Positions 1 through 64,000 of a stretch of DNA of 64,000 nucleotides are shown here, in pieces (positions within the stretch are counted from its first letter, which is position 1; the number at the start of each line of letters is the position of its first letter). The stretch is taken from sequence record PQ351811; one strand, written 5' to 3'. This DNA is from Shigella phage SSG23. Below the pieces are notes generated by a model. It ran no database searches and was not told where the DNA came from. It saw nothing but the letters and a program-made list of their open reading frames with translations. Both the position numbers and the translations under genes were made by a program.

Positions 1-2
1 AA

Positions 3-26
3 AGGGGGCTTTAAAGCCCCCTTTTC
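3..26 (+). terminator. rho-independent terminator ending a gene upstream of the window
   Basis: inverted repeat agggggct/agccccct followed by tttt. Confidence 0.55.
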
Positions 27-49
27 ATCCAACTATTGAGGATAATACT

Positions 50-355
50 ATGAAAGATATTACTTTTGAGTTTACCCGCGAAATTCTCCCAATGCTTCGA
101 AAGTCTCTACTTAAGCTAGAGAACAGTAATTATGATGTATATTTTTACATCACCGAAGACCTAGAGATCCTTTACGCTGATTATCCAGGTCCGATCCGTA
201 CCTTCGAAACCGCATCAAAATATAAAAATGTGCACGGTCACACGCACTGGTTACGAGAAAATTCAGTCAAGAAAGCACGCGTTAAAGTGATTGCGATTGA
301 CGTAACGCCGGAACATGCCGACCAGATTGCACAGAATGATTATCTGTCTAAATGA
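50..355 (+). CDS. hypothetical early protein (101 aa)
   Basis: ATG start with SD gagga upstream; terminator directly downstream; no recognisable motif. Confidence 0.6.
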   Translation: MKDITFEFTREILPMLRKSLLKLENSNYDVYFYITEDLEILYADYPGPIRTFETASKYKNVHGHTHWLRENSVKKARVKVIAIDVTPEHADQIAQNDYLSK

Positions 356-362
356 TTTTATT

Positions 363-387
363 AGCCGACCTTAGTGTCGGCTTTTTA
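363..387 (+). terminator. rho-independent terminator
   Basis: hairpin agccgac-ctta-gtgtcggct followed by ttttt. Confidence 0.65.
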
Positions 388-410
388 TTGCATAAAATTT
401 TAAAAAGTCA

Positions 411-439
411 TTGACACCAGAACACACCTATAGCATAAT
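411..439 (+). promoter_or_regulatory. PeSL-like early sigma70 promoter (TTGACA, 17-nt spacer, CATAAT) with conserved leader
   Basis: ttgaca 411-416, cataat 434-439, then cacacatcgaaacga..aggagaatcaaa leader shared with other copies. Confidence 0.65.
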
Positions 440-479
440 ACACACATCGAAACGAGATACTACTTAGGAGAATCAAACA

Positions 480-749
480 ATGGCACTGACTAAAACCACT
501 ACCAACTTTGCAAAACGCCACGGCTTCGACCTTGAAATCAACAGCTTTAATGATTACACTCTTCTGTGTGTATATGAAATCGAAAATGATTGCGAGTGGA
601 TGTTCAGCTATCGCGTAAACGAAGACGGGTCTTTCACTTGGAACGGAAATATCTATCTTGCGCAGGAAGTAAAAGAAGAACTTCCAGCGACTATCAAAGA
701 TGAGAAGCATTTACGTCAAGTTTTAAAATTTATTTCTGAAAATATCTAA
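480..749 (+). CDS. hypothetical early protein (89 aa)
   Basis: ORF behind PeSL-like promoter and SD aggaga. Confidence 0.65.
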   Translation: MALTKTTTNFAKRHGFDLEINSFNDYTLLCVYEIENDCEWMFSYRVNEDGSFTWNGNIYLAQEVKEELPATIKDEKHLRQVLKFISENI

Positions 750-756
750 AAAGTTG

Positions 757-785
757 TTGACACCAAAGTAAGAACATAGCATAAT
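757..785 (+). promoter_or_regulatory. PeSL-like early sigma70 promoter
   Basis: ttgaca 757-762, cataat 780-785, leader tacacccataccgaaacga. Confidence 0.65.
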
Positions 786-818
786 ACACCCATACCGAAA
801 CGAACTGGAGAGTCAAAA

Positions 819-1100
819 ATGAAATTCATCAAAGCAACCGAGATCCTGAACAACAAAGAAGCGTACATTGGCAACATCGTTGGTATGAACATTCGCGGCG
901 CTGGTAGCCAGTGGACCAAACTGGTTGATGTTAAAGCTAAAGGCGATAAAATCGAGTTCACTGTAAAAATGCTTACTCATAACGCACATATGGGTATCAA
1001 GACAAAAACGATGGCAGCAGATAAAAGCATCAACTATCAAGATCTGGGCGATTGGCTGAACTGGTGCAAAATGTACAATATCGAAACTAATCACGAATAA
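819..1100 (+). CDS. hypothetical early protein (93 aa)
   Basis: ORF behind PeSL-like promoter; SD ggagag. Confidence 0.65.
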   Translation: MKFIKATEILNNKEAYIGNIVGMNIRGAGSQWTKLVDVKAKGDKIEFTVKMLTHNAHMGIKTKTMAADKSINYQDLGDWLNWCKMYNIETNHE

Positions 1101-1113
1101 TTTTAAAAAGTTG

Positions 1114-1142
1114 TTGACGGGGATCGGGAGATCCCCTATAAT
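1114..1142 (+). promoter_or_regulatory. PeSL-like early promoter with spacer hairpin
   Basis: ttgacg 1114-1119, palindrome ggggatcgggagatcccc in spacer, tataat 1137-1142. Confidence 0.65.
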
Positions 1143-1175
1143 GCACACATACCGAAACGAAATAGGAGAATCAAA

Positions 1176-1343
1176 ATGTTCGAGACTAAAGCAGCATGTG
1201 AAGCATATATCATTGAAACCCACGGCGAAGATTATCTGAAATTTGACATTGTAGTAGCACAGAAGATTGTAGGGATGGTTGCGAAATACCTCGGAGTTAA
1301 AGAAGGTTACTATCCTAGCAACGCACCAGAAATTAACAAATAA
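1176..1343 (+). CDS. hypothetical small early protein (55 aa), not in ORF track
   Basis: ATG 1176 after leader aggagaatcaaa; stop taa 1341-1343; sits between two promoter cassettes. Confidence 0.55.
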   Translation: MFETKAACEAYIIETHGEDYLKFDIVVAQKIVGMVAKYLGVKEGYYPSNAPEINK

Positions 1344-1357
1344 TTTTATAAAAAGTG

Positions 1358-1386
1358 TTGACAGGGGAGGATAACTCCCCTACAAT
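1358..1386 (+). promoter_or_regulatory. PeSL-like early promoter with spacer hairpin
   Basis: ttgaca 1358-1363, palindrome ggggaggataactcccc, tacaat 1381-1386. Confidence 0.65.
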
Positions 1387-1426
1387 ACAACCATCAAGAC
1401 GAGATACCACTTAGGAGAATCAAACA

Positions 1427-1678
1427 ATGGCTAACATCGAAACCGCAAAGAAAATCGCTAAAGACCTGAACGTTAAAGGCTTCCGTAAACTGAAATTACA
1501 GCGTGTACGCTACACCGTCGGCAAACAGTGCTCTTTCATGAGCGAAGAAGTTGCTAACAGCCTCATTGATAACCTTATTGCGGCTGGCTGGGAAGTTGCG
1601 GATCTGAAAACTTGCCGCGAACTGGCTAACAAAGGTCTTTTAGATTCTGTTACTATCAAACCAATGGGGGCAGCGTGA
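1427..1678 (+). CDS. hypothetical early protein (83 aa)
   Basis: ORF behind PeSL-like promoter; SD aggaga. Confidence 0.65.
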   Translation: MANIETAKKIAKDLNVKGFRKLKLQRVRYTVGKQCSFMSEEVANSLIDNLIAAGWEVADLKTCRELANKGLLDSVTIKPMGAA

Positions 1679-1920
1679 AAAGAAAATTAATTAAACGAAA
1701 TAAGGAATTGTTGAATAACTGCATTAAGGACGCTAATGGTTGGCCTTTGTTCCTCTTCCTTTATGATCGACATTCTAAACAATCGGCTGAGGAAGCACGA
1801 CACTATAAGAAGATCAGAAAAGAATCATATACAAAACAAGGACGCATTAACGGAATTTACTTAATGTGGCACGGCAAAGAACCTTCTAAAATCTGTGTTG
1901 GGTTAAAGGGGCGTATATGA
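1675..1920 (+). CDS. hypothetical protein (81 aa), GTG start overlapping upstream stop
   Basis: only a GTG start is available (GTGA overlap), ggggg upstream; basic protein; translationally coupled position. Confidence 0.35.
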   Translation: MKRKLIKRNKELLNNCIKDANGWPLFLFLYDRHSKQSAEEARHYKKIRKESYTKQGRINGIYLMWHGKEPSKICVGLKGRI

Positions 1921-2633
1921 AACAAAAATTAATATTCTGCAACTTTGACGGATCGGGGATAATGGGGCTAGAATGGGCTAAAGCAGGTCATAAGGTGATC
2001 TGCTTTAATGCGGATGACGCCGACCACGGTACATACAAAAAGTATAATACCAGATTTGAACATCCAAACATTACCTATGTAAACACCTGGATTGATTTGA
2101 ACTGGCTGGAAAGAGCAATGGACCTTGAATGGGGGAAACCGGATATTATATTTGCATTCCCACCTTGCACCAATTTAGCTGTTAGTGGCGCTGCACACTT
2201 TGAACGAAAGAAAAGAGAGCAAGGACCATTAATTCAAGTTCATGATGTAAGGGCAGCTAAAATAACAGCTTATTTGGGCGAATGGTTAGGAGTTCCCTAC
2301 ATGATAGAGAATCCTGTAAGCGTTATCTCTAGCATGTGGCGTAAGCCTGATTACATGTTCCACCCGTGGGAATATGGCGGTTATTTGCCGGAAAATGATA
2401 TACATCCTACGTTTCCTGAGTATATTGCCGCCCGTGATATGTACCCGAAAAAGACTTGCTTATGGACCGGACAAGGCTTTATAATGCCAGAAAAGAAACC
2501 GTTGCCGATTAATAAAGGGTACAGTAAACAGCATTCTAAGCTAGGCGGGAAAGGAACCAGAACAAAGACTATCAGGTCACTTACCCCGCGAGGATTCGCA
2601 AAGGCAGTATTTGAAGCCAATAAGGATCTATGA
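1917..2633 (+). CDS. C5-cytosine methyltransferase-like protein (238 aa)
   Basis: motifs in C5-MTase order: FCNFDGSG (motif I-like), FPPCTNLAVSG (PC motif with catalytic Cys), MIENP (ENV-like); short region after the ENV motif. Confidence 0.5.
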   Translation: MKQKLIFCNFDGSGIMGLEWAKAGHKVICFNADDADHGTYKKYNTRFEHPNITYVNTWIDLNWLERAMDLEWGKPDIIFAFPPCTNLAVSGAAHFERKKREQGPLIQVHDVRAAKITAYLGEWLGVPYMIENPVSVISSMWRKPDYMFHPWEYGGYLPENDIHPTFPEYIAARDMYPKKTCLWTGQGFIMPEKKPLPINKGYSKQHSKLGGKGTRTKTIRSLTPRGFAKAVFEANKDL

Positions 2634-2962
2634 TGAGATTGTTTAAGTATTCGCTAACGTCAAATTATGACAAACAAGGTCATTGTATCCGTTGCCCTGA
2701 TTGCCATAGTCATAACATCGAAAGCAAGATCCGTGATCATATTGATGGACTTTGGTCGCCAGCAAGCGAGATAGAATACTATTGCGCTGATTGCGGAATT
2801 GTAGTAGCATATTGGGCATACGGATCATATGATCCCTACTTCCAGATGGGAGAGCGTTCAATCCCTGCGCTTATCTGGAGAATTAAGAACAATATCCGCC
2901 ATTCATGGGATGAGTTCTTAAAAGATATTGATTTACGTGATGATCCATTCAGGAGACTATAA
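2630..2962 (+). CDS. zinc-ribbon protein (110 aa), possibly HNH-like
   Basis: CxxCxxC..H..H then CxxC in translation; ATGA overlap with upstream gene. Confidence 0.55.
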   Translation: MMRLFKYSLTSNYDKQGHCIRCPDCHSHNIESKIRDHIDGLWSPASEIEYYCADCGIVVAYWAYGSYDPYFQMGERSIPALIWRIKNNIRHSWDEFLKDIDLRDDPFRRL

Positions 2963-2963
2963 C

Positions 2964-3482
2964 ATGAACCGTTTGACGCCTAAACGCCGTTACTATACCA
3001 ATACTAAAAACTTTGTCATCTCTGTTTATGAGGCATGGTTAGAAGATGGCTATATCAACATGAACCCAGATTATCAGCGTCCTTTGGTATGGGACACCGA
3101 AAACAAACGTATGTTTATCGAGAACATGATTAATGACTTTCCGGTCGGCGCTATCGCAATGGCTAAGATTGATGATGGCTCTCGCTATGAAATCGAAATC
3201 GTGGACGGCAAACAGCGTTTAAACGCAATATTCTCATTCATGAAGGATGAGTTTAGCATTGCGGGTAATGATGATTCTATGCTGTATTACAGCGATTTTA
3301 CGCCAGCAGAAAAGCGACGTTTCCGCAATCTAGGACTACCAGCGATCATGATGGAAGAGAGCACACGAGAAGATCGATTAGAATATTTCTACAAAACAAA
3401 CTTTTTCGGTGTGCCTCAATCAGAAGATCATCGCCAGCATGTGATTGCCCTATTGCAAGATGAGCAATTAAAAAATAACTAA
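2964..3482 (+). CDS. DUF262 (ParB-like / GmrS N-terminal type) domain protein
   Basis: PDYQRPLVW and IVDGKQRL motifs; start moved to ATG 2964 with SD aggaga 7 nt upstream. Confidence 0.6.
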   Translation: MNRLTPKRRYYTNTKNFVISVYEAWLEDGYINMNPDYQRPLVWDTENKRMFIENMINDFPVGAIAMAKIDDGSRYEIEIVDGKQRLNAIFSFMKDEFSIAGNDDSMLYYSDFTPAEKRRFRNLGLPAIMMEESTREDRLEYFYKTNFFGVPQSEDHRQHVIALLQDEQLKNN

Positions 3483-3489
3483 AAAGTTG

Positions 3490-3519
3490 TTGACAGGGGA
3501 TCATCGATCCCCCTATAAT
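3490..3519 (+). promoter_or_regulatory. PeSL-like early promoter with spacer hairpin
   Basis: ttgaca 3490-3495, palindrome ggggatcatcgatcccc, tataat 3514-3519. Confidence 0.65.
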
Positions 3520-3551
3520 GCACACATACCGAAACGAAAGGAGAATCAAAC

Positions 3552-3731
3552 ATGAAACACTTAACCATCGAATCAGCAATCATCGCAATCGCTAAAGTTC
3601 AAGCGGCTTATAATTGCACTGACCTTGAAGCAATTTCAAAAATGCAAGCGGCAGCAGCAAAAGCGGGTGATGAAAAATCTTTAGATGTTCTCTGCGAAAT
3701 CAAATCAGAATTAATTTCAAAAATGTTCTAA
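3552..3731 (+). CDS. hypothetical small early protein (59 aa), not in ORF track
   Basis: ATG 3552 after leader aggagaatcaaac; stop taa 3729-3731. Confidence 0.55.
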   Translation: MKHLTIESAIIAIAKVQAAYNCTDLEAISKMQAAAAKAGDEKSLDVLCEIKSELISKMF

Positions 3732-3737
3732 AAGTTG

Positions 3738-3766
3738 TTGACACGCGATAGGGTGTATAGCATAAT
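3738..3766 (+). promoter_or_regulatory. PeSL-like early promoter
   Basis: ttgaca 3738-3743, cataat 3761-3766, leader tacacccataccgaaaca. Confidence 0.65.
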
Positions 3767-3806
3767 ACACCCATACCGAAACACGAACCACTAAGGAGTA
3801 TCAAAA

Positions 3807-4019
3807 ATGGCTAACATCGAAATCATCATCACCGACGTAACTTATGACCGCATCAACGAAATCGGTACTGCATTACTAGAAGATGGAACAACCCGCACCA
3901 TCAACTATGCAGAATACGTTGAAATGCGCGGTTGTATTAAACGAGTAGGAAAATACATCCTGATTGAAAAAGACTATTCAGGATACACATTAGAGCAATT
4001 ACTTGCTGGTGCATTATAA
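3807..4019 (+). CDS. hypothetical early protein (70 aa)
   Basis: ORF behind PeSL-like promoter; SD aaggag. Confidence 0.6.
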   Translation: MANIEIIITDVTYDRINEIGTALLEDGTTRTINYAEYVEMRGCIKRVGKYILIEKDYSGYTLEQLLAGAL

Positions 4020-4022
4020 TTT

Positions 4023-4046
4023 AAGGGGGCGTCAAGCCCCTTTTTC
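4023..4046 (+). terminator. rho-independent terminator
   Basis: aagggggc..gcccctt hairpin followed by ttttt. Confidence 0.6.
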
Positions 4047-4086
4047 ATAAATATAGGTTTATAGGTTATCAACTAGAGGATATAAA

Positions 4087-6138
4087 ATGTTTAACTTAGA
4101 AATCGACGATCTAATGATTGAATCTTTCGAGAAATGGCTGTTAACGGAAGAGGAAGAAAACTTTGGCAGCATTGCTCCGGTACAGTGCTTAAAGCCTAAA
4201 CAGAATCCAAAACAGCTTTTTGCAGTACAGACACGCGATAAAGATGTAATTGTCCGTCTTTGTAACTTCACCAACAAAACACCTAAAATTATTCGTGTTG
4301 GCGATAAAACCGCACACGTTGTACTGTGTGAAATGAACAAAAGCGGTCGTATTGTACAGCTTAAAAATGGTCTAGGCGATAACCCGATTGCAGTTATGGC
4401 AAGTGCTTTTGATGTGGTTATGGAAACAGCCCGTAAAGCGCAATTAGATGCTGTTATGTTCCGTTTTAACGTGTCCCGCATGAAAGGTAAAACCGAACTG
4501 GTTAAACGCGTTATAGAGCGTTTAGTGCGTCGTACTCCTAAGTTTGAAGTATTCCAGCAGGAAGTAATGACCAGCAAAAAGATCGCTTTGGTTGTTGTCA
4601 AGCGTCGCGGGATGGCGATTGATAAGATTAAAGGGATTAAACTTGATGAATCCTTGTTCACTAAAGTAGAAAGTGATTTAGGTGATCGCTGGGTATCTAA
4701 GGCTACTGGTGAATCTCTGACTAAAGATGAGGCGTATGCGGCTAGTCTTGTGTCGGAAGAAGAACGAAACGCGGAAGCAGAACAACGCGTAGCGGCTAAA
4801 TCTCGTTTGACTAAAGAAGAAATGCTGAAAACTCAAGCGACCTATAACGGTGATTATGTTAATCATCCAGAAAAAATTAACCTTAAACCGGAAGAGGATA
4901 TTACCGAAGCCGAACCTAAGAAACAGTTTAATACTCTGATCGATCGTCAAGCCTTAGAACGTTCAACCGCCCGTTCTTTGAATGATTGGACAAATGATAT
5001 TATCACTCGCTATGGTTTCATGCGTACTATTTTTGAAAGCGAAGCCGATGCAAAATACGCAGTAAGCGAACTGGTAAAAGTTCAGGATCAATATGATCCG
5101 TTGTCTGCGGAAGTTATCGCAGCATCAATCAAACGCTTAAAAGAAATCATGAATGAAGAAGTGTTTGAAAACAAGATCACCGCCCTAGCAATGGATCGCG
5201 TCGACCAGTCTATGCCAGCAGATGTAAAAGCTGAAATGCTGCGTAGTCACATCACGCAGATTAAAACCGATGCCCTACGTAATGTTGCTTCCGGTATGTT
5301 TGAAGCGATTGCAAGTAACATGGGTGAAATGATGGCAGATATTGATCTTGACCTGCCTGGCGCGGAAGGTTTTGTGTTGAGCGAATATGCGGATGCAGCA
5401 TACATCAATATGAACAACTTCCTAACCGACCGTAAGTTGGAAGAGTTTGACGGTATTGCAGACCCAGAAGAATTGGTCAAGATGTGTGATGCACTGGATA
5501 ATGCCTTCGCTAACTATGGTGTTAAACTTGATCCAGGTACTATCTTGTATCGTGGTATGGACTTCCGTTCTCAAATGTGGGAAACTGCACGTAAGCAAAA
5601 AGCGTTTTACTTTAAAAACTATGTAAGCACTTCCCTTGCACCTAATATTTTTGGTGGCTGGAATGCAAACGTGGCTAGTGCCGTTGCTGGTGTTGATTCT
5701 ATGGCGGGATCTCGCGGTGAAGGTGGCGCTAATGTTGCTTTCTCCATTGCTGGCGCGGAAAACATCCCTGTATTGCCAGTAGGTAACAAAGCATTTGCGT
5801 ACAAAGAATGCGAGATTTTACTTCCTCGCGGTGTTGTGTTATCCTTTGATACGGTAACTCGTGCTACGGCATCGACGGATTCACAAGAAACTTATTACAT
5901 TGAGGCACATATTATGAACAAAAATGAACTGGCAGCATTACAAGAATCTGGTGAGATGATCGCGGACGGTGATGCATTCATCCGTGAAGGTGTTGTTAAA
6001 CCTGCTTCTGACCTGTCTTTCTCCAGCTTCATTACCGAAGCTAAAACCGAACGTAAGAAAGCAGATAAGGCAACTCTACGTCAGCTTATCGCTGATCTGG
6101 TATCTGTAGACGCTATGCCAGATAAATTTAAAATGTAA
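4087..6138 (+). CDS. alt: Alt-like ADP-ribosyltransferase (683 aa)
   Basis: R-S-ExE motifs (YRGMDFR, YVSTSLAP, ECEILLPRG); T4 Alt is about this size; lies next to gene 54 as in T4. Confidence 0.8.
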   Translation: MFNLEIDDLMIESFEKWLLTEEEENFGSIAPVQCLKPKQNPKQLFAVQTRDKDVIVRLCNFTNKTPKIIRVGDKTAHVVLCEMNKSGRIVQLKNGLGDNPIAVMASAFDVVMETARKAQLDAVMFRFNVSRMKGKTELVKRVIERLVRRTPKFEVFQQEVMTSKKIALVVVKRRGMAIDKIKGIKLDESLFTKVESDLGDRWVSKATGESLTKDEAYAASLVSEEERNAEAEQRVAAKSRLTKEEMLKTQATYNGDYVNHPEKINLKPEEDITEAEPKKQFNTLIDRQALERSTARSLNDWTNDIITRYGFMRTIFESEADAKYAVSELVKVQDQYDPLSAEVIAASIKRLKEIMNEEVFENKITALAMDRVDQSMPADVKAEMLRSHITQIKTDALRNVASGMFEAIASNMGEMMADIDLDLPGAEGFVLSEYADAAYINMNNFLTDRKLEEFDGIADPEELVKMCDALDNAFANYGVKLDPGTILYRGMDFRSQMWETARKQKAFYFKNYVSTSLAPNIFGGWNANVASAVAGVDSMAGSRGEGGANVAFSIAGAENIPVLPVGNKAFAYKECEILLPRGVVLSFDTVTRATASTDSQETYYIEAHIMNKNELAALQESGEMIADGDAFIREGVVKPASDLSFSSFITEAKTERKKADKATLRQLIADLVSVDAMPDKFKM

Positions 6139-6155
6139 TTTTTAAGAAATAATGG

Positions 6156-6196
6156 TTGACTCAAACGGGGACTAGTTTTATACTAGCCCCGTTTTC
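6156..6196 (+). promoter_or_regulatory. terminator hairpin overlapping a sigma70-type promoter
   Basis: ttgact 6156-6161, tatact 6179-6184; hairpin cggggactagt/actagccccg followed by tttt. Confidence 0.55.
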
Positions 6197-6216
6197 TGTT
6201 ATATGGGAGGTTTAAA

Positions 6217-7041
6217 ATGTTCAAGAAATTACAGGATTTTCGCCTTTCAGAAGAATCACGCGAATCAATGATGGAACGTATGGATAATTACATCGAAACA
6301 TATGGCATTGAGGGGATTAATGGTTACATGATCACTGAAATGATCAGCGATCATATTAACTTTGATGATTACGTGAAAGTTATCCGTTTCCTTGAGCGCG
6401 AGACGCAAGATTATGGATTTGTCAAGAAGATCATTAATGTTATGTACGAAGTGCAATCCGAAGACTTTGGAGACAGTGTATTCAAGCATTATGGTCATAC
6501 CAATCTTACACCAGCAGAATATAATGCAATCTGTGATTATGTGTCTGAACAATACGAATGGGTAAATGGTGCTCTCTTAGGGGAAGAAGACATGACCGAC
6601 GAGATATCAGAAATTGTTGATTTGATGGATTGCGTCATGGATAAAACCGAAAAGTTAAACGGTACTCTTTATCGCGGTCAACATCTTGACATTCAGACAA
6701 TAGAGCGTATTATTGAAGATAAGGAATTTACATTTAAAAACTTTGTATCGACCAGCATGACACCGATCATCTTTGGAGGCTGGCTTTCAAACAGCACTAG
6801 CCTTTATTGTGAGAATCGATATGAATCAATGACCGGAAAGATGCAACATTCTTGTAATGTATCATGGGTAATTGACGTAAAAGATCATAAAGGTTTTGTT
6901 GTTGGGTCAATTGCATGGAATCCTTGCGAATGTGAAGTAATTTTACCGCGCGGGACTTGCATCAAGGTAAACGACGTAGTAGAATCTTTCGGCGATGAGA
7001 ATCGTAGACAATTTACAATTTTCGGTGAGGTGACTAAATGA
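6217..7041 (+). CDS. second ADP-ribosyltransferase, short Alt/Mod-like paralogue (274 aa)
   Basis: R-S-ExE motifs (LYRGQHLD, FVSTSMTP, ECEVILPRG); SD gggagg. Confidence 0.7.
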   Translation: MFKKLQDFRLSEESRESMMERMDNYIETYGIEGINGYMITEMISDHINFDDYVKVIRFLERETQDYGFVKKIINVMYEVQSEDFGDSVFKHYGHTNLTPAEYNAICDYVSEQYEWVNGALLGEEDMTDEISEIVDLMDCVMDKTEKLNGTLYRGQHLDIQTIERIIEDKEFTFKNFVSTSMTPIIFGGWLSNSTSLYCENRYESMTGKMQHSCNVSWVIDVKDHKGFVVGSIAWNPCECEVILPRGTCIKVNDVVESFGDENRRQFTIFGEVTK

Positions 7042-7523
7042 AAATGGTTAAACTGATTGGTCTTGCGGCTGCATTCATGCTTACTGGTTGTGCTAACATG
7101 GAAGCTATGATGAATGCTAAATCAGATCCGGTTTTCTTGCTTCGTGAATGTAAAGCAGCATATGCAAGCGATGATCAGATCGAATCATGCTTTATTTCTA
7201 AAATGGAACGTCGAGACGTGGATCGCGTTAAAGTTGGTTTAGCACCACAAACGCAGATGTTCAAAGATGCAATCAAAGAAGCGCGGGAAGAGAAAGCACG
7301 AGAAGAAAAGAAGCGTCAAGAAGAATTGCGCAAGCAACAAGAAGAGTCTATACAACTTGAGAAGATGAAAGCAAGGGATCGTTGTATTATCATGTCTGAC
7401 ATGCAGATAGAACAAGAAGCTAGAAAGGCAGCATTGAACGGTGATTATGACCGTTATGAAGAACTTAACAGCGCAGAGTTTCAAGCTAAGGCACTAAAAT
7501 ATTGCAATGATTTAGCAAAATAA
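7038..7523 (+). CDS. lipoprotein with charged coiled-coil region (161 aa)
   Basis: signal peptide with lipobox LTGC; KEAREEKAREEKKRQEELRKQQEE tract; ATGA overlap with upstream gene. Confidence 0.6.
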   Translation: MKMVKLIGLAAAFMLTGCANMEAMMNAKSDPVFLLRECKAAYASDDQIESCFISKMERRDVDRVKVGLAPQTQMFKDAIKEAREEKAREEKKRQEELRKQQEESIQLEKMKARDRCIIMSDMQIEQEARKAALNGDYDRYEELNSAEFQAKALKYCNDLAK

Positions 7524-7550
7524 AAAGGCGGGGATTATCCCCGCCTTTCG
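7524..7550. terminator. bidirectional terminator between convergent genes
   Basis: ggcggggattatccccgcc hairpin flanked by A-run and T-run. Confidence 0.65.
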
Positions 7551-7554
7551 CTTA

Positions 7555-8487
7555 TCAGAACCAGTTAGTGACAGTATTCACCACACGCCCACCAACGCCA
7601 TTTAGACGCGATAAAGCATTACCAGCAGCAGATAACCCACTATCAAGTAAATTGTTGCCGAAAGTGTTTGTTATTGCGTTTATTGCCTTATCCTCAATCC
7701 ATTCCCGCGCGGCTTGCTCTCCTACAGCACCAGTTTGCATAGAACGATATGCAAAAGTAACATCGAATGTTGTGATTTCGTTGTTATTTTCATAGGTTAA
7801 TTCCGGTGCACTCACACCAACAGGAACACAACCATTAAACATCATGATCGTGTGAGGAACTCCCATTCGGTTATGCAAGTTGACCTGAATATCTGCTTCA
7901 ACGTCAACAGGAAGCGCACGAAGCCCTGTAACGGGGTCTTCTACTGAGTTAACCCAATCCTGCATTGCTCTATAGTTTGATGCGCTAGAGTCCATTCTAA
8001 AGCTCAATACAAGCGGATCAAAATCACGTCCGGTAATTCTAATGTTTGGCGCATTGTGGTTACGGTCCATTTCATAACTCAATCTGTTTTCTGGAACCTT
8101 AACAGCATACACCAGAAGACCGCTTGTCTTATATGCCATATTGAACCAGTCAAGCGCATATGTACCAACATCAAATTGTCCCAGAAGAGATTGAACTACA
8201 CGAGATGACATTGCACCCAAAAGATACTTTTTGACACCGGATGAATCAACAGCACGCCTAACACCCTGTACAGCAAGATTAGTTAATGCGTCAGTATAAT
8301 CACCGCGAGTAATCCCGAAATAGTCATTTAATGCATTTGGTATAATATCATATACCGCACCGCCCATACTTTCTAGGATCGCTTGTGTCTTATTACTTGG
8401 AGTGGTGGCAAATGCCACGCTGAATAAGTTAGATCGCTGAAAGTCAAGGTTAGCGGCTTGTTCGTTAAAATCATTTAAATCAAACAT
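7555..8487 (-). CDS. 54: baseplate tail tube initiator gp54
   Basis: size and position in 29-48-54 order as in T4; ATG verified. Confidence 0.75.
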   Translation of the reverse strand: MFDLNDFNEQAANLDFQRSNLFSVAFATTPSNKTQAILESMGGAVYDIIPNALNDYFGITRGDYTDALTNLAVQGVRRAVDSSGVKKYLLGAMSSRVVQSLLGQFDVGTYALDWFNMAYKTSGLLVYAVKVPENRLSYEMDRNHNAPNIRITGRDFDPLVLSFRMDSSASNYRAMQDWVNSVEDPVTGLRALPVDVEADIQVNLHNRMGVPHTIMMFNGCVPVGVSAPELTYENNNEITTFDVTFAYRSMQTGAVGEQAAREWIEDKAINAITNTFGNNLLDSGLSAAGNALSRLNGVGGRVVNTVTNWF

Positions 8488-9545
8488 TATGCCGCACTCC
8501 CAAATATAGTACCACGGGAAAGTGTCAAGATCTCTCTAAATGATACTTCCAGAACAAAGGTACTAGGCAAGTTAGGAGAAATAGCAAGACCATTAAACTT
8601 ACCATCAGGCGACTTGTCCAGACGTACACTTGAGATCTGAGCGGGACCAAACGCATCGCTACGCCCTTCGAATGATGTGCGCTTACCGAAGTTAGAGATC
8701 ATCCATATTGTCGGGTTAGATACAGTAATTACGTTTGATAGAAAATCGGTGATCCCTTCAAACAAAGTATCATTTTTCTTTGCCTCGGCTGGAGTGGATT
8801 TGCTCAATAGAGTATTTTTATACCACGCATCAACTTCCGCTTTTAATTCCTTTGCGGTGCTAGAAATGCCACTAGAACCATAAGACAATTCTAAAAATGT
8901 TTCGTATATGATCAGAATATTGCGAAGGTCTTCAATACTACGTGGGGTTAGATGCCACACGTAGTTTTTAGTTCGTGCGTCAGCACCAGCATACATGCTT
9001 CGCGCAGTATTATAAATCTGTTCACCGTGATCGGCAAGGTATCCACCAGTAATACTTTCGATACCACCAAAAACGGCAGTAGATGCCATATTAGAAAGAG
9101 CACCGCCTAAAGTACCACCACCGCGAGAAATGACAGATTCACCAACATCATTAAACTTATGGCTAGCAGCGTCAACGTCAGATTGACTACGAGGAAGAAG
9201 AATATTAGCAATTGCCTCGCGGTCAAATGCAGCATTTCTCCCTCCCAAATTTAAATCAAAACCAGCGATATTAACGCTACCACCAAAACCGCTAGCAACA
9301 TTTTTCTTTTTCCTGAAATCACGCAGCGATCCAGTAGTACGAGATGTATAATCGTATGCAGTGAATAACAGACCATTATTATATAAGTCGTTGATATAGT
9401 AACCGCTAGCATCATTACCGCTAGCACGTTCAGCGGGGAATTGAGCGGTTAATGTTTTCCCTTTATTTTTTGAGGTAAAACCAGCGGAGGTTTTAACCCC
9501 CGCTTTAAAGCTATCAACGGCATCATTGATAACACTAATTTTCAT
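8487..9545 (-). CDS. 48: baseplate tail tube cap gp48
   Basis: T4 gene order and size. Confidence 0.75.
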   Translation of the reverse strand: MKISVINDAVDSFKAGVKTSAGFTSKNKGKTLTAQFPAERASGNDASGYYINDLYNNGLLFTAYDYTSRTTGSLRDFRKKKNVASGFGGSVNIAGFDLNLGGRNAAFDREAIANILLPRSQSDVDAASHKFNDVGESVISRGGGTLGGALSNMASTAVFGGIESITGGYLADHGEQIYNTARSMYAGADARTKNYVWHLTPRSIEDLRNILIIYETFLELSYGSSGISSTAKELKAEVDAWYKNTLLSKSTPAEAKKNDTLFEGITDFLSNVITVSNPTIWMISNFGKRTSFEGRSDAFGPAQISSVRLDKSPDGKFNGLAISPNLPSTFVLEVSFREILTLSRGTIFGSAA

Positions 9546-11278
9546 TAAAAGTTCCCCATATTAATTGTACCGGGGGCATCAATTCTAGTTGTTGGTGCAC
9601 CCTGTTTAATAGTTCTATTGTTTGTTACAATCTGTGTATTATTTACGTTTGAGGTCTGATTTGTCGTTTGTTGCTGGATTGCAGCTTGTTTCTGCATTTG
9701 TTCAGTACGTTCCGCTTGTTTTGCTGTTTCCGTTTCAGTTGCCGGAACTGGCTGTGTTTGCACAACACCCTTAGTTTTATCAGCATACATCTCATCAAAT
9801 TTTTCAATAAGACGCTCTAACTGAGAACGATCACTTTCAACTAATGTAGGATCTTGAACTTTCTCACGGTAAACATCAATATCCTTTTTCAACTCTCCCA
9901 TTTTTTCTTTGTCATAATCACCGCTCAAGTTCTCCATAACTTCATTAATATTATTGATCGCGCCCTCGCTTTTAATTCTAAGTTTACGACTAGCAGATCG
10001 TTGTTCAGCAGAAACAGACTCATACTCCCCGCGCTTTAATTCTTCTTGTCGTTTCTCTTCGTCAACATCCTTTTGATCTCTCCAACCCAGACTAACAAGA
10101 CCTTCGTTAACTTTATCCTTAATAGAATCACCGATAGCTTCGCCAATATCACGGGCTTTTCCGGTCCAACCAGTACGCTCTCCGTATTTGTCCTCTTCGT
10201 GTTCAGACTCGACCTTATCCATTAATTCGAGTTCTCTTTCGTTTGGCGTATAGCCTTGAGCGACAGCAGATTTTAAAGCACCATATTCTAACTTATCGGC
10301 ATAATCACCCATACCAGGGATCATGCGAAGAATTTTAGCAATACCAGTAGTGATAATTCGATCAAGTTGGATAAAGGTTTTATAGAATGCATCACCAATA
10401 CCCATAACAAGAGATTTAATTAATTCTCCATATTCGCCTTTAGACCAATAATCTCGAACTTGACGAATAGTTGTTAGAATATCACTAATTGGTCCAGCCC
10501 ATTCTCCGGCCTTATCCATAAATTCATCGAATTTTGTTTCGAATAAATCACTCCAATATCTGAAATGAATCATCAGGGTATCAATGGCAAAAACAATACC
10601 CATCAAAATAGCGCCCCATTTTGCGGCTTCTGCCATAGCGGTCAAGGTGATCTTAAATAACATCCCTAAGACCTTATTAGAGATACCTATGGTTTCTTTA
10701 AATCCTCCACGAACAACTTTAAGAAGATTTTCCATAGAATCCGCATTACGCTTATCTGCGGCGTTCTTTTTCTTCCGTTCCTCAACATCTGGTTTTTTCT
10801 TTGGAAGACCTTGATAGTTGTCATTATTAGGCTGTTCCGGTACAGTAGGCAAAACTGGCTGAGGTGATGGCATTGTTTGCGGTTGTTCCGGTTTTTTCAG
10901 TGCTTCTTCAATCGCACCAATACCGCTAGCCATTTTACTGACAACACCAAATCTACGTTCCATCATAACACCAAAACCACGTAATTTCTCATTCATCTGA
11001 GAAGAGAAATTATTGAGTTTTTGCAATTCTTCATAAGTTTTTTGGGTATTGCCAGCGGTAGATTGGGTATTCTCTGCCGTCAATTCATTGGCTGCGGTGT
11101 TATCCTCTACCGCACCAACAACTTCATTAGATTTTTGTTCTACTGTCTCCGCCACCAATTCGGTAGCGGCTTGCAAATTATCAATAGAATCAAGTTTATC
11201 TAATTTGTTAAGTTTATCAATCGGGTTTTCTTCCGCTTCCTTGCGCATCCCGCGAAATGATGTTAATGCGTCATTCAT
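9545..11278 (-). CDS. 29: baseplate hub / tail length determinant gp29
   Basis: T4 gene order and size (577 aa). Confidence 0.75.
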   Translation of the reverse strand: MNDALTSFRGMRKEAEENPIDKLNKLDKLDSIDNLQAATELVAETVEQKSNEVVGAVEDNTAANELTAENTQSTAGNTQKTYEELQKLNNFSSQMNEKLRGFGVMMERRFGVVSKMASGIGAIEEALKKPEQPQTMPSPQPVLPTVPEQPNNDNYQGLPKKKPDVEERKKKNAADKRNADSMENLLKVVRGGFKETIGISNKVLGMLFKITLTAMAEAAKWGAILMGIVFAIDTLMIHFRYWSDLFETKFDEFMDKAGEWAGPISDILTTIRQVRDYWSKGEYGELIKSLVMGIGDAFYKTFIQLDRIITTGIAKILRMIPGMGDYADKLEYGALKSAVAQGYTPNERELELMDKVESEHEEDKYGERTGWTGKARDIGEAIGDSIKDKVNEGLVSLGWRDQKDVDEEKRQEELKRGEYESVSAEQRSASRKLRIKSEGAINNINEVMENLSGDYDKEKMGELKKDIDVYREKVQDPTLVESDRSQLERLIEKFDEMYADKTKGVVQTQPVPATETETAKQAERTEQMQKQAAIQQQTTNQTSNVNNTQIVTNNRTIKQGAPTTRIDAPGTINMGNF

Positions 11279-11793
11279 GATAGGCGATCCAATATGTTAA
11301 TTCCACCATAGATAGTACCTTCCGGTGTATCCAGTGCAATAGTTTTTCTTAATCCTGTAGCCCAATCCATAATAAAAGCGGGGAAATCATGGAAGTCTAC
11401 ACTAGGATCGTGATAATGATGACTCAAGAAATCAGCGTCATCGATAATGGGGTCAGAAGTATACATCGGATTTTTAAATTTAAATGTTTTGCCATTTAAA
11501 TCAAATTCAGTTTCTGTACAAATATACACATCAGATAGTTTAAGACCGTCTTTTTCTTCCAGACATTTACCATTAAACGCACAAAGATTAAGCATAACCA
11601 ATTCAGACTCGGCAGCGTTTAACCCAGGGCAGATTGAATCAAGAAGAATCTTTAATGTTTCATCGCAGCTACGAACATCTTTTAATAATCGATGTTGCTT
11701 AATACCCATTTTTGGGATCTTGATATGTTTCCCGTTTATCTCTAAAGTTTTTACAGGAACAACAAATTTTAACATAGGTTTAGTTTCTGTCAT
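11275..11793 (-). CDS. 28: baseplate hub distal subunit gp28
   Basis: T4 gene order and size. Confidence 0.7.
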   Translation of the reverse strand: MTETKPMLKFVVPVKTLEINGKHIKIPKMGIKQHRLLKDVRSCDETLKILLDSICPGLNAAESELVMLNLCAFNGKCLEEKDGLKLSDVYICTETEFDLNGKTFKFKNPMYTSDPIIDDADFLSHHYHDPSVDFHDFPAFIMDWATGLRKTIALDTPEGTIYGGINILDRLS

Positions 11794-12902
11794 TATATCT
11801 TACCTTCAAATTTGACTTCCTGTAATTCTTCGCTGTTACCGATCATATACAGGTGAGTTAATGATTGTTCTCGGCTAATTTCATGCACCACTTCATCAAC
11901 AATAAAATCATTGCGTGCTTGTTGCTTCTCATCAAAGAATCGAATAACCATGCCAGGGCGCAACGAAAAATTACCATGACACACGGCGGTAGCATATGAA
12001 TCATACTGTTCTATTGTGGCAAGTTTAGAACCTTCCAAAAATGCATTCTTATAAGTCAACTCCCCATAAGCGCCACCATGTGCAAAATGAGCAATGTTAT
12101 CCCCGTTACCAACGACAATTTTATTATACTGCTTAGTAACAAAATCAATGGTCGTGTATGTCACATTGTTAAACGAGTTTTTAACTTTAGCATTGCTCTT
12201 AGTCTGCCATTCGAAATTAAAAACCATCAGATTAGGTGACATATCAATAAATTGCCCCATGAGTCTAGGCTCACATATTATAGCTGGTATTGGCTCATTT
12301 TTTAATATTGTATCGTGTCCGGCTATAGTTATACCATCAAAATCTTCCCAGCAATACACGAAAGACTCGGTTTCTACGCTTTGCCCGTATGCCCTCACAA
12401 AATCCATATAGTCATTTATGGTACTAACCCACGGACAACGAGGAATAACAACGTTATCACCTTTTATGGTTGGTTTCCATAAAGGAACTTCTTTATAGAT
12501 AGCGTCAATCATGCTGGTTACATTATTAACAGCGTTATTTGTCAATGCGCGAGAAAATTTAAGGTTTAGTGTTTCGTGATAGCTCTTTAACTGGAATGTT
12601 AAAATGTTGTCAGATTTTTGGTCAATCGTTACATTACTATGAGAGATCCCATAGATTCGGTTGAACACTTCATCTGTGTTGGCAGTAGATAACGAAATCT
12701 GAATGATCTCTCTCCCGTTTAATTTTGTATGCATCGCTTTATTATCATAGAATTGCAACAATCCTTCGTTCACCCCACGAATCGAATCACGCAGAGTCAT
12801 TGTAACAAAGGTAGCACCCAATTCTATAAAGCGATGATTTAGAAACGCCTCATAATCCTGATAAAGTTTTATTGAGACATTAGGAAACCCCGTTCTTTGC
12901 AT
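11793..12902 (-). CDS. 27: baseplate hub subunit gp27
   Basis: N-terminus MQRTGFPNVSIKLYQDY resembles remembered T4 gp27; gene order. Confidence 0.8.
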   Translation of the reverse strand: MQRTGFPNVSIKLYQDYEAFLNHRFIELGATFVTMTLRDSIRGVNEGLLQFYDNKAMHTKLNGREIIQISLSTANTDEVFNRIYGISHSNVTIDQKSDNILTFQLKSYHETLNLKFSRALTNNAVNNVTSMIDAIYKEVPLWKPTIKGDNVVIPRCPWVSTINDYMDFVRAYGQSVETESFVYCWEDFDGITIAGHDTILKNEPIPAIICEPRLMGQFIDMSPNLMVFNFEWQTKSNAKVKNSFNNVTYTTIDFVTKQYNKIVVGNGDNIAHFAHGGAYGELTYKNAFLEGSKLATIEQYDSYATAVCHGNFSLRPGMVIRFFDEKQQARNDFIVDEVVHEISREQSLTHLYMIGNSEELQEVKFEGKI

Positions 12903-13650
12903 TGTTTGCCTCTTTTACGTCTTTCTCGACCAGTGTCAATGCAATGTTTCTCTCGACGGGTAACATTTCCATAAGATCACTGATAGAATAATTTGATTTT
13001 GCCAACAGATGATTTATTCGATAAAATATGAATAACTCATCTGGATTCAACAACAATTTGAATAATGGAAGAAGACCTATGTATTTCAGGTCATGACTTT
13101 CACAACAAGATATCTTTTGTTCGATCTTGATCGTGTGCATTTGCTTAACAACTTCTTCAAATTCAGCAAACGAGATTGAATCGATAACCTGTTCTCTAAC
13201 TTCTTCCGGTAATTCGGTCCACAGATAATCATTAACACCATCAGAGACACGCTCTATCGCATCTAGAAACGTTTTTGCATAGTCGGTTGATGGTTTCACA
13301 TACCGGAAAGTTATTTTAAGACCTGCGGCCTCCAGAACGATTGGTTTTAGTGCTTCGACCTGTAAGTTGAGCAACATTTTTCTTTCTTTGTTGCAAGTCG
13401 GGCAAGTAAAGCAAAGCGGTATCTTTGTTTTGCCTATTGAGCTAGTAAAAACGTTCAGGAAAATATATTCACGAAATGCAGGGTCTACGTCTGGATATAT
13501 TTCTTCTAGTAGCTCATCCAGGATAGTTTGTTCTTCTTCTGGATTCATCTTAATTTCAGTTGACACCAGAAGGAAATCTCTGTAATCTTTAACAGTGAAA
13601 GGTTTAAATCGCTGTACACCTTCCGGTAGTTTTATTCGGATAATATTCAT
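12880..13650 (-). CDS. 51: baseplate hub assembly catalyst gp51
   Basis: gene order and size; late promoter upstream. Confidence 0.7.
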   Translation of the reverse strand: MNIIRIKLPEGVQRFKPFTVKDYRDFLLVSTEIKMNPEEEQTILDELLEEIYPDVDPAFREYIFLNVFTSSIGKTKIPLCFTCPTCNKERKMLLNLQVEALKPIVLEAAGLKITFRYVKPSTDYAKTFLDAIERVSDGVNDYLWTELPEEVREQVIDSISFAEFEEVVKQMHTIKIEQKISCCESHDLKYIGLLPLFKLLLNPDELFIFYRINHLLAKSNYSISDLMEMLPVERNIALTLVEKDVKEANNAKNGVS

Positions 13651-13670
13651 GGTATAATCCCCCTTTCGGG

Positions 13671-13678
13671 TATTTATA
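13671..13678 (-). promoter_or_regulatory. T4-type late promoter TATAAATA for gp51
   Basis: tatttata on + strand, 21 nt upstream of the start. Confidence 0.6.
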
Positions 13679-13720
13679 AAATACTAAATAATTCTATGTG
13701 TTTATAAAGGGTGTTTTATT

Positions 13721-14350
13721 ATGCAATACTTTTTCAAGATCCAAATAGGCGAAAAGTTGATACACGCCCGTGCTTTCACCTTCGGCGAATTTCAAAAACT
13801 GGTAGCAGCAAAAGAGACTGGCAAGCTGTCAGATGTTGTTATAGAGATTATATACGAATGTACGGGGATCAATGCATTAGAGCTAGAGAAATGCGAAGCA
13901 GAATATATTTTTCTTCTCTTATGGTGTCACAGCCTCAATAAGATGAAAATTGATGCTACTTGGGTGTGTGGTGTATGCAATAAAGAGAAAGTATATTCTC
14001 TTGATGTTTCACGCACACAGATACCAGAAGTCGAACCGTATATTCTAGACTTAGGACAAGTAAAAATCAAGTTTCGTCAACCTAAGTTTACAGAAGATGT
14101 TGATATTATGCAGATGGTAATTGCATGTATCGAATATATCGTGATCGGCGATCAACAATTCAATATAGACGACCTGAACGCACAGGACTTTGACCGCGTG
14201 CTGGATATGCTTACCACGGATAAAGTGGAAGAAGTGATCGACGAGCTAACAAGAAATCAAATCACGCTGGCAGTACCGATCAAATGCGAATGCGGGGAAT
14301 CTGGTGTATATTCATTATCAGGTCTATCCAGTTTCCTTAAAATTCTTTGA
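13721..14350 (+). CDS. 26: baseplate hub subunit gp26
   Basis: gene order and size (209 aa). Confidence 0.7.
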   Translation: MQYFFKIQIGEKLIHARAFTFGEFQKLVAAKETGKLSDVVIEIIYECTGINALELEKCEAEYIFLLLWCHSLNKMKIDATWVCGVCNKEKVYSLDVSRTQIPEVEPYILDLGQVKIKFRQPKFTEDVDIMQMVIACIEYIVIGDQQFNIDDLNAQDFDRVLDMLTTDKVEEVIDELTRNQITLAVPIKCECGESGVYSLSGLSSFLKIL

Positions 14351-14358
14351 GGTATAAC

Positions 14359-14745
14359 ATGGCAACTATTAATCAGATGTATACTGATTTGGATCTCAAT
14401 ATATCCAGATCGTGGAATAACGACGTTAAAAAGAACATAGGAATTAAAGCGGTTAAGGATTCTATTCTACTGATCGTGACTACTCGCAAGGGGTCTCGTC
14501 CATTTGATCCACTGTTTGGATGTGATCTCAATAAATCACTGTTTGAGAACATGAACCCACTGACGGTGGATACCTTATCAAAAAACATCAATGAGGCGAT
14601 CCGAAACTATGAACCACGGGTCCGAAACCTGACAGTAGAAGTAACTCCGCAGTACGACGATAATTCAATCATAGTATCAATCTACTTTTCAGTAATAGAT
14701 AACCCGGATGATCTTGAACAACTACGCATAAGACTTGCAAAGTGA
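14359..14745 (+). CDS. 25: baseplate wedge protein gp25
   Basis: MATINQMYTDLD..TTRKGSRPFDP..RNYEPR resembles remembered T4 gp25; start moved from TTG to ATG 14359. Confidence 0.9.
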   Translation: MATINQMYTDLDLNISRSWNNDVKKNIGIKAVKDSILLIVTTRKGSRPFDPLFGCDLNKSLFENMNPLTVDTLSKNINEAIRNYEPRVRNLTVEVTPQYDDNSIIVSIYFSVIDNPDDLEQLRIRLAK

Positions 14746-14792
14746 TTTTGTGTGTGATATGATATAGGTCTTAGTGTGAATAAGGGGATATT

Positions 14793-15200
14793 ATGGACCT
14801 AAACGATTTGAAAGAACAATTAGAAGCTGACATGAAGATCGATGCGACTAAGTTGCAATGGGAGGCGCTGAATAATCCGGTAGTATACTCAAAGTGGTTA
14901 AGGATTTACAGCGAGGCGAAGCGAGAGACGATTGCACTTGAGGCTAAAAAGAAAAAGGCTATGAAAAATCGTCTTGACTTTTACACTAACCGTAGTGATG
15001 ACTGGTGTCGCGCTGAGTATGAGAAATCAGAATTGAAAGTTGTCATGGCAGCAGACGACGAGATCTTACCACTTGATACGAAAATTGCATATTACCAGAT
15101 GGTAATGGATTTCGCTGGTCGCGCACTTGATATCGTTAAATCTCGTGGCTTTGCGATCAAGAATGCAATAGAATTGCGTATGCTGGAATCTGGTCGCTAA
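14793..15200 (+). CDS. uvsY: recombination mediator UvsY
   Basis: size and position next to gene 25 as in T4. Confidence 0.75.
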   Translation: MDLNDLKEQLEADMKIDATKLQWEALNNPVVYSKWLRIYSEAKRETIALEAKKKKAMKNRLDFYTNRSDDWCRAEYEKSELKVVMAADDEILPLDTKIAYYQMVMDFAGRALDIVKSRGFAIKNAIELRMLESGR

Positions 15201-15221
15201 ATACATGCAGGAGGAATTTTT

Positions 15222-15398
15222 ATGAAAATCTGTATTTGTTGTAAACAACCTGTCGAGGATGCGTTAGCCGTCCAGACAGAAAACGGCGTTGTTCACACTG
15301 GCTACTGCTTACAGCTAGTAACAGAACGTTCGATTAGTGAAGATGCGAACGGCGAAGAACAAGAACAACTCGTAGAGCAAACAATGCTGTTAATGTAA
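15222..15398 (+). CDS. hypothetical Cys-rich small protein (58 aa), not in ORF track
   Basis: ATG 15222 after SD ggagg; CICCKQP..GYC motif. Confidence 0.45.
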   Translation: MKICICCKQPVEDALAVQTENGVVHTGYCLQLVTERSISEDANGEEQEQLVEQTMLLM

Positions 15399-15431
15399 TT
15401 TGTTGATAACCGATTTTAATTGGTTTATTTT

Positions 15432-15456
15432 GCCCCATCATTGATGGGGCTTTTTT
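15432..15456 (+). terminator. rho-independent terminator
   Basis: gccccatca-t-tgatggggc hairpin followed by tttttt. Confidence 0.7.
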
Positions 15457-15461
15457 ATATC

Positions 15462-15698
15462 TTAAAAATCCTCTTCCGGCTCCTCTTCTGGCTCGTTGTC
15501 CGCTTCCAGTTGCTTACGGCGTCCGGCGATGGCATCACGAATCGAAATATCATCAGCAGGTTTCAATTCTGTTTCTTTCTTGCGCTTCTCATAATATGCC
15601 TCAAGTTCATTCAATCCCTCGATAGTATTACAAGAATAAATCTTACTCATGAAACCGTCAATAGCGGCCTCAACCAAAAAACGTTTAAAGCTAATCAT
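15462..15698 (-). CDS. uvsW.1: UvsW.1-like small protein
   Basis: small ORF directly downstream of uvsW as in T4. Confidence 0.6.
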   Translation of the reverse strand: MISFKRFLVEAAIDGFMSKIYSCNTIEGLNELEAYYEKRKKETELKPADDISIRDAIAGRRKQLEADNEPEEEPEEDF

Positions 15699-15741
15699 TT
15701 TTAATCTCCGTAGAATAAAGGGGCATTAAAGCCCCTATTTA

Positions 15742-17244
15742 TTAAATCTCGATTGTTTTCGTGACATATTCGAATCGATCGGTGTTGTAAATTTTTATTC
15801 TTTCAAGGGCATGTTTAAGAGCATAATTAAGGTGGCTAAACTGTTTCTTAGCATTCTTGCTCTTTGTCTTAACCGCCAAATGATCTATAAGATCCCAAAC
15901 GGTAGCAATATCCTTAGAACCATGTTTACGCAATGCACGACCGATACTCTGACGAACGATAGTTGATTCCTTCACTGGATGACCGAAAATAACATGATGC
16001 AAGTTCTTGATGGAAACACCAGTAGAGAACACACCATAAGACGCAACACAGATTAAGCCAGTGTCACCTTCCGCCATTTTCTTAAATTCATCACGTTCTT
16101 CTGTCTTAACTCCACCGTCAATATAATAAACCTTGTCGTGTACCTTCTGTAACGCGTCATACATAAGTTTTCCGTGCTTAGTGTTACGGAACATCAGGAA
16201 TACGTTTTCGCCCTTCTTAGCGAGTTTTAGCGCCAAATTGCAAGCAAACTTATTACGTCGTGGGTTAGATGTAATATACTTGATCTCTTCCGCATATTCT
16301 CTCCCCTTAACCGCGCTACATTCCTCATCGGTATAACGAAGAAAAAGACAGTTAATTTTCAGTTTTGTCACTTGGCCTTCTTCCATCAGGCGGTCAATAC
16401 TCACGATCTTAGAAATATCACCGAAAAGCCCGACATACTGCATCATGTTAGCTTTCCCGTCACGAGGGGAACCAGTCATACCGATCTTAAATTGGCAATG
16501 ATCCATATCAGTAACGATGTTTAGCAGGTTTTTAGCAGTGGCCTTGTGACATTCATCAACAATTACCATCCCAAATTGCTGGAACCACTCACGAGGCTGT
16601 TTACATGCTGATTGCCACGTACTAACAACGATCAGGCGATCACCTACGTGTTTACTAGTACCGCTCATGATAGTATGAATTGCTTCATAAGGAAACTGGC
16701 GATAATCAACAAAGTCATCACGCATTTGCAGCACTAGCGACGTGGTAGGAACGATGATCAGCACTTTCCCTTCGTAGTTCTCTAAGTACCAGCGAGACAA
16801 CATACAAGCAATTGCAGATTTACCAGCGGACGTAGGCAAAACTAACATACGGCGTTTATGATGAATACCTTCAAATACAGCCTTTGATTGATACCAATGC
16901 GGGGTGATCCTGTTAGCACCGGAATATAATTCTAAGTCGTTACACCATTTTGTGATCTCTTCTTCTGTAACCTGTTCTTTCTCGAATAAGCGAGGGTCTA
17001 CCCAAACAGAATAACCCATATTTTTAGCGAAGATGCCAACGGTTTTAGTTAGGCCGATTGGCAACTTTCCATTGTAATCTAAAAGACGAATACGCCCATC
17101 CCATCCGCCATACTTAAATCTTTTTTGAAACCGTGCTCCCTCGACTTCAAAACTAAAATAATCTCGCATTTCTAATAAAATTGAATCGCTACATTCAATT
17201 TGAACGTGGGAGTAGTTCAGAAAGTGAATTTTAATATCTTGCAT
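15742..17244 (-). CDS. uvsW: DNA/RNA helicase UvsW
   Basis: MQDIKIHF..SHVQIEC N-terminus, Walker A LPTSAGKS and DECH box resemble remembered T4 UvsW; ORF-track start 17259 is a GTG extension. Confidence 0.9.
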   Translation of the reverse strand: MQDIKIHFLNYSHVQIECSDSILLEMRDYFSFEVEGARFQKRFKYGGWDGRIRLLDYNGKLPIGLTKTVGIFAKNMGYSVWVDPRLFEKEQVTEEEITKWCNDLELYSGANRITPHWYQSKAVFEGIHHKRRMLVLPTSAGKSAIACMLSRWYLENYEGKVLIIVPTTSLVLQMRDDFVDYRQFPYEAIHTIMSGTSKHVGDRLIVVSTWQSACKQPREWFQQFGMVIVDECHKATAKNLLNIVTDMDHCQFKIGMTGSPRDGKANMMQYVGLFGDISKIVSIDRLMEEGQVTKLKINCLFLRYTDEECSAVKGREYAEEIKYITSNPRRNKFACNLALKLAKKGENVFLMFRNTKHGKLMYDALQKVHDKVYYIDGGVKTEERDEFKKMAEGDTGLICVASYGVFSTGVSIKNLHHVIFGHPVKESTIVRQSIGRALRKHGSKDIATVWDLIDHLAVKTKSKNAKKQFSHLNYALKHALERIKIYNTDRFEYVTKTIEI

Positions 17245-17280
17245 AGCGAATAGCCTCACTCAATAAATACAGTATACAAA

Positions 17281-17288
17281 TATTTATA
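17281..17288 (-). promoter_or_regulatory. T4-type late promoter TATAAATA for uvsW
   Basis: tatttata on + strand, 37 nt upstream of ATG 17244. Confidence 0.55.
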
Positions 17289-17314
17289 CAAACACCCCCA
17301 ATCAGGAGAATAAC

Positions 17315-18040
17315 ATGTTTGATAAAGAATATTTCGAAGAACTCCGCGCTATTGCGGCGTCCGACGACAAAGAAGCACAGAAAACAGCTAAAACAGAATT
17401 AGCAGACTACGCAAAACAATTTGATATCAAGGTCAAAAAGACGCTCTCTCTAGAAAACATGATCGAGTTCGTAGAAACAGAATTAACTAAACTGGCGTCC
17501 GAAATGGAAGAAGAAACCCCAGCAGAAGGAACCAGTATTAACGACCTTATTCTGGCAGCAGACACCGCAGATGATAAAGTGGTATTCGACGAAGTTGATC
17601 CGTCTCTGGTTGAAGCAATGAAAGAACCTGAGATCGTCATTGAAGAAACAAAAGAAGAATCTCCAGCAGTTGAACCAGTGGTCGAAGAAGTTAAGTCAGA
17701 TGTTGAAGAAGCACCGGAAGTTAAAGTAGAATCTCCGGTAGCCAACATTTTCTCTGACGAAGCAGAGCATCGTTCTCCTGCGCATGACACTGATTCATTT
17801 TGCGATCTTACTGGTTTCCGTCCGACCATTTGTTTGATCGGTGGCGGTCGTGGTTACTACTCCTGCCCGTGGTGGATTTTCGACTGGATCGTTAATACTC
17901 CAGATTGGAAGAAGTATCCAGAACGTTTCCCGCACGCGTATGTACACGACACCCTCAAATCACTGATCTATTATATCAAACGCGATGGGTCTGTCAAGGT
18001 GCGAGAGACTAAACACAGCCAATTCCACACACTCAAGTAA
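17315..18040 (+). CDS. hypothetical acidic protein with Cys/Trp-rich C-terminus (241 aa)
   Basis: SD aggaga; acidic PxE-rich middle; C-terminal CDLTGFRPTICLIGGGRGYYSCPWW. Confidence 0.6.
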   Translation: MFDKEYFEELRAIAASDDKEAQKTAKTELADYAKQFDIKVKKTLSLENMIEFVETELTKLASEMEEETPAEGTSINDLILAADTADDKVVFDEVDPSLVEAMKEPEIVIEETKEESPAVEPVVEEVKSDVEEAPEVKVESPVANIFSDEAEHRSPAHDTDSFCDLTGFRPTICLIGGGRGYYSCPWWIFDWIVNTPDWKKYPERFPHAYVHDTLKSLIYYIKRDGSVKVRETKHSQFHTLK

Positions 18041-18119
18041 TTTGGGTGTGTAAAGTTGTGAAATATTTGTTATGTTTTTAATTGTAGTTCCGTTATGCAA
18101 TTAAAAAAGAGGATATTAC

Positions 18120-20660
18120 ATGTCTGATAAAATCAATATTTTACATCAAACTATGGGTCCGGTCTACGCGTCTGTAGGACATGAACTTGTTCTTAAGCTC
18201 GTAGTAAGTACCGCAGATTTTAAAGACTATATCGTAGAATGGAAGCTAAACGGTCAAAGCGTACCATCAGATCAGGTTGCAGAACCAGATCAATCTCTGT
18301 ATATTGCTGAAATGGCAGAAAATCAATTCGGCACATATACAGCGAAAGTTAAGCTGAAAGATAATCCGCTTGAATCGGTTGATATTAAGCCTATTCTTGT
18401 TGAACGTCGCACCTTCCTTGCGCCACATGATCAATCTCCGACCTACATTTACAAGCGGTTAGGCGAAGAATTGGATATTTTTGTTACTCCGTTTATCGAA
18501 GATGATAAAGAGTTTGATACTATTTGGTATAAAAACCATATTCAGTTAGATCAAAGCAAAATCCAACAAAAAAACGTGCATGTAGATCGAGTTGGTTATG
18601 AGGATTTTGGTAACTATACTTGTAAGGTATTTGTTACCGATGATGCACGTTCTCACTATTGGATCAGTCCTGTAGTAGTGGAACAAAATAAAGATGCTCC
18701 TAAAGTTCATATTCAGGAACATTACCCATCAGCGGTTACAGTGGCAGAGGACACGCGATTGGATCTTGAAGTGTCTGTTACGACCGACGACAAAACGCGA
18801 CCATTGTCTTACGTGTGGATTCATAATGACAGGATGGTACTGGATCAAGACGGGACCGCACTGATTATACCGCATGTTACAAAAAAAGATGAGGGTGTCT
18901 GGCGTCTTGAAGTTCGTCAAGCAGAAACTACGGTCTATTCAAAAGATTGTCATGTTACAATACAAGGACGAGCGTTTTTCCGCTTCACTAAACAACCACA
19001 ATCGTTAAATGTGGGTGCTGGTGCTTTAGGTTTGTTCAGTGTTGATTTTGCAACCAACTACGAACCGGTAAAAGTTCAATGGTACATCAAGAAAAATGGT
19101 GAAGATGAATTTAAACCAATTGTTGGCGCAACTAATAAAGATCTTCACATTACACCCGCTACGCAAGAATTAAATCAGGCGAAATATAAGGCTAAGGTGA
19201 CTTATGGTGATAATCAGGTCGCCGATTCAGCAGAAGCGGACCTTCTTGTAGGCGCAGCACCTACTATTAGAATCACTAAGCAACCACAACAGTTAAACAA
19301 TGTTCGAGTTAGTTCTTCACAAACTCTTATTTGTGAAGCAACAACTGATTATGAGCATTATAAACTTGATTATCAGTGGTATAAAAATAATGAGTTGATT
19401 CCTGGAAAAACATCTAAAACTTTGCATTTTTCCTCAATCACTAAAGCAGATGAGGGTCAATATAAATGTAGAGTTTCTATGGGTATTCAGAATCATCGAA
19501 TTACGGCGGATTCTAACGAAGTTCAGGTTACGGTAGACAACTCAAAGGCTAATCTTGAAATCACGGTACAGCCTAAAGCGGTAAAAGTTCGTTCGGGTGG
19601 ACAATGGTCGCTGACTATCACAGCAACGTCTAATGATGCTTTGCCAGTTCGTTACCGTTGGTTTAAAGATGGTGAGGATCTTTTCCCGGCAGGAATTGAA
19701 CAACGAAACGTATATGGCGAAGACCATGCACAATTAACATCTACTGGCGTTTATACATGCCGTGTATCGGCTGGATTCGGTGAACATCGAGTTTCTAAAA
19801 TGTCGGATGCTGTTCGTGTGCTGATCTCAGACGATGTAACGGTTGTTCCAAATGACCTAGAAATAACAACTCACCCACAAGATGCGCATGTAAAATATAA
19901 TGAAAAACTTATGCTACATGCTGCCGCACAAACATCTATTGGTATTAAACCATCATATCAATGGAAAAAAGACGGTGAGATTATCCCAGGTGCAAATTCA
20001 GATGTATTGATCATTGATCACGCAAAACCGTCTGACGTAGGCAGCTACACAGCGGTAATTACGGCGGGTGAGAATACCATTGAATCTAATCCTGCATTAG
20101 TGACCATGACTCATCATTCAAATATCAATATTCTGAAACATCCGGTGGATGTGGTTGCTAAAGAAGGTCAGAAACAGGATATTACCTTAGAAGCTCATGC
20201 CGAACACGTTGATGATGAAAAAGAAGTTCAATGGAAATGGCATAAAATTCAGGGCGGTAAGGATACTGTTATTCCTGGCGCGAATAGTAAGGTGTATACT
20301 ATTCCTAAAGAACAAATTAGCAAGAATGCACATCAAGCAACCTATTATGCAGAAATTACTGACGACGAAGGACATGTTAAACATAGTGAAAAAGTTCGTG
20401 TGGTGTTTACTACCGCGAAATTAAAACGCTATGTACACCCGATTCCGTGGCGTCGTACTTCGTTCCAGTATCAAGGCTATTGGGTACTTGATGAAATTGA
20501 CCGTTGCAACCGCGAAGGGCTTAACTGGCTTGAGGATTTTACCCACACCAAATATCCAGACGAGATCGAGACTATTGCAGCCTCGTTGCATCACTATTCT
20601 AATACTCATGTATTGGAATCTCGTAATGGTTATCTGGTTGATGGTACTCAACTATTTTAA
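18120..20660 (+). CDS. hoc: Hoc-like outer capsid protein with about 8 Ig-like domains
   Basis: repeating roughly 95-aa Ig-like units; C-terminal YVHPIPWRRTSF..ESRNGY module resembles the remembered T4 Hoc capsid-binding end. Confidence 0.8.
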   Translation: MSDKINILHQTMGPVYASVGHELVLKLVVSTADFKDYIVEWKLNGQSVPSDQVAEPDQSLYIAEMAENQFGTYTAKVKLKDNPLESVDIKPILVERRTFLAPHDQSPTYIYKRLGEELDIFVTPFIEDDKEFDTIWYKNHIQLDQSKIQQKNVHVDRVGYEDFGNYTCKVFVTDDARSHYWISPVVVEQNKDAPKVHIQEHYPSAVTVAEDTRLDLEVSVTTDDKTRPLSYVWIHNDRMVLDQDGTALIIPHVTKKDEGVWRLEVRQAETTVYSKDCHVTIQGRAFFRFTKQPQSLNVGAGALGLFSVDFATNYEPVKVQWYIKKNGEDEFKPIVGATNKDLHITPATQELNQAKYKAKVTYGDNQVADSAEADLLVGAAPTIRITKQPQQLNNVRVSSSQTLICEATTDYEHYKLDYQWYKNNELIPGKTSKTLHFSSITKADEGQYKCRVSMGIQNHRITADSNEVQVTVDNSKANLEITVQPKAVKVRSGGQWSLTITATSNDALPVRYRWFKDGEDLFPAGIEQRNVYGEDHAQLTSTGVYTCRVSAGFGEHRVSKMSDAVRVLISDDVTVVPNDLEITTHPQDAHVKYNEKLMLHAAAQTSIGIKPSYQWKKDGEIIPGANSDVLIIDHAKPSDVGSYTAVITAGENTIESNPALVTMTHHSNINILKHPVDVVAKEGQKQDITLEAHAEHVDDEKEVQWKWHKIQGGKDTVIPGANSKVYTIPKEQISKNAHQATYYAEITDDEGHVKHSEKVRVVFTTAKLKRYVHPIPWRRTSFQYQGYWVLDEIDRCNREGLNWLEDFTHTKYPDEIETIAASLHHYSNTHVLESRNGYLVDGTQLF

Positions 20661-20670
20661 TTAATTAAAC

Positions 20671-20694
20671 GCCGACCTTCGGGTCGGCTTTTCT
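20671..20694 (+). terminator. rho-independent terminator between hoc paralogues
   Basis: gccgacc-ttcg-ggtcggc hairpin followed by ttttct. Confidence 0.6.
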
Positions 20695-20709
20695 ATGGAG
20701 TGGCTTTAT

Positions 20710-21936
20710 ATGGCTTTCACAGTATCAATTAAATCAAACAAAAGATGTTTTCTTGCTGGAGATGGTTTCACATTAACAGCGACTGTAGCAGGTGACGAAC
20801 CATTACCCAGCAATTTGACCTATACATGGACAAAAGACAACAAACCGCATGAAAATAACACCGCTACGCTAACCGTAGAAGGTGCAACAAGTGAAAATGC
20901 GGGTAACTATAAAGTCACTGTACAAGATACCGACAGCGGGGAATCTGTAGAATCTGACGTTTTCCGCATGGAAGAAGCTGAATTAATCGTTAAGATCACC
21001 GAACCGCCGCAATTCTATGTTCCTACTCACACAGACGTAGAATTACACGCAACCGTCAAATTTTCTGGCGGGAAGACTCCAACAGACAACTATGAACTAC
21101 ATTATAGTTGGAGTAAGGGCGAAGAAGTTATAGACACAACACAGGATATCACGATCCAAGAATTTACAGCAGATAACAACGGTGTGTATACTGTAAAAGT
21201 ATGGGGAGAATCGGAAGATTCAGCCGATAGCGCATCGACTAAAATCATGCTAGCAACAATGAGCGTAGAACAGGATGTGGTGGCATCAAAGACCGTAGCA
21301 CTAGGTAAGGAGATCTTACTTAATTATGTTGTGTCAGAGGACATTGTAGGCGATTCTAGCGGTATGCCTAAATTGACTATCAAACATAACTGGTATTTGC
21401 AACGTGAAGGACAGCCGTCACCGACTCTGATCGGTAGTGAGGTCGGCGAAGCACTGGAAGGATTTTCTATCATGCCAGATGGTCATCTGTTCAAAGAGCG
21501 TGCTACTTACGACGATACAGCCAAATTCTGGTGTGTTGCTAAACTATATCAACAGATCGAAGACGCAACAGTAGAACTTGCAGCACGTACAAGCAGAAAA
21601 TGTTCAATGGAAGTTGTTGAATCTCTTCATAAAATGTTCCGTTATGTGCACCCGATCCCGTGGCGCAAAACTTCATTCATCTATATTGGATGGTGGGTAT
21701 TTGACGAGATTGTTAAATTCAATGAGGCTGGGTTAGAGTGGCGTCACCGAGAAGTTTATTCAACCAGCAAGTACGCCAAAGATCTGGAGACAATCGCGGC
21801 AGCGGAAGAAAAATATAGTGATTGCACTTGCATGGAATCTCGCAATGGTTTCATGTATCAGTCCAAAGAGTTCCATAAACTGGACCGAGAGACGTTAGAG
21901 CGAGTTCTACGCATTCGTGAAACGCCTCCTGCTTAA
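20710..21936 (+). CDS. hoc: Hoc-like outer capsid protein, T4-sized with 3 Ig-like domains
   Basis: MAFTVSIKS N-terminus resembles remembered T4 Hoc MTFTVDITP; C-terminal YVHPIPWRKTSF..ESRNGF; start moved from 20695 to ATG 20710. Confidence 0.85.
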   Translation: MAFTVSIKSNKRCFLAGDGFTLTATVAGDEPLPSNLTYTWTKDNKPHENNTATLTVEGATSENAGNYKVTVQDTDSGESVESDVFRMEEAELIVKITEPPQFYVPTHTDVELHATVKFSGGKTPTDNYELHYSWSKGEEVIDTTQDITIQEFTADNNGVYTVKVWGESEDSADSASTKIMLATMSVEQDVVASKTVALGKEILLNYVVSEDIVGDSSGMPKLTIKHNWYLQREGQPSPTLIGSEVGEALEGFSIMPDGHLFKERATYDDTAKFWCVAKLYQQIEDATVELAARTSRKCSMEVVESLHKMFRYVHPIPWRKTSFIYIGWWVFDEIVKFNEAGLEWRHREVYSTSKYAKDLETIAAAEEKYSDCTCMESRNGFMYQSKEFHKLDRETLERVLRIRETPPA

Positions 21937-21947
21937 TGAAATCTATC

Positions 21948-21973
21948 AGCCATCCTTCGGGGTGGCTTTTTTG
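21948..21973 (+). terminator. rho-independent terminator
   Basis: agccatcc-ttcg-gggtggct hairpin followed by tttttt. Confidence 0.65.
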
Positions 21974-21983
21974 TTTTTAGTGC

Positions 21984-22011
21984 TTGACAGCGTGATTTAG
22001 TGGCCTATAAT
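21984..22011 (+). promoter_or_regulatory. sigma70-type promoter
   Basis: ttgaca 21984-21989, 16-nt spacer, tataat 22006-22011. Confidence 0.6.
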
Positions 22012-22051
22012 GGCAAACATCAACAGGGCGTTACCCAATGAGGAAAATATT

Positions 22052-22123
22052 ATGAATATGGGGTTGAAAATGGCTTTAATAACTGTTACTGTCCTATTCG
22101 TTGTTGTGTTTATGAATGTATGA
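22052..22123 (+). CDS. possible 23-aa hydrophobic peptide
   Basis: ATG after SD gaggaaaa; translation MNMGLKMALITVTVLFVVVFMNV; stop 10 nt before next gene. Confidence 0.25.
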   Translation: MNMGLKMALITVTVLFVVVFMNV

Positions 22124-22131
22124 GGTGAAGT

Positions 22132-22329
22132 ATGAATGATATTGTACGACTGATCGAAGTTACACCGCTTTCGGTTTATATCCTAGTGCTGGTTGCAACA
22201 ATGTGCTACCAGCTAGCGGCGTGTAGTGTATGGAAGTCAGAAAACGCGTTTATCCGGTTTATTGGCACTATCATGATTCAGTTTCCGGTTATGATCACTA
22301 TCCTGTTAATCGTCAATGGGGCGAAGTGA
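22132..22329 (+). CDS. small membrane protein (65 aa)
   Basis: SD gaggtgaag; two hydrophobic segments. Confidence 0.5.
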   Translation: MNDIVRLIEVTPLSVYILVLVATMCYQLAACSVWKSENAFIRFIGTIMIQFPVMITILLIVNGAK

Positions 22330-22604
22330 TGGACAAGAAAACTGCGTTAATGGTTTACATGCTACGCGAAGACCACGGTCTTAATTTTGTTGATATTGCT
22401 AAGAAGATTGGCGGGATCAGCGGACAAGATGCGGCTAAGGCATGGTTGATGGTAAAAGACGCACGCGAGGCTTACGCCAACCGTGAAAAGGTTGTTTATC
22501 GTAAACACCACATCAACAAAAAATTTAAAAATAAAGTTCAAAAACGGGTTGACAAGCCAAATAACACTGTTATAATGGACGCATTCAAACGGGCAATGTC
22601 CTGA
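22329..22604 (+). CDS. small basic protein, possible HTH DNA-binding (91 aa)
   Basis: ATG 22329 overlaps upstream stop (TGATG); LNFVDIAKKIGGISGQDAAKAW helix-turn-helix-like segment; basic C-terminus. Confidence 0.45.
   Translation: MDKKTALMVYMLREDHGLNFVDIAKKIGGISGQDAAKAWLMVKDAREAYANREKVVYRKHHINKKFKNKVQKRVDKPNNTVIMDAFKRAMS
22549..22576 (+). promoter_or_regulatory. sigma70-type promoter inside the 3' end of the preceding gene
   Basis: ttgaca 22549-22554, 16-nt spacer, tataat 22571-22576. Confidence 0.55.
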
Positions 22605-22650
22605 TTTGTAATTAATATTCTGAATAACTAATCAATAGAGGTGACTAATT

Positions 22651-23088
22651 ATGAAATTCCGTAAAAACCACGTAGCAATGAAAAAAGCAATGTTCGAAGC
22701 GTTCAAAGCAGTTGATCATGGCGGTGTTACTCTGATTGAGCAAATTAATGTTGATGTTTGGCAATCTCCGGCGATCACTTGCTCACGTCTGGCGACGGCT
22801 GGTCTTCTGAACGTTCATAGCTCTACCGCATACGACGAAGCATTGCAAGTTATTAAGGCTTTCGCTGGCGACGTTACCAGTAAGTGGGTCTATGAGAATA
22901 AAGGTGAAATTGCGGTTGCTCATGTAGGCAACAATATCCAGATGGAAATCAAGATTAAGGAAGGGTCTAAACGCAATCAGATGCTTGTTCGCTTCCAGCC
23001 ATACAAAACTAACGTAGTGCCGGATGATCTGATCATCTCTAAGAGCAATGTTACCATTCGCCGAAATCAGATCGTTATCAACAAATAA
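22651..23088 (+). CDS. hypothetical protein (145 aa)
   Basis: SD agaggtga; terminator downstream. Confidence 0.6.
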   Translation: MKFRKNHVAMKKAMFEAFKAVDHGGVTLIEQINVDVWQSPAITCSRLATAGLLNVHSSTAYDEALQVIKAFAGDVTSKWVYENKGEIAVAHVGNNIQMEIKIKEGSKRNQMLVRFQPYKTNVVPDDLIISKSNVTIRRNQIVINK

Positions 23089-23096
23089 TTAACATT

Positions 23097-23121
23097 AGCC
23101 GTCCTTCGGGGCGGCTTTTTT
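23097..23121 (+). terminator. rho-independent terminator
   Basis: agccgtcc-ttcg-gggcggct hairpin followed by tttttt. Confidence 0.7.
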
Positions 23122-23175
23122 GTATCTATTATTGACATAATTTTAGTTTACATTTGGACAATATTAATACTGTTT

Positions 23176-23248
23176 GATTAAATTATGATCAAAACGAAGA
23201 AAGATCTTTAGAACATAGAAAATGTATCTTTGATTAATTATTAATCAC
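23176..23248 (+). repeat. copy A of a conserved AT-rich intergenic motif
   Basis: gattaaattatgatcaaaacgaagaaagatctttagaa... shared with copies at 23325 and 60751. Confidence 0.6.
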
Positions 23249-23324
23249 CACATAATGTAACACAAATGTTATACTCCGTAGGAGTTCGCGAAGCGATATC
23301 CTTTTGTGTAGTTTTTACATATAT

Positions 23325-23395
23325 GATTAAATTATGATCAAAACGAAGACTTATCTTATAGAATAATAAAAATTTGTTTCGAACATTTATTAATC
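23325..23395 (+). repeat. copy B of the same intergenic motif
   Basis: gattaaattatgatcaaaacgaaga identical to copy A over 25 nt, then agaataataaaaatttgtttcg shared with copy C. Confidence 0.6.
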
Positions 23396-23501
23396 AATTA
23401 CCGGAAGTGTTTTATTGCTCGCTGTGCTCGCTTCCGCTACGCGGATACTTGTATTTGTTATTAACTTGTAGTATGATATTGCTTTCTATGGAGGAAATAT
23501 T

Positions 23502-24089
23502 ATGTTTGACCAGTTACAAGATCTATTTGGAGTAAAACCACTTCGTAGATGTGCTTTAATAGGCTCTAGAAAAGCGCCTAGCGACATTTTGATAATGGCT
23601 AGTACCATTGGGAGGGTATTGTCAGAAAATCGCGTTGTAGCGCATTCTGGAGGGGCTTACGGTATGGACAATGCTTTCATGAAGTATTACGATCCAGATT
23701 ATAGAAAAATTTTCATTCCAAATTGGAAGTTTTACGACCATAAGCATAACGGTCATGATGTGATCGCATGGCAAACCTTAGAACAAAAAAATCTGGCGAT
23801 GGATGAATTAGAACACGTTTATGATAATCCTCGTTCTATACCGTTATACATGCAAAATCTGTTTTCTAGAAATGTTGCTCAAGTCTTAGGTGAGACACTT
23901 GATGATCCTGTAGATTGTGTGTTATTTTGGGCGAAAGAAGTTAATGGGATTGTTTCGGGCGGAACTCGAATTGCTGTTTACGTTGCTCGTAGACATGGGA
24001 TACCATGTTTTAACTTATATCATCAAGAAAATAGATCCGCCGTCGAAAAAATCTTGGGCGGATCTGACTTGTCTTGGTTAGATATTTAG
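23502..24089 (+). CDS. DprA/Smf-like (SLOG-fold) protein (195 aa)
   Basis: LIGSRKAP..VVAHSGGAYGMDNAFM and FSRNVAQVLG..IVSGGTRIA match DprA Rossmann-core motifs from memory; SD ggagg. Confidence 0.6.
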   Translation: MFDQLQDLFGVKPLRRCALIGSRKAPSDILIMASTIGRVLSENRVVAHSGGAYGMDNAFMKYYDPDYRKIFIPNWKFYDHKHNGHDVIAWQTLEQKNLAMDELEHVYDNPRSIPLYMQNLFSRNVAQVLGETLDDPVDCVLFWAKEVNGIVSGGTRIAVYVARRHGIPCFNLYHQENRSAVEKILGGSDLSWLDI

Positions 24090-25331
24090 TTAAGCGTTGT
24101 CGATCTCAAGTGGTGGCAGTTCGATACCTAAAATGTAGGACATTTCTGAACGTCCAGCAAGTTTAGCCCACTCGTCACCCTTGACGATCTGGTGTTCTTC
24201 CTGATCAACTTTTGCTGTGTATGGGTTGACAGAAAGTGAATAACGATTCATAATAGCTACATGGTGTTGGAAGCTGTTAGGGTCAATTACGCTCTTATAC
24301 GCTCCAGCGCCATCGGCTTCTGTGTATGGGGAGTAGAACAGAGAACCTACACTCTCCATATCACCGATCATGTGCTTACAACCAACGAGCATATAATCGA
24401 AAGGTGTTGTCGTGTCTGCGTACACTTCAAGACCGCAACGTAGACGACCTTCGCTTAGAGCGTTGTCGGTTTCTTCCATCCATCCGGTAGATTGCAGGAG
24501 GCCAACCACGCGAGAAGACGCCAAAACGTATGTACCAGCAAAGGAGGAAGTACGCAACATTTGATTGCTCATTTCGCAAGCATAGCGGTAAAGTTCGCGA
24601 GCTTGTTTTGGTGCATCCTGAACGCTAACTAGAGAAAGTACGCCATCAGGGGTGATCCCTTTAATTTTATAGCGAGTTGATACAGTGATCAACTTCTGTA
24701 TAATATCTTTGTTGATCTCTTCGGAAGCGACAGTAGCCAGAAGATCAATTACAGAGTTTTCAGAGTTGATTTGGCTTGCTTCAAGATCCTGCATTAATTC
24801 AGTGGTGAACGAGGTTTTCAGTTTACGAGAACCTACATTAACCTGCCACTTGTCAAACTGCATTGACGTTGATGAGATCTCTGTGTTTTTATCTTCAAAG
24901 TATTCTACAGGTGCACAGTCGCTATAGAAACGAATTTTGTTTGTCATCACGCCTTTGAAAATTGCAGCTTCCGGCGTAGCGGCATCTTCACCGACTGTAC
25001 CAGCGGTCACAACTTCGTATACAACATCGCCAGATTTGAACAATGCGCCTTCGTCATAGGATTTTTCTTTTGAAAACTCTTCGATCTCTGTGCGATCGCC
25101 AGCCGCGCCACCATAGGTTGCAGCGGACCGGAAAGTCATCTGACCATCACGGTTAAGATAGCGTAGGCCGTACAATGCAGACACTGGTTGATCCGTTGGC
25201 TGGATTGCTACCAGATCAGAGAAAATCAGGTTGTTTACCGCGCGAGTTAATGATAATAGTTGCGGTCGCGCTGTCTGGTTAGCTACTGAGGAAGTGGATT
25301 CCCGCAACAGTTCAGTAAAAATATGAGTCAT
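24090..25331 (-). CDS. 24: capsid vertex protein gp24
   Basis: MTHIFTELLRESTSS..RPQLLSLTRA..SDLVAIQPTDQPV resembles remembered T4 gp24; start moved to ATG 25331. Confidence 0.9.
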   Translation of the reverse strand: MTHIFTELLRESTSSVANQTARPQLLSLTRAVNNLIFSDLVAIQPTDQPVSALYGLRYLNRDGQMTFRSAATYGGAAGDRTEIEEFSKEKSYDEGALFKSGDVVYEVVTAGTVGEDAATPEAAIFKGVMTNKIRFYSDCAPVEYFEDKNTEISSTSMQFDKWQVNVGSRKLKTSFTTELMQDLEASQINSENSVIDLLATVASEEINKDIIQKLITVSTRYKIKGITPDGVLSLVSVQDAPKQARELYRYACEMSNQMLRTSSFAGTYVLASSRVVGLLQSTGWMEETDNALSEGRLRCGLEVYADTTTPFDYMLVGCKHMIGDMESVGSLFYSPYTEADGAGAYKSVIDPNSFQHHVAIMNRYSLSVNPYTAKVDQEEHQIVKGDEWAKLAGRSEMSYILGIELPPLEIDNA

Positions 25332-25368
25332 GTTTATGAATCCTGTATTTGCCTTAATGGATATATCA

Positions 25369-25376
25369 TATTTATA
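25369..25376 (-). promoter_or_regulatory. T4-type late promoter TATAAATA for gp24
   Basis: tatttata on + strand, 38 nt upstream of the start. Confidence 0.65.
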
Positions 25377-25377
25377 C

Positions 25378-25407
25378 AAAAAGAAAAGGGAATCCCGAAG
25401 GATTCCC
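25378..25407 (-). terminator. rho-independent terminator ending the accessory late operon
   Basis: gggaatcc-cgaa-ggattccc hairpin followed on the - strand by ttttcttttt. Confidence 0.65.
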
Positions 25408-25416
25408 AAATAAAAA

Positions 25417-25569
25417 TTACTTCTTCCTAGAAACATTATCAACGCTACGGTTAACTTTGTTTACCAGATTAATTGCATGATCAGAACGAATAATTGCATA
25501 AGCTAATGCTAACATCAATTCGTCGTATTCCTTACGAGTCATAACATAGCTGTTTTCTTTCTTACTCAT
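25417..25569 (-). CDS. hypothetical small protein (50 aa), not in ORF track
   Basis: ATG with SD aggagg upstream; lies inside the late operon before its terminator. Confidence 0.4.
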   Translation of the reverse strand: MSKKENSYVMTRKEYDELMLALAYAIIRSDHAINLVNKVNRSVDNVSRKK

Positions 25570-25579
25570 GCATTCCTCC

Positions 25580-26512
25580 TTATGGAGAATTTGGGGTTAA
25601 TTCAGGGAACAGCGTACCAAAACCAAAATTACCGCTAGCGTCACGCTGGAATGTCATAACAAGATCGACATAAACCGGATCTGTAAATCTATCAAATCTA
25701 TCCGACCCAATATCAACCATGAACGCTAATTTAATCTCATTGGAATTTGAGATCGCAGCGTCAGCACATGCACCAAAAATTACCTGAGTATCTTTTGCCG
25801 TATATGCATTGACCTGTATGTTGGTTGGTTTCATTACATCGTTAGACAAACCAGATAGTTCTACTCGTCCATTAAATGACGCCAGACTTTGACCACCACC
25901 TAGATAATGAATATGACCACCTTGTGAAGATTGTGTCCAGTCCATAAGCATAACCTTAAATCTAGCCTCAAAACGACCTTCCACGTAATATCGACCAGTT
26001 TCAAAGTTTTGTCTAATTGGTGTCCATGTTATATGTGGTTTTCCGCTTACAGGGTCGACAAGAGTTATGCCTACTGCTGGCGTAATACCTACACTATCAA
26101 ATGAACGTGATAGCCAGTTCCATGTTTGATTGTCTAGGTTTGGCAATTGTGGAATATTCAATCCATCTAATCGGCTGTGTGCTCGTGCTGCTTCCGATTC
26201 TGCGGTAGTCGCTTTAGTCAGTGCATCAGTTGCTTTGCTCATGGATTGCCCTGCCGTTCGATCCGCAACGTCAGCCGTATTTTTTGCGACTTCTGCCGTT
26301 CGGTGTGCCGAACTTGCTGTTTCTGATATTACGTCATCACACGCAATAACAAAATCAATTACAGGATCAATTAACTGAGTGTTGATTGAATTTGAAATTC
26401 TTTCAACATCACTTTCCATTAGAGCATTTGATTCGTTACCAGTGAAATGAGTAATTTCACCTTGAACAAAGTCATTTTGCAACTTACTGATCTTTGCTTT
26501 AATATCGGTCAT
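25580..26512 (-). CDS. hypothetical late protein, possibly structural (310 aa)
   Basis: Ala/Thr-rich helical N-terminal part and beta-rich C-terminal part; co-oriented with capsid genes. Confidence 0.55.
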   Translation of the reverse strand: MTDIKAKISKLQNDFVQGEITHFTGNESNALMESDVERISNSINTQLIDPVIDFVIACDDVISETASSAHRTAEVAKNTADVADRTAGQSMSKATDALTKATTAESEAARAHSRLDGLNIPQLPNLDNQTWNWLSRSFDSVGITPAVGITLVDPVSGKPHITWTPIRQNFETGRYYVEGRFEARFKVMLMDWTQSSQGGHIHYLGGGQSLASFNGRVELSGLSNDVMKPTNIQVNAYTAKDTQVIFGACADAAISNSNEIKLAFMVDIGSDRFDRFTDPVYVDLVMTFQRDASGNFGFGTLFPELTPNSP

Positions 26513-26529
26513 TGATCACCCCTCACTAA

Positions 26530-28260
26530 TTATTGCACTGGTTGCTGGCCTTCTTGCGGAGTTGCTTCAACGCTTTCGATGATAGCACCCCATTTAACCG
26601 CGTTAAGACGAGCTTTTTGTGCATCATCTTCCCCTACGGTCGCCGCAACGCCTTTTTTAGCTTGGAAGTTAGCCCATGTGTTATACGCCAATGCACCAAC
26701 TCTTTTTGCTGTGTCGTATTCTACTTCGTCGACCATCAGCATTGTACGGAATGGTACTAATGAAACATCTGGGTTATCGCTTGATGACCAACTACCACCA
26801 CTAAAGGTAACTTGCCATCGGAACATCTCACCGGATGGTATTTGATTTAATCTCAATTTTAGAGATTTGGTTTTTTGGTTTTTTGTTGCCACGTCAAAAC
26901 CGATATTATAACGCGCGGCTAAACGCTCGCTTCCGTCATTTGTCCTGTGCCACGCCGTTACTGTGAATAAAATAGGAATTGTTTGTGGCGTTTTTATAAA
27001 ACCAACATCAAAAAGCAATTCCATATCATAGCTACCAGATTTAGGCGCAACCCACCAATGATCGGCGTCATTTTGTCGGTTTGGCTCTTTTATTTGTGGA
27101 GTGCATCCATAGTTATCATGAATCACATATTTCCACGGAATATAAAATGAACCGCCACCAGTACCAACATTTGTTTCTTCTATCAGGTTTTGTGCAGTAG
27201 TAAACACGCTGGATACACGAGGAAACGCATAAATGGTAGCACCGCCAGTGTGATCGCTGATCTGCAACCATTCGGTCCATCGATCAGTTCTCTTTGTATA
27301 TGAGCGGTGATACATTACGCCATCAATGCTTGTTGCGATCTGCAATACATGATCTTTACATGCATGAACATCTACAGAACCATGTGTTTGTGTTCCATTT
27401 GGACGGTTTGCCGACCCCTCAAAGTAACAGAAACGGCCTTGTTTAGTCAAGGTGTTCAGGTCGCGGGTTTCTGGTGAAATTTCAGGCAGACGTTTACCCA
27501 GACTGGTTAACATTGCCTCCTGATCACCATTTAAACCACCGCCACCACTTCCTTCCCCGCTTTGAGAGTTCCACTCACGCCATGCACCATTGTGTCGGAT
27601 ACGAGAGTAAACACCACCATCAATAGAACGGACCACTTGAAGAATGCTACCATCGACGACATATACATCTGCGGACCCCTTATTCGCCATCATTGGAGGT
27701 TTGCCATAAGTTGCATCACCTACCGGATAGCGTCCGGGTGATGTGGTTACATCCAGATTATTAATTGGATTCGTCGTAGTCCATTTTACTTCAATTGCAG
27801 ATAGACGCTGCGCAACGTTCGCTAATACTTCTGGTACTGGAAATACAAGAGACTCCTGTGTTCCGTCTGAGTACGTGACTTCTAGAGTCCAGTTGCGATC
27901 GTCCTCGGACAAATTCGCTTCGATCCTAGCAATACCACGTCCATTTTCGCCCTTTTCTCCAGGAATACCCTGTTCACCCTGAATAACCCAGGTCATATCG
28001 ACCCATTTTGATTTATCGTAGGGAGATTGTGCTGTTTTACCAGTCCATAATTGGAGTTTATCACCACAAACAATAATTGTTTTTAGTCTCTCCAATTCTG
28101 GAAAATGTTCGGTAAAGTATGCGTCCCTAGCTTCTTCATTTTCGAAACGGTGAGTATTTTTAATTCCGCAAGGTACGTTAGTTCCGATCTGAATACCGCC
28201 ACCAGAACAACCACCACTCACGGAACCAGCATTAATGATAGCTTGTGGATTTAGCTTCAT
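26530..28260 (-). CDS. collagen-like, glycine-rich fibre-like protein
   Basis: GEQGIPGEKGENGRG triplets; Gly-rich tracts; two similar Y-x-R..W-x-E-W segments; start moved from TTG 28284 to ATG 28260 with SD gggggtaa. Confidence 0.6.
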   Translation of the reverse strand: MKLNPQAIINAGSVSGGCSGGGIQIGTNVPCGIKNTHRFENEEARDAYFTEHFPELERLKTIIVCGDKLQLWTGKTAQSPYDKSKWVDMTWVIQGEQGIPGEKGENGRGIARIEANLSEDDRNWTLEVTYSDGTQESLVFPVPEVLANVAQRLSAIEVKWTTTNPINNLDVTTSPGRYPVGDATYGKPPMMANKGSADVYVVDGSILQVVRSIDGGVYSRIRHNGAWREWNSQSGEGSGGGGLNGDQEAMLTSLGKRLPEISPETRDLNTLTKQGRFCYFEGSANRPNGTQTHGSVDVHACKDHVLQIATSIDGVMYHRSYTKRTDRWTEWLQISDHTGGATIYAFPRVSSVFTTAQNLIEETNVGTGGGSFYIPWKYVIHDNYGCTPQIKEPNRQNDADHWWVAPKSGSYDMELLFDVGFIKTPQTIPILFTVTAWHRTNDGSERLAARYNIGFDVATKNQKTKSLKLRLNQIPSGEMFRWQVTFSGGSWSSSDNPDVSLVPFRTMLMVDEVEYDTAKRVGALAYNTWANFQAKKGVAATVGEDDAQKARLNAVKWGAIIESVEATPQEGQQPVQ

Positions 28261-28267
28261 ATAATAA

Positions 28268-28576
28268 TTACCCCCGTTTAGCAAGATACACGGTTACAGT
28301 AGAATCATTGGAAACAGATTTTACTTTTGCCCTAATAAATGACCATAATGTTTCAAACGCTCCACCATCAGTTGCATATTCATTACCATCAGCTTTCAAT
28401 TCTGAAATAGTGAACCAACCTTTGCCATCTAGAGAACCTTCTAACGAGGCTTCCGCAATGACTTTTTGCCCTTCCCGTGCACCTTCTACGGTCATCTGTA
28501 CTGTCATATGTGTACTATGAACGCAGTTTACCGACGCGGAAACGGCTGGAGTTTTGGTCTTTATAAGTGTGTGCAT
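28268..28576 (-). CDS. hypothetical late protein (102 aa)
   Basis: ATG start with TATAAATA about 39 nt upstream; first gene of the accessory late operon. Confidence 0.6.
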   Translation of the reverse strand: MHTLIKTKTPAVSASVNCVHSTHMTVQMTVEGAREGQKVIAEASLEGSLDGKGWFTISELKADGNEYATDGGAFETLWSFIRAKVKSVSNDSTVTVYLAKRG

Positions 28577-28614
28577 CTAATTTTCGCTCCCCTTAGAATA
28601 TAGGCTTGCAACCT

Positions 28615-28622
28615 TATTTATA
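28615..28622 (-). promoter_or_regulatory. T4-type late promoter TATAAATA
   Basis: tatttata on + strand upstream of the 102-aa gene. Confidence 0.6.
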
Positions 28623-28635
28623 ACGGGATATAATA

Positions 28636-28667
28636 CGCAAAAAGGGAAGACCCTTTCGAGTCTTCCC
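28636..28667 (-). terminator. rho-independent terminator after gp23
   Basis: gggaagac-cctttcga-gtcttccc hairpin followed on the - strand by ttttt. Confidence 0.65.
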
Positions 28668-28737
28668 TTTGGAATTAACACTTTACACTGTCATAAGGTT
28701 TATGATAAGTCGGGCATTGCACCCGACCGGAGTTTAA

Positions 28738-30336
28738 TTAGCAACCTTTAACCCATACACGGCGGAAGTATGCGTTTTTACCTACGCTGTCTTTGCTCAA
28801 CATGCCGGAGGTGATGCGAGCGGAAGGTGCCTGGGTTTTGCTGTCTGCGAACGGGTTAATACCGATGCCGTAGCGAGTCTTAAAGCCCAGAACCGGGTGG
28901 AAAGACTGCGGATCGGTTGCACGCAGCGGAGTCAGAGCAACATACGGCGCATAGTAGATACCAGCATCCATTTCGTTATCGCCTTTGTAACCTACGGTGA
29001 AGTAGTCCTGACGAGCATACTGGTCGATGAATACTTTGTACTTACCAGCCAGAACACCAGCGAAAACAGCTTTAGTTGTGTCGGTATTCAGACCTTTTGC
29101 AGCACCCTGCATAGCAACACTGATCCCCTGATCAGCAGAAGCCAGAATGTTTACAACGTTACGGGAAGCGATAACAAAGTTACCAGCACCGCGACCAGTC
29201 TGACGAGCGATTTCAGCAGCTTCTTTGTCGATCTGGTAGATCAGAGATTTGAAGGATTCACCAGCCCAGCGAGCACCGCGAGTATCGATCGGGTCTTGCA
29301 GGTCAAATACACCAGCTTTAGAACCAACGGTCTGAGTCATGCCAGTCTTACCAACCTGAGCGGTAAAGTTGATTACGTCAACGATTTCACGGTTGATTTC
29401 CAGCAGAACTTCGTTAGCCAGAATAGCATTCAGTTCAGCGTCAGCGTCCATACCGTGTACAGCACGCAGATCCTGCGCAACTTCGATAGAGTAACGGGCT
29501 TTCAGTTGGCGAGATTTCGCTTCAACTACCTGTTTGTCAATACGCATTGACATTTCAGCCCACGGGTTATTGCTGGAACCGTTAAAGCCTTCCTGAATTT
29601 CCGCGATGGAAGTAGCCATACCGAAAGCGATTTCAGCCAGTTTACCTTCTTCCATCAGCTTCATTACTACTTCATCTTCGGATTCGTTGCTGGTTTTTTG
29701 CGGTGTTACTGCGTCAGTACCAACGTTTTGCAGATATGCAATTCCAGTTTCGGCGAAGATATGATACACAATATCACCTGCTTGGATCGCTTGGGACAGC
29801 TGGAGTTGTTGGAATGCAGTACCAGTAGGAGAACCAGTCGTTGCATTTTTTGCAGCCAGAGAGCTATGAAATGCATTCGGCGCATACATCGGGTGGAATG
29901 CTTCACGAACATTTTTAGGATTGCCACCTGCCAGCGGATCTGGACCGTATACAGAACGGATTGCAAAGATCTGGCTGGTCGGGGTGCTCATCGGCTGAAC
30001 GCCACAAATATCAAATGCGATCAGGTTAGGAATAGCACGACGAACCATACCGATAACAGCCGGACCTACGTTGGTGATTGCGCCAGTAGTCTGACCTGCG
30101 GCGATTTTGGATGCATCATAACCGTGGTCGCCAGCAACTTCTGCTTCGGTGATAAAGCCGCCAAATGCTTCAACAACTTTTTCATCCTTATAGATCGGGT
30201 CTACAGCAAAATCCGCTTCCTGAGATTCCAGAATTTTAGCAACCAGTTTCTGCTTAGACGCAGTTGCGATTTCCGGCAGTTTTTCGTTTTCCAGCAGCGG
30301 GGACCATTTTTCCATCAGTTCTTTGGTAGTTTTCAT
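28738..30336 (-). CDS. 23: major capsid protein gp23
   Basis: long collinear similarity to remembered T4 gp23 (MVRRAIPNLIAFDICGVQPM, DYFTVGYKG, NAYFRRV). Confidence 0.95.
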   Translation of the reverse strand: MKTTKELMEKWSPLLENEKLPEIATASKQKLVAKILESQEADFAVDPIYKDEKVVEAFGGFITEAEVAGDHGYDASKIAAGQTTGAITNVGPAVIGMVRRAIPNLIAFDICGVQPMSTPTSQIFAIRSVYGPDPLAGGNPKNVREAFHPMYAPNAFHSSLAAKNATTGSPTGTAFQQLQLSQAIQAGDIVYHIFAETGIAYLQNVGTDAVTPQKTSNESEDEVVMKLMEEGKLAEIAFGMATSIAEIQEGFNGSSNNPWAEMSMRIDKQVVEAKSRQLKARYSIEVAQDLRAVHGMDADAELNAILANEVLLEINREIVDVINFTAQVGKTGMTQTVGSKAGVFDLQDPIDTRGARWAGESFKSLIYQIDKEAAEIARQTGRGAGNFVIASRNVVNILASADQGISVAMQGAAKGLNTDTTKAVFAGVLAGKYKVFIDQYARQDYFTVGYKGDNEMDAGIYYAPYVALTPLRATDPQSFHPVLGFKTRYGIGINPFADSKTQAPSARITSGMLSKDSVGKNAYFRRVWVKGC

Positions 30337-30369
30337 GTTCTTTAAACCTTGTTTGTTGTTAACCTAAAG

Positions 30370-30377
30370 TATTTATA
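30370..30377 (-). promoter_or_regulatory. T4-type late promoter TATAAATA for gp23
   Basis: tatttata on + strand, 34 nt upstream of the start. Confidence 0.7.
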
Positions 30378-30395
30378 AAGTAGATTTGAATTACA

Positions 30396-31190
30396 TTAGA
30401 TGAAATTCAGGTAGCGGGATACGCCGGAATCTACAGTTGCCTTTTTCTCTGATTCTTCGACAGCTTCTGCAATAACATTCAGCTTGTCGGCATCAGTATT
30501 TAGTGATTCTTCAATCTTCGCTGGTTTGTCTTCTTTCTTAGAAACCATTTCGACAATTGCAGTTAATTTCTTATCGAAAGTTTCGCTATATTCCAGACCT
30601 TCAATCAGCGCGGTTACTTTTTCTTTCTGAGTATCGGAAAGATCACGAGTGCTTTCATTGATCGCTTGTTCGCGCTTCATGCCACGAATTTCGCTTTCAA
30701 GTTGCAGTTTGGCATCAAAGAGTTCAGAGGTTTTTTCTTTTTCTTCTTTGAGTGCTTCGTCCAGTTCAGCAACAACGTCTACAGATTCTTCCGGTACTAC
30801 AACATTGTGAGTAACGAAAACATCTTTCAGAGAACCAATCAGGGATTCGCACAGATCCGCTTTAATATTACGGGTAACGGCTTCTTTATTTTCTGCCAGC
30901 CATTTAGCGCCTAAGTGATTCAGGAATTTATCTGCATCTTCGTACAGTTTGGTTTCAATCTCGGTGCGTGCTTCTTCGACCTTTGATTCTACCAGTTCAT
31001 CGGCTTTAGCGGCGATTTTTTCAATGTGACTTTCTGCCAGTGCAAGAGCATTAGCTTTTACCGCCTGAGCGTAGATAGTACCAAAATTTTCTTTTACTTC
31101 CGGCGACAGTTCGACGGATTCAAACAGGTCATCGAGAGCAACGTCTACGGTGATCTGTTTTGCTTCTTCGAGCAGCATTTCTTTAAGCAT
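30396..31190 (-). CDS. 22: prohead scaffolding core protein gp22
   Basis: acidic coiled-coil protein between 21 and 23 as in T4. Confidence 0.8.
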   Translation of the reverse strand: MLKEMLLEEAKQITVDVALDDLFESVELSPEVKENFGTIYAQAVKANALALAESHIEKIAAKADELVESKVEEARTEIETKLYEDADKFLNHLGAKWLAENKEAVTRNIKADLCESLIGSLKDVFVTHNVVVPEESVDVVAELDEALKEEKEKTSELFDAKLQLESEIRGMKREQAINESTRDLSDTQKEKVTALIEGLEYSETFDKKLTAIVEMVSKKEDKPAKIEESLNTDADKLNVIAEAVEESEKKATVDSGVSRYLNFI

Positions 31191-31221
31191 GGTTATAACC
31201 TTCTTGTTGATAACGACGTTA

Positions 31222-31229
31222 TTATTTAT
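31222..31229 (-). promoter_or_regulatory. T4-type late promoter TATAAATA for gp22
   Basis: tatttata on + strand, 32 nt upstream of the gp22 start, overlapping the gp21 stop. Confidence 0.55.
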
Positions 31230-31917
31230 AGCGTTTAGATAACGCTTCTGCGAGCGCCATAAACGCGCTATTATTCGATTCTACGATGTTTTGTTGTGAG
31301 GCTGTAGGGTTAGTCACTTTTTCGGTTTTATCGCTTTCTGGTGCGTCTGACGCGCTAGAATCGCTATCCGTTGACTCAACCACCGGAGTTACCCACGCAT
31401 CTGGTGCGCTCGGACCCCATACAACATCAACACCAACCGTCAACACAAAACCTTCCTGTACAATATTGTATCCGCGACCAGAGTCTTTCAAACGACCCAA
31501 CCCACGGGATGAAACGCCAGGAATCCAGCCAGCGCGAATCAGTGCGGCAAGTTTATCACCTGCGCCTTTATCCCCTTCAATAACACGGGCTTTACCCATC
31601 ACGTTATTACCTTCCCACCATAATTTTTCAATTATGATGCAAGCATTAGATGGATCTGGCATTGCTCTTGCTGGGTGATTAAGTTCGCCTAGAGCTTGAT
31701 GTGTCTCAACTTGTTCATGTATGTATTTAGTAACCGCATTTTCTAGAACGCTGCGAGGATACCAGCGTTTATTACGGTTTACTGTTTCGGCTTGCAGGAA
31801 AATCCCTTGAATATAGAGATTTCCTGTAGCCTTATCATCGAATGATTCAAGCAATGACGAACTACCGCGAGCACAAGGAACGCCCCATTGTTCGATCAGT
31901 AATTCGTTCTTTTCCAT
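31222..31917 (-). CDS. 21: prohead core protease gp21
   Basis: gene order and size. Confidence 0.8.
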   Translation of the reverse strand: MEKNELLIEQWGVPCARGSSSLLESFDDKATGNLYIQGIFLQAETVNRNKRWYPRSVLENAVTKYIHEQVETHQALGELNHPARAMPDPSNACIIIEKLWWEGNNVMGKARVIEGDKGAGDKLAALIRAGWIPGVSSRGLGRLKDSGRGYNIVQEGFVLTVGVDVVWGPSAPDAWVTPVVESTDSDSSASDAPESDKTEKVTNPTASQQNIVESNNSAFMALAEALSKRYK

Positions 31918-31928
31918 GTTGTTTCCTG

Positions 31929-32336
31929 TTATAATCCTAACGCCTTACGTTTACGCATTGCTTTTTTGCGCTTACGTTCCGCATGACGTTCGATAGATGG
32001 ATTTGCGCGTTTGGTTTTTGCAGCACGACGGGCAATTTGACGGCGTTTAGCTTTGCTTAGGCCAGTAGTCATGTAAGCATTACGCTCACGGGTTTTGCGA
32101 TCTTTCTTACGTGCAACTTCCCCGCGTGCGTTTACATGTTTAACCATTGCTTCGTTTACGGTGATTCCGTCGATAATAGACAACATTGCTACAGCCAATT
32201 CTGGCTCATCTTCGGCGATACCTTCAACGATTTTCAATAGTTCTTCTGACTCAAACATAGCCAACATGTCCAATTTTTCCTGTGCTTCCGGCAGAAAAGT
32301 TTCCAAGTCAGCTTTAGGAGTAAAATCTTTAATCAT
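31929..32336 (-). CDS. 68: prohead core protein gp68
   Basis: gene order and size. Confidence 0.65.
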   Translation of the reverse strand: MIKDFTPKADLETFLPEAQEKLDMLAMFESEELLKIVEGIAEDEPELAVAMLSIIDGITVNEAMVKHVNARGEVARKKDRKTRERNAYMTTGLSKAKRRQIARRAAKTKRANPSIERHAERKRKKAMRKRKALGL

Positions 32337-32348
32337 GTTGGCTTCCTA

Positions 32349-32579
32349 TTATTCGTCGTCTTCTTTGTCTTTTTTATCGTCTTTGCGATCTTCGTCTTCG
32401 TCTTCATCGTCCTCATCATCGCGGTCTTTTTCTTCTTCACCTTCGATCATGACACTGGATGCGATTTCGACACGCTGGGATTCGATGATCTGGGCTTTTT
32501 TAGCCTCCATGATCTTATCAAATTCTTTTTCGATCAGCGTTAGATCGCGAGTTTTAATTGCTTCGATAAATTGTTTCAT
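32349..32579 (-). CDS. 67: prohead core protein gp67 (acidic)
   Basis: 76 aa with acidic DEDDEDEDEDRKDDKKDKEDDE tail; lies between 20 and 68. Confidence 0.7.
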   Translation of the reverse strand: MKQFIEAIKTRDLTLIEKEFDKIMEAKKAQIIESQRVEIASSVMIEGEEEKDRDDEDDEDEDEDRKDDKKDKEDDE

Positions 32580-34145
32580 TTAAAAATCCTCTATTTCATC
32601 GGGAGTTTGTTTAAAGCGCGGATCGTTCGCTTCTTCTTCGATCTGTTTCTTCTCGGTGTCCATCTGGTCATCGGTATATTTCAGAATGTCACGCATCACT
32701 GTCTGATTGGAGAAATACTTACCAATGTAAGGGGCGATACGTTCGATTAGACCGATTCGACGTTCTAAAATTTCCGCGTCTTTAACTTCTGTATAATAAG
32801 AGTCCCGATGGAAAACCACCTTGATATTATTTATTTCACGATCCCAATCGTCTTCCGTAATTACATTTTTAAGGATCAGATTATATTTAAGCGGATCGCG
32901 CAATACTTCCGAAAACTGTGATTGCAGAGTTCTAATGAATTTCGAAAATTCCAACTCATCGCGAGTAATTTCTGAACCGTCACCACCAATAACCATATTA
33001 GCATCGGAGAGATTGCTACGTGACAATGGTACACGCAACGCTTCATACAATTTACGGTTAAAGTAGCGAATATCATCGATATCACTCATACCAGATGCAC
33101 CGGGTAAAGTAGTAACATCGGTGATTGCTTTACCATCTCGACGCTGTAACCAGTAGTCCTCTGTCATTGATAGGTTTGCTTGCTGGTTTTTAAGTTTACC
33201 AGTCGATGCATCATAAACAACGCGGTTTTTAAAAGACTGTGCCACTGAGTTCATGTGCTGTGCAGCCTTGCGGTTGTTCATGTTTCCGGTATCAATAAAG
33301 AACACTCGGCGTTCCGGTGCACGAGTGATACGATAAACGACCATTGCGTCTTCCAACAATTTAAGCTGGTTTGCTGGCTTAACAGCCCGATGCAAATAAC
33401 CAATGATATATTTATCATCGCAATCCATCAAGCCGCTGTGAGCGTATGTAATGGCACTACGCGGGATTTTAACGCGACTATTAGGAGAGAATACTTGACC
33501 ACCTGCGCAATAAGAGCTATTGCCTACAGTGTAAATGAAATATTCTTTCGTTGCTTTATAAATTTTACCTTCCGGTGTGTCTTCTGTAATGATCTCGCGA
33601 ACATATTCAAGATTTCGCGGATCAAGCTGGCGTAATTCTACGATACCATCTTTTGGATTTTTACCGATGATCTTATGGAAGAAAATACGCGAATCGACAT
33701 ACCAGCGACGGAACATATCCTGACCGCGCTTATCAAACTGGATAGTGTTTAAAAGATCTTTAAATTCTTCATGAATGCGCTCTTTTACAGATTCACTAAA
33801 GCCAGTCGCCTCAAGATTTAATGAAACAACGTCATGACCGTCCTCAAATACAATCGCATCGTTAACGATATTTTGTACAGCGTTTTCGACTTCATGGTTA
33901 TTCATCAAACCGCGATATGTGTTAACTAATTGCTTAGTTGTACTGATTTTCTGGTCGGTGCTGTAAAATTGCTGGGTAAGAGAGTTCCACGCGCTAGCAG
34001 GTGAATTATCGTTAATTTCTACTTCCGTAGCACCATCATTGTTTTTAGGTGCGGCGATAGACTCTGCTTTATCTTTAATTTGTTCTTCGTATTTGTCGTT
34101 GTCAAAATCAGCCCAACGCGCAAGCATTTTTAATCTACTAAACAT
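32580..34145 (-). CDS. 20: portal protein gp20
   Basis: FRRWYVDSRIFFHKII, GYLHRAVKPANQLKLLEDA, MTEDYWLQRRDGKA resemble remembered T4 gp20. Confidence 0.95.
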   Translation of the reverse strand: MFSRLKMLARWADFDNDKYEEQIKDKAESIAAPKNNDGATEVEINDNSPASAWNSLTQQFYSTDQKISTTKQLVNTYRGLMNNHEVENAVQNIVNDAIVFEDGHDVVSLNLEATGFSESVKERIHEEFKDLLNTIQFDKRGQDMFRRWYVDSRIFFHKIIGKNPKDGIVELRQLDPRNLEYVREIITEDTPEGKIYKATKEYFIYTVGNSSYCAGGQVFSPNSRVKIPRSAITYAHSGLMDCDDKYIIGYLHRAVKPANQLKLLEDAMVVYRITRAPERRVFFIDTGNMNNRKAAQHMNSVAQSFKNRVVYDASTGKLKNQQANLSMTEDYWLQRRDGKAITDVTTLPGASGMSDIDDIRYFNRKLYEALRVPLSRSNLSDANMVIGGDGSEITRDELEFSKFIRTLQSQFSEVLRDPLKYNLILKNVITEDDWDREINNIKVVFHRDSYYTEVKDAEILERRIGLIERIAPYIGKYFSNQTVMRDILKYTDDQMDTEKKQIEEEANDPRFKQTPDEIEDF

Positions 34146-34172
34146 TATTCACCTCGAATTGGGAGAAATTAA

Positions 34173-34191
34173 GCGGGGAACTTCTCCCCGC
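34173..34191 (-). promoter_or_regulatory. intercistronic stem-loop between gp19 and gp20
   Basis: gcgggga-acttc-tccccgc perfect hairpin. Confidence 0.4.
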
Positions 34192-34203
34192 ATGATAATA
34201 TAT

Positions 34204-34698
34204 TTATTCTACCCAATCGATAGCAAAAGTAACTTCAAACGTTTCAACTTCGTTGTTTTGTTCCCAATCGAGGGTTACTTCACCAACGTTGGTCGGGAAA
34301 ATACCGTACAATGTTTTTTCGCTAGTTGATTCTGTGTTACGATTAAGTTGACGAACAATAGCTTGTTTCTTATATTGTGCCGGAGTTGCGCCAGTGATCG
34401 CCGATCCAGTGCCATGCGTCTGATCGCTCCATGCAACGATAGCATCACGGATCTTGTGCGCGTCATCGTTGAATACAGTGATGGTCCAGTCGTCGTATAC
34501 ACGGTCGCCAGCGATGTTAATTTTACGGTTTTGATAACCTATAGCGATTTTTTCTACGGTTGCAGCCGGGACAGTTGCCGCTTTACACATCAGCTTAAAG
34601 TTTTGCCCCAGATACGGGATCTCAACTTCAAACAGGTTAGGACGAGCAAAATCGCCAGACTCGAAACCGCGTGTAATATCATTCAAATCGAGTGCCAT
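34204..34698 (-). CDS. 19: tail tube protein gp19
   Basis: FESGDFARPNLFEVEI..KINIAGDR..YKKQAIVRQ resemble remembered T4 gp19. Confidence 0.95.
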   Translation of the reverse strand: MALDLNDITRGFESGDFARPNLFEVEIPYLGQNFKLMCKAATVPAATVEKIAIGYQNRKINIAGDRVYDDWTITVFNDDAHKIRDAIVAWSDQTHGTGSAITGATPAQYKKQAIVRQLNRNTESTSEKTLYGIFPTNVGEVTLDWEQNNEVETFEVTFAIDWVE

Positions 34699-34718
34699 AA
34701 TTGATATTCCTTAATAGA

Positions 34719-34737
34719 GCGGGGATTTTCTCCCCGC
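34719..34737 (-). promoter_or_regulatory. intercistronic stem-loop between gp18 and gp19
   Basis: gcgggga-ttttc-tccccgc hairpin with the same stem as the one at 34173. Confidence 0.4.
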
Positions 34738-34771
34738 TTGATTTAACTTTTAATCTATGCTAATTTACTGA

Positions 34772-36766
34772 TTATGCCTGGTTAGCTGGACCGATAATTT
34801 CGTCAAAATCAGCACCAGTTGCAACAGCAGTGAAATTGAGCATGATATAGTTGATCGATTTTGCTGGTTTGATGAACATACTAGCAACAAATTCGTTACG
34901 ATCAATTACATCCGGCGTGTTGTTCGTGGTGTCGCATTGTACTCGGAAGTCATAAATGCCACCCAGAGAGCGAATCGTGCTGAGGTATTGCGAAACCTCC
35001 ATACGGAAGGAAGCGCGAGTAAAGTTATCGTTGTTTTCAAACAGTTTGTATTTGCTTGAATCGCCGATATTCTTTTTCAGCATATTAAACAGACGACGAA
35101 CGTTAATGCGGTCAAACGGGCTAGGAACAGTCGTAGCGGTTTTATCACCCATCAGGATAAACCCTTCACCGCCAGCACCGATTACCGGGTTAATTGCGGC
35201 TTGATACAGACGATCACGGTGCGCCTTGCGAGGCTCAATTGCCAGCTTAACCACGTTCATGATCTGACCACGGTTATAACCTGCCGGACTCATCCACGGC
35301 TGCGATACAGCATCAGTACGAGCACACAAACCAGCGATATCAGCAGCCAACGGAATCCAACGGTTTACATCGTTATATTTGTCATACTGATATTTGTAGT
35401 TACCATCAATAACCGCGTAAGTGGTATTAATGTTCATGTTGTTTTCATTATAGTTTCCTGAACCTTCGCGCCATGCAATCAGGTTATCAATTGCAGTAGT
35501 CACCGGAATATTAACAACAGTGCTACGCGGCGGAGAAACCATTACTAAGCAATCCTGACGCTCATCACCGATAGAAACAGCATGTTTCTGTACGGTAGAG
35601 AATGCATCACCTTCACCAGCACATGCACCAGCGATCAGAAGGTTTACGTGAATAGATTCACGTTCAGCAAACAGATCCCAGCCTTGCATCATCGCACTAA
35701 CAAACGGATCAGCACCAACACCAGCGGTTGCTTCGTTGGCAGAAACACCACCAGCAAGAGAAATAATGCCACTGAAACCATCTACCCAACCCTGAGCGGT
35801 TGCATAAATGTACTGGCTAGCACCACGAGCAAAGAAGTCGTCCATATAGATAGAATTGCCGTAGACGTCTTTATCTCCTTTCAGAGTAGACAGTACATAG
35901 GATTCTACCACAACACCATCGCGACGAACAATAAACGCATATTGATTATCATTCTGCGGCGCATATGGAATCAGGTTGCGTGCTGCGGTGCGCTCGCCAC
36001 CATAAGGATACATGGTCAGATCCGGTGCAGTATTCTTAAACGCACTACGTGCCAGAATTTCAACTTCCAGCGAGTTGCCAATCTCACCAGCATAGATCGC
36101 GCTTACAGCTGGCATATCATACTTCTTGAGTTTAGTCAAGAAAGTTTGATTCGTGATATTGGCGCGGGAAGTTTCCATGTCAGTTAACAGAAGACCGGAG
36201 TCGACCACAATTCCAGATACAGTGATCGATGCACCTGAGTTACCGCTATCAGAAATGATTTCTACAGTGTATCCTTCCAGTTTTGGATATGCCCCGATTG
36301 TTTTTGCGTGTGCAATCAGCTTACCAGTTGGAATAAAAATACCTTTGATCTTACCTTCCGACGAAATTTTTGTAACCTTTCCGCCAGTTTCAATTTCAGA
36401 ACTTTTGTATTTTACTTTAATTGTATCGCCAACCTTATAGTTTGAACCTTCGTTTGTGATTTCAAACTCGACGTTACCAGCTAGGGTAGTTGCGTTTTTT
36501 GCTTTTTCTTTATTCAGTACACGAACAACACGCAGGTCATTACCGTACTGGAGGAAGTTAGCCCCGCTCATGAAATAGTCTGCGGTGTTATTATCCGGCT
36601 GACCAAATTTATTAACTAATTCAACTTCATTAGTTACTTGAATAATCTGGAAAGCTGGACCCCATTGGAATTTACCTACCAGTGCCGCGCGACCAGTCGC
36701 AGATTGCACAATGGTAGTGGAGAGAGTAGTTTCTTTCGTTTCGAAACCCGGTGATAATAGAGTCAT
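34772..36766 (-). CDS. 18: tail sheath protein gp18
   Basis: size and position between 17 and 19; late promoter upstream. Confidence 0.9.
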   Translation of the reverse strand: MTLLSPGFETKETTLSTTIVQSATGRAALVGKFQWGPAFQIIQVTNEVELVNKFGQPDNNTADYFMSGANFLQYGNDLRVVRVLNKEKAKNATTLAGNVEFEITNEGSNYKVGDTIKVKYKSSEIETGGKVTKISSEGKIKGIFIPTGKLIAHAKTIGAYPKLEGYTVEIISDSGNSGASITVSGIVVDSGLLLTDMETSRANITNQTFLTKLKKYDMPAVSAIYAGEIGNSLEVEILARSAFKNTAPDLTMYPYGGERTAARNLIPYAPQNDNQYAFIVRRDGVVVESYVLSTLKGDKDVYGNSIYMDDFFARGASQYIYATAQGWVDGFSGIISLAGGVSANEATAGVGADPFVSAMMQGWDLFAERESIHVNLLIAGACAGEGDAFSTVQKHAVSIGDERQDCLVMVSPPRSTVVNIPVTTAIDNLIAWREGSGNYNENNMNINTTYAVIDGNYKYQYDKYNDVNRWIPLAADIAGLCARTDAVSQPWMSPAGYNRGQIMNVVKLAIEPRKAHRDRLYQAAINPVIGAGGEGFILMGDKTATTVPSPFDRINVRRLFNMLKKNIGDSSKYKLFENNDNFTRASFRMEVSQYLSTIRSLGGIYDFRVQCDTTNNTPDVIDRNEFVASMFIKPAKSINYIMLNFTAVATGADFDEIIGPANQA

Positions 36767-36797
36767 TAGAATTTCCTCATCTTTTTATGCATTATCG

Positions 36798-39118
<2,321 letters not shown>

Positions 39119-39131
39119 GATAAATTACCTC

Positions 39132-39965
39132 TTAAAATTCTTTTACAATACGTGGACCCGGTGGAGTCGGTGCAACTGGTACAGGAATATCACTAGAATA
39201 TGATTCTTTGATTGTTCCGTCCCATTCTTCTTGCTCAACATCACGTTTAACGACCTCATGATCCACGGATTCAAAATTGCCACTAGGATTTAATTCACGA
39301 GAATTAGCATGAAAATCAAGATAAATCGTTCTAATTTCCCCCTTAACGTCGGTAGCTGGAGGATAGATAAACCCGATAAATTCAAACATAATGGTCCATT
39401 CAAGACGGCGACGAGAAAACTTATCTTCGCCTACCTGTTCATCTGGAGTAATAGAACTAATCGTGACCTGAATATCTCGATCAATCCATACATCATTACC
39501 GTGTAGTTCTTTAATCTTACAGTTAAAATGAGGCTGGAAGTAAGGAAGAATCTGCTCAATTATCTGAAACATATCATCCTCGTTACGCGTATAAATCCCC
39601 AACTCGAAAGTAAACTTATATGGTACAGGATTATATTGTGTTACGCTCCTGATTCCATCAGCCGTATATTTTGGTGCTGTCTTATTTGCGATATTGGTTT
39701 TAAAGTTCTGGGCGTATGTCATATCAATCAAAGAAAGACACATGCGCGGTAAAATAGTTTCTACCTTTGCTACGTCTTCCTCACTTGAGATATTGTTATA
39801 TTTGTCCAGACTCATCATGAATTTTTCTTTCTTTGCGTAGGTGATAGGAACTTTAATAAAACGCTCACCGTCACTACGCACCCTTTTAATTTGTACGCCG
39901 GAGAATAAATTACCCAGCAATACAATATACCGTCTAATTGACGAATTATAGTGCCAACCGAACAT
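39132..39965 (-). CDS. 15: tail sheath stabiliser / tail terminator gp15
   Basis: MFGWHYNSSIRRY resembles remembered T4 gp15 MFGYFYNSSFRRY; start moved to ATG 39965 from the TTG-extended ORF. Confidence 0.9.
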   Translation of the reverse strand: MFGWHYNSSIRRYIVLLGNLFSGVQIKRVRSDGERFIKVPITYAKKEKFMMSLDKYNNISSEEDVAKVETILPRMCLSLIDMTYAQNFKTNIANKTAPKYTADGIRSVTQYNPVPYKFTFELGIYTRNEDDMFQIIEQILPYFQPHFNCKIKELHGNDVWIDRDIQVTISSITPDEQVGEDKFSRRRLEWTIMFEFIGFIYPPATDVKGEIRTIYLDFHANSRELNPSGNFESVDHEVVKRDVEQEEWDGTIKESYSSDIPVPVAPTPPGPRIVKEF

Positions 39966-39991
39966 TTGACCCCCTTGTTTATGAGTATTTA

Positions 39992-40732
39992 TCAAAAATC
40001 GGCGAAAGGTGAACCCTTGCCATTAATAGGATCAAATGGGTCAATAAAATCTTGTCCTTCGCTTCTGAATTGCTTATCTTCTTTGTACTGATCTAAGTTG
40101 ATATCTGTTAACCCGTCCAGATTAGTGATCGGTGCAAGATCCAGATCCGCGAACTCATCAACATTAATTCCCTCATTGCGTTGTAATTCTGGTCGCAATT
40201 CCTCACCGCTATACACGAATTTCTCTGCAATAATTTTACGCATGGCATTTTTTCCAGCCTGAAAAAACGGCTGATATGGCTCGACGTAATTTATTTCAAA
40301 GAGATCATTACTCATTGGAATATAAATCAAGTCACCTGATTTTGGCTCTTGATCATCTACTTGATGCTTGAATAGGTTGGGGTTAACCGTAAAAGTTAGT
40401 TCATCATTGGCTTGATAACCGAAACTAGAGAAGAAATTACCCGCTCCTTCATACCCATCAAATGAGTTAATATAAGCCGCAAATTTCCATGCTTTAGTAA
40501 ATTTGCTTTGAACATCCTCGCCAAAGATCATGTCTGGTTTGACAAATTCACGAGGGATGTAATATAATTCTACACCTCGCATCTGAATAGCTTCGGCGAC
40601 CATAACGTCGGCTAACGTCTGAGTATTTGTATATTTGTGAAAGTTCACATAAGGATTAAGAATCTCTGTTTGTCGTGTATTCTCATAATCCTTTTGCGAT
40701 TCAAGTCGAGCAAAAAGAGTGTTGTTAAACAT
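39992..40732 (-). CDS. 14: neck protein gp14
   Basis: [28 protein letters not shown] resemble remembered T4 gp14. Confidence 0.9.
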
Positions 40733-40768
40733 ATGTTACTCCAAATGGGGGAATACTCCCCCAATAAA

Positions 40769-41701
40769 TCAAATCATGAGGATGCCGAACGGAGGATCTA
40801 ATAATTCTAGTTCTTGTCGCAATTTCTCAATATCGGCGCGTGCTTCTTCAATGATTCGGATACCATCCACGGTAACACCGCCGGGCAATTGCAGACCTTG
40901 ATGTTTAGCCATGATGGACCCCCACACTTCCTTAGTGAAAGCGGTTGCCATGTCTTTAACCCAGCGGTTATTATATGCGCCCTGCCTGTTCTCGCTGATC
41001 GGTCCCATGCCAGCAACAATCCCGCTTAAACCAGCAGTAGGATTATCATAAACGGCGCTAATCCCGCCAGCGGTAGAACACCCTCCTGCATGAGCATAAC
41101 CAGCAACCGCCCCCATCATGTCCGGTACATCAACATAACTTTTAACATACAATTCAACAACAATGAGATCTCCTTCTCGGAAGTTTCCTGTGATCTTAAG
41201 TTGTCCATTTGCGCTATTATACCAATAATCTGGCAGCGGATTGAGCATATTTTGCATAGTGGCTCGATAGCTCATAAGCTGTTCGAAATATCCCAGATCA
41301 CCGCCCATTGCATTTGGACCATAAAATTTACTACAGCCAGATCCTAAACCGCCATTTACACCCGCTAAACCCAACAGAAAGTCGGTAAACCACGGATAAA
41401 CGGCAGTACCATCCATCGTAGCCGCGCTACCTACGTTTGTTCGAATTATTTTAGTTACTGCGAATACTCCAGAATCGCTTAAATCAAATACCCCGTGTTG
41501 TGCTTGCTCTGCACTAACACGAAATACTTTATATCCTTTATTCACACCATCGAAATGATATTCCCCATAGAGTTCTAGTGCTCTCTGAATACAATCGTAA
41601 ATCTGGTCTTCTGTGACTTCGACGTTAATCACTGGTGCGCCTAAACGACGCAGAATAGCGTCTTTTAATTCTCTTGGGTTATTGGTTACATATCCTGACA
41701 T
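40769..41701 (-). CDS. 13: neck protein gp13
   Basis: gene order and size. Confidence 0.75.
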
Positions 41702-41721
41702 AATATCACCTATAAACGAAA

Positions 41722-41740
41722 AAGGGGCTTAACGCCCCTT
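41722..41740 (-). promoter_or_regulatory. stem-loop between wac and gp13, possible partial terminator
   Basis: aaggggc-ttaac-gcccctt hairpin with a weak U-tract on the - strand. Confidence 0.4.
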
Positions 41741-41747
41741 TAATTTC

Positions 41748-43517
41748 TTATACCGGAGAAATCCCAAAGAGGAACTCTTTAATTTGTACTGGCTGTGCTA
41801 CTGCTTCGGCAGATACACCCTTAATACGGATGTTAATCTGATCGCCCTTTTCAATATTTAGGAAAGCACTGGTAGAATAGCTGATCAATTCGTCTGTGCC
41901 GTAATGACCATTTTTCGCTTCATATACCATCTGTCCATTTTTGAAAATCGCAACAATGAATGTTGCATTATGTTGAGCGTGTACAGCGCAACGGAATACA
42001 CAACGGAATAAACCCTTGTCCTGAACGGTAACAACAGATTCACTTTTCACCATTTGACGCACATTAACTTCCGACGCCATGTCGTTAAGCGGAATCGGTT
42101 TATAAACATCCTGTTCGTTAAGTTCAACCGTAATGTCTGCGGTATTTTTAAATGCTCCAGCAGCATATGCAACTTGCACCCATTCGCCGTGCTTACGCAG
42201 ATAATGAAAACCGTCATCAGGAACATCATCTACTTTGTTTTCGTTAGATGTTTGTAACTCTTTGACGATTTTAATCACGCCTTTCTGAGTAAATGGATCA
42301 TCTGAACCATCATCACCATAGATATCACTTGACAGTTTAATAACGCCAGCGGTCAAACCTGATTCGCGATCACCTACAAGCTGTTCCATGTCCTGTACGC
42401 TTGCTTCTAACCGACCCTGAGTGTTTTCTACAACTTTAAGACGTCCGGCTAGAGTATGTCGATCTCTGTCAGTACCAATCTCATTGGAAAGTCGAGCAAC
42501 TTCACCGCGCAAACCGTCAGCACCGCTTACGCCAACAACCTGTTTAAGATCTAAAAATTCTCGCTCTGTGTTGGTTAATCGATAATCAAGGCTTCCCGCC
42601 GATTGAGGCGTTCCGATCTTGTTTTCAACTGCCAGAAGACGAGGACGAATACCAGAATCTACACCATTAACATCATCGTTTAGACGTTCATAATTAGTGC
42701 CTAGCGTAGTGACTTTAGTCCCGATATCAGGGATTGAATCAAACAAAATTGCTTTCTTGACTTCTAGAACTTCATTTGATAAGTTAGCAATGTTTCTTGC
42801 GTTGGTGCGGAGACGAACATACACATTTTCTTGTGTTGCAAGAGATGTGTCGCCGATCTCGCTGCGCATTTTGTTAACTTGTTTTGTTAACTCGCCTACG
42901 TCAGAATCTTGCCAGTCGTTTTCTAGCTGAACGATTCGGCGACCGTGGTCATTTAATGCTGCGGTATTCTGGATAACTCGGTATTTGATGCCGGAACCGG
43001 AATTACCCGCATCAGGAGAACCATTAATATTGAAGTTAGGATAAGAACCCATTTCTTGTTTGATGAAAGAAATATCATCATAGATTGTTCTTGTGCTCGG
43101 ATCGGCAGCGGGGCGATCACCAATCTTGATGTTAAGTTCTGATACAGCGTCTACCGTTGTTTGCAGCGTTTTTGCTGTTTCTCCTAAGTTCTCTTCGACG
43201 GATTCAACTTTTGCGACAGTCTGGTTAACCACATCAATGATACTTCCGTCAGAAATTGCCCCTAAAGTTGTTTTAATATCGTTAACCGCCGTTACAACTT
43301 CGTTAACTTTAGCGACGGTTGATTTTGCGTTTTCGTTTACGCGTGCAACGTTTTCTTGAATTGCAACCGGGGCGCGGTTAAGCGTCCCGTCATTGCCAGT
43401 CTGTGTCGTTGCTGCGCTTAAACATTCGCCATTCTTGATCCAATTAATCCGGTGCTGTCCTTCGCCTGGTACACCGTCAACATTTGGGATCTCGTGGATG
43501 TTTAATTGTTCAATCAT
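41748..43517 (-). CDS. wac: fibritin (neck whisker) Wac
   Basis: long coiled-coil protein between 12 and 13. Confidence 0.75.
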   Translation of the reverse strand: MIEQLNIHEIPNVDGVPGEGQHRINWIKNGECLSAATTQTGNDGTLNRAPVAIQENVARVNENAKSTVAKVNEVVTAVNDIKTTLGAISDGSIIDVVNQTVAKVESVEENLGETAKTLQTTVDAVSELNIKIGDRPAADPSTRTIYDDISFIKQEMGSYPNFNINGSPDAGNSGSGIKYRVIQNTAALNDHGRRIVQLENDWQDSDVGELTKQVNKMRSEIGDTSLATQENVYVRLRTNARNIANLSNEVLEVKKAILFDSIPDIGTKVTTLGTNYERLNDDVNGVDSGIRPRLLAVENKIGTPQSAGSLDYRLTNTEREFLDLKQVVGVSGADGLRGEVARLSNEIGTDRDRHTLAGRLKVVENTQGRLEASVQDMEQLVGDRESGLTAGVIKLSSDIYGDDGSDDPFTQKGVIKIVKELQTSNENKVDDVPDDGFHYLRKHGEWVQVAYAAGAFKNTADITVELNEQDVYKPIPLNDMASEVNVRQMVKSESVVTVQDKGLFRCVFRCAVHAQHNATFIVAIFKNGQMVYEAKNGHYGTDELISYSTSAFLNIEKGDQINIRIKGVSAEAVAQPVQIKEFLFGISPV

Positions 43518-44917
43518 TAGCGCACCCTTATGATATAGTTTAATGCCAGACTCTTGACGCGAGTCTCGTTAGCCGTTCTTACGGATCTTCCTGAGTCAAA
43601 GTTAACAGTAGAACCCCAATCATCCCCCTTACCGTTTTTATAGTTCGTGCTCCATTGACCGCGCTGTGCAGTAAATGCGCCACCATACCAACCGCGCCAG
43701 CGGTCAGCTACAGGGAATTTACCAGTAATTCTCTGCATTGCGTCTTCTTGATAAGAACCAAATCGACGGCCTGGATCAAAGTTTCGTCCATGATCGCAAC
43801 CACGAGCAACTAAACCGCGCATATCAGGAAGGTTAAAATTGTTACCTGACCCACCAAAGGTATAACCAATCGCAGAAAATAATTGCGGATATTGATTTTT
43901 ATTCAGTGAACGACCATTACAGATCAGAAAGTCGCCTCGATCAGCATTGAATCCAGAAAGGATAATACCACCAATTGGCATTGCGTGACTCGCTAATTCA
44001 TTTTTAGTAACAAACTGGTTGCCGTCTGAGTTAGAACCTTTATAGACGTTTCCGCTTACCGTACCGCCAGTGCTAGGAAGAACCTTAGCATTTGCTGATA
44101 GTGCAGCGTTAGCCTCACTTCCTACGGTGTCTCGTAGTTTAACAATACCGTATTGAGACGTTGTTGCCTTAGTGCTTGCAAACTTCTTAGCAGAAACAAC
44201 TACAGTATCATCAGAACCAGCATTCATCTGTGACTGGTTGGCGATCTTAACAGTACCCGCCTGATTCTCATTGGCGCGAGCATTTGCAAATGCATAAGGG
44301 CTAATTGCAAAACCTTCTCGAATCTGGCCTTGTAAAACTTGCGCATTGGTTGCTAACTGAACTAAACCTTGTGCGCTTTCGGTTGCTGTGTTTTGCTCTG
44401 GAATTAATCCCGGTACAATCTGTGCAATGGCAGTGTGCATCTTTTTCGGTGTTACTGCCATTGTGTCATCACTGCCAATCTTTGCTGCCTCAAGAGAACA
44501 TATCTTAATAGTCCCCTGAACGCTCTCTGACGCCTTTTTAGTGGTGAAGTAATGGTTTAGTGTGTCTGGACCGATTGCCATGTTCTCGTTGCTCTCTTGC
44601 AGCGATTCTTCCATCGTGGCAAATCGGGTGATGCCCTTTACTTCTTTTGTAGCATCTGGGCGTGACATTTTAACAGCCAGTGTTTTTGGAGTCACGATCT
44701 TATTATCTACAGTACCGTCGTTTACTTCTTCCTGAGTTGCGATTGCAGCGATCCCGGCTGTATCTTCCGTAGCGTCCGGTAATCCATTTACAGCAAAGCC
44801 GTTAATAGCGGCTAAAGCCGCTTGTACGTTGGTAATGCTTTGAGGCCAATCATTTACAGGGTTAAACTTGACGTATTGAGCATCGTCTTTTACGTGGTTA
44901 ATAGTATTGTTTGCCAT
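43517..44917 (-). CDS. 12: short tail fibre protein gp12
   Basis: MANNTINHV N-terminus and C-terminal LPDMRGL..ETR.K...LNYIIRV resemble remembered T4 gp12. Confidence 0.9.
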   Translation of the reverse strand: MANNTINHVKDDAQYVKFNPVNDWPQSITNVQAALAAINGFAVNGLPDATEDTAGIAAIATQEEVNDGTVDNKIVTPKTLAVKMSRPDATKEVKGITRFATMEESLQESNENMAIGPDTLNHYFTTKKASESVQGTIKICSLEAAKIGSDDTMAVTPKKMHTAIAQIVPGLIPEQNTATESAQGLVQLATNAQVLQGQIREGFAISPYAFANARANENQAGTVKIANQSQMNAGSDDTVVVSAKKFASTKATTSQYGIVKLRDTVGSEANAALSANAKVLPSTGGTVSGNVYKGSNSDGNQFVTKNELASHAMPIGGIILSGFNADRGDFLICNGRSLNKNQYPQLFSAIGYTFGGSGNNFNLPDMRGLVARGCDHGRNFDPGRRFGSYQEDAMQRITGKFPVADRWRGWYGGAFTAQRGQWSTNYKNGKGDDWGSTVNFDSGRSVRTANETRVKSLALNYIIRVR

Positions 44918-44928
44918 TATACATCACC

Positions 44929-45573
44929 TTATGCAATACGTTTGAAATAATATAGGGTAGTTCCAAATTTCTCTTCTGTACCCATTCGAGACCATGAACC
45001 ATAACCAACACGGGCAGGGGAATCAACATTTCCTGTGACTGTAATTCCGTACTTGTTGATATCGGTTGGTGGATGTTCAAGAGAATCGATATAATGAATT
45101 TCTAATTGGTCGTTGCTACTTCCTTTTCTTTTTACTTCCTTGAACATAATGTTTTTATTCATTAGTTCGGTAAATTTTTCCGTTACTTTCTCACATAGAG
45201 AAACGCCGGAAGACCCAACATCAACAATAAATGGATAACCCAAAACATCAATTAATACTTTCTTTGCTTCTGGGTTATGTTGACTATTAACACTTCCTGC
45301 AAATGTTAATGTTTCAATTTGCCCTGCCGATTGTGGTGCAGTTGAATTTGTTGTTACTAAAACGTCACCAATTCGGATCATTGACAATGAATAAAGGTCA
45401 TCAATTGCCGATTGAACGTTGTTTACATAGGAACCTTTTCTTGATTGATCGACATTAACGCCACCAATAGGACGAGAACCACCGATAACAGGATCTTTCG
45501 ATCCTGGATCGTATGAAATAAACGCCGCATCGCTGGAAAATACACTAGCTTTTGAACGTGTTTTCGAAATCAT
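44929..45573 (-). CDS. 11: baseplate wedge / short-fibre attachment protein gp11
   Basis: gene order and size. Confidence 0.8.
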   Translation of the reverse strand: MISKTRSKASVFSSDAAFISYDPGSKDPVIGGSRPIGGVNVDQSRKGSYVNNVQSAIDDLYSLSMIRIGDVLVTTNSTAPQSAGQIETLTFAGSVNSQHNPEAKKVLIDVLGYPFIVDVGSSGVSLCEKVTEKFTELMNKNIMFKEVKRKGSSNDQLEIHYIDSLEHPPTDINKYGITVTGNVDSPARVGYGSWSRMGTEEKFGTTLYYFKRIA

Positions 45574-45574
45574 A

Positions 45575-47377
45575 TTAACCTACCCTTAGCCAACGATAGA
45601 CAGTTCTGTATGGAGGAAGAATACCCATCATTGATGGGTCAGTATTTCCCTGATTAACTTTTACGGTATCCTCGCGGTATTTGGTAAATGCTGGACCTAC
45701 TGCATCAGGGTCTACCTGACAACCGCCGATAATAATATTTCCGTTATCGTCTTTTACAAGAACTCGATCGTTGCTCTGTAATTCAGGAATCATATTTTTC
45801 TTGATCTGATATGCAACATCACCACCATTACCACCTGCGGTGTGTGTAGGTTGACCATGTGTATCGAGATCGTTGTTGTTTATTGCGAAGTTTTGATCGC
45901 TTGCATCGGATGACCAACCAGCCAGAAATTCACCTTCCGCATACCGTACCCATGTACCAAATCCCATATAGGTCGCTGGGTTGGCTGGGTTATGCGCATT
46001 TTCATAAATTGTACCTACAGGATGGAAAATGTCGAATATGGAATAGATATCCATCACACGACCTGTATAATCCTCCATTGGACGTTTAGTCGCTTGGCTT
46101 GGATTCAGGAAATCGGTATATTCAATTCGATTTGTCAGAGTAACTTCATCTTCGTTATTGAGATAAATTTTATCTGCTTTCTCTTTAATACCGCCTACAC
46201 CGTCCCATTCCATTAATGTTCCGATATCATTATTAAACCAGCGAATTGTGATAGTGTCTCGGTTATCCAGTGCTTTAGATAATTTAATACCAGTCACTAC
46301 ACTGTTTTCGTCAAACATTAATGAATAATCTTCGCCAGATTCCACCCATTGACCGCCAGCAAGCGCACAAGTTTCTTCTGTTTCGCCATCAGCACCCTCA
46401 CACACAAAAGAAGGTAAATCCGCGTCACCAGCTTTAATCATTTGCGTGCCGTTGATCAGCAATTCAAATGAATTTGGATTAATAAGATCTCGCTTACTTA
46501 CTCCCAATTCAGAATTGGTAAATTCTTTCTTATTCGCAAGTTCCCCAACCCAAACTTCACCGGGGATAGATTCCAAAGTGGTCATTCCGGTTTCATAAAC
46601 TCGGATTGTGTGGGTAATATAACTTGACCGGAAGGATGCGATCCCGTCCATATAAGTGATGATTTGAATGGTATCACCTGCCGAGCAAGGGAAGCGTAAT
46701 TTAATGCTTTTACCGTCCAGTGGGACAATATCACCGTTTTCACCGATAGAACCGTAGTTAGAATCATCGGTCAGATCCTTACCATAATAAAGCAAGTTAC
46801 CGCGATAATATACTTCAACATTTCGAATATTGTAAGTATTGGAACCAAACACATTGGGGAAGTCTGTTTGTCCTTCGGTTGCGATATAAACTTCTTTGGC
46901 GACGGTGCTTAAATCGGAAGTTGTTATAGTGTCAACTCGTTTATTTTCGACATATTCCCACCGACCGGGTGCACAATAAACCAATTCAACATCCATGAAA
47001 TCTTTATATAATTCACGGTTGATTGGCGACCCTTTAATGGTATCACCTTGTGCTGGCTTCAATGTTACGTTATGTGCAGCCCATGAGCGCCAAACATCAC
47101 GAAGTTTAATTGTTTTATTATAATCACTCGCGCTTCCTTTAGGCAATTCAACAGAAACAGCGTTGTTCGTTGTATTAATCGCCCATGCATCACCAAAATT
47201 TGGTTTTAATACTGGTTGTGTGTGAGTTTTCCACGCGCCGGATGCATGAGGGATATCACCATCCCCCAGCTTAGTATAAAGTTCAGAAAAGTTGTCATTA
47301 ATCTTTTGACCACCTTTTCTTAGATAATCACCTGTACCGTCATCAACAACGTTACCGATATTAATTAATTGTTTCAT
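45575..47377 (-). CDS. 10: baseplate wedge protein gp10
   Basis: gene order and size. Confidence 0.8.
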   Translation of the reverse strand: MKQLINIGNVVDDGTGDYLRKGGQKINDNFSELYTKLGDGDIPHASGAWKTHTQPVLKPNFGDAWAINTTNNAVSVELPKGSASDYNKTIKLRDVWRSWAAHNVTLKPAQGDTIKGSPINRELYKDFMDVELVYCAPGRWEYVENKRVDTITTSDLSTVAKEVYIATEGQTDFPNVFGSNTYNIRNVEVYYRGNLLYYGKDLTDDSNYGSIGENGDIVPLDGKSIKLRFPCSAGDTIQIITYMDGIASFRSSYITHTIRVYETGMTTLESIPGEVWVGELANKKEFTNSELGVSKRDLINPNSFELLINGTQMIKAGDADLPSFVCEGADGETEETCALAGGQWVESGEDYSLMFDENSVVTGIKLSKALDNRDTITIRWFNNDIGTLMEWDGVGGIKEKADKIYLNNEDEVTLTNRIEYTDFLNPSQATKRPMEDYTGRVMDIYSIFDIFHPVGTIYENAHNPANPATYMGFGTWVRYAEGEFLAGWSSDASDQNFAINNNDLDTHGQPTHTAGGNGGDVAYQIKKNMIPELQSNDRVLVKDDNGNIIIGGCQVDPDAVGPAFTKYREDTVKVNQGNTDPSMMGILPPYRTVYRWLRVG

Positions 47378-48228
47378 GTAGCAACCCCGATTTTAATAGT
47401 GTCTACGGCTTTAACTGCTAAACGAATATTTTCGCCAGTAGCCTTATACTCTGCATATACTTTATCGCCGGAACCGATGAAATAACGAACCGTGTATAGT
47501 TCATCTTCTGTCTTCTGCAAAACTGTATATTCCGTCGCATAAACTTTTCCGGCTTTAGAATCAATCATCAGTAGCGTTTCACTTGAACGCATTTTTGAAC
47601 CGGATATATTGCTAGCGGTAGTTAATAATTTGATGGAAACATATTCTGTTTTTGCGGCAATAGCAACGTTTGTTGCTACTCCAGTTACGTTAACTGTTTT
47701 ATCTAATGGCGTTGTTGTATCGGTAAACATACTTTCGATACCCAATCGCCATGTTACGCGACTACCTTCAACGGCAGTACACCAAACGGTGACTTTTGAA
47801 AATGGTTGTGTTATTGTAGCATCACCGGAATACCCGCTAATAGAATCACCTGCTTGAGTTCGAATATTGAGCGGTGTCGTCGTTGAAAGGCTACCGTTAC
47901 TATTTATGAATACAACACCCTCACCAACCTTTGCTTTAGGGAGGATAGCAATAAGTGCGCCTTGAGTTGTATCGATATCGTGTAGACTCCCAATCTCAAC
48001 AGCGGAACCAGCGTAGCTTTGGCGTGGATGCTTCTGATAGTATCCGGTTGCATGAATAACCATTCTTCCTACACCGTGGTCTACGTCTTTAAACCGTTGA
48101 TCAGCAAATGCGTCATATATTGAATCAAAGTTATCGTTAATTTTATTACCGCCATCATATAAGATATCGCCAGTCGATGGATTGCCGACCGTACCTGTGT
48201 CTATTCTTTTCTTTGGAACTTGTGCCAT
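47374..48228 (-). CDS. 9: baseplate wedge / long-fibre connector gp9
   Basis: gene order and size; own late promoter. Confidence 0.8.
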   Translation of the reverse strand: MAQVPKKRIDTGTVGNPSTGDILYDGGNKINDNFDSIYDAFADQRFKDVDHGVGRMVIHATGYYQKHPRQSYAGSAVEIGSLHDIDTTQGALIAILPKAKVGEGVVFINSNGSLSTTTPLNIRTQAGDSISGYSGDATITQPFSKVTVWCTAVEGSRVTWRLGIESMFTDTTTPLDKTVNVTGVATNVAIAAKTEYVSIKLLTTASNISGSKMRSSETLLMIDSKAGKVYATEYTVLQKTEDELYTVRYFIGSGDKVYAEYKATGENIRLAVKAVDTIKIGVAT

Positions 48229-48255
48229 TGTTTAATTCCTCATGTTATGATGTAT

Positions 48256-48263
48256 TATTTATA
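48256..48263 (-). promoter_or_regulatory. T4-type late promoter TATAAATA for gp9
   Basis: tatttata on + strand, 28 nt upstream of the start. Confidence 0.65.
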
Positions 48264-48273
48264 AAATACATAC

Positions 48274-48299
48274 AAAAAAGCCGCCCACAAGGACGGCTT
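48274..48299 (-). terminator. terminator closing the inserted three-gene cassette
   Basis: agccgtcc..ggcggct hairpin followed on the - strand by ttttt. Confidence 0.55.
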
Positions 48300-48303
48300 A
48301 TAA

Positions 48304-49143
48304 TTAAATGTCAAACAAGTCTGAGAGCGTCCCAGACGCTGTTTCTTGTTCTGGTAAGGTAATCTCCTTACTTTCTTCTATTTGTTCGTTAGGACGCGAT
48401 TTAGGCGCTTCTACGGCTTCTTTCTCGTAATACCTAACCTCAACCACTTCTGTTAAAACGTTGGTACTGTGCCATTCATCGCGATAGATTGATGTATCGA
48501 TCCCACATCCGGCATAAGTCACCAAACCAGTTTGTTTGCTCCATTTTAGATATTTATTAGACTTCATTGTTCCGTCATAATAAGGTCTACCGGAATAAGC
48601 AAAACCAGCAGAACCAGCAGGAACAATAAAGTAACCAACATCAGCAAACTTCTGGCCTAATGTCATAACCTTAAATTCAAACTCACCGCCAGTATATTCA
48701 AATACATCCTTTGTGTCGGTTGTATTGATTTTCCCGAAAGGTGGATTGCTAATTACAACATCAAATTTTTCGTTTGATTCAAATTCGAATACATCGCTGG
48801 TGATCCATTCTGCTTCCGGTAATAGTCGTTTACCGATCCGCGCAAATTCTGGATTGAGTTCGACGCATACGATCTTTTCTGGCTTACAACGATGCAACAT
48901 ACAGAAAGATAAACGACCGATCCCAGCACACAAATCTAATACTTTTCCGGTGCAGTGTGCGTCAATGGTAAAATCCCATGCAAGACCCTCTGGAGTAAAG
49001 AATGCACCGGAACCACCTAGACCATCTCCATGATAGTTATTATAGCAAAACTCCTTTTCTTCATATGTCAATGGGCGATCTGAATTGATTAGCTCCATTG
49101 CCCGATCGTGTAATTTTTGTTCTTGTTTGGAAAGTCGTGCCAT
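48304..49143 (-). CDS. SAM-dependent amino-methyltransferase, HsdM/gamma-class N6-MTase-like core (279 aa)
   Basis: FFTP, then VLDLCAGIGRL (motif I), then VISNPPFG (motif IV), in gamma-class order; no obvious target-recognition domain. Confidence 0.65.
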   Translation of the reverse strand: MARLSKQEQKLHDRAMELINSDRPLTYEEKEFCYNNYHGDGLGGSGAFFTPEGLAWDFTIDAHCTGKVLDLCAGIGRLSFCMLHRCKPEKIVCVELNPEFARIGKRLLPEAEWITSDVFEFESNEKFDVVISNPPFGKINTTDTKDVFEYTGGEFEFKVMTLGQKFADVGYFIVPAGSAGFAYSGRPYYDGTMKSNKYLKWSKQTGLVTYAGCGIDTSIYRDEWHSTNVLTEVVEVRYYEKEAVEAPKSRPNEQIEESKEITLPEQETASGTLSDLFDI

Positions 49144-49472
49144 TATTTAACCTTTGCTGTTACGGTAACGCTATGCCCCAAATAAACATGAGACATAAAG
49201 AACACAAAGTTTTTAAATTGCGGATTCTTTCGAATAAACCGTTTCAATTTTCGAATACAAGTAATGCTATGGTCATAATTAGAGTAATTAAATTTGATAC
49301 CCTGTTCCATCATCACATTAACTTCATCTTGAGAATGCCACTTCTTATCATGGTCACAAAACCAATAGTTATCATGCCATTTTTCTTGAAGATGCAAGCC
49401 CCAAAACACTTTATACATTGGATGTTTTGGTTTACCCATTGTGTAATGCAGTTTAATATTTACGCGTGCCAT
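49143..49472 (-). CDS. hypothetical His/Trp-rich protein (109 aa)
   Basis: ATG start; stop overlaps the MTase start. Confidence 0.5.
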   Translation of the reverse strand: MARVNIKLHYTMGKPKHPMYKVFWGLHLQEKWHDNYWFCDHDKKWHSQDEVNVMMEQGIKFNYSNYDHSITCIRKLKRFIRKNPQFKNFVFFMSHVYLGHSVTVTAKVK

Positions 49473-49717
49473 TTTCTATCACTCCACATACCGAAAGTTG
49501 GATTATACACAAAATGTATAGCTTCATCAATAGTCTTGAATCGTTTAGTTACGTTAGCGCAATTGATACCCTCCCATAGTTCATCGGTGTAATCGGCTAG
49601 TGATGAATGAGTATGATCGATGAGTTCCCCGATCTTCTCACCGTTCGCGATCACCTCCCAACCGCAAGGGGATACCTGAATTGCTTCACAATTATCTGTA
49701 AATTTACGACGTGCCAT
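49460..49717 (-). CDS. hypothetical protein (85 aa), first gene of the cassette
   Basis: ATG with SD ggagg; sigma70-type promoter upstream. Confidence 0.55.
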   Translation of the reverse strand: MARRKFTDNCEAIQVSPCGWEVIANGEKIGELIDHTHSSLADYTDELWEGINCANVTKRFKTIDEAIHFVYNPTFGMWSDRKWHA

Positions 49718-49746
49718 AATTTATCCTCCGTTGTTTATATGTGTGT

Positions 49747-49774
49747 ATTATACCTTACCAAATAAGATTGTCAA
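49747..49774 (-). promoter_or_regulatory. PeSL-like early sigma70 promoter on the - strand inside the late baseplate cluster
   Basis: - strand reads ttgaca, 16-nt spacer, tataat, then acacacatataaacaacggaggataaattATG. Confidence 0.6.
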
Positions 49775-49786
49775 CACCCAAAATAG

Positions 49787-49816
49787 AAAAAGCCAACTCT
49801 CTCGAATTGGCTTTTA
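49787..49816 (-). terminator. terminator-like hairpin after gp8
   Basis: agccaa..ttggct hairpin with a T-rich tract on the - strand. Confidence 0.45.
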
Positions 49817-49827
49817 AAATCATACAC

Positions 49828-50823
49828 TTAGAACTCAAACAACACAGAAACAAGCTCTGTTTGATCTAATGACCGAACGATAGGTTGTCGGTTTTCCATG
49901 TAGATCATTTCTCCTGAGTGTGGCTCTAAATCCTGTGGTTGATATTTGTCTTTAATCGCTTTAACGTCTGGGTCGCTAGGACGTGCTTTCTTCTCTAATG
50001 GATTAAGGATAATACTTAACTGACGGAAGCCAGTATTACCCACTAACGCTGACGTTGGGAATTGTGCGGAATCCATATAAGCCTGAAAACGCAAAGTTAC
50101 TACTTTCAGCCGATAAAGCAGATTATAGTCATTATACCAGGTGATCACATTGTCATAGCCCCAACGCGCCGGATCTTGTCGCAGTTCATCAGGGAACGGC
50201 ACAACAATATGCTCGTTGGTGCAACGGTTGATCGCCGCATCAGGCGGAATTGTGTACAAATATTCCCAACGATATCCGTCACCCATATCAATAGAATCGC
50301 CTTTCCCTACTGGTGGCGCGATTGATTCATGCGTAGGGGTCCATTTTCCACCCAATTTCAAACACTCTACTTTAGCGTCAATGCTTGAAATAGAACAATA
50401 ACCGCGATCAGGAACATCTGTCACTCGATACACCATCCAACCACTACCAACATCTGTACGGTTATATGGTGCAGAGTTTACGACAACAATGTCATTGATA
50501 AAGAACGTGCGCGGGTTATCCTGTCCGGTATCACCCCAATCTTTACGGGGGATAACCGCATCAAGAAGTGATTTGTTAATCTTAACCGCCCCCATCATAT
50601 GGGTCCACATATCAACAACGCCAGCCGTTGAATCGGTCGGATAAGGTGGGGCAAAGCCCACCTCTTTTTCGTTTTCTGACCACGGCTCCGAACGTCCAAA
50701 CGTTCCATAAATTGTAATTTGATTTGCCCCATCGCCTACAGAATTATAGAAATTCAGAAGTTTTTCTGTTCTGAATTTACTAGTAATGATTGAGCGATAG
50801 ATCACACTATTTTCATTAGCCAT
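49828..50823 (-). CDS. 8: baseplate wedge protein gp8
   Basis: gene order and size. Confidence 0.8.
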   Translation of the reverse strand: MANENSVIYRSIITSKFRTEKLLNFYNSVGDGANQITIYGTFGRSEPWSENEKEVGFAPPYPTDSTAGVVDMWTHMMGAVKINKSLLDAVIPRKDWGDTGQDNPRTFFINDIVVVNSAPYNRTDVGSGWMVYRVTDVPDRGYCSISSIDAKVECLKLGGKWTPTHESIAPPVGKGDSIDMGDGYRWEYLYTIPPDAAINRCTNEHIVVPFPDELRQDPARWGYDNVITWYNDYNLLYRLKVVTLRFQAYMDSAQFPTSALVGNTGFRQLSIILNPLEKKARPSDPDVKAIKDKYQPQDLEPHSGEMIYMENRQPIVRSLDQTELVSVLFEF

Positions 50824-53800
50824 TAATTTTCCTCTGTGTCGGATTCTTCGGATCGCGTGGATTCCCTATATTATCCTTCAACCGTTTGTCTACAAGTTCA
50901 CGGAACATAGAGAATGTTACCGCCGACTGGTCAAACAGTGGACTCATTGCAAATCTTCGTTCGCTTGCTTTAAGTCCGTGGAACAATTCGCTGTTCTCCT
51001 GATCATATTCAGGAGGAACCGGAAATTCATCACCAATTAAAGGTGAAGTCAAATATAATGCTTTTCCGGTAAGCGGGTCTTTCTTAATGTTTCCGTCAAC
51101 GTCAAGGTCTGCCACCCGATCAGGATACACGCTAGGCAATCCGCTGTCAAACTTATAGTTTTTCAGAGATTGAATTATAGTCTCGGTGTGCTTCATGCTT
51201 AACCCGCTGTTAATGAACATCGTAAGCAGGGTAACACCGATAAACCCAAAGCCGACAGGATGAACGAATCGCATTACATCATTTGCATAGCGCGAAACTG
51301 GCAATGCACTTTTAATCTTCATGGTGTATTGACTTCGTGAGCGGTTGATATAGTCGATTGAACTACTTAACAACTCTTTACCACGTACACCAACAAGGAT
51401 CATCCCCTCAAACGCTGTTTTCTCTGATTTGATCAATTGACCTTCTTCGAACCGCCCGATCAGGTTATGAATGGTTACTCGCCAGCGTAGGCGACCACCT
51501 TCATATTCCCTTTCAAGATACGTCACGTTAGCCCGTCCGGTTGGAGTATAGATCGTGCGACCTACGATATCCTCGTCAATGTTCGTTGAACTAACAACAA
51601 TATCATACTCTAGTCCGGCTTGTGATTCAACCTCAATTTCCACATCTTCATTATAAAGTAACTTAAACAAGAACTTATAAGAAGCCTCCACGCCCTTAGT
51701 GGAATAAAAATCCGATTTGCGGGATTCAAAGAATCTTACTACCGCATCTCGCTTGTTTTTATCTGCATAGATGTTTCGTTTGTTCATCTCTGACCAAAGA
51801 TACTCATATGCATCTTGCTCGCGTGGGTATTTGTTTTTAATCAGATTTTTTAGTTTATTATAATATGTTCCTGAACCATCACTTAAGAATTGCAGATAAT
51901 ATTCAGAGAATTTTCTGAAATTTTCGTTCTCAAGCAAAAAGCTATCCGGCGTCATCTTATTCAGTAAAGGCCGCAAATCTGGGTCTTGCTCTCTGTCATA
52001 ATGAACAGGAACCCAGGGAACCTCTCGGACCTGATTTTGCAGTTCAGCAACAAATGCAACATTTGTAGGCTTCCAATATACACCAACCTGATCACGAACA
52101 CGATAATTAAATTGATAAAATCCTATGATCTCCCCTGTGTTTTTATGGAACATTACACCGGATGCATATTGTTTGAATCCTTCAAATTTAACATTGTTCA
52201 GATAACAGGTCACTGTCCCCTTATCATAAACCTCTCGGTTAACCCTGTTTTGGTCAAGAATGCCGGAAGTATCAACTTCCTGAGTATAGATAACCTCTGG
52301 ATAAACAACCAACGGGCGATTATCATTTGTGATCCATACACGAACACCGTTTCGACGCATCCATGTATAATCAGCCTCATTATAATATGCTTGTGGTCCT
52401 AACTCCCAGATACGCAAATCATCATAACTTGCTCTGAAAGTCGTTTGATGTATTTTCTTATCAGTTAGATAAGTTGGCTCCTGAGAATATTTTACAGCTT
52501 CGCTTAATTCATATTTCGCGGCTGTTTCTGGATCTGGTAAAATGCTTTCGAAATGATGATTATAATGGCTTATGAACACCTCATCACCGTTTGTTGACAT
52601 ATTACTAAATCCGTGCTGAATATATTCTCTTTCTTGCGGAGTATTACCAAATACACGCTGAAAAGACAGACCATCACTCCCGATTAAGTATACACCCGCA
52701 TCATCTGACGGAACAACGTTTTCTGGTTTGGTCGGATCTTGATAACGCTGTTTAACTTCACCCGTAACAAATACCAGTAATTTTCCGTCAACAACATCCA
52801 TTTTCTGAATAACAGCTTTGTCATTTCCTGTTACTCGGATAATATCAGGGTCAAATATCTTTTCCCCAAATGTAGGCGAACCCTGAACGGTATCAACTGG
52901 AGTATTCTTAAGGCGAATCCGGCGAATAACATCCTTAGCACCAACCCACAAATAGTCATCACTGCACGCCATAGCTTCGGCGTATTTTGTGGTATCACCT
53001 GTTAATCTGGAAAATACACCAAAGACCTCAACATCAAACCCTAAGTCGTTTTCGTCACCAACCTTTGCAAAAGTGATCGTATCATCACTAAATCGAACAT
53101 CGTCCGCGCTCCATCGAGTATCGCTCGCTTGTCGTCCGTAAAAGATTCGGTCATATCCTAAAACGTAAGTAGTGGTTTTAGACTGATAAACGCATGTACG
53201 GGAAACCGGATTGCCTACACGGTCATTAAAAGCCTTGTATGCTTTCCATGATTGACCTTTATCATTTGACACTTTCACGATCGGCTGGAACCGTTCGAAA
53301 AGGTACAAAACACCGTTCATTTCCGCTAACATCGTGCGGTTTATATCAGTACAAACTTTTTCTATGTGGTCCTGTATTTCATGAAAGTTCTCATCAACTA
53401 CAATGTAGTTTGAGATATTTGTCATGTTTGCATATTCAGGGCTAAAGACAAAATCTTCCTTCATCAATGACGCTTGAATCAGGTCAGTATTAAACTTGAC
53501 ATACTCTCTGTTATCGTATGTAAATTTTTCCTTTATAAACTCGTTTGCAAGGTTGAACTCGCGCATCATAGAAAAATTATATGCGTTTGTTTTAAATGTC
53601 TGAAACTCTTCTGTCTCGACCCATTTACTTTGTTCAAATCCTTCTGCGGCTACTGCTACACGAAACTTGTAATAATATTCTGGAAAAAGGTTTTTATCCT
53701 CAAACCAGTTTTGATCGGCAGTATATCCCAGGTTTACCCAGCTTAACTCATCGACGGGGATGATCTCCCCGTCTCGCGTTCTGGTTTCGGCTAACTCCAC

Positions 53801-53902
53801 AAAATAAAAGAAGTTTTCGCCTACGTCATCCCATGTGATATACGCCTGATTAGCAGACAATTTTTCTATTGTCAAGCTAGTTACACTAGGCGCTTTAATC
53901 AT
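50816..53902 (-). CDS. 7: baseplate wedge protein gp7
   Basis: gene order and size (1028 aa). Confidence 0.85.
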   Translation of the reverse strand: MIKAPSVTSLTIEKLSANQAYITWDDVGENFFYFVELAETRTRDGEIIPVDELSWVNLGYTADQNWFEDKNLFPEYYYKFRVAVAAEGFEQSKWVETEEFQTFKTNAYNFSMMREFNLANEFIKEKFTYDNREYVKFNTDLIQASLMKEDFVFSPEYANMTNISNYIVVDENFHEIQDHIEKVCTDINRTMLAEMNGVLYLFERFQPIVKVSNDKGQSWKAYKAFNDRVGNPVSRTCVYQSKTTTYVLGYDRIFYGRQASDTRWSADDVRFSDDTITFAKVGDENDLGFDVEVFGVFSRLTGDTTKYAEAMACSDDYLWVGAKDVIRRIRLKNTPVDTVQGSPTFGEKIFDPDIIRVTGNDKAVIQKMDVVDGKLLVFVTGEVKQRYQDPTKPENVVPSDDAGVYLIGSDGLSFQRVFGNTPQEREYIQHGFSNMSTNGDEVFISHYNHHFESILPDPETAAKYELSEAVKYSQEPTYLTDKKIHQTTFRASYDDLRIWELGPQAYYNEADYTWMRRNGVRVWITNDNRPLVVYPEVIYTQEVDTSGILDQNRVNREVYDKGTVTCYLNNVKFEGFKQYASGVMFHKNTGEIIGFYQFNYRVRDQVGVYWKPTNVAFVAELQNQVREVPWVPVHYDREQDPDLRPLLNKMTPDSFLLENENFRKFSEYYLQFLSDGSGTYYNKLKNLIKNKYPREQDAYEYLWSEMNKRNIYADKNKRDAVVRFFESRKSDFYSTKGVEASYKFLFKLLYNEDVEIEVESQAGLEYDIVVSSTNIDEDIVGRTIYTPTGRANVTYLEREYEGGRLRWRVTIHNLIGRFEEGQLIKSEKTAFEGMILVGVRGKELLSSSIDYINRSRSQYTMKIKSALPVSRYANDVMRFVHPVGFGFIGVTLLTMFINSGLSMKHTETIIQSLKNYKFDSGLPSVYPDRVADLDVDGNIKKDPLTGKALYLTSPLIGDEFPVPPEYDQENSELFHGLKASERRFAMSPLFDQSAVTFSMFRELVDKRLKDNIGNPRDPKNPTQRKING

Positions 53903-55803
53903 TGAGCAATTGCCTCCAGACTAATAGTTGTGTACTGAGGACGGAGATCGTTTTCAAACACGATCAACGAACCGTCTTTAGTAAAAATGTTATCAGCAAT
54001 CGGTTTAGCTGTCAACTCAATATATGAACCAGTAAAGCGATCGCTATTGATATTCAGTTTACCCAGATCCCATGAAATAAGGTCTTCATAATGCTTAACT
54101 TCTCCAACCTCAAAGTATAGGTCCGCACCGTCGATAATCTCTTTATCAAAATCAGTGCCGGAATAGTGCGGTAAAGCGATTGTAGAACCAACAGGGAAAG
54201 GTCCAACCAGCAATTTAGCTAAACCTGATTCTTTGTTCATCTCTGTACTTACATAATGGATCGGGTATTGTTTACCGTCCTTTTCGAAGTTGAACGAACT
54301 AGACTTGATTCCGCTCTTATACTGGTTTAAAAACTTGATTCCAGCCATAGGTGCTTTATAGAAGTTGTCGATCTCTCGCACCATCTCGATTTCTGCACTA
54401 GAACCTATCACAGATACATCAGCTTTGTCAATACGCGCAAGCATTTTAGACTTACTAAAGGTCTGGTTAAAAATTTCCACTTCATCGGTATAATATGCAT
54501 CAATCTGATCAATAACAGCACCGCGCAACCACTGCTCTGATTCTGATAAGTCATTGATTGAATAGGAAACTTTAATATTCTGTTTAATATACAGATAGCT
54601 AGGGTCAATGATGCTCGGTGTGATGGGGGCAAGATTATATTTTGCCAGATAATCACGCATATCTTCTTTTTGAACAGTTGTCAAGCGCAAGCCCGATTTA
54701 GGCTTAACAGCAACAAAAGCATAACCTGGTTTCTCTCGGTCGGTGAAACATTGTACCGCCTGAACAATACTACCAAAACGGCTAGAAACAAAAGCCTCGT
54801 AGTCGGAAGCAGTTACACAACGACGCTGAGATTCACGCATTACCGGAGCAAGTTCACGGATACGTTCGATTGATTCAGGATCACCACCACCATCTGCACC
54901 GACATAATCACGATCATTTGTCGGATTCTCAATAATTTTAACAATAGAGATAGATGCAAGGGTATCCGCATATGTAAAATTAACTGAACCGTTTGCTTCC
55001 GCGCCCTTAGTGCTGATATATTCGATAACAATATTAGCACCAGTTGACGGCTTAAGGCCACCAATATAATTTGCTTCCAGTGCCCCGCCAGCCGCAGATA
55101 AGGTTGATTCACCTTCACCAAAGAAAATTTCTGTATGTCCGTCTACGGTTTCACGCATATAGAAAATATTGCTTGCGCCAGTTGCATTAACAATACTTTC
55201 TCGTGTCCAGTCTTTCCATTCAGCACCGTCCACCCACAATTTAACCTGAGAGCGGTCAATATCAGGGTCACGGATCAGAATTTGTTTCTTCGGATCAAAT
55301 AACATTTCTGTACGAACAATACGACCTTGTGCGACTTTAAGCATAGGTGTATATAAACCATTTGAACCTAAAACGCTCACAACGTCTTCTGTAGTAACAA
55401 ATGGGTAAGAAGTCTGGCGATCCACACTTGCAATAAATTTAGTTCCTCGTGGGATTCGAATACTTGCCGGATTTCGTGGATGGGAAACATGCAACATAAT
55501 TGTAGTTGATGCACTAGTTTTACTCGCTGGCAAATATCCTAAATCTTGCGCAGCTTGAACAACTGAACTACGCTTAATTGCCGTTCTGATAAAAGATTCA
55601 TATAGCGCGGCGTTGGCGAATTGCTGAATATACAGAGTGTTATATGCGAGCAAGTCCATCAATACGTTAATGCCAGCACCATTAAAATCAAAATCTTTAA
55701 ATTCTTCCTGGTTTCTCATCCAGTCGGTTAATGCGCTTTTAATTTCATCGAATGTAGCAGCATTAAAAATATCAGGAATTTGTGTAATCTTTTGCTTTGT
55801 CAT
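53899..55803 (-). CDS. 6: baseplate wedge protein gp6
   Basis: gene order and size. Confidence 0.85.
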
Positions 55804-56093
55804 TTTATGAATACCTTCGGTGATGCCATAGCGACGGTATCGCCACAGCTAATACGATCTGCCATTTGAATTGCTTTCTTTCCGGTAACAAATACTTTCG
55901 GGGTACTGGCGACCGTAGTTCCCCCGTGTGTATCATAAGGTTTTGTTGTTTTTGTATGTGGTGTAATTGGGTCTCCTTCGACTAATACAGGGATACCCTC
56001 AACAAATACCTTAGATTGAGTTGCATTAATTACCGTAGGTGGGTAGTTTCCGTGCCCTGTAGTTTTAGCTTTATCGTAGGATAATCCAGCCAT
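55800..56093 (-). CDS. 5.4: PAAR-type spike tip protein gp5.4
   Basis: 97 aa with PAAR-like repeats (PTVINA..PVLVEGD..TVASTP); lies between 5.1 and 6. Confidence 0.85.
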
Positions 56094-56659
56094 TAAACAC
56101 CCCTATGTACATAATCTCTTAGTTGCTGCGCCCACACATCCCAATTTCCAAAAACAGTTTGGGTATACACTTTTTCTATCGTGTGTTCGGTTACTACTGG
56201 AGGCGGATTAGTTTCACCAGCACCCTCTCGACTGTTAGAACCACCACTATTTCCTTCACCGGAACCACCAGAAGACTCTGAAACAGATTGGATATAGGTT
56301 AGGGTTACTTTATAAGTATAAACCTCCTGTAGACGTGTAGGAGCGTTAAAATAATATAGATCTGCTGTAGTTGGATCTGGTAAATCATCAAAACTTCCGG
56401 CAGATTTTTTAATTCGATCTTTCGTTATATATTTAAGAGAATCCGCGCCAAGCGAAAAACTATCCCGATACTCACCAGATATTTTAGTTTCTTCAACGGT
56501 AACGCCCTTATTGGGGCGATACTCGCTGATCTTAAACTCTTTAATCGTGTATGTGGTATTTGCATCAGGTGGCGTTGCTTTATAAGAGAACACCACCTCA
56601 AAGATTTCTCGCTCGCTGATATCCTCCAATTTTGAACTCATAGGAAGAATTTCAACCAT
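56093..56659 (-). CDS. 5.1: gp5.1-like protein, assigned by position
   Basis: lies between gp5 and gp5.4; start moved from TTG to ATG 56659. Confidence 0.55.
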
Positions 56660-56667
56660 CAATTACC

Positions 56668-58467
56668 TCACCCAAGATCAATACGGCTACCATCAATTTT
56701 AACTGTACCCGATGCAATATCTTTAACGCTTGCACCACAATTACGGGACCAGTCACCATTAACCTGATCTGATTTAGTACCATTGACGGTCATGTTAAAA
56801 TTACCCTCAACGGTTAAATCATAGTTACCTTTAATTGTCTCGGTAGTATTACCCTCGATCATTAATTCAGCATTGCCCTTGACGTTAGCCGTCAAATTAG
56901 CGTCAAGTTGTGCGGTAACATCACCGACAACATGCATATTAGCTGTACCTTCAACTGTCTGATTAACATTGCCACGAATAAATTCAGTGACGTTACCATC
57001 AACGGTTTGCATCACATTACCCATATAATAAACTTGCGCGTCACCTTCAACAACAACTTGCAGATTGCCTTTAACGTTGACTTTGCGGCCTTGCTTAACG
57101 ATCAAATAATCATCACCTTCAATCTTTTCTACCCTCGTTCCGTCCGGTCTGGTTTCTTCAAATGTACCAGAAGGATGTTTGCGATGATAACGCTCGTGAG
57201 AAGGAGTATCATCAATCTCGATAATATGACCGCTCTCTGATTCGTATACGTGGTTATATGGATACCTTGCAGAATACGAACTCTTAGGCTCTTTAAACAT
57301 GATTCGTGTGTCTTGTGGGGTAAACGGTGCTTCTGGGTCTTCTTCTGCTCTCTGCGTCTTATAGGCAGCAATACGGGCGTTTCTCAAACGTGCTCGCGGA
57401 TCATCAGAAACAGATTCCTCTTTCTTAGGAGCAATTACGCCATATGATTCTAAGTTACCAGTTAAAATAATTTTAGATACACGGCTTGAACGTCCTGGAG
57501 TTTGATTAGCCCATACTGATTGACGTAATCCATCATAGGCTTGTTTCCATTCTTCCGCCAGCATTGCAGCAAGACTATTCTTAAATTTACCCAATCCGCC
57601 AACACCCATTTGAAACGCCATATTTTCTAATGCCATACGACGCGAGGCATTACATTTATTATAGACAGGTGCAATTCGTGGATGTTTGCGCATATCACGA
57701 CGAGTCTTTTCTATATCGTCAGCAAATACTTTACTAACTTCTTCGGCGGTAAGTCTTCCGTTTGTAACTTCACGCCCTACCAGCTTAGAAAGTTCATTAT
57801 TGATAATACCCAGATCACTGGTTTTCTTATAAATGATCAAATGCCCGATGCCTATTGTCGGATATCCTTCTGAATCAAGATACCATTTCTCGCGATATCC
57901 CTCATCGCCCCGCAGCATTTTTTCTATTGTGTATTCTGGGTTATCGTCAACCGGAATTTGATCTAATGGCTCGTCGTCTGGATTTACGGCAACTCCAGTG
58001 TTTTCATCTCGAATATAGACACTATCAGGTTTTGTTGTTTGTCCGGTTTCTGGGTTAATACCGCCACGGGCAAGAATATTAACATCATTACCAATATAGC
58101 GCGGGTATGCACCAGAAGGGTCGCAAAAACCTTCTGTAGTGAGTGGTTTCTCTGTATATTGTCCGGCAATAGTACCCAGAATAACGCAGTTTAAATAACG
58201 TTCATCTAAGGCCAAACCAAATACCATTGAACCTTCAACAATACCAGTAGGGCTTTGACCTATACCGGAGATCGCCGCGCTTGTAATATCTTGTACTGGC
58301 GTAATCCATAATAGATCTTCGGTTGGAAGACCTTGAATGTCACCGTGTGCGGATAGCGAAGGATGTATACCATGAATCCTAACCTGAACTCGGCCTAACA
58401 TTAATGGGTCTTCCCTGTTTTCTACAATTCCGGTAAACCATTTAACGGAGTTATTAAACATTAGCAT
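56668..58467 (-). CDS. 5: baseplate hub and tail lysozyme gp5
   Basis: VKWFTGIVE N-terminus, lysozyme core GYPTIGIGHLI, C-terminal VxGxxxxxx beta-helix repeats. Confidence 0.9.
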   Translation of the reverse strand: MLMFNNSVKWFTGIVENREDPLMLGRVQVRIHGIHPSLSAHGDIQGLPTEDLLWITPVQDITSAAISGIGQSPTGIVEGSMVFGLALDERYLNCVILGTIAGQYTEKPLTTEGFCDPSGAYPRYIGNDVNILARGGINPETGQTTKPDSVYIRDENTGVAVNPDDEPLDQIPVDDNPEYTIEKMLRGDEGYREKWYLDSEGYPTIGIGHLIIYKKTSDLGIINNELSKLVGREVTNGRLTAEEVSKVFADDIEKTRRDMRKHPRIAPVYNKCNASRRMALENMAFQMGVGGLGKFKNSLAAMLAEEWKQAYDGLRQSVWANQTPGRSSRVSKIILTGNLESYGVIAPKKEESVSDDPRARLRNARIAAYKTQRAEEDPEAPFTPQDTRIMFKEPKSSYSARYPYNHVYESESGHIIEIDDTPSHERYHRKHPSGTFEETRPDGTRVEKIEGDDYLIVKQGRKVNVKGNLQVVVEGDAQVYYMGNVMQTVDGNVTEFIRGNVNQTVEGTANMHVVGDVTAQLDANLTANVKGNAELMIEGNTTETIKGNYDLTVEGNFNMTVNGTKSDQVNGDWSRNCGASVKDIASGTVKIDGSRIDLG

Positions 58468-58478
58468 AATTAATCACC

Positions 58479-59033
58479 TTACACATCAGCCTTTTCCATT
58501 TCTCGAATGAATGCGTTAATAAATTGTTTAATTTGTGTAGGATCTATGATCTTGATCTTGCGTCGTTCCTCGTTGCGGAGGATCGCATCTTCCAGTGTGT
58601 CTACCGCCGACAGTGCACCATGAAACTGCAAATGACGGTGATGAATATCCCCTTTGTCATACCAATTGCTTGAGCCTTTCGGATACTCGGTAAGATTCCA
58701 ATACTTGTTTCCGTCAATATCAACGTGGTATAATACTTGATTTCCTCCTACATTTGCATATCGTTGTTCGGCTGATTCATATGCTGTCTCTTGATCGGTG
58801 ATCCAGTCATGAAACGGATCGTATACGTCATTAAGCATCAGCAAGATCCAATAAAGTTGCTGGTTTCCGTATACTTCATATGCAACTTGTTCCGGTCGTG
58901 GACTACCTTGAATGTAATATGTTTGTATGTTATAATCAGAAATTATTGCGTTGAAATATGCGCGGTAATTGCGCACAATGTCAGTAATCATCTTGCCGTT
59001 GTATTCTATGGCAGGGAAGAAAGAAAAGAGCAT
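58479..59033 (-). CDS. 53: baseplate wedge protein gp53
   Basis: gene order; late promoter upstream. Confidence 0.7.
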   Translation of the reverse strand: MLFSFFPAIEYNGKMITDIVRNYRAYFNAIISDYNIQTYYIQGSPRPEQVAYEVYGNQQLYWILLMLNDVYDPFHDWITDQETAYESAEQRYANVGGNQVLYHVDIDGNKYWNLTEYPKGSSNWYDKGDIHHRHLQFHGALSAVDTLEDAILRNEERRKIKIIDPTQIKQFINAFIREMEKADV

Positions 59034-59065
59034 TTTAGCACCCTCAATTGATAAATAGTATTATG

Positions 59066-59073
59066 TATTTATA
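59066..59073 (-). promoter_or_regulatory. T4-type late promoter TATAAATA for gp53
   Basis: tatttata on + strand, 33 nt upstream of the start. Confidence 0.65.
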
Positions 59074-59088
59074 ATAAAGGGTGCTAAA

Positions 59089-59562
59089 ATGGGAGGATCT
59101 AACACTTATAAGGGCAAGTATGTTCCTGAGAATAAGGAAAAGTATAAAGGGGATATACGGAAAATCACATACCGTTCAAGTTGGGAAAGATGGATCATGC
59201 AGTGGCTAGACCGCAATCCTAGAGTTGCGAAATGGGGATCTGAGACCGTAGTAATTCCTTATGAGTCATCAACAGACGGAAAAAGACACAGATACTTTAT
59301 GGATTTTTACGTTAAGTTTGATGATGGCAAGGAGCATTTATGGGAAGTTAAACCAGCTAAAGAGACAAGGCCACCGGAAAAGCCAAAAAGAATGACCGCG
59401 AAGACAAAGCAACGGTATATGCATGAAGTATGGACGTACACAAAAAATACCGAAAAATGGTTAGCTGCCGTGAAATTATGCCAAAAGCATAACATGGAGT
59501 TTAAGATCATAACCGAACATGCATTAAAGAAAGTATTTGGCTTTAAAGGGCTTAACAAATAG
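59089..59562 (+). CDS. 4: head completion protein gp4
   Basis: position between 53 and 2 and size as in T4. Confidence 0.65.
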   Translation: MGGSNTYKGKYVPENKEKYKGDIRKITYRSSWERWIMQWLDRNPRVAKWGSETVVIPYESSTDGKRHRYFMDFYVKFDDGKEHLWEVKPAKETRPPEKPKRMTAKTKQRYMHEVWTYTKNTEKWLAAVKLCQKHNMEFKIITEHALKKVFGFKGLNK

Positions 59563-59573
59563 AGGATAATATT

Positions 59574-60395
59574 ATGAGCGTATTTGAAATAATCACAGAA
59601 GACGAAAAGCCGTCTCCCCAAAAACGAAAGTCTAAACAGTGGGTCGAATTGGGTGTAGAATTTGCAAAAGCAAAAGCCAAAGGCATGACAGCTAAAGCAT
59701 TTGCAGATTCTAAGGGAATAGCCTATGCGACTTTCACTAAAAGTATGTCTCGTTATGCCAGCGAAATTAAAACAGCAATAGAAGTTGAAAAACTAAAAGG
59801 GAAAGGTGCAAAGGGTCTCAATAAGCAGCAACGCGCAATGATGATGATTAATGATTTTCGTGCGTCTATGCGTGCTGTATCAAAGAGTCGTCCTAAAGAA
59901 AAATCACAGGAATGGTTTACTAAAACAATAAAAGCGGGAATAAAGGGACACCAGATTGTAAAACCGCAAGTAGGGCGAATCTATACTTTTATGTATGATG
60001 CGAAGTATAAAGACACTTTGCCATATTGGGATGTTTTCCCGCTGATCATTTGTCTGGGTGATTCTAAGACAAAGGCGGGTAATACTGTAATGTTGGGTCT
60101 TAACTTACACTATGTAACGCCTAAAGCCCGTCAGCAGTTTCTGGAAGCACTTTTAAAGCAATATGCATCTACTCCTACCTTGAGCAATAAAACACGCTTG
60201 AAGATTAAATGGAGCGATGTAAAAGGTATGCGTGGTAGTGATCACATGATCAAAGCATACTTACCGGGACACATTAAAACAAAACTTGTGGAGATTAGCC
60301 CGAAAGACTGGAGCAATATTATCTATATGCCAACATATCAGTTTATGTCAAAAGGCAAGAAATACGACGCAAGGAAAGTTTGGAAGGATGCATAA
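59574..60395 (+). CDS. 2: DNA end protector protein gp2
   Basis: 273 aa (T4 gp2 about 274 aa); gene order. Confidence 0.7.
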   Translation: MSVFEIITEDEKPSPQKRKSKQWVELGVEFAKAKAKGMTAKAFADSKGIAYATFTKSMSRYASEIKTAIEVEKLKGKGAKGLNKQQRAMMMINDFRASMRAVSKSRPKEKSQEWFTKTIKAGIKGHQIVKPQVGRIYTFMYDAKYKDTLPYWDVFPLIICLGDSKTKAGNTVMLGLNLHYVTPKARQQFLEALLKQYASTPTLSNKTRLKIKWSDVKGMRGSDHMIKAYLPGHIKTKLVEISPKDWSNIIYMPTYQFMSKGKKYDARKVWKDA

Positions 60396-60400
60396 GATTA

Positions 60401-60426
60401 AGCCCGTCGTTGACGGGCTTTTTTAT
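60401..60426. terminator. bidirectional rho-independent terminator
   Basis: agcccg-tcgttga-cgggct hairpin followed by tttttt. Confidence 0.7.
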
Positions 60427-60680
60427 TATAGATCGATAGCATGAGCATAACCATGTAAGAAGTCTTTTAATTCTTCCTTATTGGTAACACGCTGTAAAAT
60501 CTCTAATGCCTTGTCGCGATCACGTAATGCACCTGAAAGGGATTTTATTTGATCATCCCTTTCTGCAATCTGCTTAAGCAGATCTGTATTGCATTTAGAC
60601 AAATAGAGAACTTCACCCCGCAATGTTGCTAATTCGTTATCCAAACGATCATAGAGTTTTAACAAAATGTCTTCTGTCAT
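60426..60680 (-). CDS. hypothetical coiled-coil protein (84 aa), antisense to its neighbours
   Basis: ATG with SD gagga; heptad-like sequence; ends at the bidirectional terminator. Confidence 0.5.
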   Translation of the reverse strand: MTEDILLKLYDRLDNELATLRGEVLYLSKCNTDLLKQIAERDDQIKSLSGALRDRDKALEILQRVTNKEELKDFLHGYAHAIDL

Positions 60681-60750
60681 AAGAAGTCCTCGTATAGTAC
60701 CCGTTTTATTTATTACTGTATAAAAATATAGTTATTGGTTAAAACATAAC

Positions 60751-60793
60751 CAAAACGAAGAAAGATCTTTAGAATAATAAAAATTTGTTTCGG
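60751..60793 (+). repeat. copy C of the conserved intergenic motif
   Basis: caaaacgaagaaagatctttagaataataaaaatttgtttcg matches copies A and B at 23176 and 23325. Confidence 0.6.
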
Positions 60794-60869
60794 TTAAAAA
60801 GTAGTCAGTGCCTCCGGCACGTCGCAAAGCGACAATTGTTAATAAATATTTTCATTTGAGGAATCGAAA

Positions 60870-61460
60870 ATGTCCAATCTCTTTAATTATGCTAACCCTA
60901 GCAACTGGCAGATTGCCATTCCAGATGGTCAACTAACAAAAGGCTTTACTTTAAATGCTCAAGGTGTTACACTTCCGGCTATAACCATTCCACCGACTAA
61001 ACAAGTTGCTGGTCAATATGGTTTGGCGGTCGCTGATTATCCTTCCAGTCATGTAGAGTTTGACCCGTTGGTAGTCCGGTTTATTGTCGATGAGCATTTG
61101 GAAAGCTATCTAAATCTTTACACATGGATGCTTTCTATAGTAGACTACAATAACGGTAACTCCACCGCGTGGAAGGATTCAATGCCGGAAGCCGTTCAAG
61201 TTCACATGATGGACAATGAACGCCGTAACATTGTATGCACCTTTAACTTTTATGGTTGTTGGTGTTCACAATTGGGGGAACTTGAGTTAACATACACCGA
61301 TGATATGCATGAATCTCTGGTGTGTACTGCAATTCTTCCATTTAAAACAATGAGCATTGAACGTGATGGTCAACTGATCGTTCCTCGCCCAGCAATTCAG
61401 GCGGCGGATCGTCAGCGAGTGGAAGGAATTAAAGCTATGCACCCTGCTTTTAGAAAGTAA
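60870..61460 (+). CDS. 3: tail completion / sheath stabiliser gp3, assigned by position
   Basis: lies between gene 2 and gene 1 as in T4; size close. Confidence 0.65.
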   Translation: MSNLFNYANPSNWQIAIPDGQLTKGFTLNAQGVTLPAITIPPTKQVAGQYGLAVADYPSSHVEFDPLVVRFIVDEHLESYLNLYTWMLSIVDYNNGNSTAWKDSMPEAVQVHMMDNERRNIVCTFNFYGCWCSQLGELELTYTDDMHESLVCTAILPFKTMSIERDGQLIVPRPAIQAADRQRVEGIKAMHPAFRK

Positions 61461-61475
61461 CAAGAGGCTTATATT

Positions 61476-62132
61476 ATGAAATTGATTGCACTTTGTGGTA
61501 AAAAACGCGTAGGAAAAGACACTGCCGCGTTAATCATTGATGGACACAGTTATCAACTGGCAGCACCGATCAAAGAAATCTTATGCGAATGTCAACCAGA
61601 CTTAGGTCTGACTTATCTTGACTTTGACGGGTTGGGGCGTGACAGAGAAGCCGATCTAGGTATTGATACCTACACCGCGCACAAGTGGTTTATTCAGTGT
61701 CTTCTTATGCTAGATTCGAAGTATGGCGGTAGCTCTTTTACTTGTGATCGTCTGGCTGAGATTTACAAGGTCGTTAATGAGATCGGAGAAAAACATAATA
61801 ACGTCTGGTCTATTCGTCTCATGTTAACCACTCTCGGTACTGACATAATGGTTAACTTGATTAATCCGCTTTATTGGTGTAATCTCTTCGTGAATGAGTT
61901 TATGAAGCGCAAAAATGAAGAAGGGTATTTTGTAGTAGTTGATGTGCGTCAGCCTATTGAAATTGCTCTCATGCGTACTATGGGTGCTAAGGTGTTGCAT
62001 ATTCAGCGTGATACTGGTATTGTATCGACTCACTCCACCGAAAAAGGAATTTTGCCTATTGACGGTGAAACCATTATCATAAATAATGGTACATTAGAAG
62101 AATTTGAAAGCGCGATTCTCGCGAACCTTTAA
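61476..62132 (+). CDS. 1: deoxynucleoside monophosphate kinase (gene 1)
   Basis: MKLIALCGKKRVGKDT P-loop; LGTDIMVN and other segments resemble remembered T4 gp1. Confidence 0.9.
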   Translation: MKLIALCGKKRVGKDTAALIIDGHSYQLAAPIKEILCECQPDLGLTYLDFDGLGRDREADLGIDTYTAHKWFIQCLLMLDSKYGGSSFTCDRLAEIYKVVNEIGEKHNNVWSIRLMLTTLGTDIMVNLINPLYWCNLFVNEFMKRKNEEGYFVVVDVRQPIEIALMRTMGAKVLHIQRDTGIVSTHSTEKGILPIDGETIIINNGTLEEFESAILANL

Positions 62133-62164
62133 TAAAAAGTTATCAACAAGTAGGAGATGTGAAT

Positions 62165-62425
62165 ATGTCCAATCAGCATGAACAAATGATTAATGTCCTG
62201 AAAGTACGTCTGTTTGACACTCAAGAAAAAGCCGCATTCTTAGAAGGCCAACTGAAAGATCGTGAGCGTGTCTTGATGGAACTGGTACGCATTCTGGGTA
62301 TTCAGCCAGACGAAAACGGCACTGTTTCCCTTGATGCTATTGTCGAAGAAGTAAAAGCACTTCTCCCTAAAGACGAAGCAGCGGAAGACGATAAAGAGGA
62401 AGTAGAACTGATCACGGAGGCTTGA
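62165..62425 (+). CDS. 57A: gp57A-like tail fibre assembly chaperone, assigned by position
   Basis: small coiled-coil acidic protein downstream of gene 1; start ATG 62165 with SD aggag. Confidence 0.5.
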   Translation: MSNQHEQMINVLKVRLFDTQEKAAFLEGQLKDRERVLMELVRILGIQPDENGTVSLDAIVEEVKALLPKDEAAEDDKEEVELITEA

Positions 62426-62427
62426 TT

Positions 62428-62892
62428 ATGACCCCGTTTCGAGAATCCGTTAAAGGTACATATGCGGCGGTTAAATTCACTGAGGATACACTAGACCGCA
62501 TTGAAAAATTGCAGGAGTTCTACAATCTGCCTAATGCCGTTCCTCGTGATAAACTTCATAGTACGATCTTATATTCTCGTGTTTATGTTCCGTTTATCCC
62601 AGAAGATGGTGAAAAGTTTTTAGGCTCTCTATGCCATCTGAAAGTGTTTGAAACTCAATCCGGTACTAATGCACTTGTGCTGGCATTTGAAAGCGACTAC
62701 ATGCAATTCAGACACGATATCGGCACTGCTTTAGGTGCGACGTGGGATTATCCTGAATATGTACCGCATATCACGCTTTCTTATGATGTTGGTGCGCGTA
62801 AATTTGGCACTGACCTAGAGTTCGATTTAGAGATTGTCCGATCTCATGAATATGTCGAAGATCTAGACCTGGAGTGGACGACCAAACTGTAA
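62428..62892 (+). CDS. 57B: gp57B-like protein, assigned by position
   Basis: size near T4 57B; start moved from TTG to ATG 62428 with SD cggagg. Confidence 0.5.
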   Translation: MTPFRESVKGTYAAVKFTEDTLDRIEKLQEFYNLPNAVPRDKLHSTILYSRVYVPFIPEDGEKFLGSLCHLKVFETQSGTNALVLAFESDYMQFRHDIGTALGATWDYPEYVPHITLSYDVGARKFGTDLEFDLEIVRSHEYVEDLDLEWTTKL

Positions 62893-62900
62893 TTCTATAC

Positions 62901-62930
62901 CCCGAAATTTTTTCGGGGTTTTTTGTTTTT
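62901..62930 (+). terminator. rho-independent terminator
   Basis: ccccgaaa-ttt-tttcgggg hairpin followed by a long T-run. Confidence 0.75.
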
Positions 62931-62935
62931 ATGTG

Positions 62936-62964
62936 TTGACAACCATAAACGACTATAGCATAAT
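62936..62964 (+). promoter_or_regulatory. PeSL-like early promoter
   Basis: ttgaca 62936-62941, cataat 62959-62964, leader gcacacatcgaaacga..aggagaatcaaa. Confidence 0.65.
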
Positions 62965-63004
62965 GCACACATCGAAACGAAACACACTTAGGAGAATCAA
63001 AAAA

Positions 63005-63382
63005 ATGATGATGATGTTTAAAGATAAATTCGAATGTCACTATACCCGTAACTTTGACTTAGTATCCCGCTACTACATTCATAAAGAAACTGGCACGCAA
63101 GTAGTTCTTGAATCTCACAGCGAAGTCGGATTCGATTCAACGAAAGTAGCAATTAGTGCTCGCTTCTGGGATAACGGAAAATTTGCTTATATTGCCTGGA
63201 ACGACGACGAAAATGTAATTACAGTAGCTTTCGGTGATGACTACTACACTAAAAAGACTTTTGATAGCAAGCCATCAAATGAATACCTGAAAGCGTATGT
63301 TCAGCACATGTTCCAACGTGTTCTGACCGGAATGGAAATCAATGTCATGAAAGACATTGTAGACGAAGTAAAATATTCTTAA
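63005..63382 (+). CDS. hypothetical early protein (125 aa)
   Basis: ATG 63005 right after the PeSL leader; the longer ORF-track start 62933 would overlap the promoter. Confidence 0.6.
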   Translation: MMMMFKDKFECHYTRNFDLVSRYYIHKETGTQVVLESHSEVGFDSTKVAISARFWDNGKFAYIAWNDDENVITVAFGDDYYTKKTFDSKPSNEYLKAYVQHMFQRVLTGMEINVMKDIVDEVKYS

Positions 63383-63388
63383 AAACAG

Positions 63389-63417
63389 TTGACAACATGA
63401 AACGGGGGTAGTAAGAT
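63389..63417 (+). promoter_or_regulatory. PeSL-like early promoter with spacer hairpin
   Basis: ttgaca 63389-63394, palindrome gggggtagtaagataccccc, taagat 63412-63417. Confidence 0.55.
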
Positions 63418-63448
63418 ACCCCCACAAACAAACGAAAGGAGAATCAAA

Positions 63449-63607
63449 ATGAAATTTATCGGTAAAACTTTTATGTTCGTAGCTGGTACTCTGTTTACTG
63501 CAACTCTGATAGCTGGTGGGTTGGATATCTTTACTGCCTTTGAAACTTTCGGGTATACTGTAGCGTCGGGTGCTCTCTTCGGATTAGGTTTAGCGATTAG
63601 CAAATAA
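63449..63607 (+). CDS. small hydrophobic protein (52 aa), not in ORF track
   Basis: ATG after leader aggagaatcaaa; two predicted transmembrane segments. Confidence 0.5.
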   Translation: MKFIGKTFMFVAGTLFTATLIAGGLDIFTAFETFGYTVASGALFGLGLAISK

Positions 63608-63616
63608 GGTGATAAT

Positions 63617-63811
63617 ATGGAATTGGATATGGTTAACGCAAAATTTATGGGTAAAGATAAGAAAGGTACAACATTTGTTATTAACAAAACATTGCTTCGC
63701 TCTGACCTTAAGTGGGTAACACAACAATTTGCGGAAGTCAATGAGGCTGTAGTGACCTGCTTTGTCGGTGATAAGAAAGTTTTTGAAATTGACCGTCGTG
63801 GGGGTGTCTAA
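63617..63811 (+). CDS. hypothetical protein (64 aa)
   Basis: SD aaggtga; translationally coupled to the next ORF (TAATG). Confidence 0.5.
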   Translation: MELDMVNAKFMGKDKKGTTFVINKTLLRSDLKWVTQQFAEVNEAVVTCFVGDKKVFEIDRRGGV

Positions 63812-64000
63812 TGATCACTAAACTGTTTAGCAATACTTTGTTTCTGATTGCATTTGTTTTCTTTCTGTGTCTGATCATCGGTGTGATTGCAGTCGGTAGT
63901 TATTCCGGTATTACACTAGATGATTTTTGTACATTGGTTTTCTTCTCAAGTGTTCCTACACTCCTGATCGCTGTATGTGGTGCTTTTAGATGGATCTGTG
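63811..64000 (+). CDS. hydrophobic membrane protein, 3'-truncated by the window end
   Basis: ATG overlaps upstream stop; hydrophobic translation MITKLFSNTLFLIAFVFFLCLIIGVIAV... Confidence 0.4.
   Translation, partial: MITKLFSNTLFLIAFVFFLCLIIGVIAVGSYSGITLDDFCTLVFFSSVPTLLIAVCGAFRWIC

Follow-up and report, generated by a model that had tools for sequence, protein, structure and literature searches.

The closest described systems are the promoter-early stem-loops (PeSLs) of RB49 and Phi1, T4-like phages of the same genus as the phage examined here. PeSLs were defined by Arbiol et al. (Arbiol, Comeau, Kutateladze, Adamia & Krisch 2010, Genome Biol Evol 2:140; PMC2839356) in the HPR3 ORFan cluster (Phi1 ORF185-197), described as "eight PeSLs in an ~5-kb area". 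In that study, the promoter of PeSL193/192 was assayed, mini-circles of ORF191-194 were detected at the HPR3 locus, and mini-circle crossovers inside these same cassettes were sequenced. PeSL-like elements of T4/PST and KVP40/nt-1 (Comeau, Arbiol & Krisch 2014; PMC4122927) likewise combine promoter and terminator motifs beside variable small genes and act as exchange points. The same is said of T-even internal-protein loci in the account that a citing paper gives of them (Repoila et al. 1994), although Arbiol et al. regarded these as analogues rather than homologues (PMC2839356), and they carry T4-type early promoters and weaker AT-rich stems. The cassette sequence family described here, by contrast, was found only in Krischvirus records (58 of 50,697). 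The cassettes also resemble lambdoid-phage morons (Hendrix et al. 2000), which are reportedly single genes travelling with their own promoter and terminator. Integron gene cassettes similarly form arrays of small unrelated ORFs split by a repeated recombination site; integrons require an integrase and attC sites, whereas no recombinase is known for PeSL cassettes.

The DNA analysed (the window) comprises 64,000 nucleotides of Shigella phage SSG23 (PQ351811), a Krischvirus of the RB49/Phi1 group, and is 100.0% identical to Shigella phage SFHK24 in all three stretches compared. Bases 1-8000 are orthologous and collinear with Phi1/RB49 ORF197-ORF182 and show 95.5% identity to Phi1. The arrangement is of the Phi1 type, lacking ORF192 and ORF195/196, and the right end of the window is the beginning of the Phi1 ORF102-125 early ORFan region. 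The repeated modules at the left end are orthologues of the published PeSLs, so the term "PeSL-like" used in the preliminary description is an understatement, and the match proposed there to PeSL cassettes of pseudo-T-even phages is supported by orthology to the Phi1 ORF197-ORF182 PeSLs. Both groups of elements share the locus, the architecture (stop codon, AT-rich stretch, sigma-70 -35 and -10 elements, variably placed G-run/C-run stem-loop, Shine-Dalgarno sequence and ATG), the association with ORFan indels and a similar number (45 profile matches here versus 52 and 51 reported; PMC2839356). The differences, namely the Phi1 arrangement and a second copy that lacks a stem-loop, are not essential. 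The PeSL system is already known here, and the left end of the window is the locus where PeSLs were first studied experimentally; the points added are modest (the copy-6 stem, the limit of the stems past the -10, chimeric and empty cassettes, and the RegB/S1-site match). Both window ends had been described as hyperplastic early regions. This holds for the left end (HPR3); the right end is an early ORFan region, and no indel was seen at its two cassettes within the window.

Six modules of ~75 nt occur in 398-3808. In each of them an AT-rich stretch is followed by TTGACA, a spacer of 17-18 nt and a -10, after which a conserved leader and GGAGAATCAAA precede the ATG. Two further modules lie at 62923-63003 and 63376-63450. 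An nhmmer profile recovers the modules at E = 1e-13 to 1e-19. Copies 1-7 are each still recovered at 32-48 bits by a leave-one-out profile, and the best match in 10 dinucleotide shuffles of the window reached 7.2 bits. These searches confirm the six copies noted earlier in the first 3.8 kb. The alignment also extends well past both hexamers: over ~75-85 nt, any two of copies 1-7 are 61-81% identical. The sequence AGGAGAATCAAA occurs seven times with at most one mismatch, versus 0.5 expected. A genome-wide census gave 45 family matches, 44 of them on the early strand. Orthologous cassettes diverge by 5.7-6.6%, versus 4.2-4.4% for flanking ORFs; cassettes thus change about as fast as the adjoining ORFs, with no sign of unusually strong whole-cassette constraint.

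The cassettes separate small early genes on the plus strand (ORF194, 193, 191, 190, 189.1, 189, 188, 187, 186 and 185; 480-4019). ORF189 belongs to a methyltransferase family and ORF187 contains a GmrSD_N domain, whereas the six directly cassette-driven genes have no known function. Cassette 1 (398-479, ORF197/ORF194 junction) contains TTGACA at 411-416, a 17-nt spacer without a hairpin, CATAAT and a leader ending in CATCGAAACGAGATACTACTTAGGAGAATCAAACA before the ATG at 480; it scored 40.8 bits when left out and 11/12 in the promoter scan. A T-tract terminator-type hairpin found by the terminator scan 3' of ORF197 (363-382), 28 nt upstream of the cassette-1 -35, corresponds to the PeSL subclass "SLS upstream of -35", and a terminator is annotated at the orthologous place in GEC-3S and G2494. 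Cassette 2 (744-818, ORF194/ORF193; 42.6 bits left out) has TTGACA at 757, CATAAT, the leader CATACCGAAACGAACTGGAGAGTCAAAA and ATG at 819. It folds at 0.0 kcal/mol and is the only copy without any stem-loop; it therefore falls outside the strict "promoter plus SLS" definition. Cassette 3 (1101-1175, ORF193/ORF191; 46.4 bits left out) has TTGACG at 1114, the spacer hairpin GGGGATCGGGAGATCCCC at 1120-1137 (-13.9 kcal/mol, z = -3.2), TATAAT, the leader and ATG at 1176. Cassette 4 (1345-1426, ORF191/ORF190; 32.0 bits left out) has TTGACA at 1358, the spacer hairpin GGGGAGGATAACTCCCC at 1366-1382 (-13.6 kcal/mol, z = -5.0), TACAAT, the leader and ATG at 1427, and is predicted to drive the downstream five-gene block ORF190-ORF187 (1427-3482). 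Cassette 5 (3479-3551, ORF187/ORF186; 48.0 bits left out, promoter match 12/12) has TTGACA at 3490, an 18-nt spacer with the hairpin GGGGATCATCGATCCCC at 3497-3513 (-11.4 kcal/mol), TATAAT, the leader and ATG at 3552. Cassette 6 (3725-3806, ORF186/ORF185; 43.6 bits left out) has TTGACA at 3738, CATAAT, the hairpin GGGTGTAT-AGCATA-ATACACCC at 3751-3772 over the -10 (-12.1 kcal/mol, z = -3.4), the leader and ATG at 3807. This stem, missed in the preliminary description, persists in Phi1, RB49, GEC-3S and Brandy despite differences at non-stem spacer bases.

Cassette 7 (62899-63004, gene 57B/ORF125) contains a T-tract terminator hairpin (62899-62919), TTGACA at 62936, CATAAT, the leader and ATG at 63005. 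It scored 41.0 bits when left out, and at the orthologous positions GEC-3S has both a terminator and a promoter annotated. Cassette 8 (63376-63448, ORF125/ORF124, upstream of dmd) has TTGACA at 63389, TAAGAT, a leader ending in CGAAAGGAGAATCAAA and ATG at 63449, with the hairpin GGGGGTA-GTAAGA-TACCCCC at 63404-63423 overlapping the -10 (-14.0 kcal/mol, z = -4.7); it reaches only 13.0 bits when left out and is therefore a divergent member. The gp8 minus-strand site (49718-49815), also proposed as a copy (49747-49774), is composed of a terminator hairpin (49815-49788), TTGACA at 49774-49769, a 16-nt spacer, TATAAT, the leader ACACACATATAAACAACGGAGGATAAATT and ATG at 49717. Never used in model building, it scored 11-14 bits (49778-49723) and has mainly the promoter in common with the family, plus ACACACAT and GGAG. 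The promoter is predicted to drive an 85-aa ORF, a 109-aa ORF and a 279-aa methyltransferase. The plus-strand site at the alt/ORF183 junction (6156-6216) contains TTGACT, 17 nt, TATACT, the hairpin CGGGGACTAGT...ACTAGCCCCG (6166-6191, -15.3 kcal/mol), TTTT and ATG at 6217, and GEC-3S annotates a promoter at the same place. Its earlier listing as a family copy does not stand: the family profile did not recover it, and it shows 37-49% identity to the other copies. It is a PeSL by architecture (promoter plus terminator hairpin), outside the sequence family and without the family leader.

A GC-rich palindrome had been placed in the spacer of five copies, but it lies inside the spacer in only three (cassettes 3, 4 and 5); those at 63404-63423 and 6166-6191, like the copy-6 stem, overlap the -10. 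Stem stability ranges from -11 to -15 kcal/mol (z = -3.2 to -5.0). In the census, the -10 is overlapped by 16 stems, every one of which has a 6-nt loop and ends 6-8 nt beyond the -10; another 10 stems are in the spacer, and seven are T-tract terminators upstream of the -35. In none of the 45 genome-wide copies does a stem run further than 8 nt beyond the -10, and a transcript started in a cassette should therefore lack that cassette's stem. Pairing is kept across differing stems: all seven pairs show double-sided changes among 20 distinct hairpins, which 0 of 1000 shuffles matched, in a count that used hairpins pre-selected as hairpins and therefore inflates the paired fraction.

The stems may function otherwise than as terminators, namely as RNA 3'-end protectors or RNase III-type processing sites, or as DNA palindromes recognised by a recombination protein or by a structure-specific one such as endonuclease VII, which is encoded in the genome; if they act as DNA, the cassettes would be recombination hot spots. 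No U-tract is present in 26 of the 34 census hairpins. The spacer and -10-overlapping hairpins have the tails UAUAAUGC or AUACCGAA, without a U-tract, and the terminator scan of positions 1-7500 does not flag them, so canonical intrinsic termination at these stems is uncertain. Nevertheless, the Phi1 PeSL211/210 hairpin (GGGGATCggtGATCCCC), whose stem is identical to that of copies 3 and 5, was used in a published terminator assay and cut downstream lacZ in vivo about as much as rrnB T1 (PMC2839356), a reduction that could also reflect RNA processing or destabilisation. The limited reach of the stems past the -10 fits an RNA-level role on incoming transcripts, and most of the crossovers mapped fall outside the stem, either in the AT-rich flank or in the stretch from the -10 to the ATG. 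A non-terminator function is accordingly rather unlikely.

All six left-end promoters match the consensus at 11-12 of 12 positions with 17-18 nt spacing, and GEC-3S annotates promoters at all orthologous positions. In RB49, mapped 5' ends fit the early promoter consensus (PMC1524935), and ~13,000 Miller units were obtained with the PeSL206/205 cassette, the paralogue nearest to copy 3 (PMC2839356). Promoter activity, terminator activity of the same-stem hairpin and mini-circles come from the literature, and the two activities may be carried over to the cassettes here from paralogues and orthologues. The 3' end of the leader, GGAGAATCAAA, stands 11-14 nt before the early-gene ATG and matches at 10 of 11 positions the T4 RegB/S1 cleavage-site consensus of early-gene translation initiation regions, GG*AGRAYARAA (review PMC3014915); position 8 is C instead of A. 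The genome encodes RegB; within this family, the RB49 protein is divergent. Judged from this match, the leaders contain putative sites for RegB cleavage.

Several relatives carry junctions between cassettes. Brandy lacks ORF191, and its single cassette there joins the copy-3 5' part to the copy-4 leader; ECD7 lacks ORF186, and the copy-5 5' part is joined to the copy-6 3' part. RB49 and G2494 contain an extra unit of cassette plus ORF192, which directly follows the ORF193 stop codon and directly precedes copy 3. In RB49, Brandy and SAP, ORF195/196 lie between duplicated copies of the terminator plus copy 1, and in SAP cassette 5 is perfectly duplicated in tandem with no ORF between the copies (an empty cassette). 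These junctions in natural isolates suggest a role of the cassettes in recombination. Ordinary homologous recombination between any repeats gives the same pattern, so that no dedicated "mobile element" mechanism is required. The gp8-gp9 insertion had been attributed to the same mechanism, but variation offers no support for this: the locus is present in 58 of 58 Krischvirus records, and, the promoter apart, its cassette has little in common with the family.

The modules could instead be ordinary early promoters without a role in rearrangement, alike through sigma-70, unstructured-leader and ribosome-binding-site constraint, in which case "mobile cassette" is an over-reading. Consistent with this, orthologous cassettes are no better conserved than flanking coding DNA, no recombinase is associated with PeSLs (Arbiol 2010 discussion, PMC2839356), and no presence/absence variation of the 49.7 kb and right-end copies was seen among the 58 genomes. 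However, the similarity covers positions without known constraint (GCACACATACCGAAACGAAA and the AT-rich flank), the Brandy and ECD7 deletion junctions are clean cassette chimeras, SAP carries its empty tandem cassette, and the sequenced mini-circle crossovers fall inside these cassettes (PMC2839356), which makes this explanation highly improbable. An origin of the repeats in tandem duplication of entire promoter-plus-gene units, of which they would be the remnants, is hardly tenable. Copy 3 plus ORF191 does have a paralogue of 85% identity at another place in the genome (PeSL206/205 plus ORF205, 87% identical in amino acids), and ORF197 has one of 35% identity. The ORF191/ORF205 pair apart, however, blastp shows no significant similarity between cargo ORFs (best non-self match E = 0.26) although their cassettes share 61-81% identity; the repeat therefore did not arise as a side effect of gene duplication.

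The proposed mechanism, very probable as a whole, draws on the repeat family and the PeSL orthology, on the stability and placement of the stems, and on the natural cassette-to-cassette junctions. A cassette, bounded by the stop codon of a small early gene and the start codon of the gene that follows, would offer a near-consensus sigma-70 promoter with an AT-rich upstream stretch, to be read by unmodified host RNA polymerase right after infection. Transcription probably starts at an A ~7 nt after the -10, which would yield an A/C-rich, unstructured leader of ~30-40 nt ending in GGAGAATCAAA(N0-3)ATG as the ribosome-binding site. The G-run/C-run stem-loop, located in the spacer, over the -10 or upstream of the -35, would end at or just before the expected start and so appear only at the 3' end of transcripts entering from upstream, not in the cassette's own mRNA. 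It would attenuate or terminate these incoming transcripts, or possibly stabilise or process them, and each small gene would be insulated as its own unit. With nearly the same ~75 nt repeated at intervals of a few hundred bases, phage homologous recombination would cross over between cassettes, and single ORFs may be cleanly deleted, inserted or swapped while a functional hybrid cassette is left behind.

Six modules of one layout were found by reading the sequence of positions 1-4200 of the window. In each module the stop codon of the preceding gene is followed, in order, by an AT-rich run (TAAAAAGTTG), the hexamer TTGACA, 17-18 nt of spacer, a -10 element, a leader, AGGAGAATCAAA and an ATG. 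The -35 hexamers of these modules (copies 1-6, all on the plus strand) start at 411, 757, 1114, 1358, 3490 and 3738, and the corresponding ATG codons are located at 480, 819, 1176, 1427, 3552 and 3807. The AT-rich run, which reads TAAAAAGTTG, TTTTAAAAAG or TTTATAAAAAG, lies directly 3' of each upstream stop codon. The -10 element is TATAAT, CATAAT or TACAAT, the leader reads ACAC(A/C)CATACCGAAACGA..., and GGAG occurs 11-14 nt 5' of each ATG. Copies 1-6 all gave 11-12 of 12 consensus matches in a promoter scan, with spacers of 17-18 nt. Two further full copies, 7 and 8, are present at 62923-63003 and 63376-63450 (+). TTGACA plus a -10 element was also found in the copies at 62936, 63389 and 49774(-), the last being part of a promoter-only relative on the minus strand (49778-49723). 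The six ORFs driven directly by copies 1-6 have no Pfam family, and PHROGs assigns them only to 'unknown function'. ORF190 and ORF185 both start with ATGGCTAACATCGAAA (MANIE; 1427-1442 and 3807-3822, respectively, on the plus strand) and encode otherwise unrelated proteins; the homology of the cassettes thus reaches five codons into the coding sequence in copies 4 and 6.

The copies were aligned over their whole length. Copies 1-7 show pairwise identities of 61-81%, so the family extends well past the -35 and -10 hexamers. A profile built from the eight copies scores 45-65 bits on them, against a maximum of 7.2 bits on ten dinucleotide shuffles of the window. In leave-one-out models, the omitted copy was recovered at 32-48 bits for copies 1-7 and at only 13 bits for the copy at 63376. 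The repeated modules of the first 3.8 kb and of the right end that were listed in the preliminary description are therefore recovered as one family, with the copy at 63389 a divergent member. The minus-strand site at 49.7 kb, absent from every model, scored 11-14 bits; its promoter is related to the family, but the site is not the full module that had been proposed. The motif AGGAGAATCAAA (one mismatch or fewer) occurs 7 times against 0.5 expected. The site at 6156-6216 (+), which contains a promoter and a terminator hairpin, was rejected as a family member, as it was never found by the profile and shows 37-49% identity; it is a promoter plus stem-loop by architecture and lies outside the sequence family.

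ORF183 (6217-7041, +), downstream of alt, encodes a second ADP-ribosyltransferase (Pfam ADPrib_exo_Tox, E = 2.3e-15), and the -10 element of its predicted promoter lies inside the alt terminator hairpin. A predicted cassette 4 operon contains ORF189 (1917-2633), ORF188 (2630-2962) and ORF187 (2964-3482), all on the plus strand. ORF189 matches PHROG 757 'DNA methyltransferase' (E = 6e-91), yet Pfam gives no match; ORF188 is zinc-ribbon-like; and in ORF187 (172 aa) Pfam identifies a GmrSD_N/DUF262 domain (E = 8.6e-20), which has a DGKQR motif. By these domain matches, the small early methyltransferase and ParB/GmrSD-N-like pair (ORF189/ORF187) may form a candidate anti-restriction or DNA-modification module. 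Another promoter, TTGACA-N16-TATAAT with an A-rich run upstream, was detected at 22537-22591 (+), among the virion genes of the window. It scores 9.6 bits with the profile, and neither the family leader nor a stem was found there. It falls within the 3'-terminal part of a 124-aa ORF (22230-22604), downstream of a 413-aa ORF (20695-21936) and ahead of a 145-aa ORF (22651-23088).

The modules correspond to the promoter-early stem-loop elements (PeSLs) of the phages Phi1 and RB49. Published PeSLs combine a sigma-70-like promoter (16-18 nt spacing) with AT-rich DNA upstream and a stable stem-loop, often of a G-run and a C-run, that is placed at any of five sites with respect to the promoter, and they terminate in a Shine-Dalgarno sequence and a start codon (PMC2839356). 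The Phi1 and RB49 genomes carry 52 and 51 PeSLs, respectively, mostly in hyperplastic regions and upstream of ORFans (PMC2839356). The 58 phage records matched by window 1-8000 all belong to coliphages and Shigella phages of the Krischvirus group. Shigella phage SFHK24 is 100.0% identical in all three stretches compared. Phi1 is collinear with window 1-8000 over ORF197-182 at 95.5% identity, with the gene order (Phi1 numbering) ORF197, 194, 193, 191, 190, 189.1, 189, 188, 187, 186, 185, alt, 183, 182 and gp54. RB49 is alignable over ORF182c-197c except for the ORF192 and ORF195/196 indels, and the GEC-3S record has a promoter annotated at each orthologous cassette. An apparent surplus of ~2 kb over window 1-8000 in SFHK24, ELT3 and others is an artefact: SFHK24 is collinear, and the surplus appeared because BLAST had attached a second fragment, the ORF205 unit that is paralogous to copy 3 with ORF191.

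The main worked example among the published elements is RB49 ORFan192 in the hyperplastic ORFan region HPR3, described as 'eight PeSLs in an ~5-kb area' (PMC2839356). Judged from sequence and gene order, the left-end locus of the window is this published locus. The promoter, AT-rich run, stem-loop, Shine-Dalgarno sequence with ATG, orthology and ORF indels all match the published elements, except that copy 2 is stemless. The earlier reading of the modules as PeSL-like is thus borne out at the type locus itself. At the sensitivity of blastn, a search of 50,697 phage records found the cassette sequence family in Krischvirus alone. The element class, this locus, the promoter and terminator activities and the role in modular shuffling are already known from a publication of 2010 and its extension in 2014.

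Promoter activity in vivo has been reported for PeSL206/205, a cassette that gave ~13,000 Miller units (PMC2839356). This element, which precedes ORF205 (87% identical to ORF191), is the closest paralogue of copy 3, and by analogy the window copies are putative promoters. Clones of PeSL193/192 picked up point mutations in the -35/-10 elements (PMC2839356). According to Nolan et al. (2006, PMC1524935), the consensus predicted for the early promoters of RB49 fits the mapped 5' ends of early transcripts. The sole stem-loop assayed as a terminator is that of PeSL211/210; the class overlapping the -10 element is without a report (PMC2839356). In Phi1 the PeSL211/210 stem-loop is TTGACAggggatcggtgatccccTTATAAT, and its stem GGGGATC/GATCCCC is identical to those of copies 3 and 5. 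The stem-loops of the window are accordingly described here as putative attenuators or terminators of upstream transcription, by analogy with PeSL211/210.

The stems were folded with shuffled controls. GC-rich stems occupy the spacers of copies 3, 4 and 5 (-13.9, -13.6 and -11.4 kcal/mol, respectively). The stem of copy 6, GGGTGTAT/ATACACCC at 3751-3772 (-12.1 kcal/mol), and that of copy 8 (-14.0 kcal/mol) overlap the -10 element. Spacer palindromes had been claimed for five copies in the preliminary description; the claim stands for copies 3, 4 and 5, but the stem of copy 8 overlaps the -10 element and that of copy 6 had been missed. Canonical T-tract terminators lie upstream of the -35 element in copy 1, copy 7 and the minus-strand copy, and no stem was found in copy 2. 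The spacer and -10-overlapping stems lack a T-tract, and a terminator scan of window 1-7500 flagged none of those in that region. The copy 6 stem is common to Phi1, RB49, GEC-3S and Brandy, and the non-stem bases of the spacer vary. Stem sequences vary between copies with pairing kept (GGGTG/CACCC, GGGGA/TCCCC, GGGAG/CTCCC, GGGGG/CCCCC, GGGGATC/GATCCCC and GGGGAG/CTCCCC). Double-sided changes occur at 7 of 7 pairs over 20 distinct hairpins, a level reached in 0 of 1000 column shuffles, although this count is biased by the prior selection of the 20 sequences as hairpins. Pairs were counted in an ungapped loop-centred alignment; a MAFFT alignment of the -10-overlapping hairpins was anchored on the -10 element and offset the two stem registers. 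Conservation of the cassettes above the coding level was not found: between orthologues, the divergence of the cassettes is close to that of the ORFs on either side.

For a genome-wide census, the window was joined to the rest of SFHK24 and searched with a profile cut-off of E < 1. The joined genome measures 168,693 bp against 168,820 bp for the record (PQ351812 comparison); the 127 bp difference falls between window 8000 and 48800, the site of the record's ends, and overlap left by the assembler where the circular record was cut may account for it. The search gave 45 matches, 44 of them on the early-transcription strand. The stem overlaps the -10 element in 16 copies, lies in the spacer in 10, forms an upstream T-tract terminator in 7 and overlaps the -35 element in 1; no stem was found within the searched span in the other 11 of 45. 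In all 16 of the -10-overlapping stem-loops the loop measures 6 nt and the stem stops 6-8 nt past the -10 element, and 8 nt is the maximum reach of a stem among the copies. The transcription start is expected at the A about 7 nt past the -10 element; PMC1524935 describes RB49 early promoters as favouring C at -3 to -1. Because the stems extend no more than 8 nt past the -10 element, the cassette's own transcript should be stem-free, and the stem would be present only in read-through transcripts from upstream.

The invariant end of the leader, GGAGAATCAAA, is present in the window at 466-477, 1164-1175, 1413-1424, 3539-3550, 62990-63001 and 63437-63448. Over the whole genome, the early strand has 19 occurrences (18 in cassettes) and the other strand 0, against 0.1 expected. 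It agrees at 10 of 11 positions with GGAGRAYARAA, the strong-site consensus for the T4 endoribonuclease RegB with S1 (GG*AGRAYARAA; PMC3014915), and is by this match a candidate site. RegB is encoded outside the window (L014:7793-8212; Pfam REGB_T4, E = 4.6e-48). RegB is mentioned in neither PeSL paper (PMC2839356, PMC4122927), and none of the papers in the literature searched linked RegB to PeSLs. About six cassettes outside the window (assembled genome 82793, 86941, 88176, 130676, 148859 and 153995) carry a second leader type that ends in GAGGATTATATTATG instead of GGAGAATCAAA, which suggests at least two leader subfamilies.

The leader motif may be nothing more than an efficient ribosome-binding site that came along with the cassette. 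Read instead as a RegB site, a reading that we infer from the motif match, it would allow the cassette to act as a three-part expression timer, more than a promoter/terminator pair; this we put forward tentatively, as a possibility on the doubtful side. The promoter would turn the gene on at infection; the stem-loop, which should lie outside the cassette's own mRNA, would shield the gene from upstream transcription; and RegB/S1 cleavage at GGAGAATCAAA would inactivate the ORFan mRNAs minutes later. If the timer is true, a gene captured between two cassettes gains automatic 'immediate-early, then off' regulation.

An origin of the repeats by tandem duplication was rejected: the cargo ORFs (the small early genes between cassettes) are mutually unrelated, so the repeats are not leftovers of gene duplication, the ORF191/ORF205 pair excepted. 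Mini-circles with ORF192-193 and ORF191-194 have been reported, with crossovers between the -10 element and the ATG (PMC2839356). The window was compared with seven relatives for indels and junctions. RB49 and G2494 contain an extra unit of cassette plus ORF192, inserted precisely at the boundary of the ORF193 stop codon with copy 3. Brandy, which is without ORF191, has one cassette that follows copy 3 in its 5' part (flank, -35 and hairpin) and switches in the -10/start region to the copy 4 leader. ECD7, which is without ORF186, has a cassette composed of the 5' part of copy 5 and the 3' part of copy 6, with the joint within CATACCGAAAC. ORF195/196 lies between duplicated units of terminator plus copy 1 in RB49, Brandy and SAP. 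A perfect tandem duplicate of cassette 5 (ORF187/186), ORF-free between the copies, is present in SAP (vB_Eco_SAP, 4273-4432). This duplicate may be an 'empty' PeSL from unequal crossing-over or gene excision; it is annotated as a spurious 38-aa CDS. The junctions in the relatives match the predictions of cassette-to-cassette homologous exchange.

Both window ends had been regarded as hyperplastic early regions. The left end shows indels among relatives, and the right end opens the Phi1 ORF102-125 ORFan region, with cassettes at the 57B/ORF125 and ORF125/ORF124 junctions, upstream of dmd; no indel was seen at these two right-end cassettes. The gene set after gp8, composed of three genes (85 aa, 109 aa and a methyltransferase), had been linked to the same mechanism. 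This link is not supported, as the set is present in 58 of 58 genomes and nothing shows its arrival by cassette exchange.

The modules are of little importance as a discovery, and their value lies in annotation. They identify the stretches at 1-4 kb and 62.9-64 kb as regions of immediate-early ORFans and account for single-gene presence/absence differences between Krischvirus isolates. Three small additions are made: the natural chimeric junctions of Brandy and ECD7 together with the 'empty' tandem cassette of SAP, the stems, whose ends regularly fall no later than the predicted start of the transcript, and the RegB-like site in the leader. These additions could bear on the regulation and exchange of accessory genes in T4-like phages.

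Follow-up and report, generated by a model that had tools for sequence, protein, structure and literature searches.

A short transcription unit in the early region of Shigella phage SSG23 combines a predicted Dcm-type DNA methyltransferase with a zinc-ribbon protein and a stand-alone DUF262 protein. The reading that we prefer, with a probability of about 0.7, is that this unit, bounded by two PeSLs, holds five tightly packed but functionally independent accessory genes, including an active short Dcm-like methyltransferase, a structural zinc ribbon, and a DUF262 protein that serves as a switch or an enzyme. The evidence comes from the fold and homology of the proteins, from the conservation of motifs, from the structure of the operon, and from purifying selection and the distribution of the genes. 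The DNA analyzed, called the window here, is a stretch of 64,000 nucleotides (sequence record PQ351811). SSG23 is an RB49-like Krischvirus, a T4-like myovirus.

Organization of the Early Transcription Unit

The region 1358–3482 is one early transcription unit in a hyperplastic accessory region of this Krischvirus (RB49/Phi1 group). At each boundary there is an early σ70-type promoter with an embedded G/C stem-loop (PeSL), in agreement with the original prediction of an early cluster (Table 1). The stem sequences of both differ from that of the SAP/TB34 PeSL, for which the window gave no match at three or fewer mismatches. The three ORFs that had been predicted, for a C5-methyltransferase-like, a Cys-rich, and a DUF262 protein, are present with all their motifs. 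The span assigned to them, 1675–3482, does contain the three genes, but it begins with a fourth gene that had not been described, coding for an 81-residue protein. The 83-residue ORF in front of it is also annotated in Phi1 and SFHK24.

Successive genes are joined by GTGA, ATGA, and ATGATGA overlaps and, between the zinc-ribbon and DUF262 genes, by a 1-nt gap, so that they are tightly or translationally coupled, as had been proposed. The genes of the unit match PHROG families with E values from 1e-33 to 6e-91. Against Phi1/TB34, the methyltransferase, zinc-ribbon, and DUF262 genes have dN/dS ratios of 0.04–0.09, a sign of strong purifying constraint. The PHROG matches and the low dN/dS together indicate that the ORFs are real genes.

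Table 1. Features of the early transcription unit of SSG23 (positions in the window)
Feature	Position	Strand	Support
Early σ70-type promoter with embedded G/C stem-loop (PeSL), stem-loop between the hexamers; opens the unit	1358..1386	+	TTGACA-17-TACAAT, 11/12 match; TTGACAGGGGAGGATAACTCCCCTACAAT
83-aa early ORF (Phi1 ORF190 homolog), first in the unit	1427..1678	+	phrog_14908, E=1e-58; dN/dS 0.09-0.17
81-aa ORF (Phi1 ORF189.1 homolog), GTG start overlapping the stop of the 83-aa ORF	1675..1920	+	phrog_7065, E=2.5e-36; dN/dS 0.27-0.42
238-aa predicted short phage Dcm-type DNA (cytosine-5) methyltransferase (Phi1 ORF189)	1917..2633	+	phrog_757, E=6e-91
110-aa predicted four-Cys zinc-ribbon protein (Phi1 ORF188); 109 aa if ATG 2633 is used	2630..2962	+	phrog_2993, E=1e-33; dN/dS 0.06-0.08
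172-aa predicted stand-alone DUF262 (GmrSD_N, ParB/Srx fold) protein (Phi1 ORF187)	2964..3482	+	PF03235
Next PeSL promoter/stem-loop; ends the unit and opens the next small-ORF cassette	3490..3519	+	TTGACA-18-TATAAT, 12/12 match; TTGACAGGGGATCATCGATCCCCCTATAAT

A Predicted Short Dcm-type Methyltransferase

The 238-residue protein contains the stretches FCNFDGSG (residues 7–14), FPPCTNLAVSG (residues 81–91), and MIENP (residues 129–133). In an alignment of 38 homologs, the motif IV residues P82-P83-C84-T85 are invariant, and G12, S13, and G14 of the SAM-binding motif I (FxGxG, present as FDGSG at residues 10–14) are nearly so. Motif VI (ENV) occurs as an ENP variant, in which E131-N132-P133 are invariant. 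By motif, the catalytic residues are Cys84 (PPC), Glu131 (ENP), and Lys178/179.

Comparison of the predicted structure places the protein in the fold of C5-methyltransferase catalytic domains, with a DNMT3-like arrangement; second among the structural matches is a C5-carboxymethyltransferase. The core is followed by ~70 residues (145–215), mostly in loops, before the C-terminal helices begin, and since these loops are highly conserved they probably act as a minimal target-recognition domain (TRD). Profile searches gave less. The C5-methyltransferase profile PF00145 matched only the N-terminal residues 10–100 with 14.0 bits, below its cutoff of 22, a search of NCBIfam gave no match, and a sequence search of the PDB gave 0 matches. 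Dcm of phage KarlJaspers (Bas06), however, aligns over nearly the full length (residues 1–235 against 1–234) with 55% identity and E=4e-91, so that 45% of the residues differ, and Cys84 is aligned to C82 of that protein. The predicted fold and the full-length homology to a characterized enzyme therefore support the C5-methyltransferase assignment despite the sub-threshold Pfam score, and the expectation of little room for a TRD holds as well.

The small size of the protein is no oddity; it is shared by a large phage family of more than 7,000 clusters, with 1,522 phage records and an experimentally active member. On the basis of sequence, the SSG23 protein belongs to this already characterized family, the short cytosine-5 DNA methylases of phages. 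The active member is the Dcm-like C5 cytosine methyltransferase of phage K42, near-identical to that of KarlJaspers, and this K42/KarlJaspers protein triggers retron Ec86. When C82, E128, K175, and K176 of K42 Dcm were mutated together, the effect was abolished, and the gene on a plasmid, with no others from the phage, gave 5mC by LC-MS. Its specificity is known from one msDNA site and LC-MS rather than from a genome-wide methylome (all bioRxiv 10.1101/2023.08.16.553469).

For the 238-residue protein we infer CCWGG specificity, with the conserved TRD-like stretch as the basis, and the Krischvirus ortholog would likewise be enzymatically active and have an anti-restriction role. Full methylation of CCWGG would mark only ~0.2% of cytosines, which fits the reports that the DNA of RB49 and TB34 looks unmodified.

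CCWGG is depleted in the window, as are many other palindromes, the signature of strong type II site avoidance. Because so many palindromes are affected, the depletion was counted neither for nor against Dcm activity, and it does not discriminate with regard to K42-type CCWGG specificity or Ec86 triggering either. Strong avoidance of CCWGG is unexpected for a phage that fully protects this site; deamination of 5mC or incomplete methylation could explain it.

A Predicted Zinc Ribbon

The 110-residue protein contains CIRCPDC...CADCG and had been described as a zinc ribbon or a degenerate HNH domain. Its four cysteines, C21, C24, C51, and C54 (numbered from ATG 2633), are invariant and form two CxxC knuckles in the pattern RCPxC...CxxC. 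In contrast, H26, H28, N29, and H37 are not conserved in any case (0/4) in four diverged homologs, where they are replaced by Gly, Ser, Thr, Glu, Gln, and other residues. Only the first description is thus upheld. Since its His and Asn residues vary, the protein is not an HNH remnant, and judged by residue conservation it is a plain four-Cys zinc ribbon. The Pfam profile Zn_Ribbon_TF remained below threshold (E=4e-4, 20.3 against 29 bits), and a PDB sequence search gave nothing useful. Homologs elsewhere adjoin replication genes.

A Stand-alone DUF262 Protein

The DUF262 gene starts at ATG 2964, preceded by the Shine-Dalgarno sequence AGGAGA, and not at the upstream TTG 2928. Its 172-residue product scores 71.9 bits with PF03235 (cutoff 33.2, E=1e-19), so that among the Pfam assignments proposed for the cluster DUF262 is confirmed, whereas PF00145 stays below threshold and HNH gives no match. 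Motifs I (QR), II (DGxQR), and III (FxxxN), reportedly as defined by Machnicka et al. 2015, are found as YQR (residues 37–39), DGKQR (residues 81–85), and F142xxxN146, the first two lying within PDYQRPLVW and IVDGKQRL. Across 40 sequences, Q38-R39, D81, G82, Q84, and R85 are invariant, and K83, F142, and N146 are nearly so. The protein has the ParB/Srx fold, and ParB-N and BrxU are structurally closest to it; a sequence search of the PDB gave chance-level matches only. As predicted, profile searches detected no DUF1524/His-Me-finger or HNH nuclease half in this protein, in the zinc-ribbon protein, or in the adjacent genes.

A word-index search with the single sequence found 2 proteins, and a profile built from homologs obtained by tblastn was needed to reveal the family. 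With E<=0.001 it comprises 574 clusters, and phage records of it number 301; among the 120 matches listed all are short (107–214 residues, mostly ~160–190). By these comparisons, the 172-residue protein is a complete stand-alone DUF262 protein with all three motifs intact, and it belongs to a distinct phage and prophage family of ~170 residues.

Gene Neighborhoods and Alternative Explanations

According to the original prediction, the cluster could be a modification or counter-defense module. In such a module 5mC would mark the phage DNA, and the DUF262 protein, as a decoy or dominant-negative form, would disable host nucleases of the GmrSD/BrxU type that cut 5mC DNA. The three genes, with their overlaps, are indeed kept as a single operon in all Krischvirus genomes examined (~56). 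Host systems that pair a nuclease-less GmrS paralog with GmrSD make DUF262-DUF262 partnerships real, and the structural proximity of BrxU and ParB-N points in the same direction. BrxU is reported to cut 5mC-containing DNA, yet TB34, which bears the cluster, is not restricted; methylation of so small a fraction of cytosines could alone explain this insensitivity.

The distributions of the genes speak against a module. The methyltransferase is far more frequent among phage records than the DUF262 protein or the zinc ribbon (91 records), and among "Escherichia" phages 576 carry Dcm and 55 carry DUF262, the latter nearly all Krischvirus. Adjacency of the three genes was never found in the non-Krischvirus loci examined. 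No methyltransferase lies within 2.5–6 kb of the DUF262 homologs in RB43, Salmonella prophages, and CcrColossus. The ORFs RB43 ORF183c and PTXU04 gp65/gp67, and those flanking DUF262 in Mydovirus and Henunavirus, have no similarity to the zinc-ribbon or the 81-residue protein. With separate distributions, and adjacency seen only in Krischvirus, the module is without comparative support, and we consider it improbable. The decoy hypothesis in particular is somewhat disfavored by the sparse methylation, by the invariant nucleotide-binding motifs, which would be superfluous in a passive decoy, and by the uniformly short homologs among the matches listed, which offer no hint that a host GmrSD N terminus was recently copied. 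It is similarly doubtful, though conceivable, that the stand-alone ~170-residue DUF262 proteins represent a novel type of phage effector dependent on NTP. They might inhibit or hijack host nucleases of the GmrSD, BrxU, or SspE type by domain-domain pairing, and in Krischvirus the position beside the Dcm gene would then serve to protect progeny DNA marked with 5mC against modification-dependent restriction.

Phages encode DNA methylases with fused ParB-like domains. By analogy, and given its ParB/Srx fold, the DUF262 protein could be an accessory factor that directs phage DNA methyltransferases generally to DNA or regulates them. The DUF262 gene lies one gene from the Dcm-type methyltransferase in Krischvirus and ~1 kb (two small genes) from an NPPY-type amino-methyltransferase in two genera of Vequintavirinae (Mydovirus VLCpiM5b and Henunavirus Hena1). 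Because of these two linkages, the DUF262 protein and DNA methylation may be functionally connected. However, the NPPY and Dcm-type enzymes are unrelated classes, and the Vequintavirinae linkage was accordingly rejected as a conserved Dcm-DUF262 pair. A general accessory role is further opposed by the lone DUF262 homologs described above, by the unannotated S.Typ Adana locus, which has no methyltransferase among its ORFs, and by the majority of Dcm-bearing records, which are without DUF262. K42 Dcm made 5mC from a plasmid on its own, and no DUF262 neighbor is annotated at the KarlJaspers dcm locus. This role seems to us less probable still than the module.

A 2026 paper reports hmC and α-glucosyl-hmC in the DNA of Krischvirus SAP, and there are no known pathway genes in Krischvirus. 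The C5-methyltransferase-like enzyme, with a C5-carboxymethyltransferase so near in structure, might then be the entry point of cytosine hypermodification. Over 3.7 kb, however, SAP and TB34 differ only in a 79-bp intergenic tandem duplication and in two indels of one base each, neither of them within the three genes. The clusters being identical in coding sequence, and TB34 DNA unmodified, the cluster was rejected as the cause of the hmC report for SAP and of the difference between the two phages. Moreover, the K42 ortholog makes plain 5mC, neither a dioxygenase nor a glycosyltransferase is listed in the SFHK24 annotation where it overlaps the window, and the type II site avoidance of the window is typical of unmodified DNA, so that an entry point to hypermodification is very improbable.

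Least credible is a split GmrSD-like nuclease, used by a phage with unmodified cytosine against co-infecting hmC phages: the zinc-protein gene does precede the DUF262 gene directly, and the SSG23 pattern CxxC-H-x-HN...H...CxxC is superficially HNH-like, but the residue conservation and the empty HNH/DUF1524 searches largely refute it, at the other loci examined zinc-ribbon homologs never adjoin DUF262, and the genes upstream of the DUF262 homologs surveyed are unrelated.

Proposed Functions and Significance

On the preferred reading of five independent accessory genes, the 238-residue protein would be a SAM-dependent DNA cytosine-5 methyltransferase in which Cys84 attacks C6 of the target cytosine and Glu131 contacts the base. 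Residues ~145–215, including Lys178/179, would replace the large TRD, as in DNMT3. To judge from homology, its most likely target is CCWGG in phage DNA during replication. The progeny would thereby be protected from EcoRII-type enzymes, also when the host is dcm-minus, but the phage would pay for this by triggering retron Ec86. The zinc ribbon would have a structural role. For the DUF262 protein, the most likely role is that of a switch or an enzyme that depends on NTP and has DNA or a partner protein as its target.

The label "C-5 cytosine methylase" on phage genes of 230–240 codons is probably correct even below the Pfam threshold, with K42 Dcm as the sole experimentally characterized member anchoring ~1,500 phage genes. 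Krischvirus, usually called "unmodified," probably carries sparse 5mC as well as the mark of a second enzyme, an amino-methyltransferase. For phage therapy, the Dcm gene is likely a liability on hosts with retron Ec86. The stand-alone DUF262 family of phages is compact, widespread, and strongly constrained.

Comparison with Known Systems

The SSG23 methyltransferase resembles K42/KarlJaspers Dcm in family, length (238 against 236 residues), catalytic Cys, ENP Glu, KK pair, and DNMT3-like predicted fold. The genomes differ, that of SSG23 being of a T4-like myovirus and the other of a T1-like siphovirus, and so do the neighboring genes. Compared with canonical C5 methyltransferases such as M.HhaI and E. 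coli Dcm (PF00145), the protein is ~90–230 residues shorter, and where those enzymes have a discrete TRD, the stretch from its catalytic core to the C-terminal helix consists of ~70 residues in loops. The canonical C-terminal motif is GN(A/S)V, whereas here it reads SLTPRG. A compact loop-rich region in place of a large TRD would be shared with the catalytic domain of DNMT3A/3B, but the sequence identity is 13–17%, and the eukaryotic enzyme acts with regulatory domains and partners and has CpG specificity, in contrast to the presumed CCWGG.

The type IV restriction enzymes GmrSD, BrxU, and SspE have ~560–600 residues, against 172 for the SSG23 DUF262 protein, which is without a DUF1524/HNH half in the protein or its neighbors and belongs to a separate conserved short family of phages and prophages.

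PeSL cassettes have been described for the hyperplastic regions of RB49 and Phi1 (PMC2839356, PMC4122927). The SSG23 unit is likewise flanked by strong σ70-like promoters with G/C stem-loops and is orthologous to Phi1 ORF187–ORF190, but it places five genes between two PeSLs where those cassettes hold a single ORFan.

The Cluster and Its Promoters

The three open reading frames and their motifs were found in the window as originally predicted, and encode a 238-aa Dcm-type C5-methyltransferase, a 110-aa zinc protein and a DUF262 protein of 172 aa, which starts at ATG 2964 and is preceded by an AGGAGA ribosome-binding site. The range originally given, 1675–3482, begins with an additional 81-aa gene that had not been described. 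The predicted tight spacing is present, with stop/start overlaps (GTGA, ATGA, ATGATGA) or a 1-nt gap. Over 2.7 kb around the cluster, the identity is 99.7% to Shigella phage SFHK24 and 95–96% to about 55 further genomes of Krischvirus, the RB49/Phi1 group of T4-like phages (RB49, Phi1, JSE, TB34, SAP and others). The cluster genes correspond to Phi1 ORF190, 189.1, 189, 188 and 187, with alt just downstream, and the G+C content is about 40% all along the window. Within the genus, purifying selection acts on all cluster genes, with dN/dS values of 0.08–0.09 for the methyltransferase, 0.06–0.08 for the zinc protein and 0.04–0.05 for the DUF262 protein.

Six near-consensus sigma-70 promoters are situated upstream of small ORFs, and in each of the three that were read (1358, 3490 and 3738) a different stem-loop separates the -35 from the -10 hexamer. 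The arrangement is that of the PeSL (promoter-early stem-loop) cassettes described in RB49 and Phi1, where they occur in hyperplastic regions (PMC2839356), and the promoter/stem-loops at 1358–1386 and 3490–3519 are such cassettes. The five genes between these promoters thus form one early unit, as the label "early" had implied. Two ADP-ribosyltransferase genes follow in tandem directly after the cluster. The 161-aa ORF behind them has a lipoprotein-signal-like N terminus, MKMVKLIGLAAAFMLTGC, and then a charged coiled-coil-like region; judged from its sequence, it is possibly an accessory protein directed to the envelope.

Features of the window and of related loci
Feature	Position	Strand	Basis
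Dcm-type methyltransferase, 238 aa	1917-2633	+	
Zinc protein, 110 aa	2630-2962	+	
Sigma-70 promoter series	411-439, 757-785, 1114-1142, 1358-1386, 3490-3519, 3738-3766	+	11-12/12 matches
Near-consensus sigma-70 promoter, G/C stem-loop between hexamers	1358-1386	+	sequence read
Next such promoter/stem-loop	3490-3519	+	sequence read
Alt-like ADP-ribosyltransferase, 683 aa	4087-6138	+	profile/PHROG match
Paralog-like ADP-ribosyltransferase, 274 aa, phrog_15144	6217-7041	+	profile/PHROG match
161-aa ORF, overlaps stop of second ADP-ribosyltransferase gene	7038-7523	+	ORF call
Second, unrelated DNA methyltransferase, 279 aa, DLCAGIGRL + NPPF	48304-49143	-	Pfam MTS E=1e-9, Eco57I-type E=2e-6
Small ORFs inserted together with it	49143-49472, 49460-49717	-	
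Perfect tandem duplication of 79-bp PeSL, just after DUF262 gene	SAP (L003) 2571-2649 vs TB34 (L004) 2570; ~ window 3476-3551		sequence comparison
DUF262 downstream of NPPY-type methyltransferase, two conserved small ORFs between	VLCpiM5b (L009) 806-3013; Hena1 (L010) 903-3016		

Distribution of the Three Genes

The genes had been proposed to act together as a DNA modification or counter-defence module, for example as a decoy of host modification-dependent restriction. They share one operon in every Krischvirus, which favors a module, but the three differ in how widely they occur (1,522 phage records for Dcm, 91 for the zinc ribbon and 301 for DUF262). Among phages named "Escherichia," 576 have the Dcm gene and only 55 the DUF262 gene. 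DUF262 is present in RB43, CcrColossus and Salmonella prophages, Dcm in PTXU04 and KarlJaspers, and the zinc ribbon in JenK1 and in Proteus, Cronobacter and Klebsiella phages; at all seven of these non-Krischvirus entries, the other two genes are not nearby. The three-gene module therefore finds no support in these comparisons, and counter-defence by the genes acting together is a minority reading that we consider improbable. In Mydovirus and Henunavirus, a methyltransferase does lie ~1 kb upstream of the DUF262 gene, but it is unrelated to the Dcm family, so that DUF262 and methylation may be functionally linked, but this is unsupported. A tRNA nucleotidyltransferase gene is found further downstream of DUF262 in both of these Vequintavirinae genera (Klebsiella phage VLCpiM5b, L009, and Erwinia phage Hena1, L010).

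The Zinc Ribbon and DUF262 Proteins

The 110-aa protein, predicted to be a zinc ribbon or a degenerate HNH, gives only a sub-threshold TFIIB-type zinc-ribbon match in Pfam. Alignment with four diverged homologs shows that RCPxC, CxxC and part of the YWAYGxYDP tail are invariant, in support of the ribbon, whereas the His and Asn residues vary, which largely rules out the HNH. Homologs at ≥95% identity (56 of 91 phage records) make up the Krischvirus set, and the remainder are mostly from 9g-like and other siphoviruses, with one podovirus. At the loci examined in JenK1 and in Proteus, Cronobacter and Klebsiella phages, the homologs adjoin primase/helicase, DNA polymerase, exonuclease or terminase genes, and none has a Dcm or DUF262 gene beside it. 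The protein is an ordinary small zinc ribbon.

The 172-aa protein matches Pfam GmrSD_N above threshold (E=1e-19), and profile searches found no DUF1524/HNH half in it or in adjacent genes, in agreement with the prediction. In PADLOC, it matches NsnA and PD-T4-2_A best, in each case within their N-terminal part. A DUF262 profile search gave 574 clusters, and the best 120 of these are all short (107–214 aa, mostly ~160–190) and come from phages and enterobacterial chromosomes. The QR of YQR and all of DGKQR but its Lys are invariant in the family, and Phe-142 and Asn-146 nearly so; by these three motifs the nucleotide-binding core of DUF262 is defined. The protein is a full ParB/Srx-type domain that stands alone, rather than a fragment of GmrSD, and a member of a well-defined family.

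A literature search retrieved no paper on a phage-encoded member of this short family; on the host side, earlier work describes a GmrSD partner that needs a nuclease-less GmrS paralog. In Salmonella prophages, the DUF262 gene belongs to the early-left accessory operon, where recET precedes it and xis/int follow. At L013 (1159–11246), this lambdoid/Rac-like operon comprises KilR, RecE, RecT, a 77-aa ORF and DUF262, followed by a gap and a gene for Nmad5 ("nucleotide modification associated domain 5").

DNA Modification and Restriction Sites

RB49 DNA was earlier found to be cut by HpaII and NheI and was taken as unmodified, and HPLC-MS of TB34 gave no modified nucleoside (2026 paper). Both observations are compatible with an enzyme specific for CCWGG. 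Full CCWGG methylation would mark 0.21% of the cytosines in the window, where only 28 such sites occur; dinucleotide shuffles give 56±7, and a Markov estimate puts the expectation at ~82. GAATTC and CTGCAG are absent (~20 and ~7 expected), RCCGGY occurs once (~34), GGCC 26 times (~79, a third of expectation) and CCSGG 18 times (~41), whereas GATC is not avoided (393 against ~343). Depletion of this kind is the classical pattern for DNA that faces type II restriction enzymes. The 279-aa methyltransferase and its two small ORFs form an insertion between baseplate-wedge genes; together with the Dcm-type enzyme, it means that an "unmodified" phage encodes two DNA methyltransferases.

In SAP, which is 99.96% identical to TB34, hmC and glucosyl-hmC were reported without a known pathway (2026 paper). 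Because the coding sequences of the two clusters are identical, the cluster does not explain this report. In the 3.7 kb compared, the 79-bp duplication is the only change other than two single-base indels, neither of them within the three genes, and it gives rise to the annotated 38-aa ORF SAP_052. The SNP-based comparison of PMC13390438 may have overlooked it. The duplication contains no enzyme gene and probably does not account for the reported hmC.

The Dcm-type Methyltransferase Family

The C5-methyltransferase assignment of the 238-aa protein stands on its match to phrog_757 ("DNA methyltransferase," E=6e-91, PHROGs) and on homology to KarlJaspers; a Pfam match above threshold was not obtained (14 bits against 22, N-terminal third only), and NCBIfam gave no match. 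The family has more than 7,000 clusters with members of 225–260 aa, and 1,177 representatives at 50% identity within E≤0.001. In an alignment of 38 members, PPCT and ENP are invariant, FxGSG is near-invariant, the C-terminal IRSLTPRG is almost invariant and residues 141–200 are very conserved. By tblastn, the 1,522 phage records include T1-like, rV5-like, Kagunavirus, Dhillonvirus, Webervirus and other phages. Dcm-like genes with 46–63% identity to the coliphage gene also occur in 39 "Campylobacter phage" records with 35–50-kb genomes (MG065648, MG065679 and MG065669, for example); this similarity is unexpected, and the host labels may be wrong.

According to a preprint (bioRxiv 10.1101/2023.08.16.553469), phage K42, whose genome is 95.4% identical to KarlJaspers/Bas06, triggers the retron Ec86 through a "Dcm-like" gene of 711 bp. 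In that work, this gene placed 5mC on msDNA, as seen by LC-MS, the CCWGG motif of the msDNA was needed for Ec86 defense, and a C82A/E128A/K175A/K176A mutant was inactive. Along its entire length, the 238-aa protein shares 55% identity (E=4e-91) with the product of the 711-bp Dcm-like gene of KarlJaspers; Cys-82, Glu-128, Lys-175 and Lys-176 align with Cys-84, Glu-131, Lys-178 and Lys-179 of the 238-aa protein. Homology thus places the 238-aa protein in an experimentally anchored, already characterized family. The little room noted for target recognition is real in size but no oddity, since a small region is the family norm, and in this the protein is similar to DNMT3.

Follow-up and report, generated by a model that had tools for sequence, protein, structure and literature searches.

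An Alt orthologue, a second Alt-derived ADP-ribosyltransferase and a putative lipoprotein with exchangeable alleles in a Krischvirus

The genes between an upstream early transcription unit and the baseplate gene 54 of the phage analysed here are probably arranged as two transcription units whose core is an alt gene duplicated in tandem long ago: alt itself, and a predicted early operon in which ART2, derived from the catalytic half of another alt copy, is followed by a lipoprotein gene. We consider this explanation reasonably probable, the judgement being a joint one that covers both units, the role of ART2 and the role of the lipoprotein. Both ADP-ribosyltransferase (ART) genes are already annotated and ordinary; the lipoprotein gene is an orphan, and phages that are otherwise near-identical differ by exchange of the part encoding the mature protein.

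The window, the 64,000-nt stretch of Shigella phage SSG23 (PQ351811) that was analysed, derives from a Krischvirus, an RB49-like relative of T4, with 99.9% identity to Shigella phage SFHK24. The three open reading frames that a sequence-only reading had placed here, all on the plus strand, were recovered with the same coordinates and lengths (683, 274 and 161 aa):

4087..6138, plus strand: alt, 683 aa, T4 Alt orthologue
6217..7041, plus strand: ART2 (= RB49ORF183c), 274-aa stand-alone ART, PF03496
7038..7523, plus strand: lipoprotein gene (= RB49ORF182c), 161 aa
7555..8487, minus strand: gene 54, baseplate tail-tube initiator (PHROG 45, PF06841; public annotation)

Gene 54 is the convergent neighbour and forms the boundary of the block. 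The earlier placement of alt next to gene 54 holds for the neighbourhood (the alt–54 gap), but two small genes intervene and the two are not directly adjacent. The motifs quoted for both ARTs are present in their reading frames, far beyond chance expectation.

Alt and the signals that precede it

The proposal that the 683-aa protein is the counterpart of T4 Alt is confirmed by colinearity over the full length (residues 31–681 against T4 residues 15–679; BLASTP E 3e-59, 26% identity), by PHROG 802 ‘Alt-like’ (E 1e-178, residues 16–683 aligning to 2–674 of 674), by PF03496 (37.2 bits; cut-off 23.4 bits) and by the catalytic residues in LYRGMDFR (R489), YVSTSLAP (S514-T515-S516) and ECEILLPRG (E574, E576), which in alignment are invariant with T4 and with the divergent lineage L007. 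The gene is under purifying selection (dN/dS ~0.03). Alt homologues in related contigs carry PF26846 together with PF03496, and T4 Alt is itself classified in the Alt/VIP2 family, as PF03496 with the Tevenvirinae_ADPRT N-terminal region PF26846. Judged by its sequence, the protein is a T4 Alt orthologue, non-catalytic N-terminal region included.

4023..4045, plus strand: intrinsic terminator upstream of alt, hairpin 4023–4043 and T-run (RNAfold −13.5 kcal/mol)
4046..4053, plus strand: late-promoter-like box CATAAATA, 7/8 matches to T4 TATAAATA, ~33 nt before the alt ATG
5551–5553, 5626–5634 and 5806–5814, plus strand: Alt catalytic codons for R489, S514–S516 and E574/E576

The terminator at 4023..4045 ends the upstream early transcription unit. 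It is also annotated in GEC-3S, has an RB49 equivalent (TransTerm 114488–114504; Nolan et al. 2006 supplement) and is kept with a different stem in L007; the layout in T4 is the same. No late promoter was predicted before alt by Nolan et al. (2006). T4 carries the canonical TATAAATA at the homologous site, where it likewise immediately follows a terminator of this kind, and in L007 the site reads AATAAATA; within the window, TATAAATA occurs in 9 copies on the minus (late-gene) strand and in none on the plus strand. The box CATAAATA is put forward tentatively as a late promoter.

T4 Alt is a virion-packaged, injected, arginine-specific mono-ADP-ribosyltransferase; the traits expected of its group include processing by the prohead protease and modification of RNA polymerase alpha among other host proteins. 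As its orthologue, the Alt described here would probably be made late, packaged in heads and injected with the DNA, and by analogy the injected enzyme would ADP-ribosylate host proteins on arginine as the next infection begins. Late synthesis is proposed because a terminator and a late-type box precede alt in the same layout as in T4, where alt is a late gene and ModA and ModB are early proteins (PMC9697503).

ART2 and a predicted promoter inside a terminator hairpin

6156..6184, plus strand: early sigma-70-type promoter predicted for the ART2–lipoprotein operon, GTTGACT (−35), 17 nt, TATACT (−10)
6163..6201, plus strand: terminator hairpin (6163–6194) and U-run, UUUUCUGUU, overlapping the −10 box
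6205–6210, plus strand: ART2 Shine–Dalgarno sequence GGGAGG
6673–6675, 6748–6756 and 6928–6936, plus strand: ART2 catalytic codons for R153, S178–S180 and E238/E240
7523..7549, both strands: bidirectional intrinsic terminator, 12-bp stem (terminator scan), −19.6 kcal/mol

A tandem ART at this position is not a new discovery, being already known though uncharacterized: RB49ORF183c was described as an alt paralogue or duplicate in 2006 (Nolan et al. 2006, PMC1524935), and ART2 is named ADP-ribosyltransferase in RefSeq. What is added here is the residue mapping, in which ART2 67–273 matches Alt 397–610 at 99.9% (hhalign, profile–profile), and the loss of the ends of Alt, ART2 lacking both its N-terminal ~390 residues and its C-terminal tail. 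The earlier description of an ‘unrelated N-terminal region’ was therefore overstated; at most the first ~66 residues are without detectable similarity.

That ART2 is a second, catalytically intact ART is well founded. PF03496 is matched at 56.9 bits (cut-off 23.4) over residues 82–266 and PHROG 15144 at E 2e-192. The motifs LYRGQHLD (R153), FVSTSMTP (S178-T179-S180) and ECEVILPRG (E238, E240) are complete, so that the catalytic glutamate on which the sequence-only reading had staked its claim is in place, E238 and E240 both being invariant in relatives. The AlphaFold2 model (pLDDT 86.7, pTM 0.85) has the C3/Vis/iota-type fold, with Foldseek matches to Vis, C3, Certhrax, iota and Tre1 (best E 3e-11; probability 1.00 for Vis, C3, iota and Tre1), and weak sequence matches are found to Tre1 and SpvB. 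ART2 is 95–100% identical in 58/58 Krischvirus records, and its motifs are recognizably retained in the additional metagenomic lineages L017, L018 and L019.

These data bear on the possibility that ART2 is left over from the alt duplication and decaying, comparable to alt.-1/alt.-2 of T4 and devoid of activity of its own. Obviously decayed second alt copies do exist in other T4-like phages. However, R, S-T-S and E-x-E are invariant across ART2 family alignments, including relatives that are merely 40% identical, dN/dS is ~0.05, length is constant at 271–288 aa, the fold model is confident and complete, and the gene retains its own conserved promoter and Shine–Dalgarno sequence; we regard decay as scarcely credible. 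Membership of the ModA/ModB family was likewise rejected, as ART2 clusters with Alt. In a joint alignment, T4 ModA and ModB are 12% and 10% identical to the Alt domain of the window, and they align with ART2 just around the E-x-E motif. The modB homologue of RB49 (RB49p014) lies next to srd, away from ART2, and a search of RB49 with T4 ModA gave no match; Krischviruses appear to possess a ModB homologue and to lack ModA.

The signals before ART2 suggest a separate transcription unit. A promoter scan gave 10/12 matches with a −35 of the RB49 type (GTTGAC); the promoter is also annotated in GEC-3S, and Nolan et al. (2006) listed the site as early promoter Pe:112388, which scored weakly (9.3, against 30–39 for neighbouring promoters). 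The pattern TTGAC(A/T)-17-TAT(A/G)(C/A)T is kept in lineages L007, L019 and L017. The hairpin at 6163–6194 folds with −18.9 kcal/mol (z −5.9; 0/200 shuffles were as stable), and equivalent hairpins in three lineages, in which ART2 is 40–44% identical, have −17.8, −17.4 and −19.7 kcal/mol (z −6.0, −4.9 and −6.9); their stems differ in sequence, whereas the U-run is unchanged. The promoter-in-hairpin element is thus conserved, with changed stems, in four deep lineages. The hairpin would stop transcripts arriving from alt. Transcripts started at the promoter (~6191) would carry the 3′ arm only and should escape the terminator; because the 5′ arm of the hairpin is missing from them, they are expected to run on into the bicistronic operon. 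At its far end, the operon shares the terminator at 7523..7549 with the convergent late gene 54; this element is annotated on both strands in GEC-3S and was listed by TransTerm as ‘54-><-RB49ORF182c’ (Nolan et al. 2006).

ART2 would accordingly be the first gene of an early operon and stem from a second copy of alt, of which it keeps the catalytic half. In ARTs, E-x-E predicts arginine specificity. We infer that ART2 would be a cytoplasmic, newly made, arginine-specific mono-ART acting early on host targets.

An orphan predicted lipoprotein with exchangeable alleles

7038–7091, plus strand: signal peptide with lipobox LTGC, Cys18 codon at 7089–7091
7095..7506, plus strand: exchangeable allele cassette, coding for the mature lipoprotein (blastn against phage 011D4)

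The stop codon of ART2 and the start of the lipoprotein gene overlap in ATGA, preceded by GAGGTG, through which the lipoprotein would be translationally coupled to ART2. The lipobox satisfies a PROSITE-style rule (K/R among residues 1–7, an h-region free of charges) and has Ala at +2. The allele of the window and the other listed LTGC alleles pass this rule; in the B and C alleles (LNGC, INGC), position −2 alone departs from its strict form. The orthologue in W115 was labelled ‘putative lipoprotein’ by its authors, whose pipeline methods list LipoP and SignalP, and that of KFS-EC is named ‘Lipoprotein’ in UniProt, so that rule, LipoP-based label and database name all agree with the lipoprotein call of the sequence-only reading. 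Position +2 is Ala, Ser or Thr in every allele and never Asp. Under the Lol rules, a +2 residue other than Asp predicts sorting to the outer membrane; since +2 is Ala here, the protein would, after export and lipidation at Cys18, be expected in the outer membrane, in its inner leaflet.

The mature protein is predicted to be helical, with two Cys pairs (five Cys are conserved) and a long charged helix. The AlphaFold2 model (pLDDT 88) has helices at 31–41, 45–65, 72–133, 137–143 and 146–160, suggesting that a helix of ~9 nm connects two small helical modules stapled by disulfides. The ‘highly charged coiled-coil’ proposed earlier stands as regards charge, the 62-residue central helix being rich in Glu, Arg and Lys, but it may equally be a single stable helix; its length is variable. 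The protein corresponds to PHROG 16112, to which PHROG assigns no function. No family was found in Pfam or NCBIfam, the fold is matched by nothing in the PDB and BFVD but members of its own family, and that family comprises ~10 clusters among 1.84 billion proteins.

Between the window and 011D4, nucleotide identity is 95–98% up to 7094 and again from 7507 on, with no blastn alignment in between. The corresponding proteins are 99% (Alt), 97% (ART2), 32% (lipoprotein) and 99% (each of gp54, gp48 and gp29) identical, and in 011D4 the lipoprotein allele does not covary with gp54, gp48 or gp29. Three allele classes were distinguished (A, 50 records; B, 6; C, 2), P0038 being a mosaic. The mature parts are deeply diverged (~30% identity) and mosaic, within flanking genome that is 97–99% identical on both sides; selection within classes is purifying (dN/dS 0.09 for type A). 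Recombination appears to move the alleles freely among near-identical phages, with no tie to ART2.

This exchange weighs on the idea that ART2 and the lipoprotein work together as a pair, be it toxin and immunity protein or enzyme and partner, which would account for their strict adjacency and translational coupling. The lipoprotein gene directly follows ART2 in every context looked at, even where identity falls to 40% and 23%; the spacing between the two genes is −8, −4, −1 or +1 nt, a GAGG Shine–Dalgarno sequence is present, and the order Alt–ART2–lipoprotein–gp54 recurs in four divergent metagenomic lineages (clear in three; the short contig L018 is consistent). ART toxins, moreover, often precede immunity genes, as in Tre1–Tri1, and Tre1 is a fold match of ART2. 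Yet the predicted compartments differ, ART2 having no signal peptide and its partner being an exported lipoprotein; the lipoprotein has no similarity to ADP-ribosylhydrolases or macro domains; and the cassette is exchanged while ART2 stays 95–97% identical, which argues against allele-specific co-evolution. A functional pair is very improbable, and the adjacency could simply reflect vertical inheritance in one clade.

A role in envelope-level competition, for example exclusion of superinfecting phages or protection of the infected-cell envelope, would be the most likely job of the lipoprotein, because it is predicted to be early and in the envelope, its alleles are diverged and recombine, and the genus has no recognizable Imm or Sp; such a role is plausible on these grounds. 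A tblastn search of RB49 and the window (~14 kb of RB49 being represented by near-identical window sequence) gave no match for T4 Imm and, for T4 Sp, only a spurious one inside gene 41 (E 0.064); the lipoprotein is not itself a homologue of either by these searches. In the PDB and BFVD comparison its fold was unlike those of the exclusion proteins Llp, Cor and Sp.

A more specific form of competition would be a receptor mask, binding the phage’s own outer-membrane receptor to block readsorption and protect progeny from debris, with alleles matched to receptor specificity. T5 Llp shares the general properties that favour this, namely a predicted early outer-membrane lipoprotein, a virulent phage and polymorphic alleles. 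Alleles and gp38 adhesin types nevertheless show no covariation on whole-protein gp38 identity, a coarse comparison in which gp37 and gp12 were left out: the RB49-type gp38 occurs with allele A (RB49, JSE), B (AV108, PTE-Eco09) and C (Whisky), and so does the ~82% type (A in SFHK24 and GEC-3S; B in 011D4, E26 and PHB13; C in JK32). With no adjoining receptor-binding gene and an all-helical fold that matches nothing outside its own family, the protein was not assigned to the Llp/Cor family, and a receptor mask is unlikely.

About equally unlikely is that the lipoprotein, instead of acting in phage–phage exclusion, helps to control lysis as an accessory of the spanin or lysis-inhibition kind, or serves as a structural tether that changes the spacing between outer membrane and peptidoglycan. 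The ~9 nm helix on a predicted outer-membrane lipoprotein is comparable in length to Braun’s lipoprotein, and T-even phages invest heavily in lysis timing. By contrast, RB49 already has a spanin pair (pseT.2/pseT.3), a holin and rI elsewhere, the gene lies behind an early promoter and apart from the lysis genes, the protein lacks both a C-terminal membrane segment and a partner i-spanin, and a housekeeping lysis component would not usually show such deep polymorphism of its alleles. The absence of a neighbouring i-spanin, with the spanins encoded elsewhere in RB49, also led us to reject an outer-membrane spanin subunit.

Comparison with known systems

Alt resembles T4 Alt in colinearity over its whole length, in R-S-ExE, in the conserved C-terminal MPxKF tail, in its location in the alt–54 gap and in the terminator-plus-late-box upstream of the gene. 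It differs in being just 26% identical, in the late box (CATAAATA rather than TATAAATA) and in its surroundings, two functional genes lying between alt and gene 54 here as against alt.-1, alt.-2 and alt.-3 in T4.

To judge from the sequences, tandem duplication of alt is widespread and its routes of decay differ. In T4, alt.-1/alt.-2 correspond to N-terminal Alt sequence, a Tequatrovirus-like contig has its second copy split into ORFs of 273 and 415 aa, and Aeromonas phage 44RR has a full-length duplicate (PMC1524935). Like ART2, these copies (44RR ORF187c among them) lie directly downstream of alt and point to a tandem-duplication origin. However, T4 alt.-1/alt.-2 are only N-terminal, non-catalytic remnants, whereas ART2 keeps the catalytic core; the split copy retains both halves and the C-terminal tail that ART2 lacks; and ART2 has ~66 N-terminal residues with no detectable likeness to Alt and has gained its own early promoter.

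With T4 ModA and ModB, ART2 has in common that it is small and stand-alone, carries R-S-ExE and is predicted to be early, from its sigma-70 promoter, and not packaged. Its best structural matches are bacterial R-S-E mono-ART toxins (C3, Vis, iota/VIP2, Certhrax and Tre1; Foldseek E 3e-11 to 1e-9), at 15–21% identity; the bacterial proteins act as toxins after secretion or injection, in contrast to ART2 as a predicted early phage protein, and C3 has Q-x-E where ART2 has E-x-E.

Unlike T5 Llp, Cor of T1, phi80 and N15, and the periplasmic T4 Sp, to which it shows no sequence or fold similarity, the lipoprotein, the larger protein with 143 mature residues, consists of helices only, a long charged one among them, and, in contrast to the Llp/Cor group, its gene is unlinked to a receptor-binding gene and its alleles to gp38 type. 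In common with Llp, Cor and Sp, it is predicted to be an early phage product in the cell envelope, and its polymorphism suggests a role in conflict.

Gene block and transcription signals

The three open reading frames claimed by the sequence-only reading were confirmed in length and position, all of its quoted catalytic and lipobox motifs were found, and both its observation and its main interpretation proved right. The window comes from a Krischvirus, a T4 relative of the RB49/JSE/GEC-3S kind. The region at 3500-8000 matches 58 phage records at a minimum of 90% identity, best Shigella phage SFHK24 (99.9%); a 2.4-kb insertion relative to SFHK24, suggested by a two-piece match, was rejected, as the SFHK24 record is colinear with the window. 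The main features are as follows.

1917-2633 (+), DNA methyltransferase gene, within the early gene cluster preceding alt, amid small ORFs without assigned function
4023-4045, intrinsic terminator upstream of alt, -13.5 kcal/mol
4046-4053, late-promoter-like CATAAATA, directly after that terminator
4087-6138 (+), alt, 683 aa
6156-6184, early promoter GTTGACT-17-TATACT between alt and ART2 (GEC-3S annotation)
6217-7041 (+), ART2 (RB49ORF183c), short ADP-ribosyltransferase (ART), 274 aa
7038-7523 (+), RB49ORF182c, predicted lipoprotein, 161 aa
7523-7549, bidirectional terminator closing the ART2-lipoprotein operon against gene 54
7555-8487 (-), gene 54; the late genes 54, 48 and 29, beyond the block, are all on the minus strand and convergent

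Several strong GTTGAC-type early promoters lie in the intergenic regions of this early cluster (for example, 3490-3519 and 3738-3766). A 184-aa ORF in this cluster (2928-3482, +), whose orthologue is named 'DUF262 domain protein' in phage W115, matches GmrSD type IV restriction enzymes only in their N-terminal DUF262/ParB-like domain (PF03235, E 1e-19); a truncated GmrSD-like protein in a T4 relative with cytosine DNA could be a decoy or inhibitor.

The terminator-then-box layout upstream of alt is also that of T4 alt, where the box is a canonical late promoter, TATAAATA; in L007, a metagenomic lineage with an Alt only 45% identical, AATAAATA stands at the homologous position. In T4, alt belongs to the late genes and ModA and ModB to the early proteins (PMC9697503). 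These signals make late expression of alt likely rather than certain, because Nolan et al. list the terminator upstream of alt and no late promoter there.

The promoter at 6156-6184 corresponds to the weak early promoter Pe:112388 in the list of Nolan et al. Its -10 box is spread over the loop and the 3' arm of the hairpin at 6163-6194, which is followed by UUUUCUGUU, and three more lineages, whose ART2 is 40-44% identical, share this arrangement. The sequence of the 5' stem arm varies (window, CGGGGACTAGT; L007, CGGGGATCAGT; L019, CGGGGAACAGT; L017, CGGAGGCATC), and a bulge shifts the register between lineages, so folds were computed lineage by lineage; in none of the four was any shuffle as stable as the native hairpin.

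Table. Hairpin stability compared with 200 shuffles (lineage; free energy; z)
Window; -18.9 kcal/mol; -5.9
L007; -17.8 kcal/mol; -6.0
L019; -17.4 kcal/mol; -4.9
L017; -19.7 kcal/mol; -6.9

The hairpin would stop transcripts arriving from alt, whereas transcripts begun at the embedded promoter would carry the 3' arm only and so read on, with the outcome that ART2 and the lipoprotein would be restricted to the early phase. Such a terminator-embedded promoter would be a compact, conserved way to keep late and early expression of adjacent genes apart, and this conserved insulation, which we infer from the arrangement, is counted among what the analysis adds.

In L017, the publicly annotated start of the ART2 homologue lies 36 nt too early (MMSPFSVIGRFK...; L017:1530-1565); the extra stretch takes in the -10 box as well as the hairpin of the terminator, and the lineage-homologous start is the ATG of MFSVDW. 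Inside ART2, a strong sigma-70-like site (6686-6713, +; TTGACA-16-TATTAT, 11/12 matches) lies ~325 nt upstream of the lipoprotein start and might allow lipoprotein-only transcription or be due to chance; the scanned region holds 16 promoter-like sites versus 11 expected.

Alt and its catalytic-core paralogue

Assignment of the 683-aa protein as the T4 Alt orthologue is borne out by profile matches (PHROG 802, E 1e-178; PF03496, 37 bits) and by colinearity with T4 Alt along the full length (26% identity, E 3e-59), with R489, S514-S516 and E574/E576 conserved. The 274-aa protein is indeed a second ART (PF03496, 56.9 bits; PHROG 15144 'ADP-ribosyltransferase', E 2e-192) that retains the catalytic glutamate; its R153, S178-T179-S180 and E238-x-E240 are invariant in the family alignment and recognisable in extra metagenomic lineages, in relatives down to 40% identity. 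In ARTs, E-x-E in place of Q-x-E is a predictor of arginine specificity, and ART2 is predicted from its sequence to be arginine-specific. The N-terminal region described earlier as unrelated to Alt is so only for its first ~66 residues, which have no detectable Alt similarity; in profile-profile comparison, residues 67-273 align with Alt 397-610 (99.9% probability), and Alt's C-terminal tail is absent. This domain map is what is new on ART2.

The AlphaFold model of ART2 is confident (pLDDT 86.7, pTM 0.85), and in structure it most resembles the R-S-E toxins Vis, C3, Certhrax, iota/CDTa and Tre1 (E 3e-11 to 1e-9); a sequence search of the PDB brought up neither an Alt nor a Mod structure. Comparison of close relatives gives dN/dS values of ~0.03 (alt) and 0.05 (ART2), the latter indicating a maintained gene rather than a decaying remnant. 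ART2 is 95-100% identical across all 58 records, an apparent band of variants at 60-80% being an artefact of joined pieces, and a scan of IMG/VR with ART2 found only two close loci.

RB49ORF183c, T4 alt.-1/alt.-2 and 44RR ORF188c were listed as paralogous duplications of alt, and 44RR ORF187c as a full-length duplicate, by Nolan et al. 2006 (PMC1524935). RefSeq records already name the ART2 gene 'ADP-ribosyltransferase'. As a discovery, the ART part counts for little: the pair is already annotated, and ART2 was recognised as an alt duplicate in 2006. T4 alt.-1/alt.-2 align to Alt in its N-terminal part, at window 4165-4464; ART2 instead aligns to residues 413-593 of T4 Alt. In L021, a Tequatrovirus-like metagenomic contig, a second alt copy (L021:4183-6248) is broken into two overlapping ORFs, one of 273 aa (Alt N-terminal region, PF26846) and one of 415 aa with the ART domain and the Alt C-terminal tail still present; it sits between alt and an alt.-3 homologue, with gene 54 next, and is intermediate in form between a full duplicate and the T4 remnants. 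Together, the T4 remnants and this split copy indicate that tandem alt duplication in the alt-54 gap is widespread; of the second copy, Krischviruses retained the catalytic core alone.

RB49 has a ModB homologue adjoining srd and no ModA; the genus thus has three ARTs, a T4-like number but a different set. A literature search for Krischvirus virion proteomes gave nothing useful. The alt/ART2 pair offers a natural experiment, in a genus without ModA, in which one catalytic domain is predicted to serve both in an enzyme that is packaged and injected and in a stripped-down version made early; comparing their targets would give the share of Alt specificity residing in non-catalytic regions.

An orphan predicted lipoprotein with recombining alleles

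The proposed lipobox is supported (LTGC with Cys18, an n-region MKMVK and a hydrophobic core, satisfying the PROSITE-type rule). Residue +2 is Ala, which under the Lol sorting rule predicts the outer membrane, the destination predicted here from sequence. The W115 orthologue is labelled 'putative lipoprotein', with LipoP and SignalP among the tools in that paper's methods. Modelled with confidence (pLDDT 88), the protein is all-helical, with short helices at 31-41 and 45-65, a 62-residue helix at 72-133 and two C-terminal helices. The predicted lipid-bearing Cys and two Cys pairs are kept in all family members, the second pair at a constant spacing of 40 residues. By contrast, the Glu/Arg/Lys-rich middle of the long helix is altered in length by indels (-15 residues in P0032, -5 in P0006, and +11 in P0033 through tandem duplication of EEESRKENKHQ), all database members of the family; this variation falls at residues ~85-105 (window ~7290-7350) in alleles otherwise 77-94% identical and suggests a spacer of adjustable length.

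Pfam, NCBIfam and PHROGs returned nothing informative, weak NCBIfam matches spanning the signal peptide only. No fold relative was found in the PDB (best E 0.9), BFVD returned only the protein's own family, and weak fold matches to tape-measure proteins reflect long helices alone. A local match (33%, E 0.002 in a tiny 230-kb database) between the charged helix (residues 75-139, EEKKRQEELRK) and the gp29 tape measure (9908-10123, -; DEEKRQEELKR) was judged probably compositional, and in phage 011D4 the lipoprotein allele shows no covariation with gp29. None of the searches supported 'outer membrane protein assembly factor', the name under which P0039 was submitted. The family is small, with 39 clusters (90% identity) in 5.8 billion proteins and, in a profile search through all 1.84 billion representatives, 10 members plus one spurious match. 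The order Alt-ART2-lipoprotein-gp54 is present in three of four divergent metagenomic members looked up, and the fourth, on the short contig L018, is consistent with it. ART2-lipoprotein junctions measure -8, -4, -1 or +1 nt, with a GAGG Shine-Dalgarno sequence; this strict operon is part of the added value.

Within the operon, the lipoprotein varies independently of ART2. Alt is 99% identical to the window in both 011D4 and JK32, and the 011D4 DNA alignment is broken exactly at 7095-7506, the mature part of the lipoprotein, between a conserved signal peptide and a conserved terminator.

Table. Protein identity to the window (ART2; lipoprotein; gp54; gp48; gp29)
011D4; 97%; 32%; 99%; 99%; 99%
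JK32; 95%; 29%; 87%; 76%; 53%
L007; 44%; 38%; 82%; 81%; 47%
L019; 40%; 29%; no values given for the last three
L017; 40%; 23%; 69%; 73%; 39%

Table. Allele classes of the lipoprotein
Class A; 50/58 records; window included
Class B; 6/58 records; 011D4, E26, PHB13, G37-3, PTE-Eco09, AV108
Class C; 2/58 records; JK32, Whisky

Mosaics occur among metagenomic alleles, P0038 joining a signal peptide of type A to an N-terminal part resembling class C and a C-terminal part resembling class B. Class A is under purifying selection (dN/dS 0.09), and A-B divergence is as deep as that between lineages whose gp54 differs by 18-31%, which together point to old alleles exchanged by recombination in conserved flanks rather than to rapid local change. 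Such recombining cassettes of an orphan lipoprotein were unexpected and are part of what is added here.

Possible roles of the lipoprotein

The lipoprotein is predicted to be made early and placed in the envelope, and its polymorphism has a pattern typical for conflict genes. With modest confidence, we favour a role in envelope-level exclusion or protection unconnected with the receptor of the long tail fibres. Roles in lysis or tethering are less likely alternatives; RB49 encodes spanins, a holin and rI of its own, which means that the lipoprotein is not the o-spanin, and a spanin role was rejected. A toxin/immunity pairing with ART2 was likewise rejected; exchange of the lipoprotein independently of ART2 argues against a specific interaction between the two.

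RB49 carries a gp38-type adhesin gene (L011:45367-46143) in the early region and on the early strand, ~100 kb from the gp34-37 tail-fibre genes. Two allele types of this adhesin (at least 95% and ~82% identity) occur among Krischviruses, and some Tequatroviruses have a gp38 that is 76-90% identical.

A receptor mask matched to the adhesin was unsupported, as each lipoprotein class is paired with both gp38 types without covariation, in a comparison across Krischvirus records that covered whole-protein identity of gp38 alone.

A more specific version of the favoured exclusion or protection role, which we regard as speculative and rather unlikely as a whole, is that ART2 and the lipoprotein belong together in a conserved 'host takeover plus envelope defence' operon, expressed early and specific to the Krischvirus-like clade, the lipoprotein being a new superinfection-exclusion or envelope-protection factor whose alleles define exclusion groups. 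An outer-membrane anchor and a rigid charged helix of adjustable length would then set the depth of a disulfide-stapled head in the periplasm, where the head would intercept a component of the incoming phage, and deeply diverged, freely recombining alleles would separate exclusion groups of co-circulating phages.

The lipoprotein is a more useful lead than the ART part, and the one worth experiment: three allele classes in otherwise near-identical genomes make isogenic comparisons almost ready-made. Phage-therapy cocktails make use of Krischviruses, and which phages co-infect or exclude each other could depend on an early envelope protein that is polymorphic. By tblastn against RB49 and the window, no homologue of T4 Imm was found, and T4 Sp gave a spurious match only; were the exclusion operon real, the lipoprotein would fill in Krischviruses the role of Imm and Sp in T4.

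Follow-up and report, generated by a model that had tools for sequence, protein, structure and literature searches.

Tandem long and short Hoc genes in an RB49-like Shigella phage and the apparent loss of the long gene from RB49 and most of its relatives

Two Hoc-family genes stand in tandem at the uvsW/inh/hoc locus of Shigella phage SSG23, an RB49-like Krischvirus; the window analysed is a stretch of 64,000 nucleotides from this phage (sequence record PQ351811). Both open reading frames lie on the plus strand, at 18120–20660 (846 aa) and 20695/20710–21936. The following genes and domains were assigned (for the Ig-like domains the boundaries are approximate):

17315..18040, + strand: inh (inhibitor of prohead protease), phrog_1051, E = 7e-77, conserved neighbour upstream of hoc
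18120..20660, + strand: hocL, long Hoc, 846 aa, 95.8 kDa, pI 5.8; eight Ig-like domains and a C-terminal capsid-binding module
18120..20414, + strand: the eight Ig-like domains of hocL (Pfam per segment, inter-domain similarity, AF2 pattern, Foldseek)
18120–18407, + strand: hocL D1
18408–18692, + strand: hocL D2
18693–18971, + strand: hocL D3
18972–19256, + strand: hocL D4
19257–19544, + strand: hocL D5
19545–19835, + strand: hocL D6
19836–20114, + strand: hocL D7
20115–20414, + strand: hocL D8
20415..20657, + strand: hocL capsid-binding module, aa 766–846 (phmmer to T4 Hoc 292–366)
20710..21936, + strand: hocS, RB49-type Hoc, 408 aa, 46.1 kDa, pI 4.9

The preliminary description of this DNA had proposed two tandem hoc-family genes, and both reading frames proved real: phrog_1149 was matched by hocL (E = 9e-50) and by hocS (E = 2e-78), the Hoc-like families phrog_14282 and phrog_11091 were likewise matched by both, and the pair occupies the canonical inh-hoc locus in the head-gene region, beside inh and between uvsW and gene 24. 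The inh gene is 94–100% identical across the Krischvirus isolates compared. Hoc is an acidic protein with a typical pI of ~4–5 (PMC10385173); hocS (4.90) falls in this range and hocL (5.78; D5 alone is basic, at pI 8.0) is less acidic.

The second gene, described earlier as a T4-sized Hoc with three Ig domains, is in fact the direct orthologue of RB49 Hoc (~90% identity). It comprises three Ig-like domains (~aa 1–303), the capsid-binding module (~aa 310–385) and a 25-aa tail; the RB49 Hoc structure PDB 3SHS, made up of its N-terminal trio of Ig domains, aligns end to end with hocS 1–303 (E = 7e-176). To our knowledge no Hoc other than that of RB49 has a crystal structure. The start of hocS was placed at 20710 (MAFTV...), where the crystallised RB49 Hoc construct also begins, the longest reading frame beginning at 20695; the suggested likeness of its N-terminus, MAFTVSIKS, to MTFTVDITP of T4 Hoc was borne out, the two aligning at this point.

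About eight Ig-like repeats had been counted in the first reading frame by eye, and Ig HMM parsing, domain–domain similarity and AlphaFold2/Foldseek agree on that number. All eight segments of ~95 aa matched Ig-type Pfam models (Ig_3, Ig_2, I-set), D4 weakly and D8 in a PKD-like manner; inter-domain identity is 23–36% with significant pairwise E-values. The AlphaFold2 model of hocL consists of eight beta-sandwich modules (mean pLDDT 80), and its best PDB matches in Foldseek are multi-Ig ectodomains, e.g., contactin, Robo2, DSCAM Ig1-8 and titin. Recent tandem amplification of these domains was ruled out by their 23–36% identity.

Both proteins end in a common module of ~80 aa resembling the C-terminus of T4 Hoc, as had been noticed from the letters; the similarity holds in alignment. 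In Hoc proteins the capsid-binding domain measures ~80–95 aa and corresponds to T4 Hoc 281–376. The hocL and hocS C-termini share 41 of 83 residues (49%; 69% positives; E = 3e-23); hocL aa 770–844 correspond to T4 Hoc 292–366 (E = 4e-12, phmmer; PDB 5VF3/8T1X), and hocS aa 310–384 to T4 Hoc 291–363 (E = 3e-13 for the whole protein). The relatedness of the 3' DNA was confirmed as well, from ~20428 and 21641, respectively, with one run matching in 24 of 26 bases. The residues of T4 Hoc that contact gp23 are Y293, H295, Y304, W306, W309, W310, Y360 and ESRNG, of which Y293, H295, W309, W310 and ESRNG (355–359) are highly conserved in Hoc (PMC10385173). In hocL and hocS the contact residues are identical or aromatic-for-aromatic: the hocL equivalents are Y771, H773, F782, Y784, Y787, W788, Y838 and ESRNG 833–837, with a conservative W-to-Y change at the W309 position (Y787) and L at Q354, and hocS retains Y, H, W, W and ESRNG of the conserved set. 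Among 14 hocL orthologues the mean pairwise identity of the module is 91% vs 60–75% for the Ig domains. AF2 confidence is low here (pLDDT < 50 in hocL 765–787 and 819–846), and the fold of the hocL module is therefore assigned by sequence homology.

The order inh-hocL-hocS was found in five isolates and three metagenomic contexts (four loci), and a short Hoc lies 3' of hocL in every context checked. No stop codon occurs in any of six hocL alleles, and the length of hocL is held at 841–847 aa across 13 metagenomic clusters (90% identity). For hocL, dN/dS is 0.09–0.15 in the 10 of 15 pairs with unsaturated dS, close pairs included, and ~0.11 even among close alleles; for hocS it is ~0.1. The degenerate copy that the preliminary description had envisaged as the contrary case was not found: neither gene is a pseudogene, and hocL is, by its sequence record, a functional gene. 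The hoc gene pair forms a deep divergence island with sharp edges and a mosaic of dS among domains; the remaining backbone is 92–99% identical.

Three further features bear on transcription of the locus:

17262..17269, + strand: candidate late promoter AATAAATA, 46 nt upstream of inh, with one mismatch to TATAAATA, the late-promoter box of T4
20671..20694, + strand: intergenic UUCG hairpin GCCGACC-TTCG-GGTCGGC with a weak T tract 3' of it; covariation across loci
21948..21978, + strand: terminator 3' of hocS, 8-bp stem, UUCG loop, then TTTTTTGTTTTT

The intergenic stem-loop (20671–20688; 7-bp stem, UUCG loop, −14.7 kcal/mol, z = −3.6) was found in all eight intact two-Hoc loci, with stems differing by compensatory changes; it is present in phage Muldoon and lost in the hocL remnants described below. 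The hairpin that had been taken for a terminator between the genes is thus real and conserved, but full termination is unlikely because the T tracts are weak (TTTTCT in the window); its probable role is partial termination or stabilisation of the mRNA 3' end. The exact box TATAAATA was not found on the plus strand near either hoc gene, where the boxes present carry one mismatch, and for this reason we infer, and do not state outright, co-transcription from upstream of inh, with AATAAATA as the candidate late promoter of an inh-hocL-hocS unit. In Muldoon the exact TATAAATA stands at the equivalent position. The inh-hocL gap of ~12 nt in contig L007 leaves no room for a promoter and was counted as support for co-transcription. 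The ribosome-binding site of hocL (AGAGGA) is strong and conserved. Scans for sigma-70 promoters and terminators returned sites no more commonly than in shuffled sequence, the exceptions being the two hairpins and a pair of sigma-70 sites, perfect to the consensus, that lie outside the genes.

Intact hocL is present in only 5 of ~58 Krischvirus records. RB49, Phi1 and the remaining records carry a frameshifted remnant after a deletion of ~2.3 kb, the edges of which coincide with a direct microhomology in the intact gene:

18216..18222, + strand: GATTTTA, left copy, codon 33; left edge of the ~2.3-kb deletion in RB49-type relatives
20535..20541, + strand: GATTTTA, right copy, codon 806; right edge of the same deletion

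The junction is identical in ~53 records. In Phi1 and ECD7 the remnant retains the hocL 5' UTR, the ribosome-binding site, ~34 codons and an out-of-frame 3' end; RB49-type genomes have a further deletion of 75 bp, and the hypothetical reading frames RB49p168.2 and phi1p168.1 are annotations of this remnant. Separate deletions behind the two classes of hocL coverage (50% vs 52%) were ruled out, ECD7, Phi1 and RB49 sharing one junction; G2494, considered as a third state, is of RB49 type. From these comparisons a single internal deletion appears to have removed hocL from RB49, Phi1 and most isolates, which keep a decaying remnant; this apparent loss of the long hoc gene is new here, as is the divergence island formed by the two hoc genes. 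The ~53 viable isolate records that have no intact copy are indirect evidence that hocL is not essential for plaque formation and say nothing on hocS.

Two-Hoc phages of this layout have been published. Serratia phage Muldoon encodes a long Hoc of 1174 aa with 10 Ig domains and a short Hoc of 314 aa with 2 (Fokine et al. 2023, Viruses 15:1517, PMC10385173), in the order uvsW (minus strand), inh (plus strand), long Hoc, hairpin, short Hoc, terminator. The window agrees in each distinguishing point: a same-strand pair after inh, the long gene first, both proteins ending in the capsid-binding module, and a GC-rich UUCG hairpin between the genes. It differs in genus and in the Ig counts (8 + 3 vs 10 + 2), and the long gene is gone from most members of the window phage's genus; moreover, the two Muldoon modules are 70% identical vs 49% for hocL and hocS, and the hocL/hocS pair should therefore be much older or less homogenised. 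RB49 Hoc (PDB 3SHS) and T4 Hoc (PDB 5VF3, 8T1X) have the same module and Ig-string architecture, but each phage makes one Hoc, RB49 having just the frameshifted hocL fragment besides. Enterobacter phage PG7 also encodes more than one protein with a Hoc capsid-binding module; in its second protein, however, the module is N-terminal and fused to a GDSL lipase, whereas both proteins of the window are classical Ig strings that end in the module. A long and a short Hoc together are unsurprising, since the kind has been described in Muldoon and PG7; roughly 200 of ~1,370 Hoc-bearing phage records contain at least two Hoc-module matches. Phage T5 pb10 and other Ig-bearing decoration proteins similarly display Ig-like domains at hexamer centres, and hocS weakly matches the decoration proteins 5LXK and 8ZVI by sequence, but the T5 pb10 type has another capsid-binding domain, a single Ig domain and no tandem pair.

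The reading we prefer, with a probability of roughly 0.7, is that both genes are late genes whose products dock at gp23 hexamers, sharing or competing for sites, so that the head carries a mixed short and long coat, and that the pair is old and hocL was lost in RB49. Both genes would be expressed late, probably from one inh-hocL-hocS transcript, with the conserved UUCG hairpin modulating read-through or stability. T4-type Hoc binds as a monomer in the middle of the gp23* hexamers of the expanded capsid. In the same way the C-terminal module would anchor each Hoc centrally on a gp23 hexamer, with a single Hoc per hexamer, and hocL and hocS would therefore share or compete for these sites (155 in a T4-sized head). 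A plausible outcome is a mixed coat of short Ig fibres of ~18 nm (as in T4 Hoc) and long ones that by extrapolation would reach ~40 nm; such fibres may serve to attach the phage to mucus, glycans or cell surfaces and to disperse the particles. In the literature nothing was found on virion proteomics or Hoc for JK32, Brandy, UPWr_E1, G2248 and SFHK24, and the JK32 and Brandy papers do not mention Hoc.

The 49% identity of the modules leaves room for differing affinities or site preferences, and the two proteins might instead hold separate fixed sites, their modules having diverged toward different hexamer classes (e.g., vertex-proximal vs mid-section, or cap vs body of the prolate head) or orientations. 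The modules (48–49% identical) do differ at the T4 contacts W309 and Q354, each is highly conserved inside its own orthologue group, and occupancy and orientation of T4 Hoc vary with the position of the hexamer relative to the vertex (PMC10385173). All hexamers, however, are built of one and the same protein, gp23; binding of RB49 Hoc to T4 capsids has been seen in vitro despite ~39% module identity (PMC10385173), so modules this diverged can share a site; and the hocS module of RB49-type phages that have no hocL is 96.5% identical, with no change to compensate. We regard such a partition as unlikely. Still less credible is that hocL is a dispensable relic with little or no role in the virion, heading for loss as in RB49. 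The viability of the ~53 of 58 Krischvirus records without it, and the non-essential nature of T4 Hoc in the laboratory (PMC10385173), would fit a relic, but dN/dS of ~0.11 among close alleles, a frame intact in six of six alleles and in 13 clusters of constant length, and the conserved AGAGGA site and downstream hairpin would not; true remnants, by contrast, decay rapidly, by frameshift and a second deletion.

The origin of the pair is a separate matter. Duplication followed by domain expansion, as the preliminary description had it, was not demonstrated. In the module tree (38 taxa, own distance code) hocL and hocS were grouped as sisters with 13% bootstrap support, and the paralogy is so ancient that this course of events cannot be shown; eight Ig domains are already present in all hocL orthologues and are 23–36% identical to one another, so a recent expansion is not visible. 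The pair appears old and ancestral in the sampled RB49-like clade. A rival account, which we hold to be a substantial though lesser possibility, is that hocL, instead of arising as a copy of the resident hoc, entered through recombination with another T4-like lineage as a second allele and was retained beside the resident gene. Its module is as near to those of Hoc proteins from other lineages, P0042, P0043 and P0044 (50–52%), as to that of hocS (48%), the hocS module is matched best outside the genus by Moonvirus CfP1, at 50%, the level it also shows with hocL, the bootstrap value is low, and the hoc locus, a sharp-edged island with mosaic dS, is a recombination hot-spot. On the other hand, the NJ tree puts the hocL and hocS clades side by side, the 70% identity of the Muldoon modules indicates that duplication or conversion within a lineage does occur at this locus, and an exhaustive HMMER scan of 1.84 billion representatives turned up no potential donor lineage whose module is closer.

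Hoc is the standard scaffold for phage display and vaccines and the model for the adherence of phages to mucus, and its natural role is debated. In the RB49 group the long and short pair is conserved, under selection and old; culture collections contain close relatives that have hocL and others that lack it, and several database annotations are corrected by the result. Use of the module to functionalise a capsid with more than one ligand has already been suggested (PMC10385173). A bolder version of the preferred reading would make the two-length Hoc coat ancestral in RB49-like phages, RB49, the structural model for Hoc, and most isolates natural hocL knock-outs (by one ~2.3-kb deletion and then decay), and the covarying UUCG hairpin the control on the capsid's long:short ratio; we consider this full combination tentative, its odds a little short of even. 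If true, near-isogenic natural pairs (such as SFHK24, JK32 or Brandy vs Phi1 or RB49) would be a ready system for the role of Hoc fibres and of fibre length. The part played by a second, longer fibre layer in adhesion and dispersion, in host range in mucus and in immunogenicity can now be tested directly.

Across the 4.8 kb that carry both hoc genes, the sequence matches that of Shigella phage SFHK24 (PQ351812.1) at 100% identity; SFHK24 is a Krischvirus, i.e., an RB49-like "pseudo-T-even" phage. The genes here run uvsW (−), inh (+), ORF1 (+), ORF2 (+), and the features are as follows (window positions):

18120–20660 (+): hocL (ORF1), long Hoc, 846 aa
20671–20688: intergenic hairpin, UUCG loop, −14.7 kcal/mol, z = −3.6; weak T tract
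from 20710 (+): hocS (ORF2), RB49-type short Hoc, 408 aa; longest ORF opens 15 nt upstream, at 20695
21948–21967: stronger terminator after hocS

The true start of hocS was placed at 20710 because the crystallised RB49 Hoc begins with MAFTV.... ORF1 is merely a "hypothetical protein" in the SFHK24 record; the JK32 record labels both genes "head outer capsid protein". JK32 carries an additional 1086-nt hypothetical ORF between uvsW.1 and uvsW (309–1394 of L002, its sequence), absent from SFHK24, Phi1 and UPWr_E1, that may be a mobile element, e.g., a homing endonuclease.

Family membership of the two products: PHROG Hoc family phrog_1149 was matched by hocL (E = 9e-50) and hocS (E = 2e-78); 41 of 83 residues are identical between the C-termini (E = 3e-23), and both C-termini align to T4 Hoc (hocS to residues 291–363; hocL to 292–366, E = 4e-12); the 3′ DNA is alignable from ca. 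20428 (hocL) and ca. 21641 (hocS); hocS residues 1–303 give an ungapped alignment (E = 7e-176) with PDB 3SHS, which covers the first three Ig domains of RB49 Hoc. The shared C-terminal module, the related 3′ DNA and the three-Ig nature of the second gene, all proposed in the preliminary description, are thereby borne out. In T4 Hoc, gp23 is contacted by Y293, H295, Y304, W306, W309, W310, Q354 and Y360, which adjoin a conserved ESRNG motif (Fokine et al. 2023, PMC10385173). The equivalents are Y771, H773, F782, Y784, Y787, W788, L832 and Y838 in hocL (ESRNG at 833–837) and, in the same order, Y, H, F, Y, W, W, M and F in hocS, where ESRNG is also present; both proteins therefore keep the aromatic face used in docking as well as the invariant ESRNG.

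The eight Ig-like domains earlier assigned to hocL were recovered: each of eight segments of ~95 aa scored on Ig-type Pfam models (weakest cases: the fourth, weak, and the eighth, PKD-like), and mutual identity was 23–36%. The AF2 model, built from 14 orthologues, gave eight beta-sandwich modules (mean pLDDT 80) with contactin-2, Robo2, DSCAM Ig1–8 and titin as top PDB matches; the C-terminal module was modelled poorly, and its fold therefore rests on sequence homology. By extrapolation from T4 Hoc (four domains, 180 Å long), the nine domains of hocL would span about 400 Å.

Both genes bear the marks of use. A word-indexed protein search gave 13 hocL orthologue clusters (90% identity level), mostly from assembled sequencing runs, all of 841–847 aa and 59–92% identical to the query; intact hocL is present in five phage isolates (SFHK24, Brandy, JK32, UPWr_E1 and G2248). 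No stop codon was found in any of six alleles, dN/dS was 0.09–0.15 in all ten of the 15 pairs with unsaturated dS, close pairs (dS 0.2–0.3) included, and that of hocS was likewise low (0.06–0.17), so that neither gene is a pseudogene. A Hoc of about 395–411 aa lies downstream of hocL in every context examined, i.e., in the five isolates and at four loci from three metagenomic contexts (contigs L007, L016 and L017/L018). We put the probability that hocL and hocS are both functional Hoc-family genes at about 0.9. Mean pairwise identity in hocL is 91% for the module vs 60–75% for the Ig domains, which fits an anchor for a conserved capsid bearing variable, putatively outward-facing domains.

hocL is present in only 5 of ca. 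58 Krischvirus records, hocS in all 58. In Phi1, ECD7 and others, the inh–hoc interval still contains the 5′ UTR, ribosome-binding site, first ~34 codons and last ~110 nt of hocL, the two pieces being fused out of frame at about 88% identity to the window. The junction lies at or beside a 7-nt microhomology, GATTTTA (window copies at 18216 and 20535); the hairpin, half of it deleted, has lost its fold (−1.5 kcal/mol). A junction-spanning query found the full Phi1-type junction in 12 records; the RB49 type (~41 records) has a further 75-bp deletion between CAGAA repeats. The remnant is annotated as hypothetical ORFs (phi1p168.1, 3822–3986 of L004, Phi1; RB49p168.2, 1695–1892 of L009, RB49), which seeded PHROGs of their own (phrog_19377, phrog_32100); such small inh–hoc ORFs of RB49-type genomes are fragments of a deleted long hoc, not genes. 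These fragments indicate that the lineage of RB49, whose Hoc was crystallised, once had both Hocs and lost one through a single deletion, then further decay.

Where hocL is retained, the cassette is a divergence island. Between the window and G2248 its edges are sharp and span exactly the two hoc genes; for G2248 vs SFHK24, nucleotide identity is 92–99% in the flanks and 58–81% over 18200–22000, and dS is about 2–3 in both hoc genes vs 0.29 in inh. UPWr_E1 and SFHK24 have identical Inh (100%, aa) and hocL and hocS products of 67–69% identity. Among hocL domains, dS runs from 0.03 to 1.05 within a single pair (JK32), a pattern suggestive of alleles shuffled by recombination; that Hoc Ig domains vary between closely related T4-like phages was already noted (PMC10385173).

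How the pair arose is less clear. The exhaustive HMMER scan placed the module in 118 representative clusters (50% identity level), in proteins of 78 to 1,473 aa, i.e., with roughly one to fourteen Ig domains, so an 8-Ig Hoc is within the known range. Duplication followed by domain expansion, as the preliminary description had it, is at most possible: the hocL and hocS clades stand side by side in the NJ tree, the bootstrap of this grouping is only 13%, and the hocL module has 48% identity with that of hocS vs 50–52% with modules of three other lineages. Acquisition of hocL by recombination, not duplication in place, is a live alternative; the closest extra-genus module to hocS is that of Moonvirus CfP1 (50%). 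The event that made the pair dates back at least to genus-level splits. A few proteins of the scan have the module N-terminally; in metagenomic P0082, P0083, P0115, P0141 and P0148 it occupies residues about 8–76 and other sequence follows, a layout resembling the PG7 lipase fusion and possibly non-Ig cargo shown on capsids.

A GC-rich stem-loop separates the hoc genes in all eight intact loci with differing stems (GCCGACC/GGTCGGC, GGTCGCCC/GGGCGACC, GACCGGCC/GGTCGGTC, AGCCAGTCC/GGACTGGCT and GCCCCC/GGGGGC); Muldoon has GGGCC-UUCG-GGCCC at the equivalent place. It is a conserved RNA element. Of the intergenic terminator claimed earlier, the hairpin stands; since the T tracts are short and interrupted, it is read as a partial terminator at most, or a 3′-end stabiliser, and could tune the hocL:hocS ratio. 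Around the hoc genes the + strand has no exact late-promoter box, inh is preceded by a one-mismatch box (AATAAATA; Muldoon: exact TATAAATA), and inh–hocL spacing in contig L007 is only about 12 nt; the simplest reading is a putative inh–hocL–hocS late unit. Perfect sigma-70 consensus sites: TTGACA-N16-TATAAT at 21984–22011 (+), directly 3′ of the hocS terminator, probably an early promoter for small downstream ORFs; the extended form (with TG) at 17997–17970 (−), within the inh 3′ end, directed antisense through inh toward uvsW.

Muldoon has a 1174-aa, 10-Ig Hoc and a 314-aa, 2-Ig Hoc, and PG7 two Hoc-module proteins (Fokine et al. 2023, PMC10385173); at least two module matches occur in roughly 200 of ~1,370 Hoc-bearing records of the phage collection. 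The window's pair is therefore of an already known kind. The Muldoon layout is exactly the same (inh, long Hoc, hairpin, short Hoc, terminator), with module identity within the pair of 70% vs 49% in the window. At the same locus, Klebsiella phage KP27, a Slopekvirus (4433–5252 of L011), has two adjacent very short Hoc-like genes (178 and 91 aa), perhaps a Hoc that has split or decayed. It is fairly likely that hocL and hocS share one capsid, both at hexamer centres, and that its coat would then mix short and long fibres; the mixing may be random, or the two may partition among hexamer classes. Display of different ligands has been suggested as a use of the Hoc module (PMC10385173). The RB49 remnant and hocL in JK32, Brandy and UPWr_E1 found no mention in the literature searched, an incomplete set. 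The useful new point is an ancestral hoc pair, lost in RB49-type phages, and a ready experimental system comes with it.
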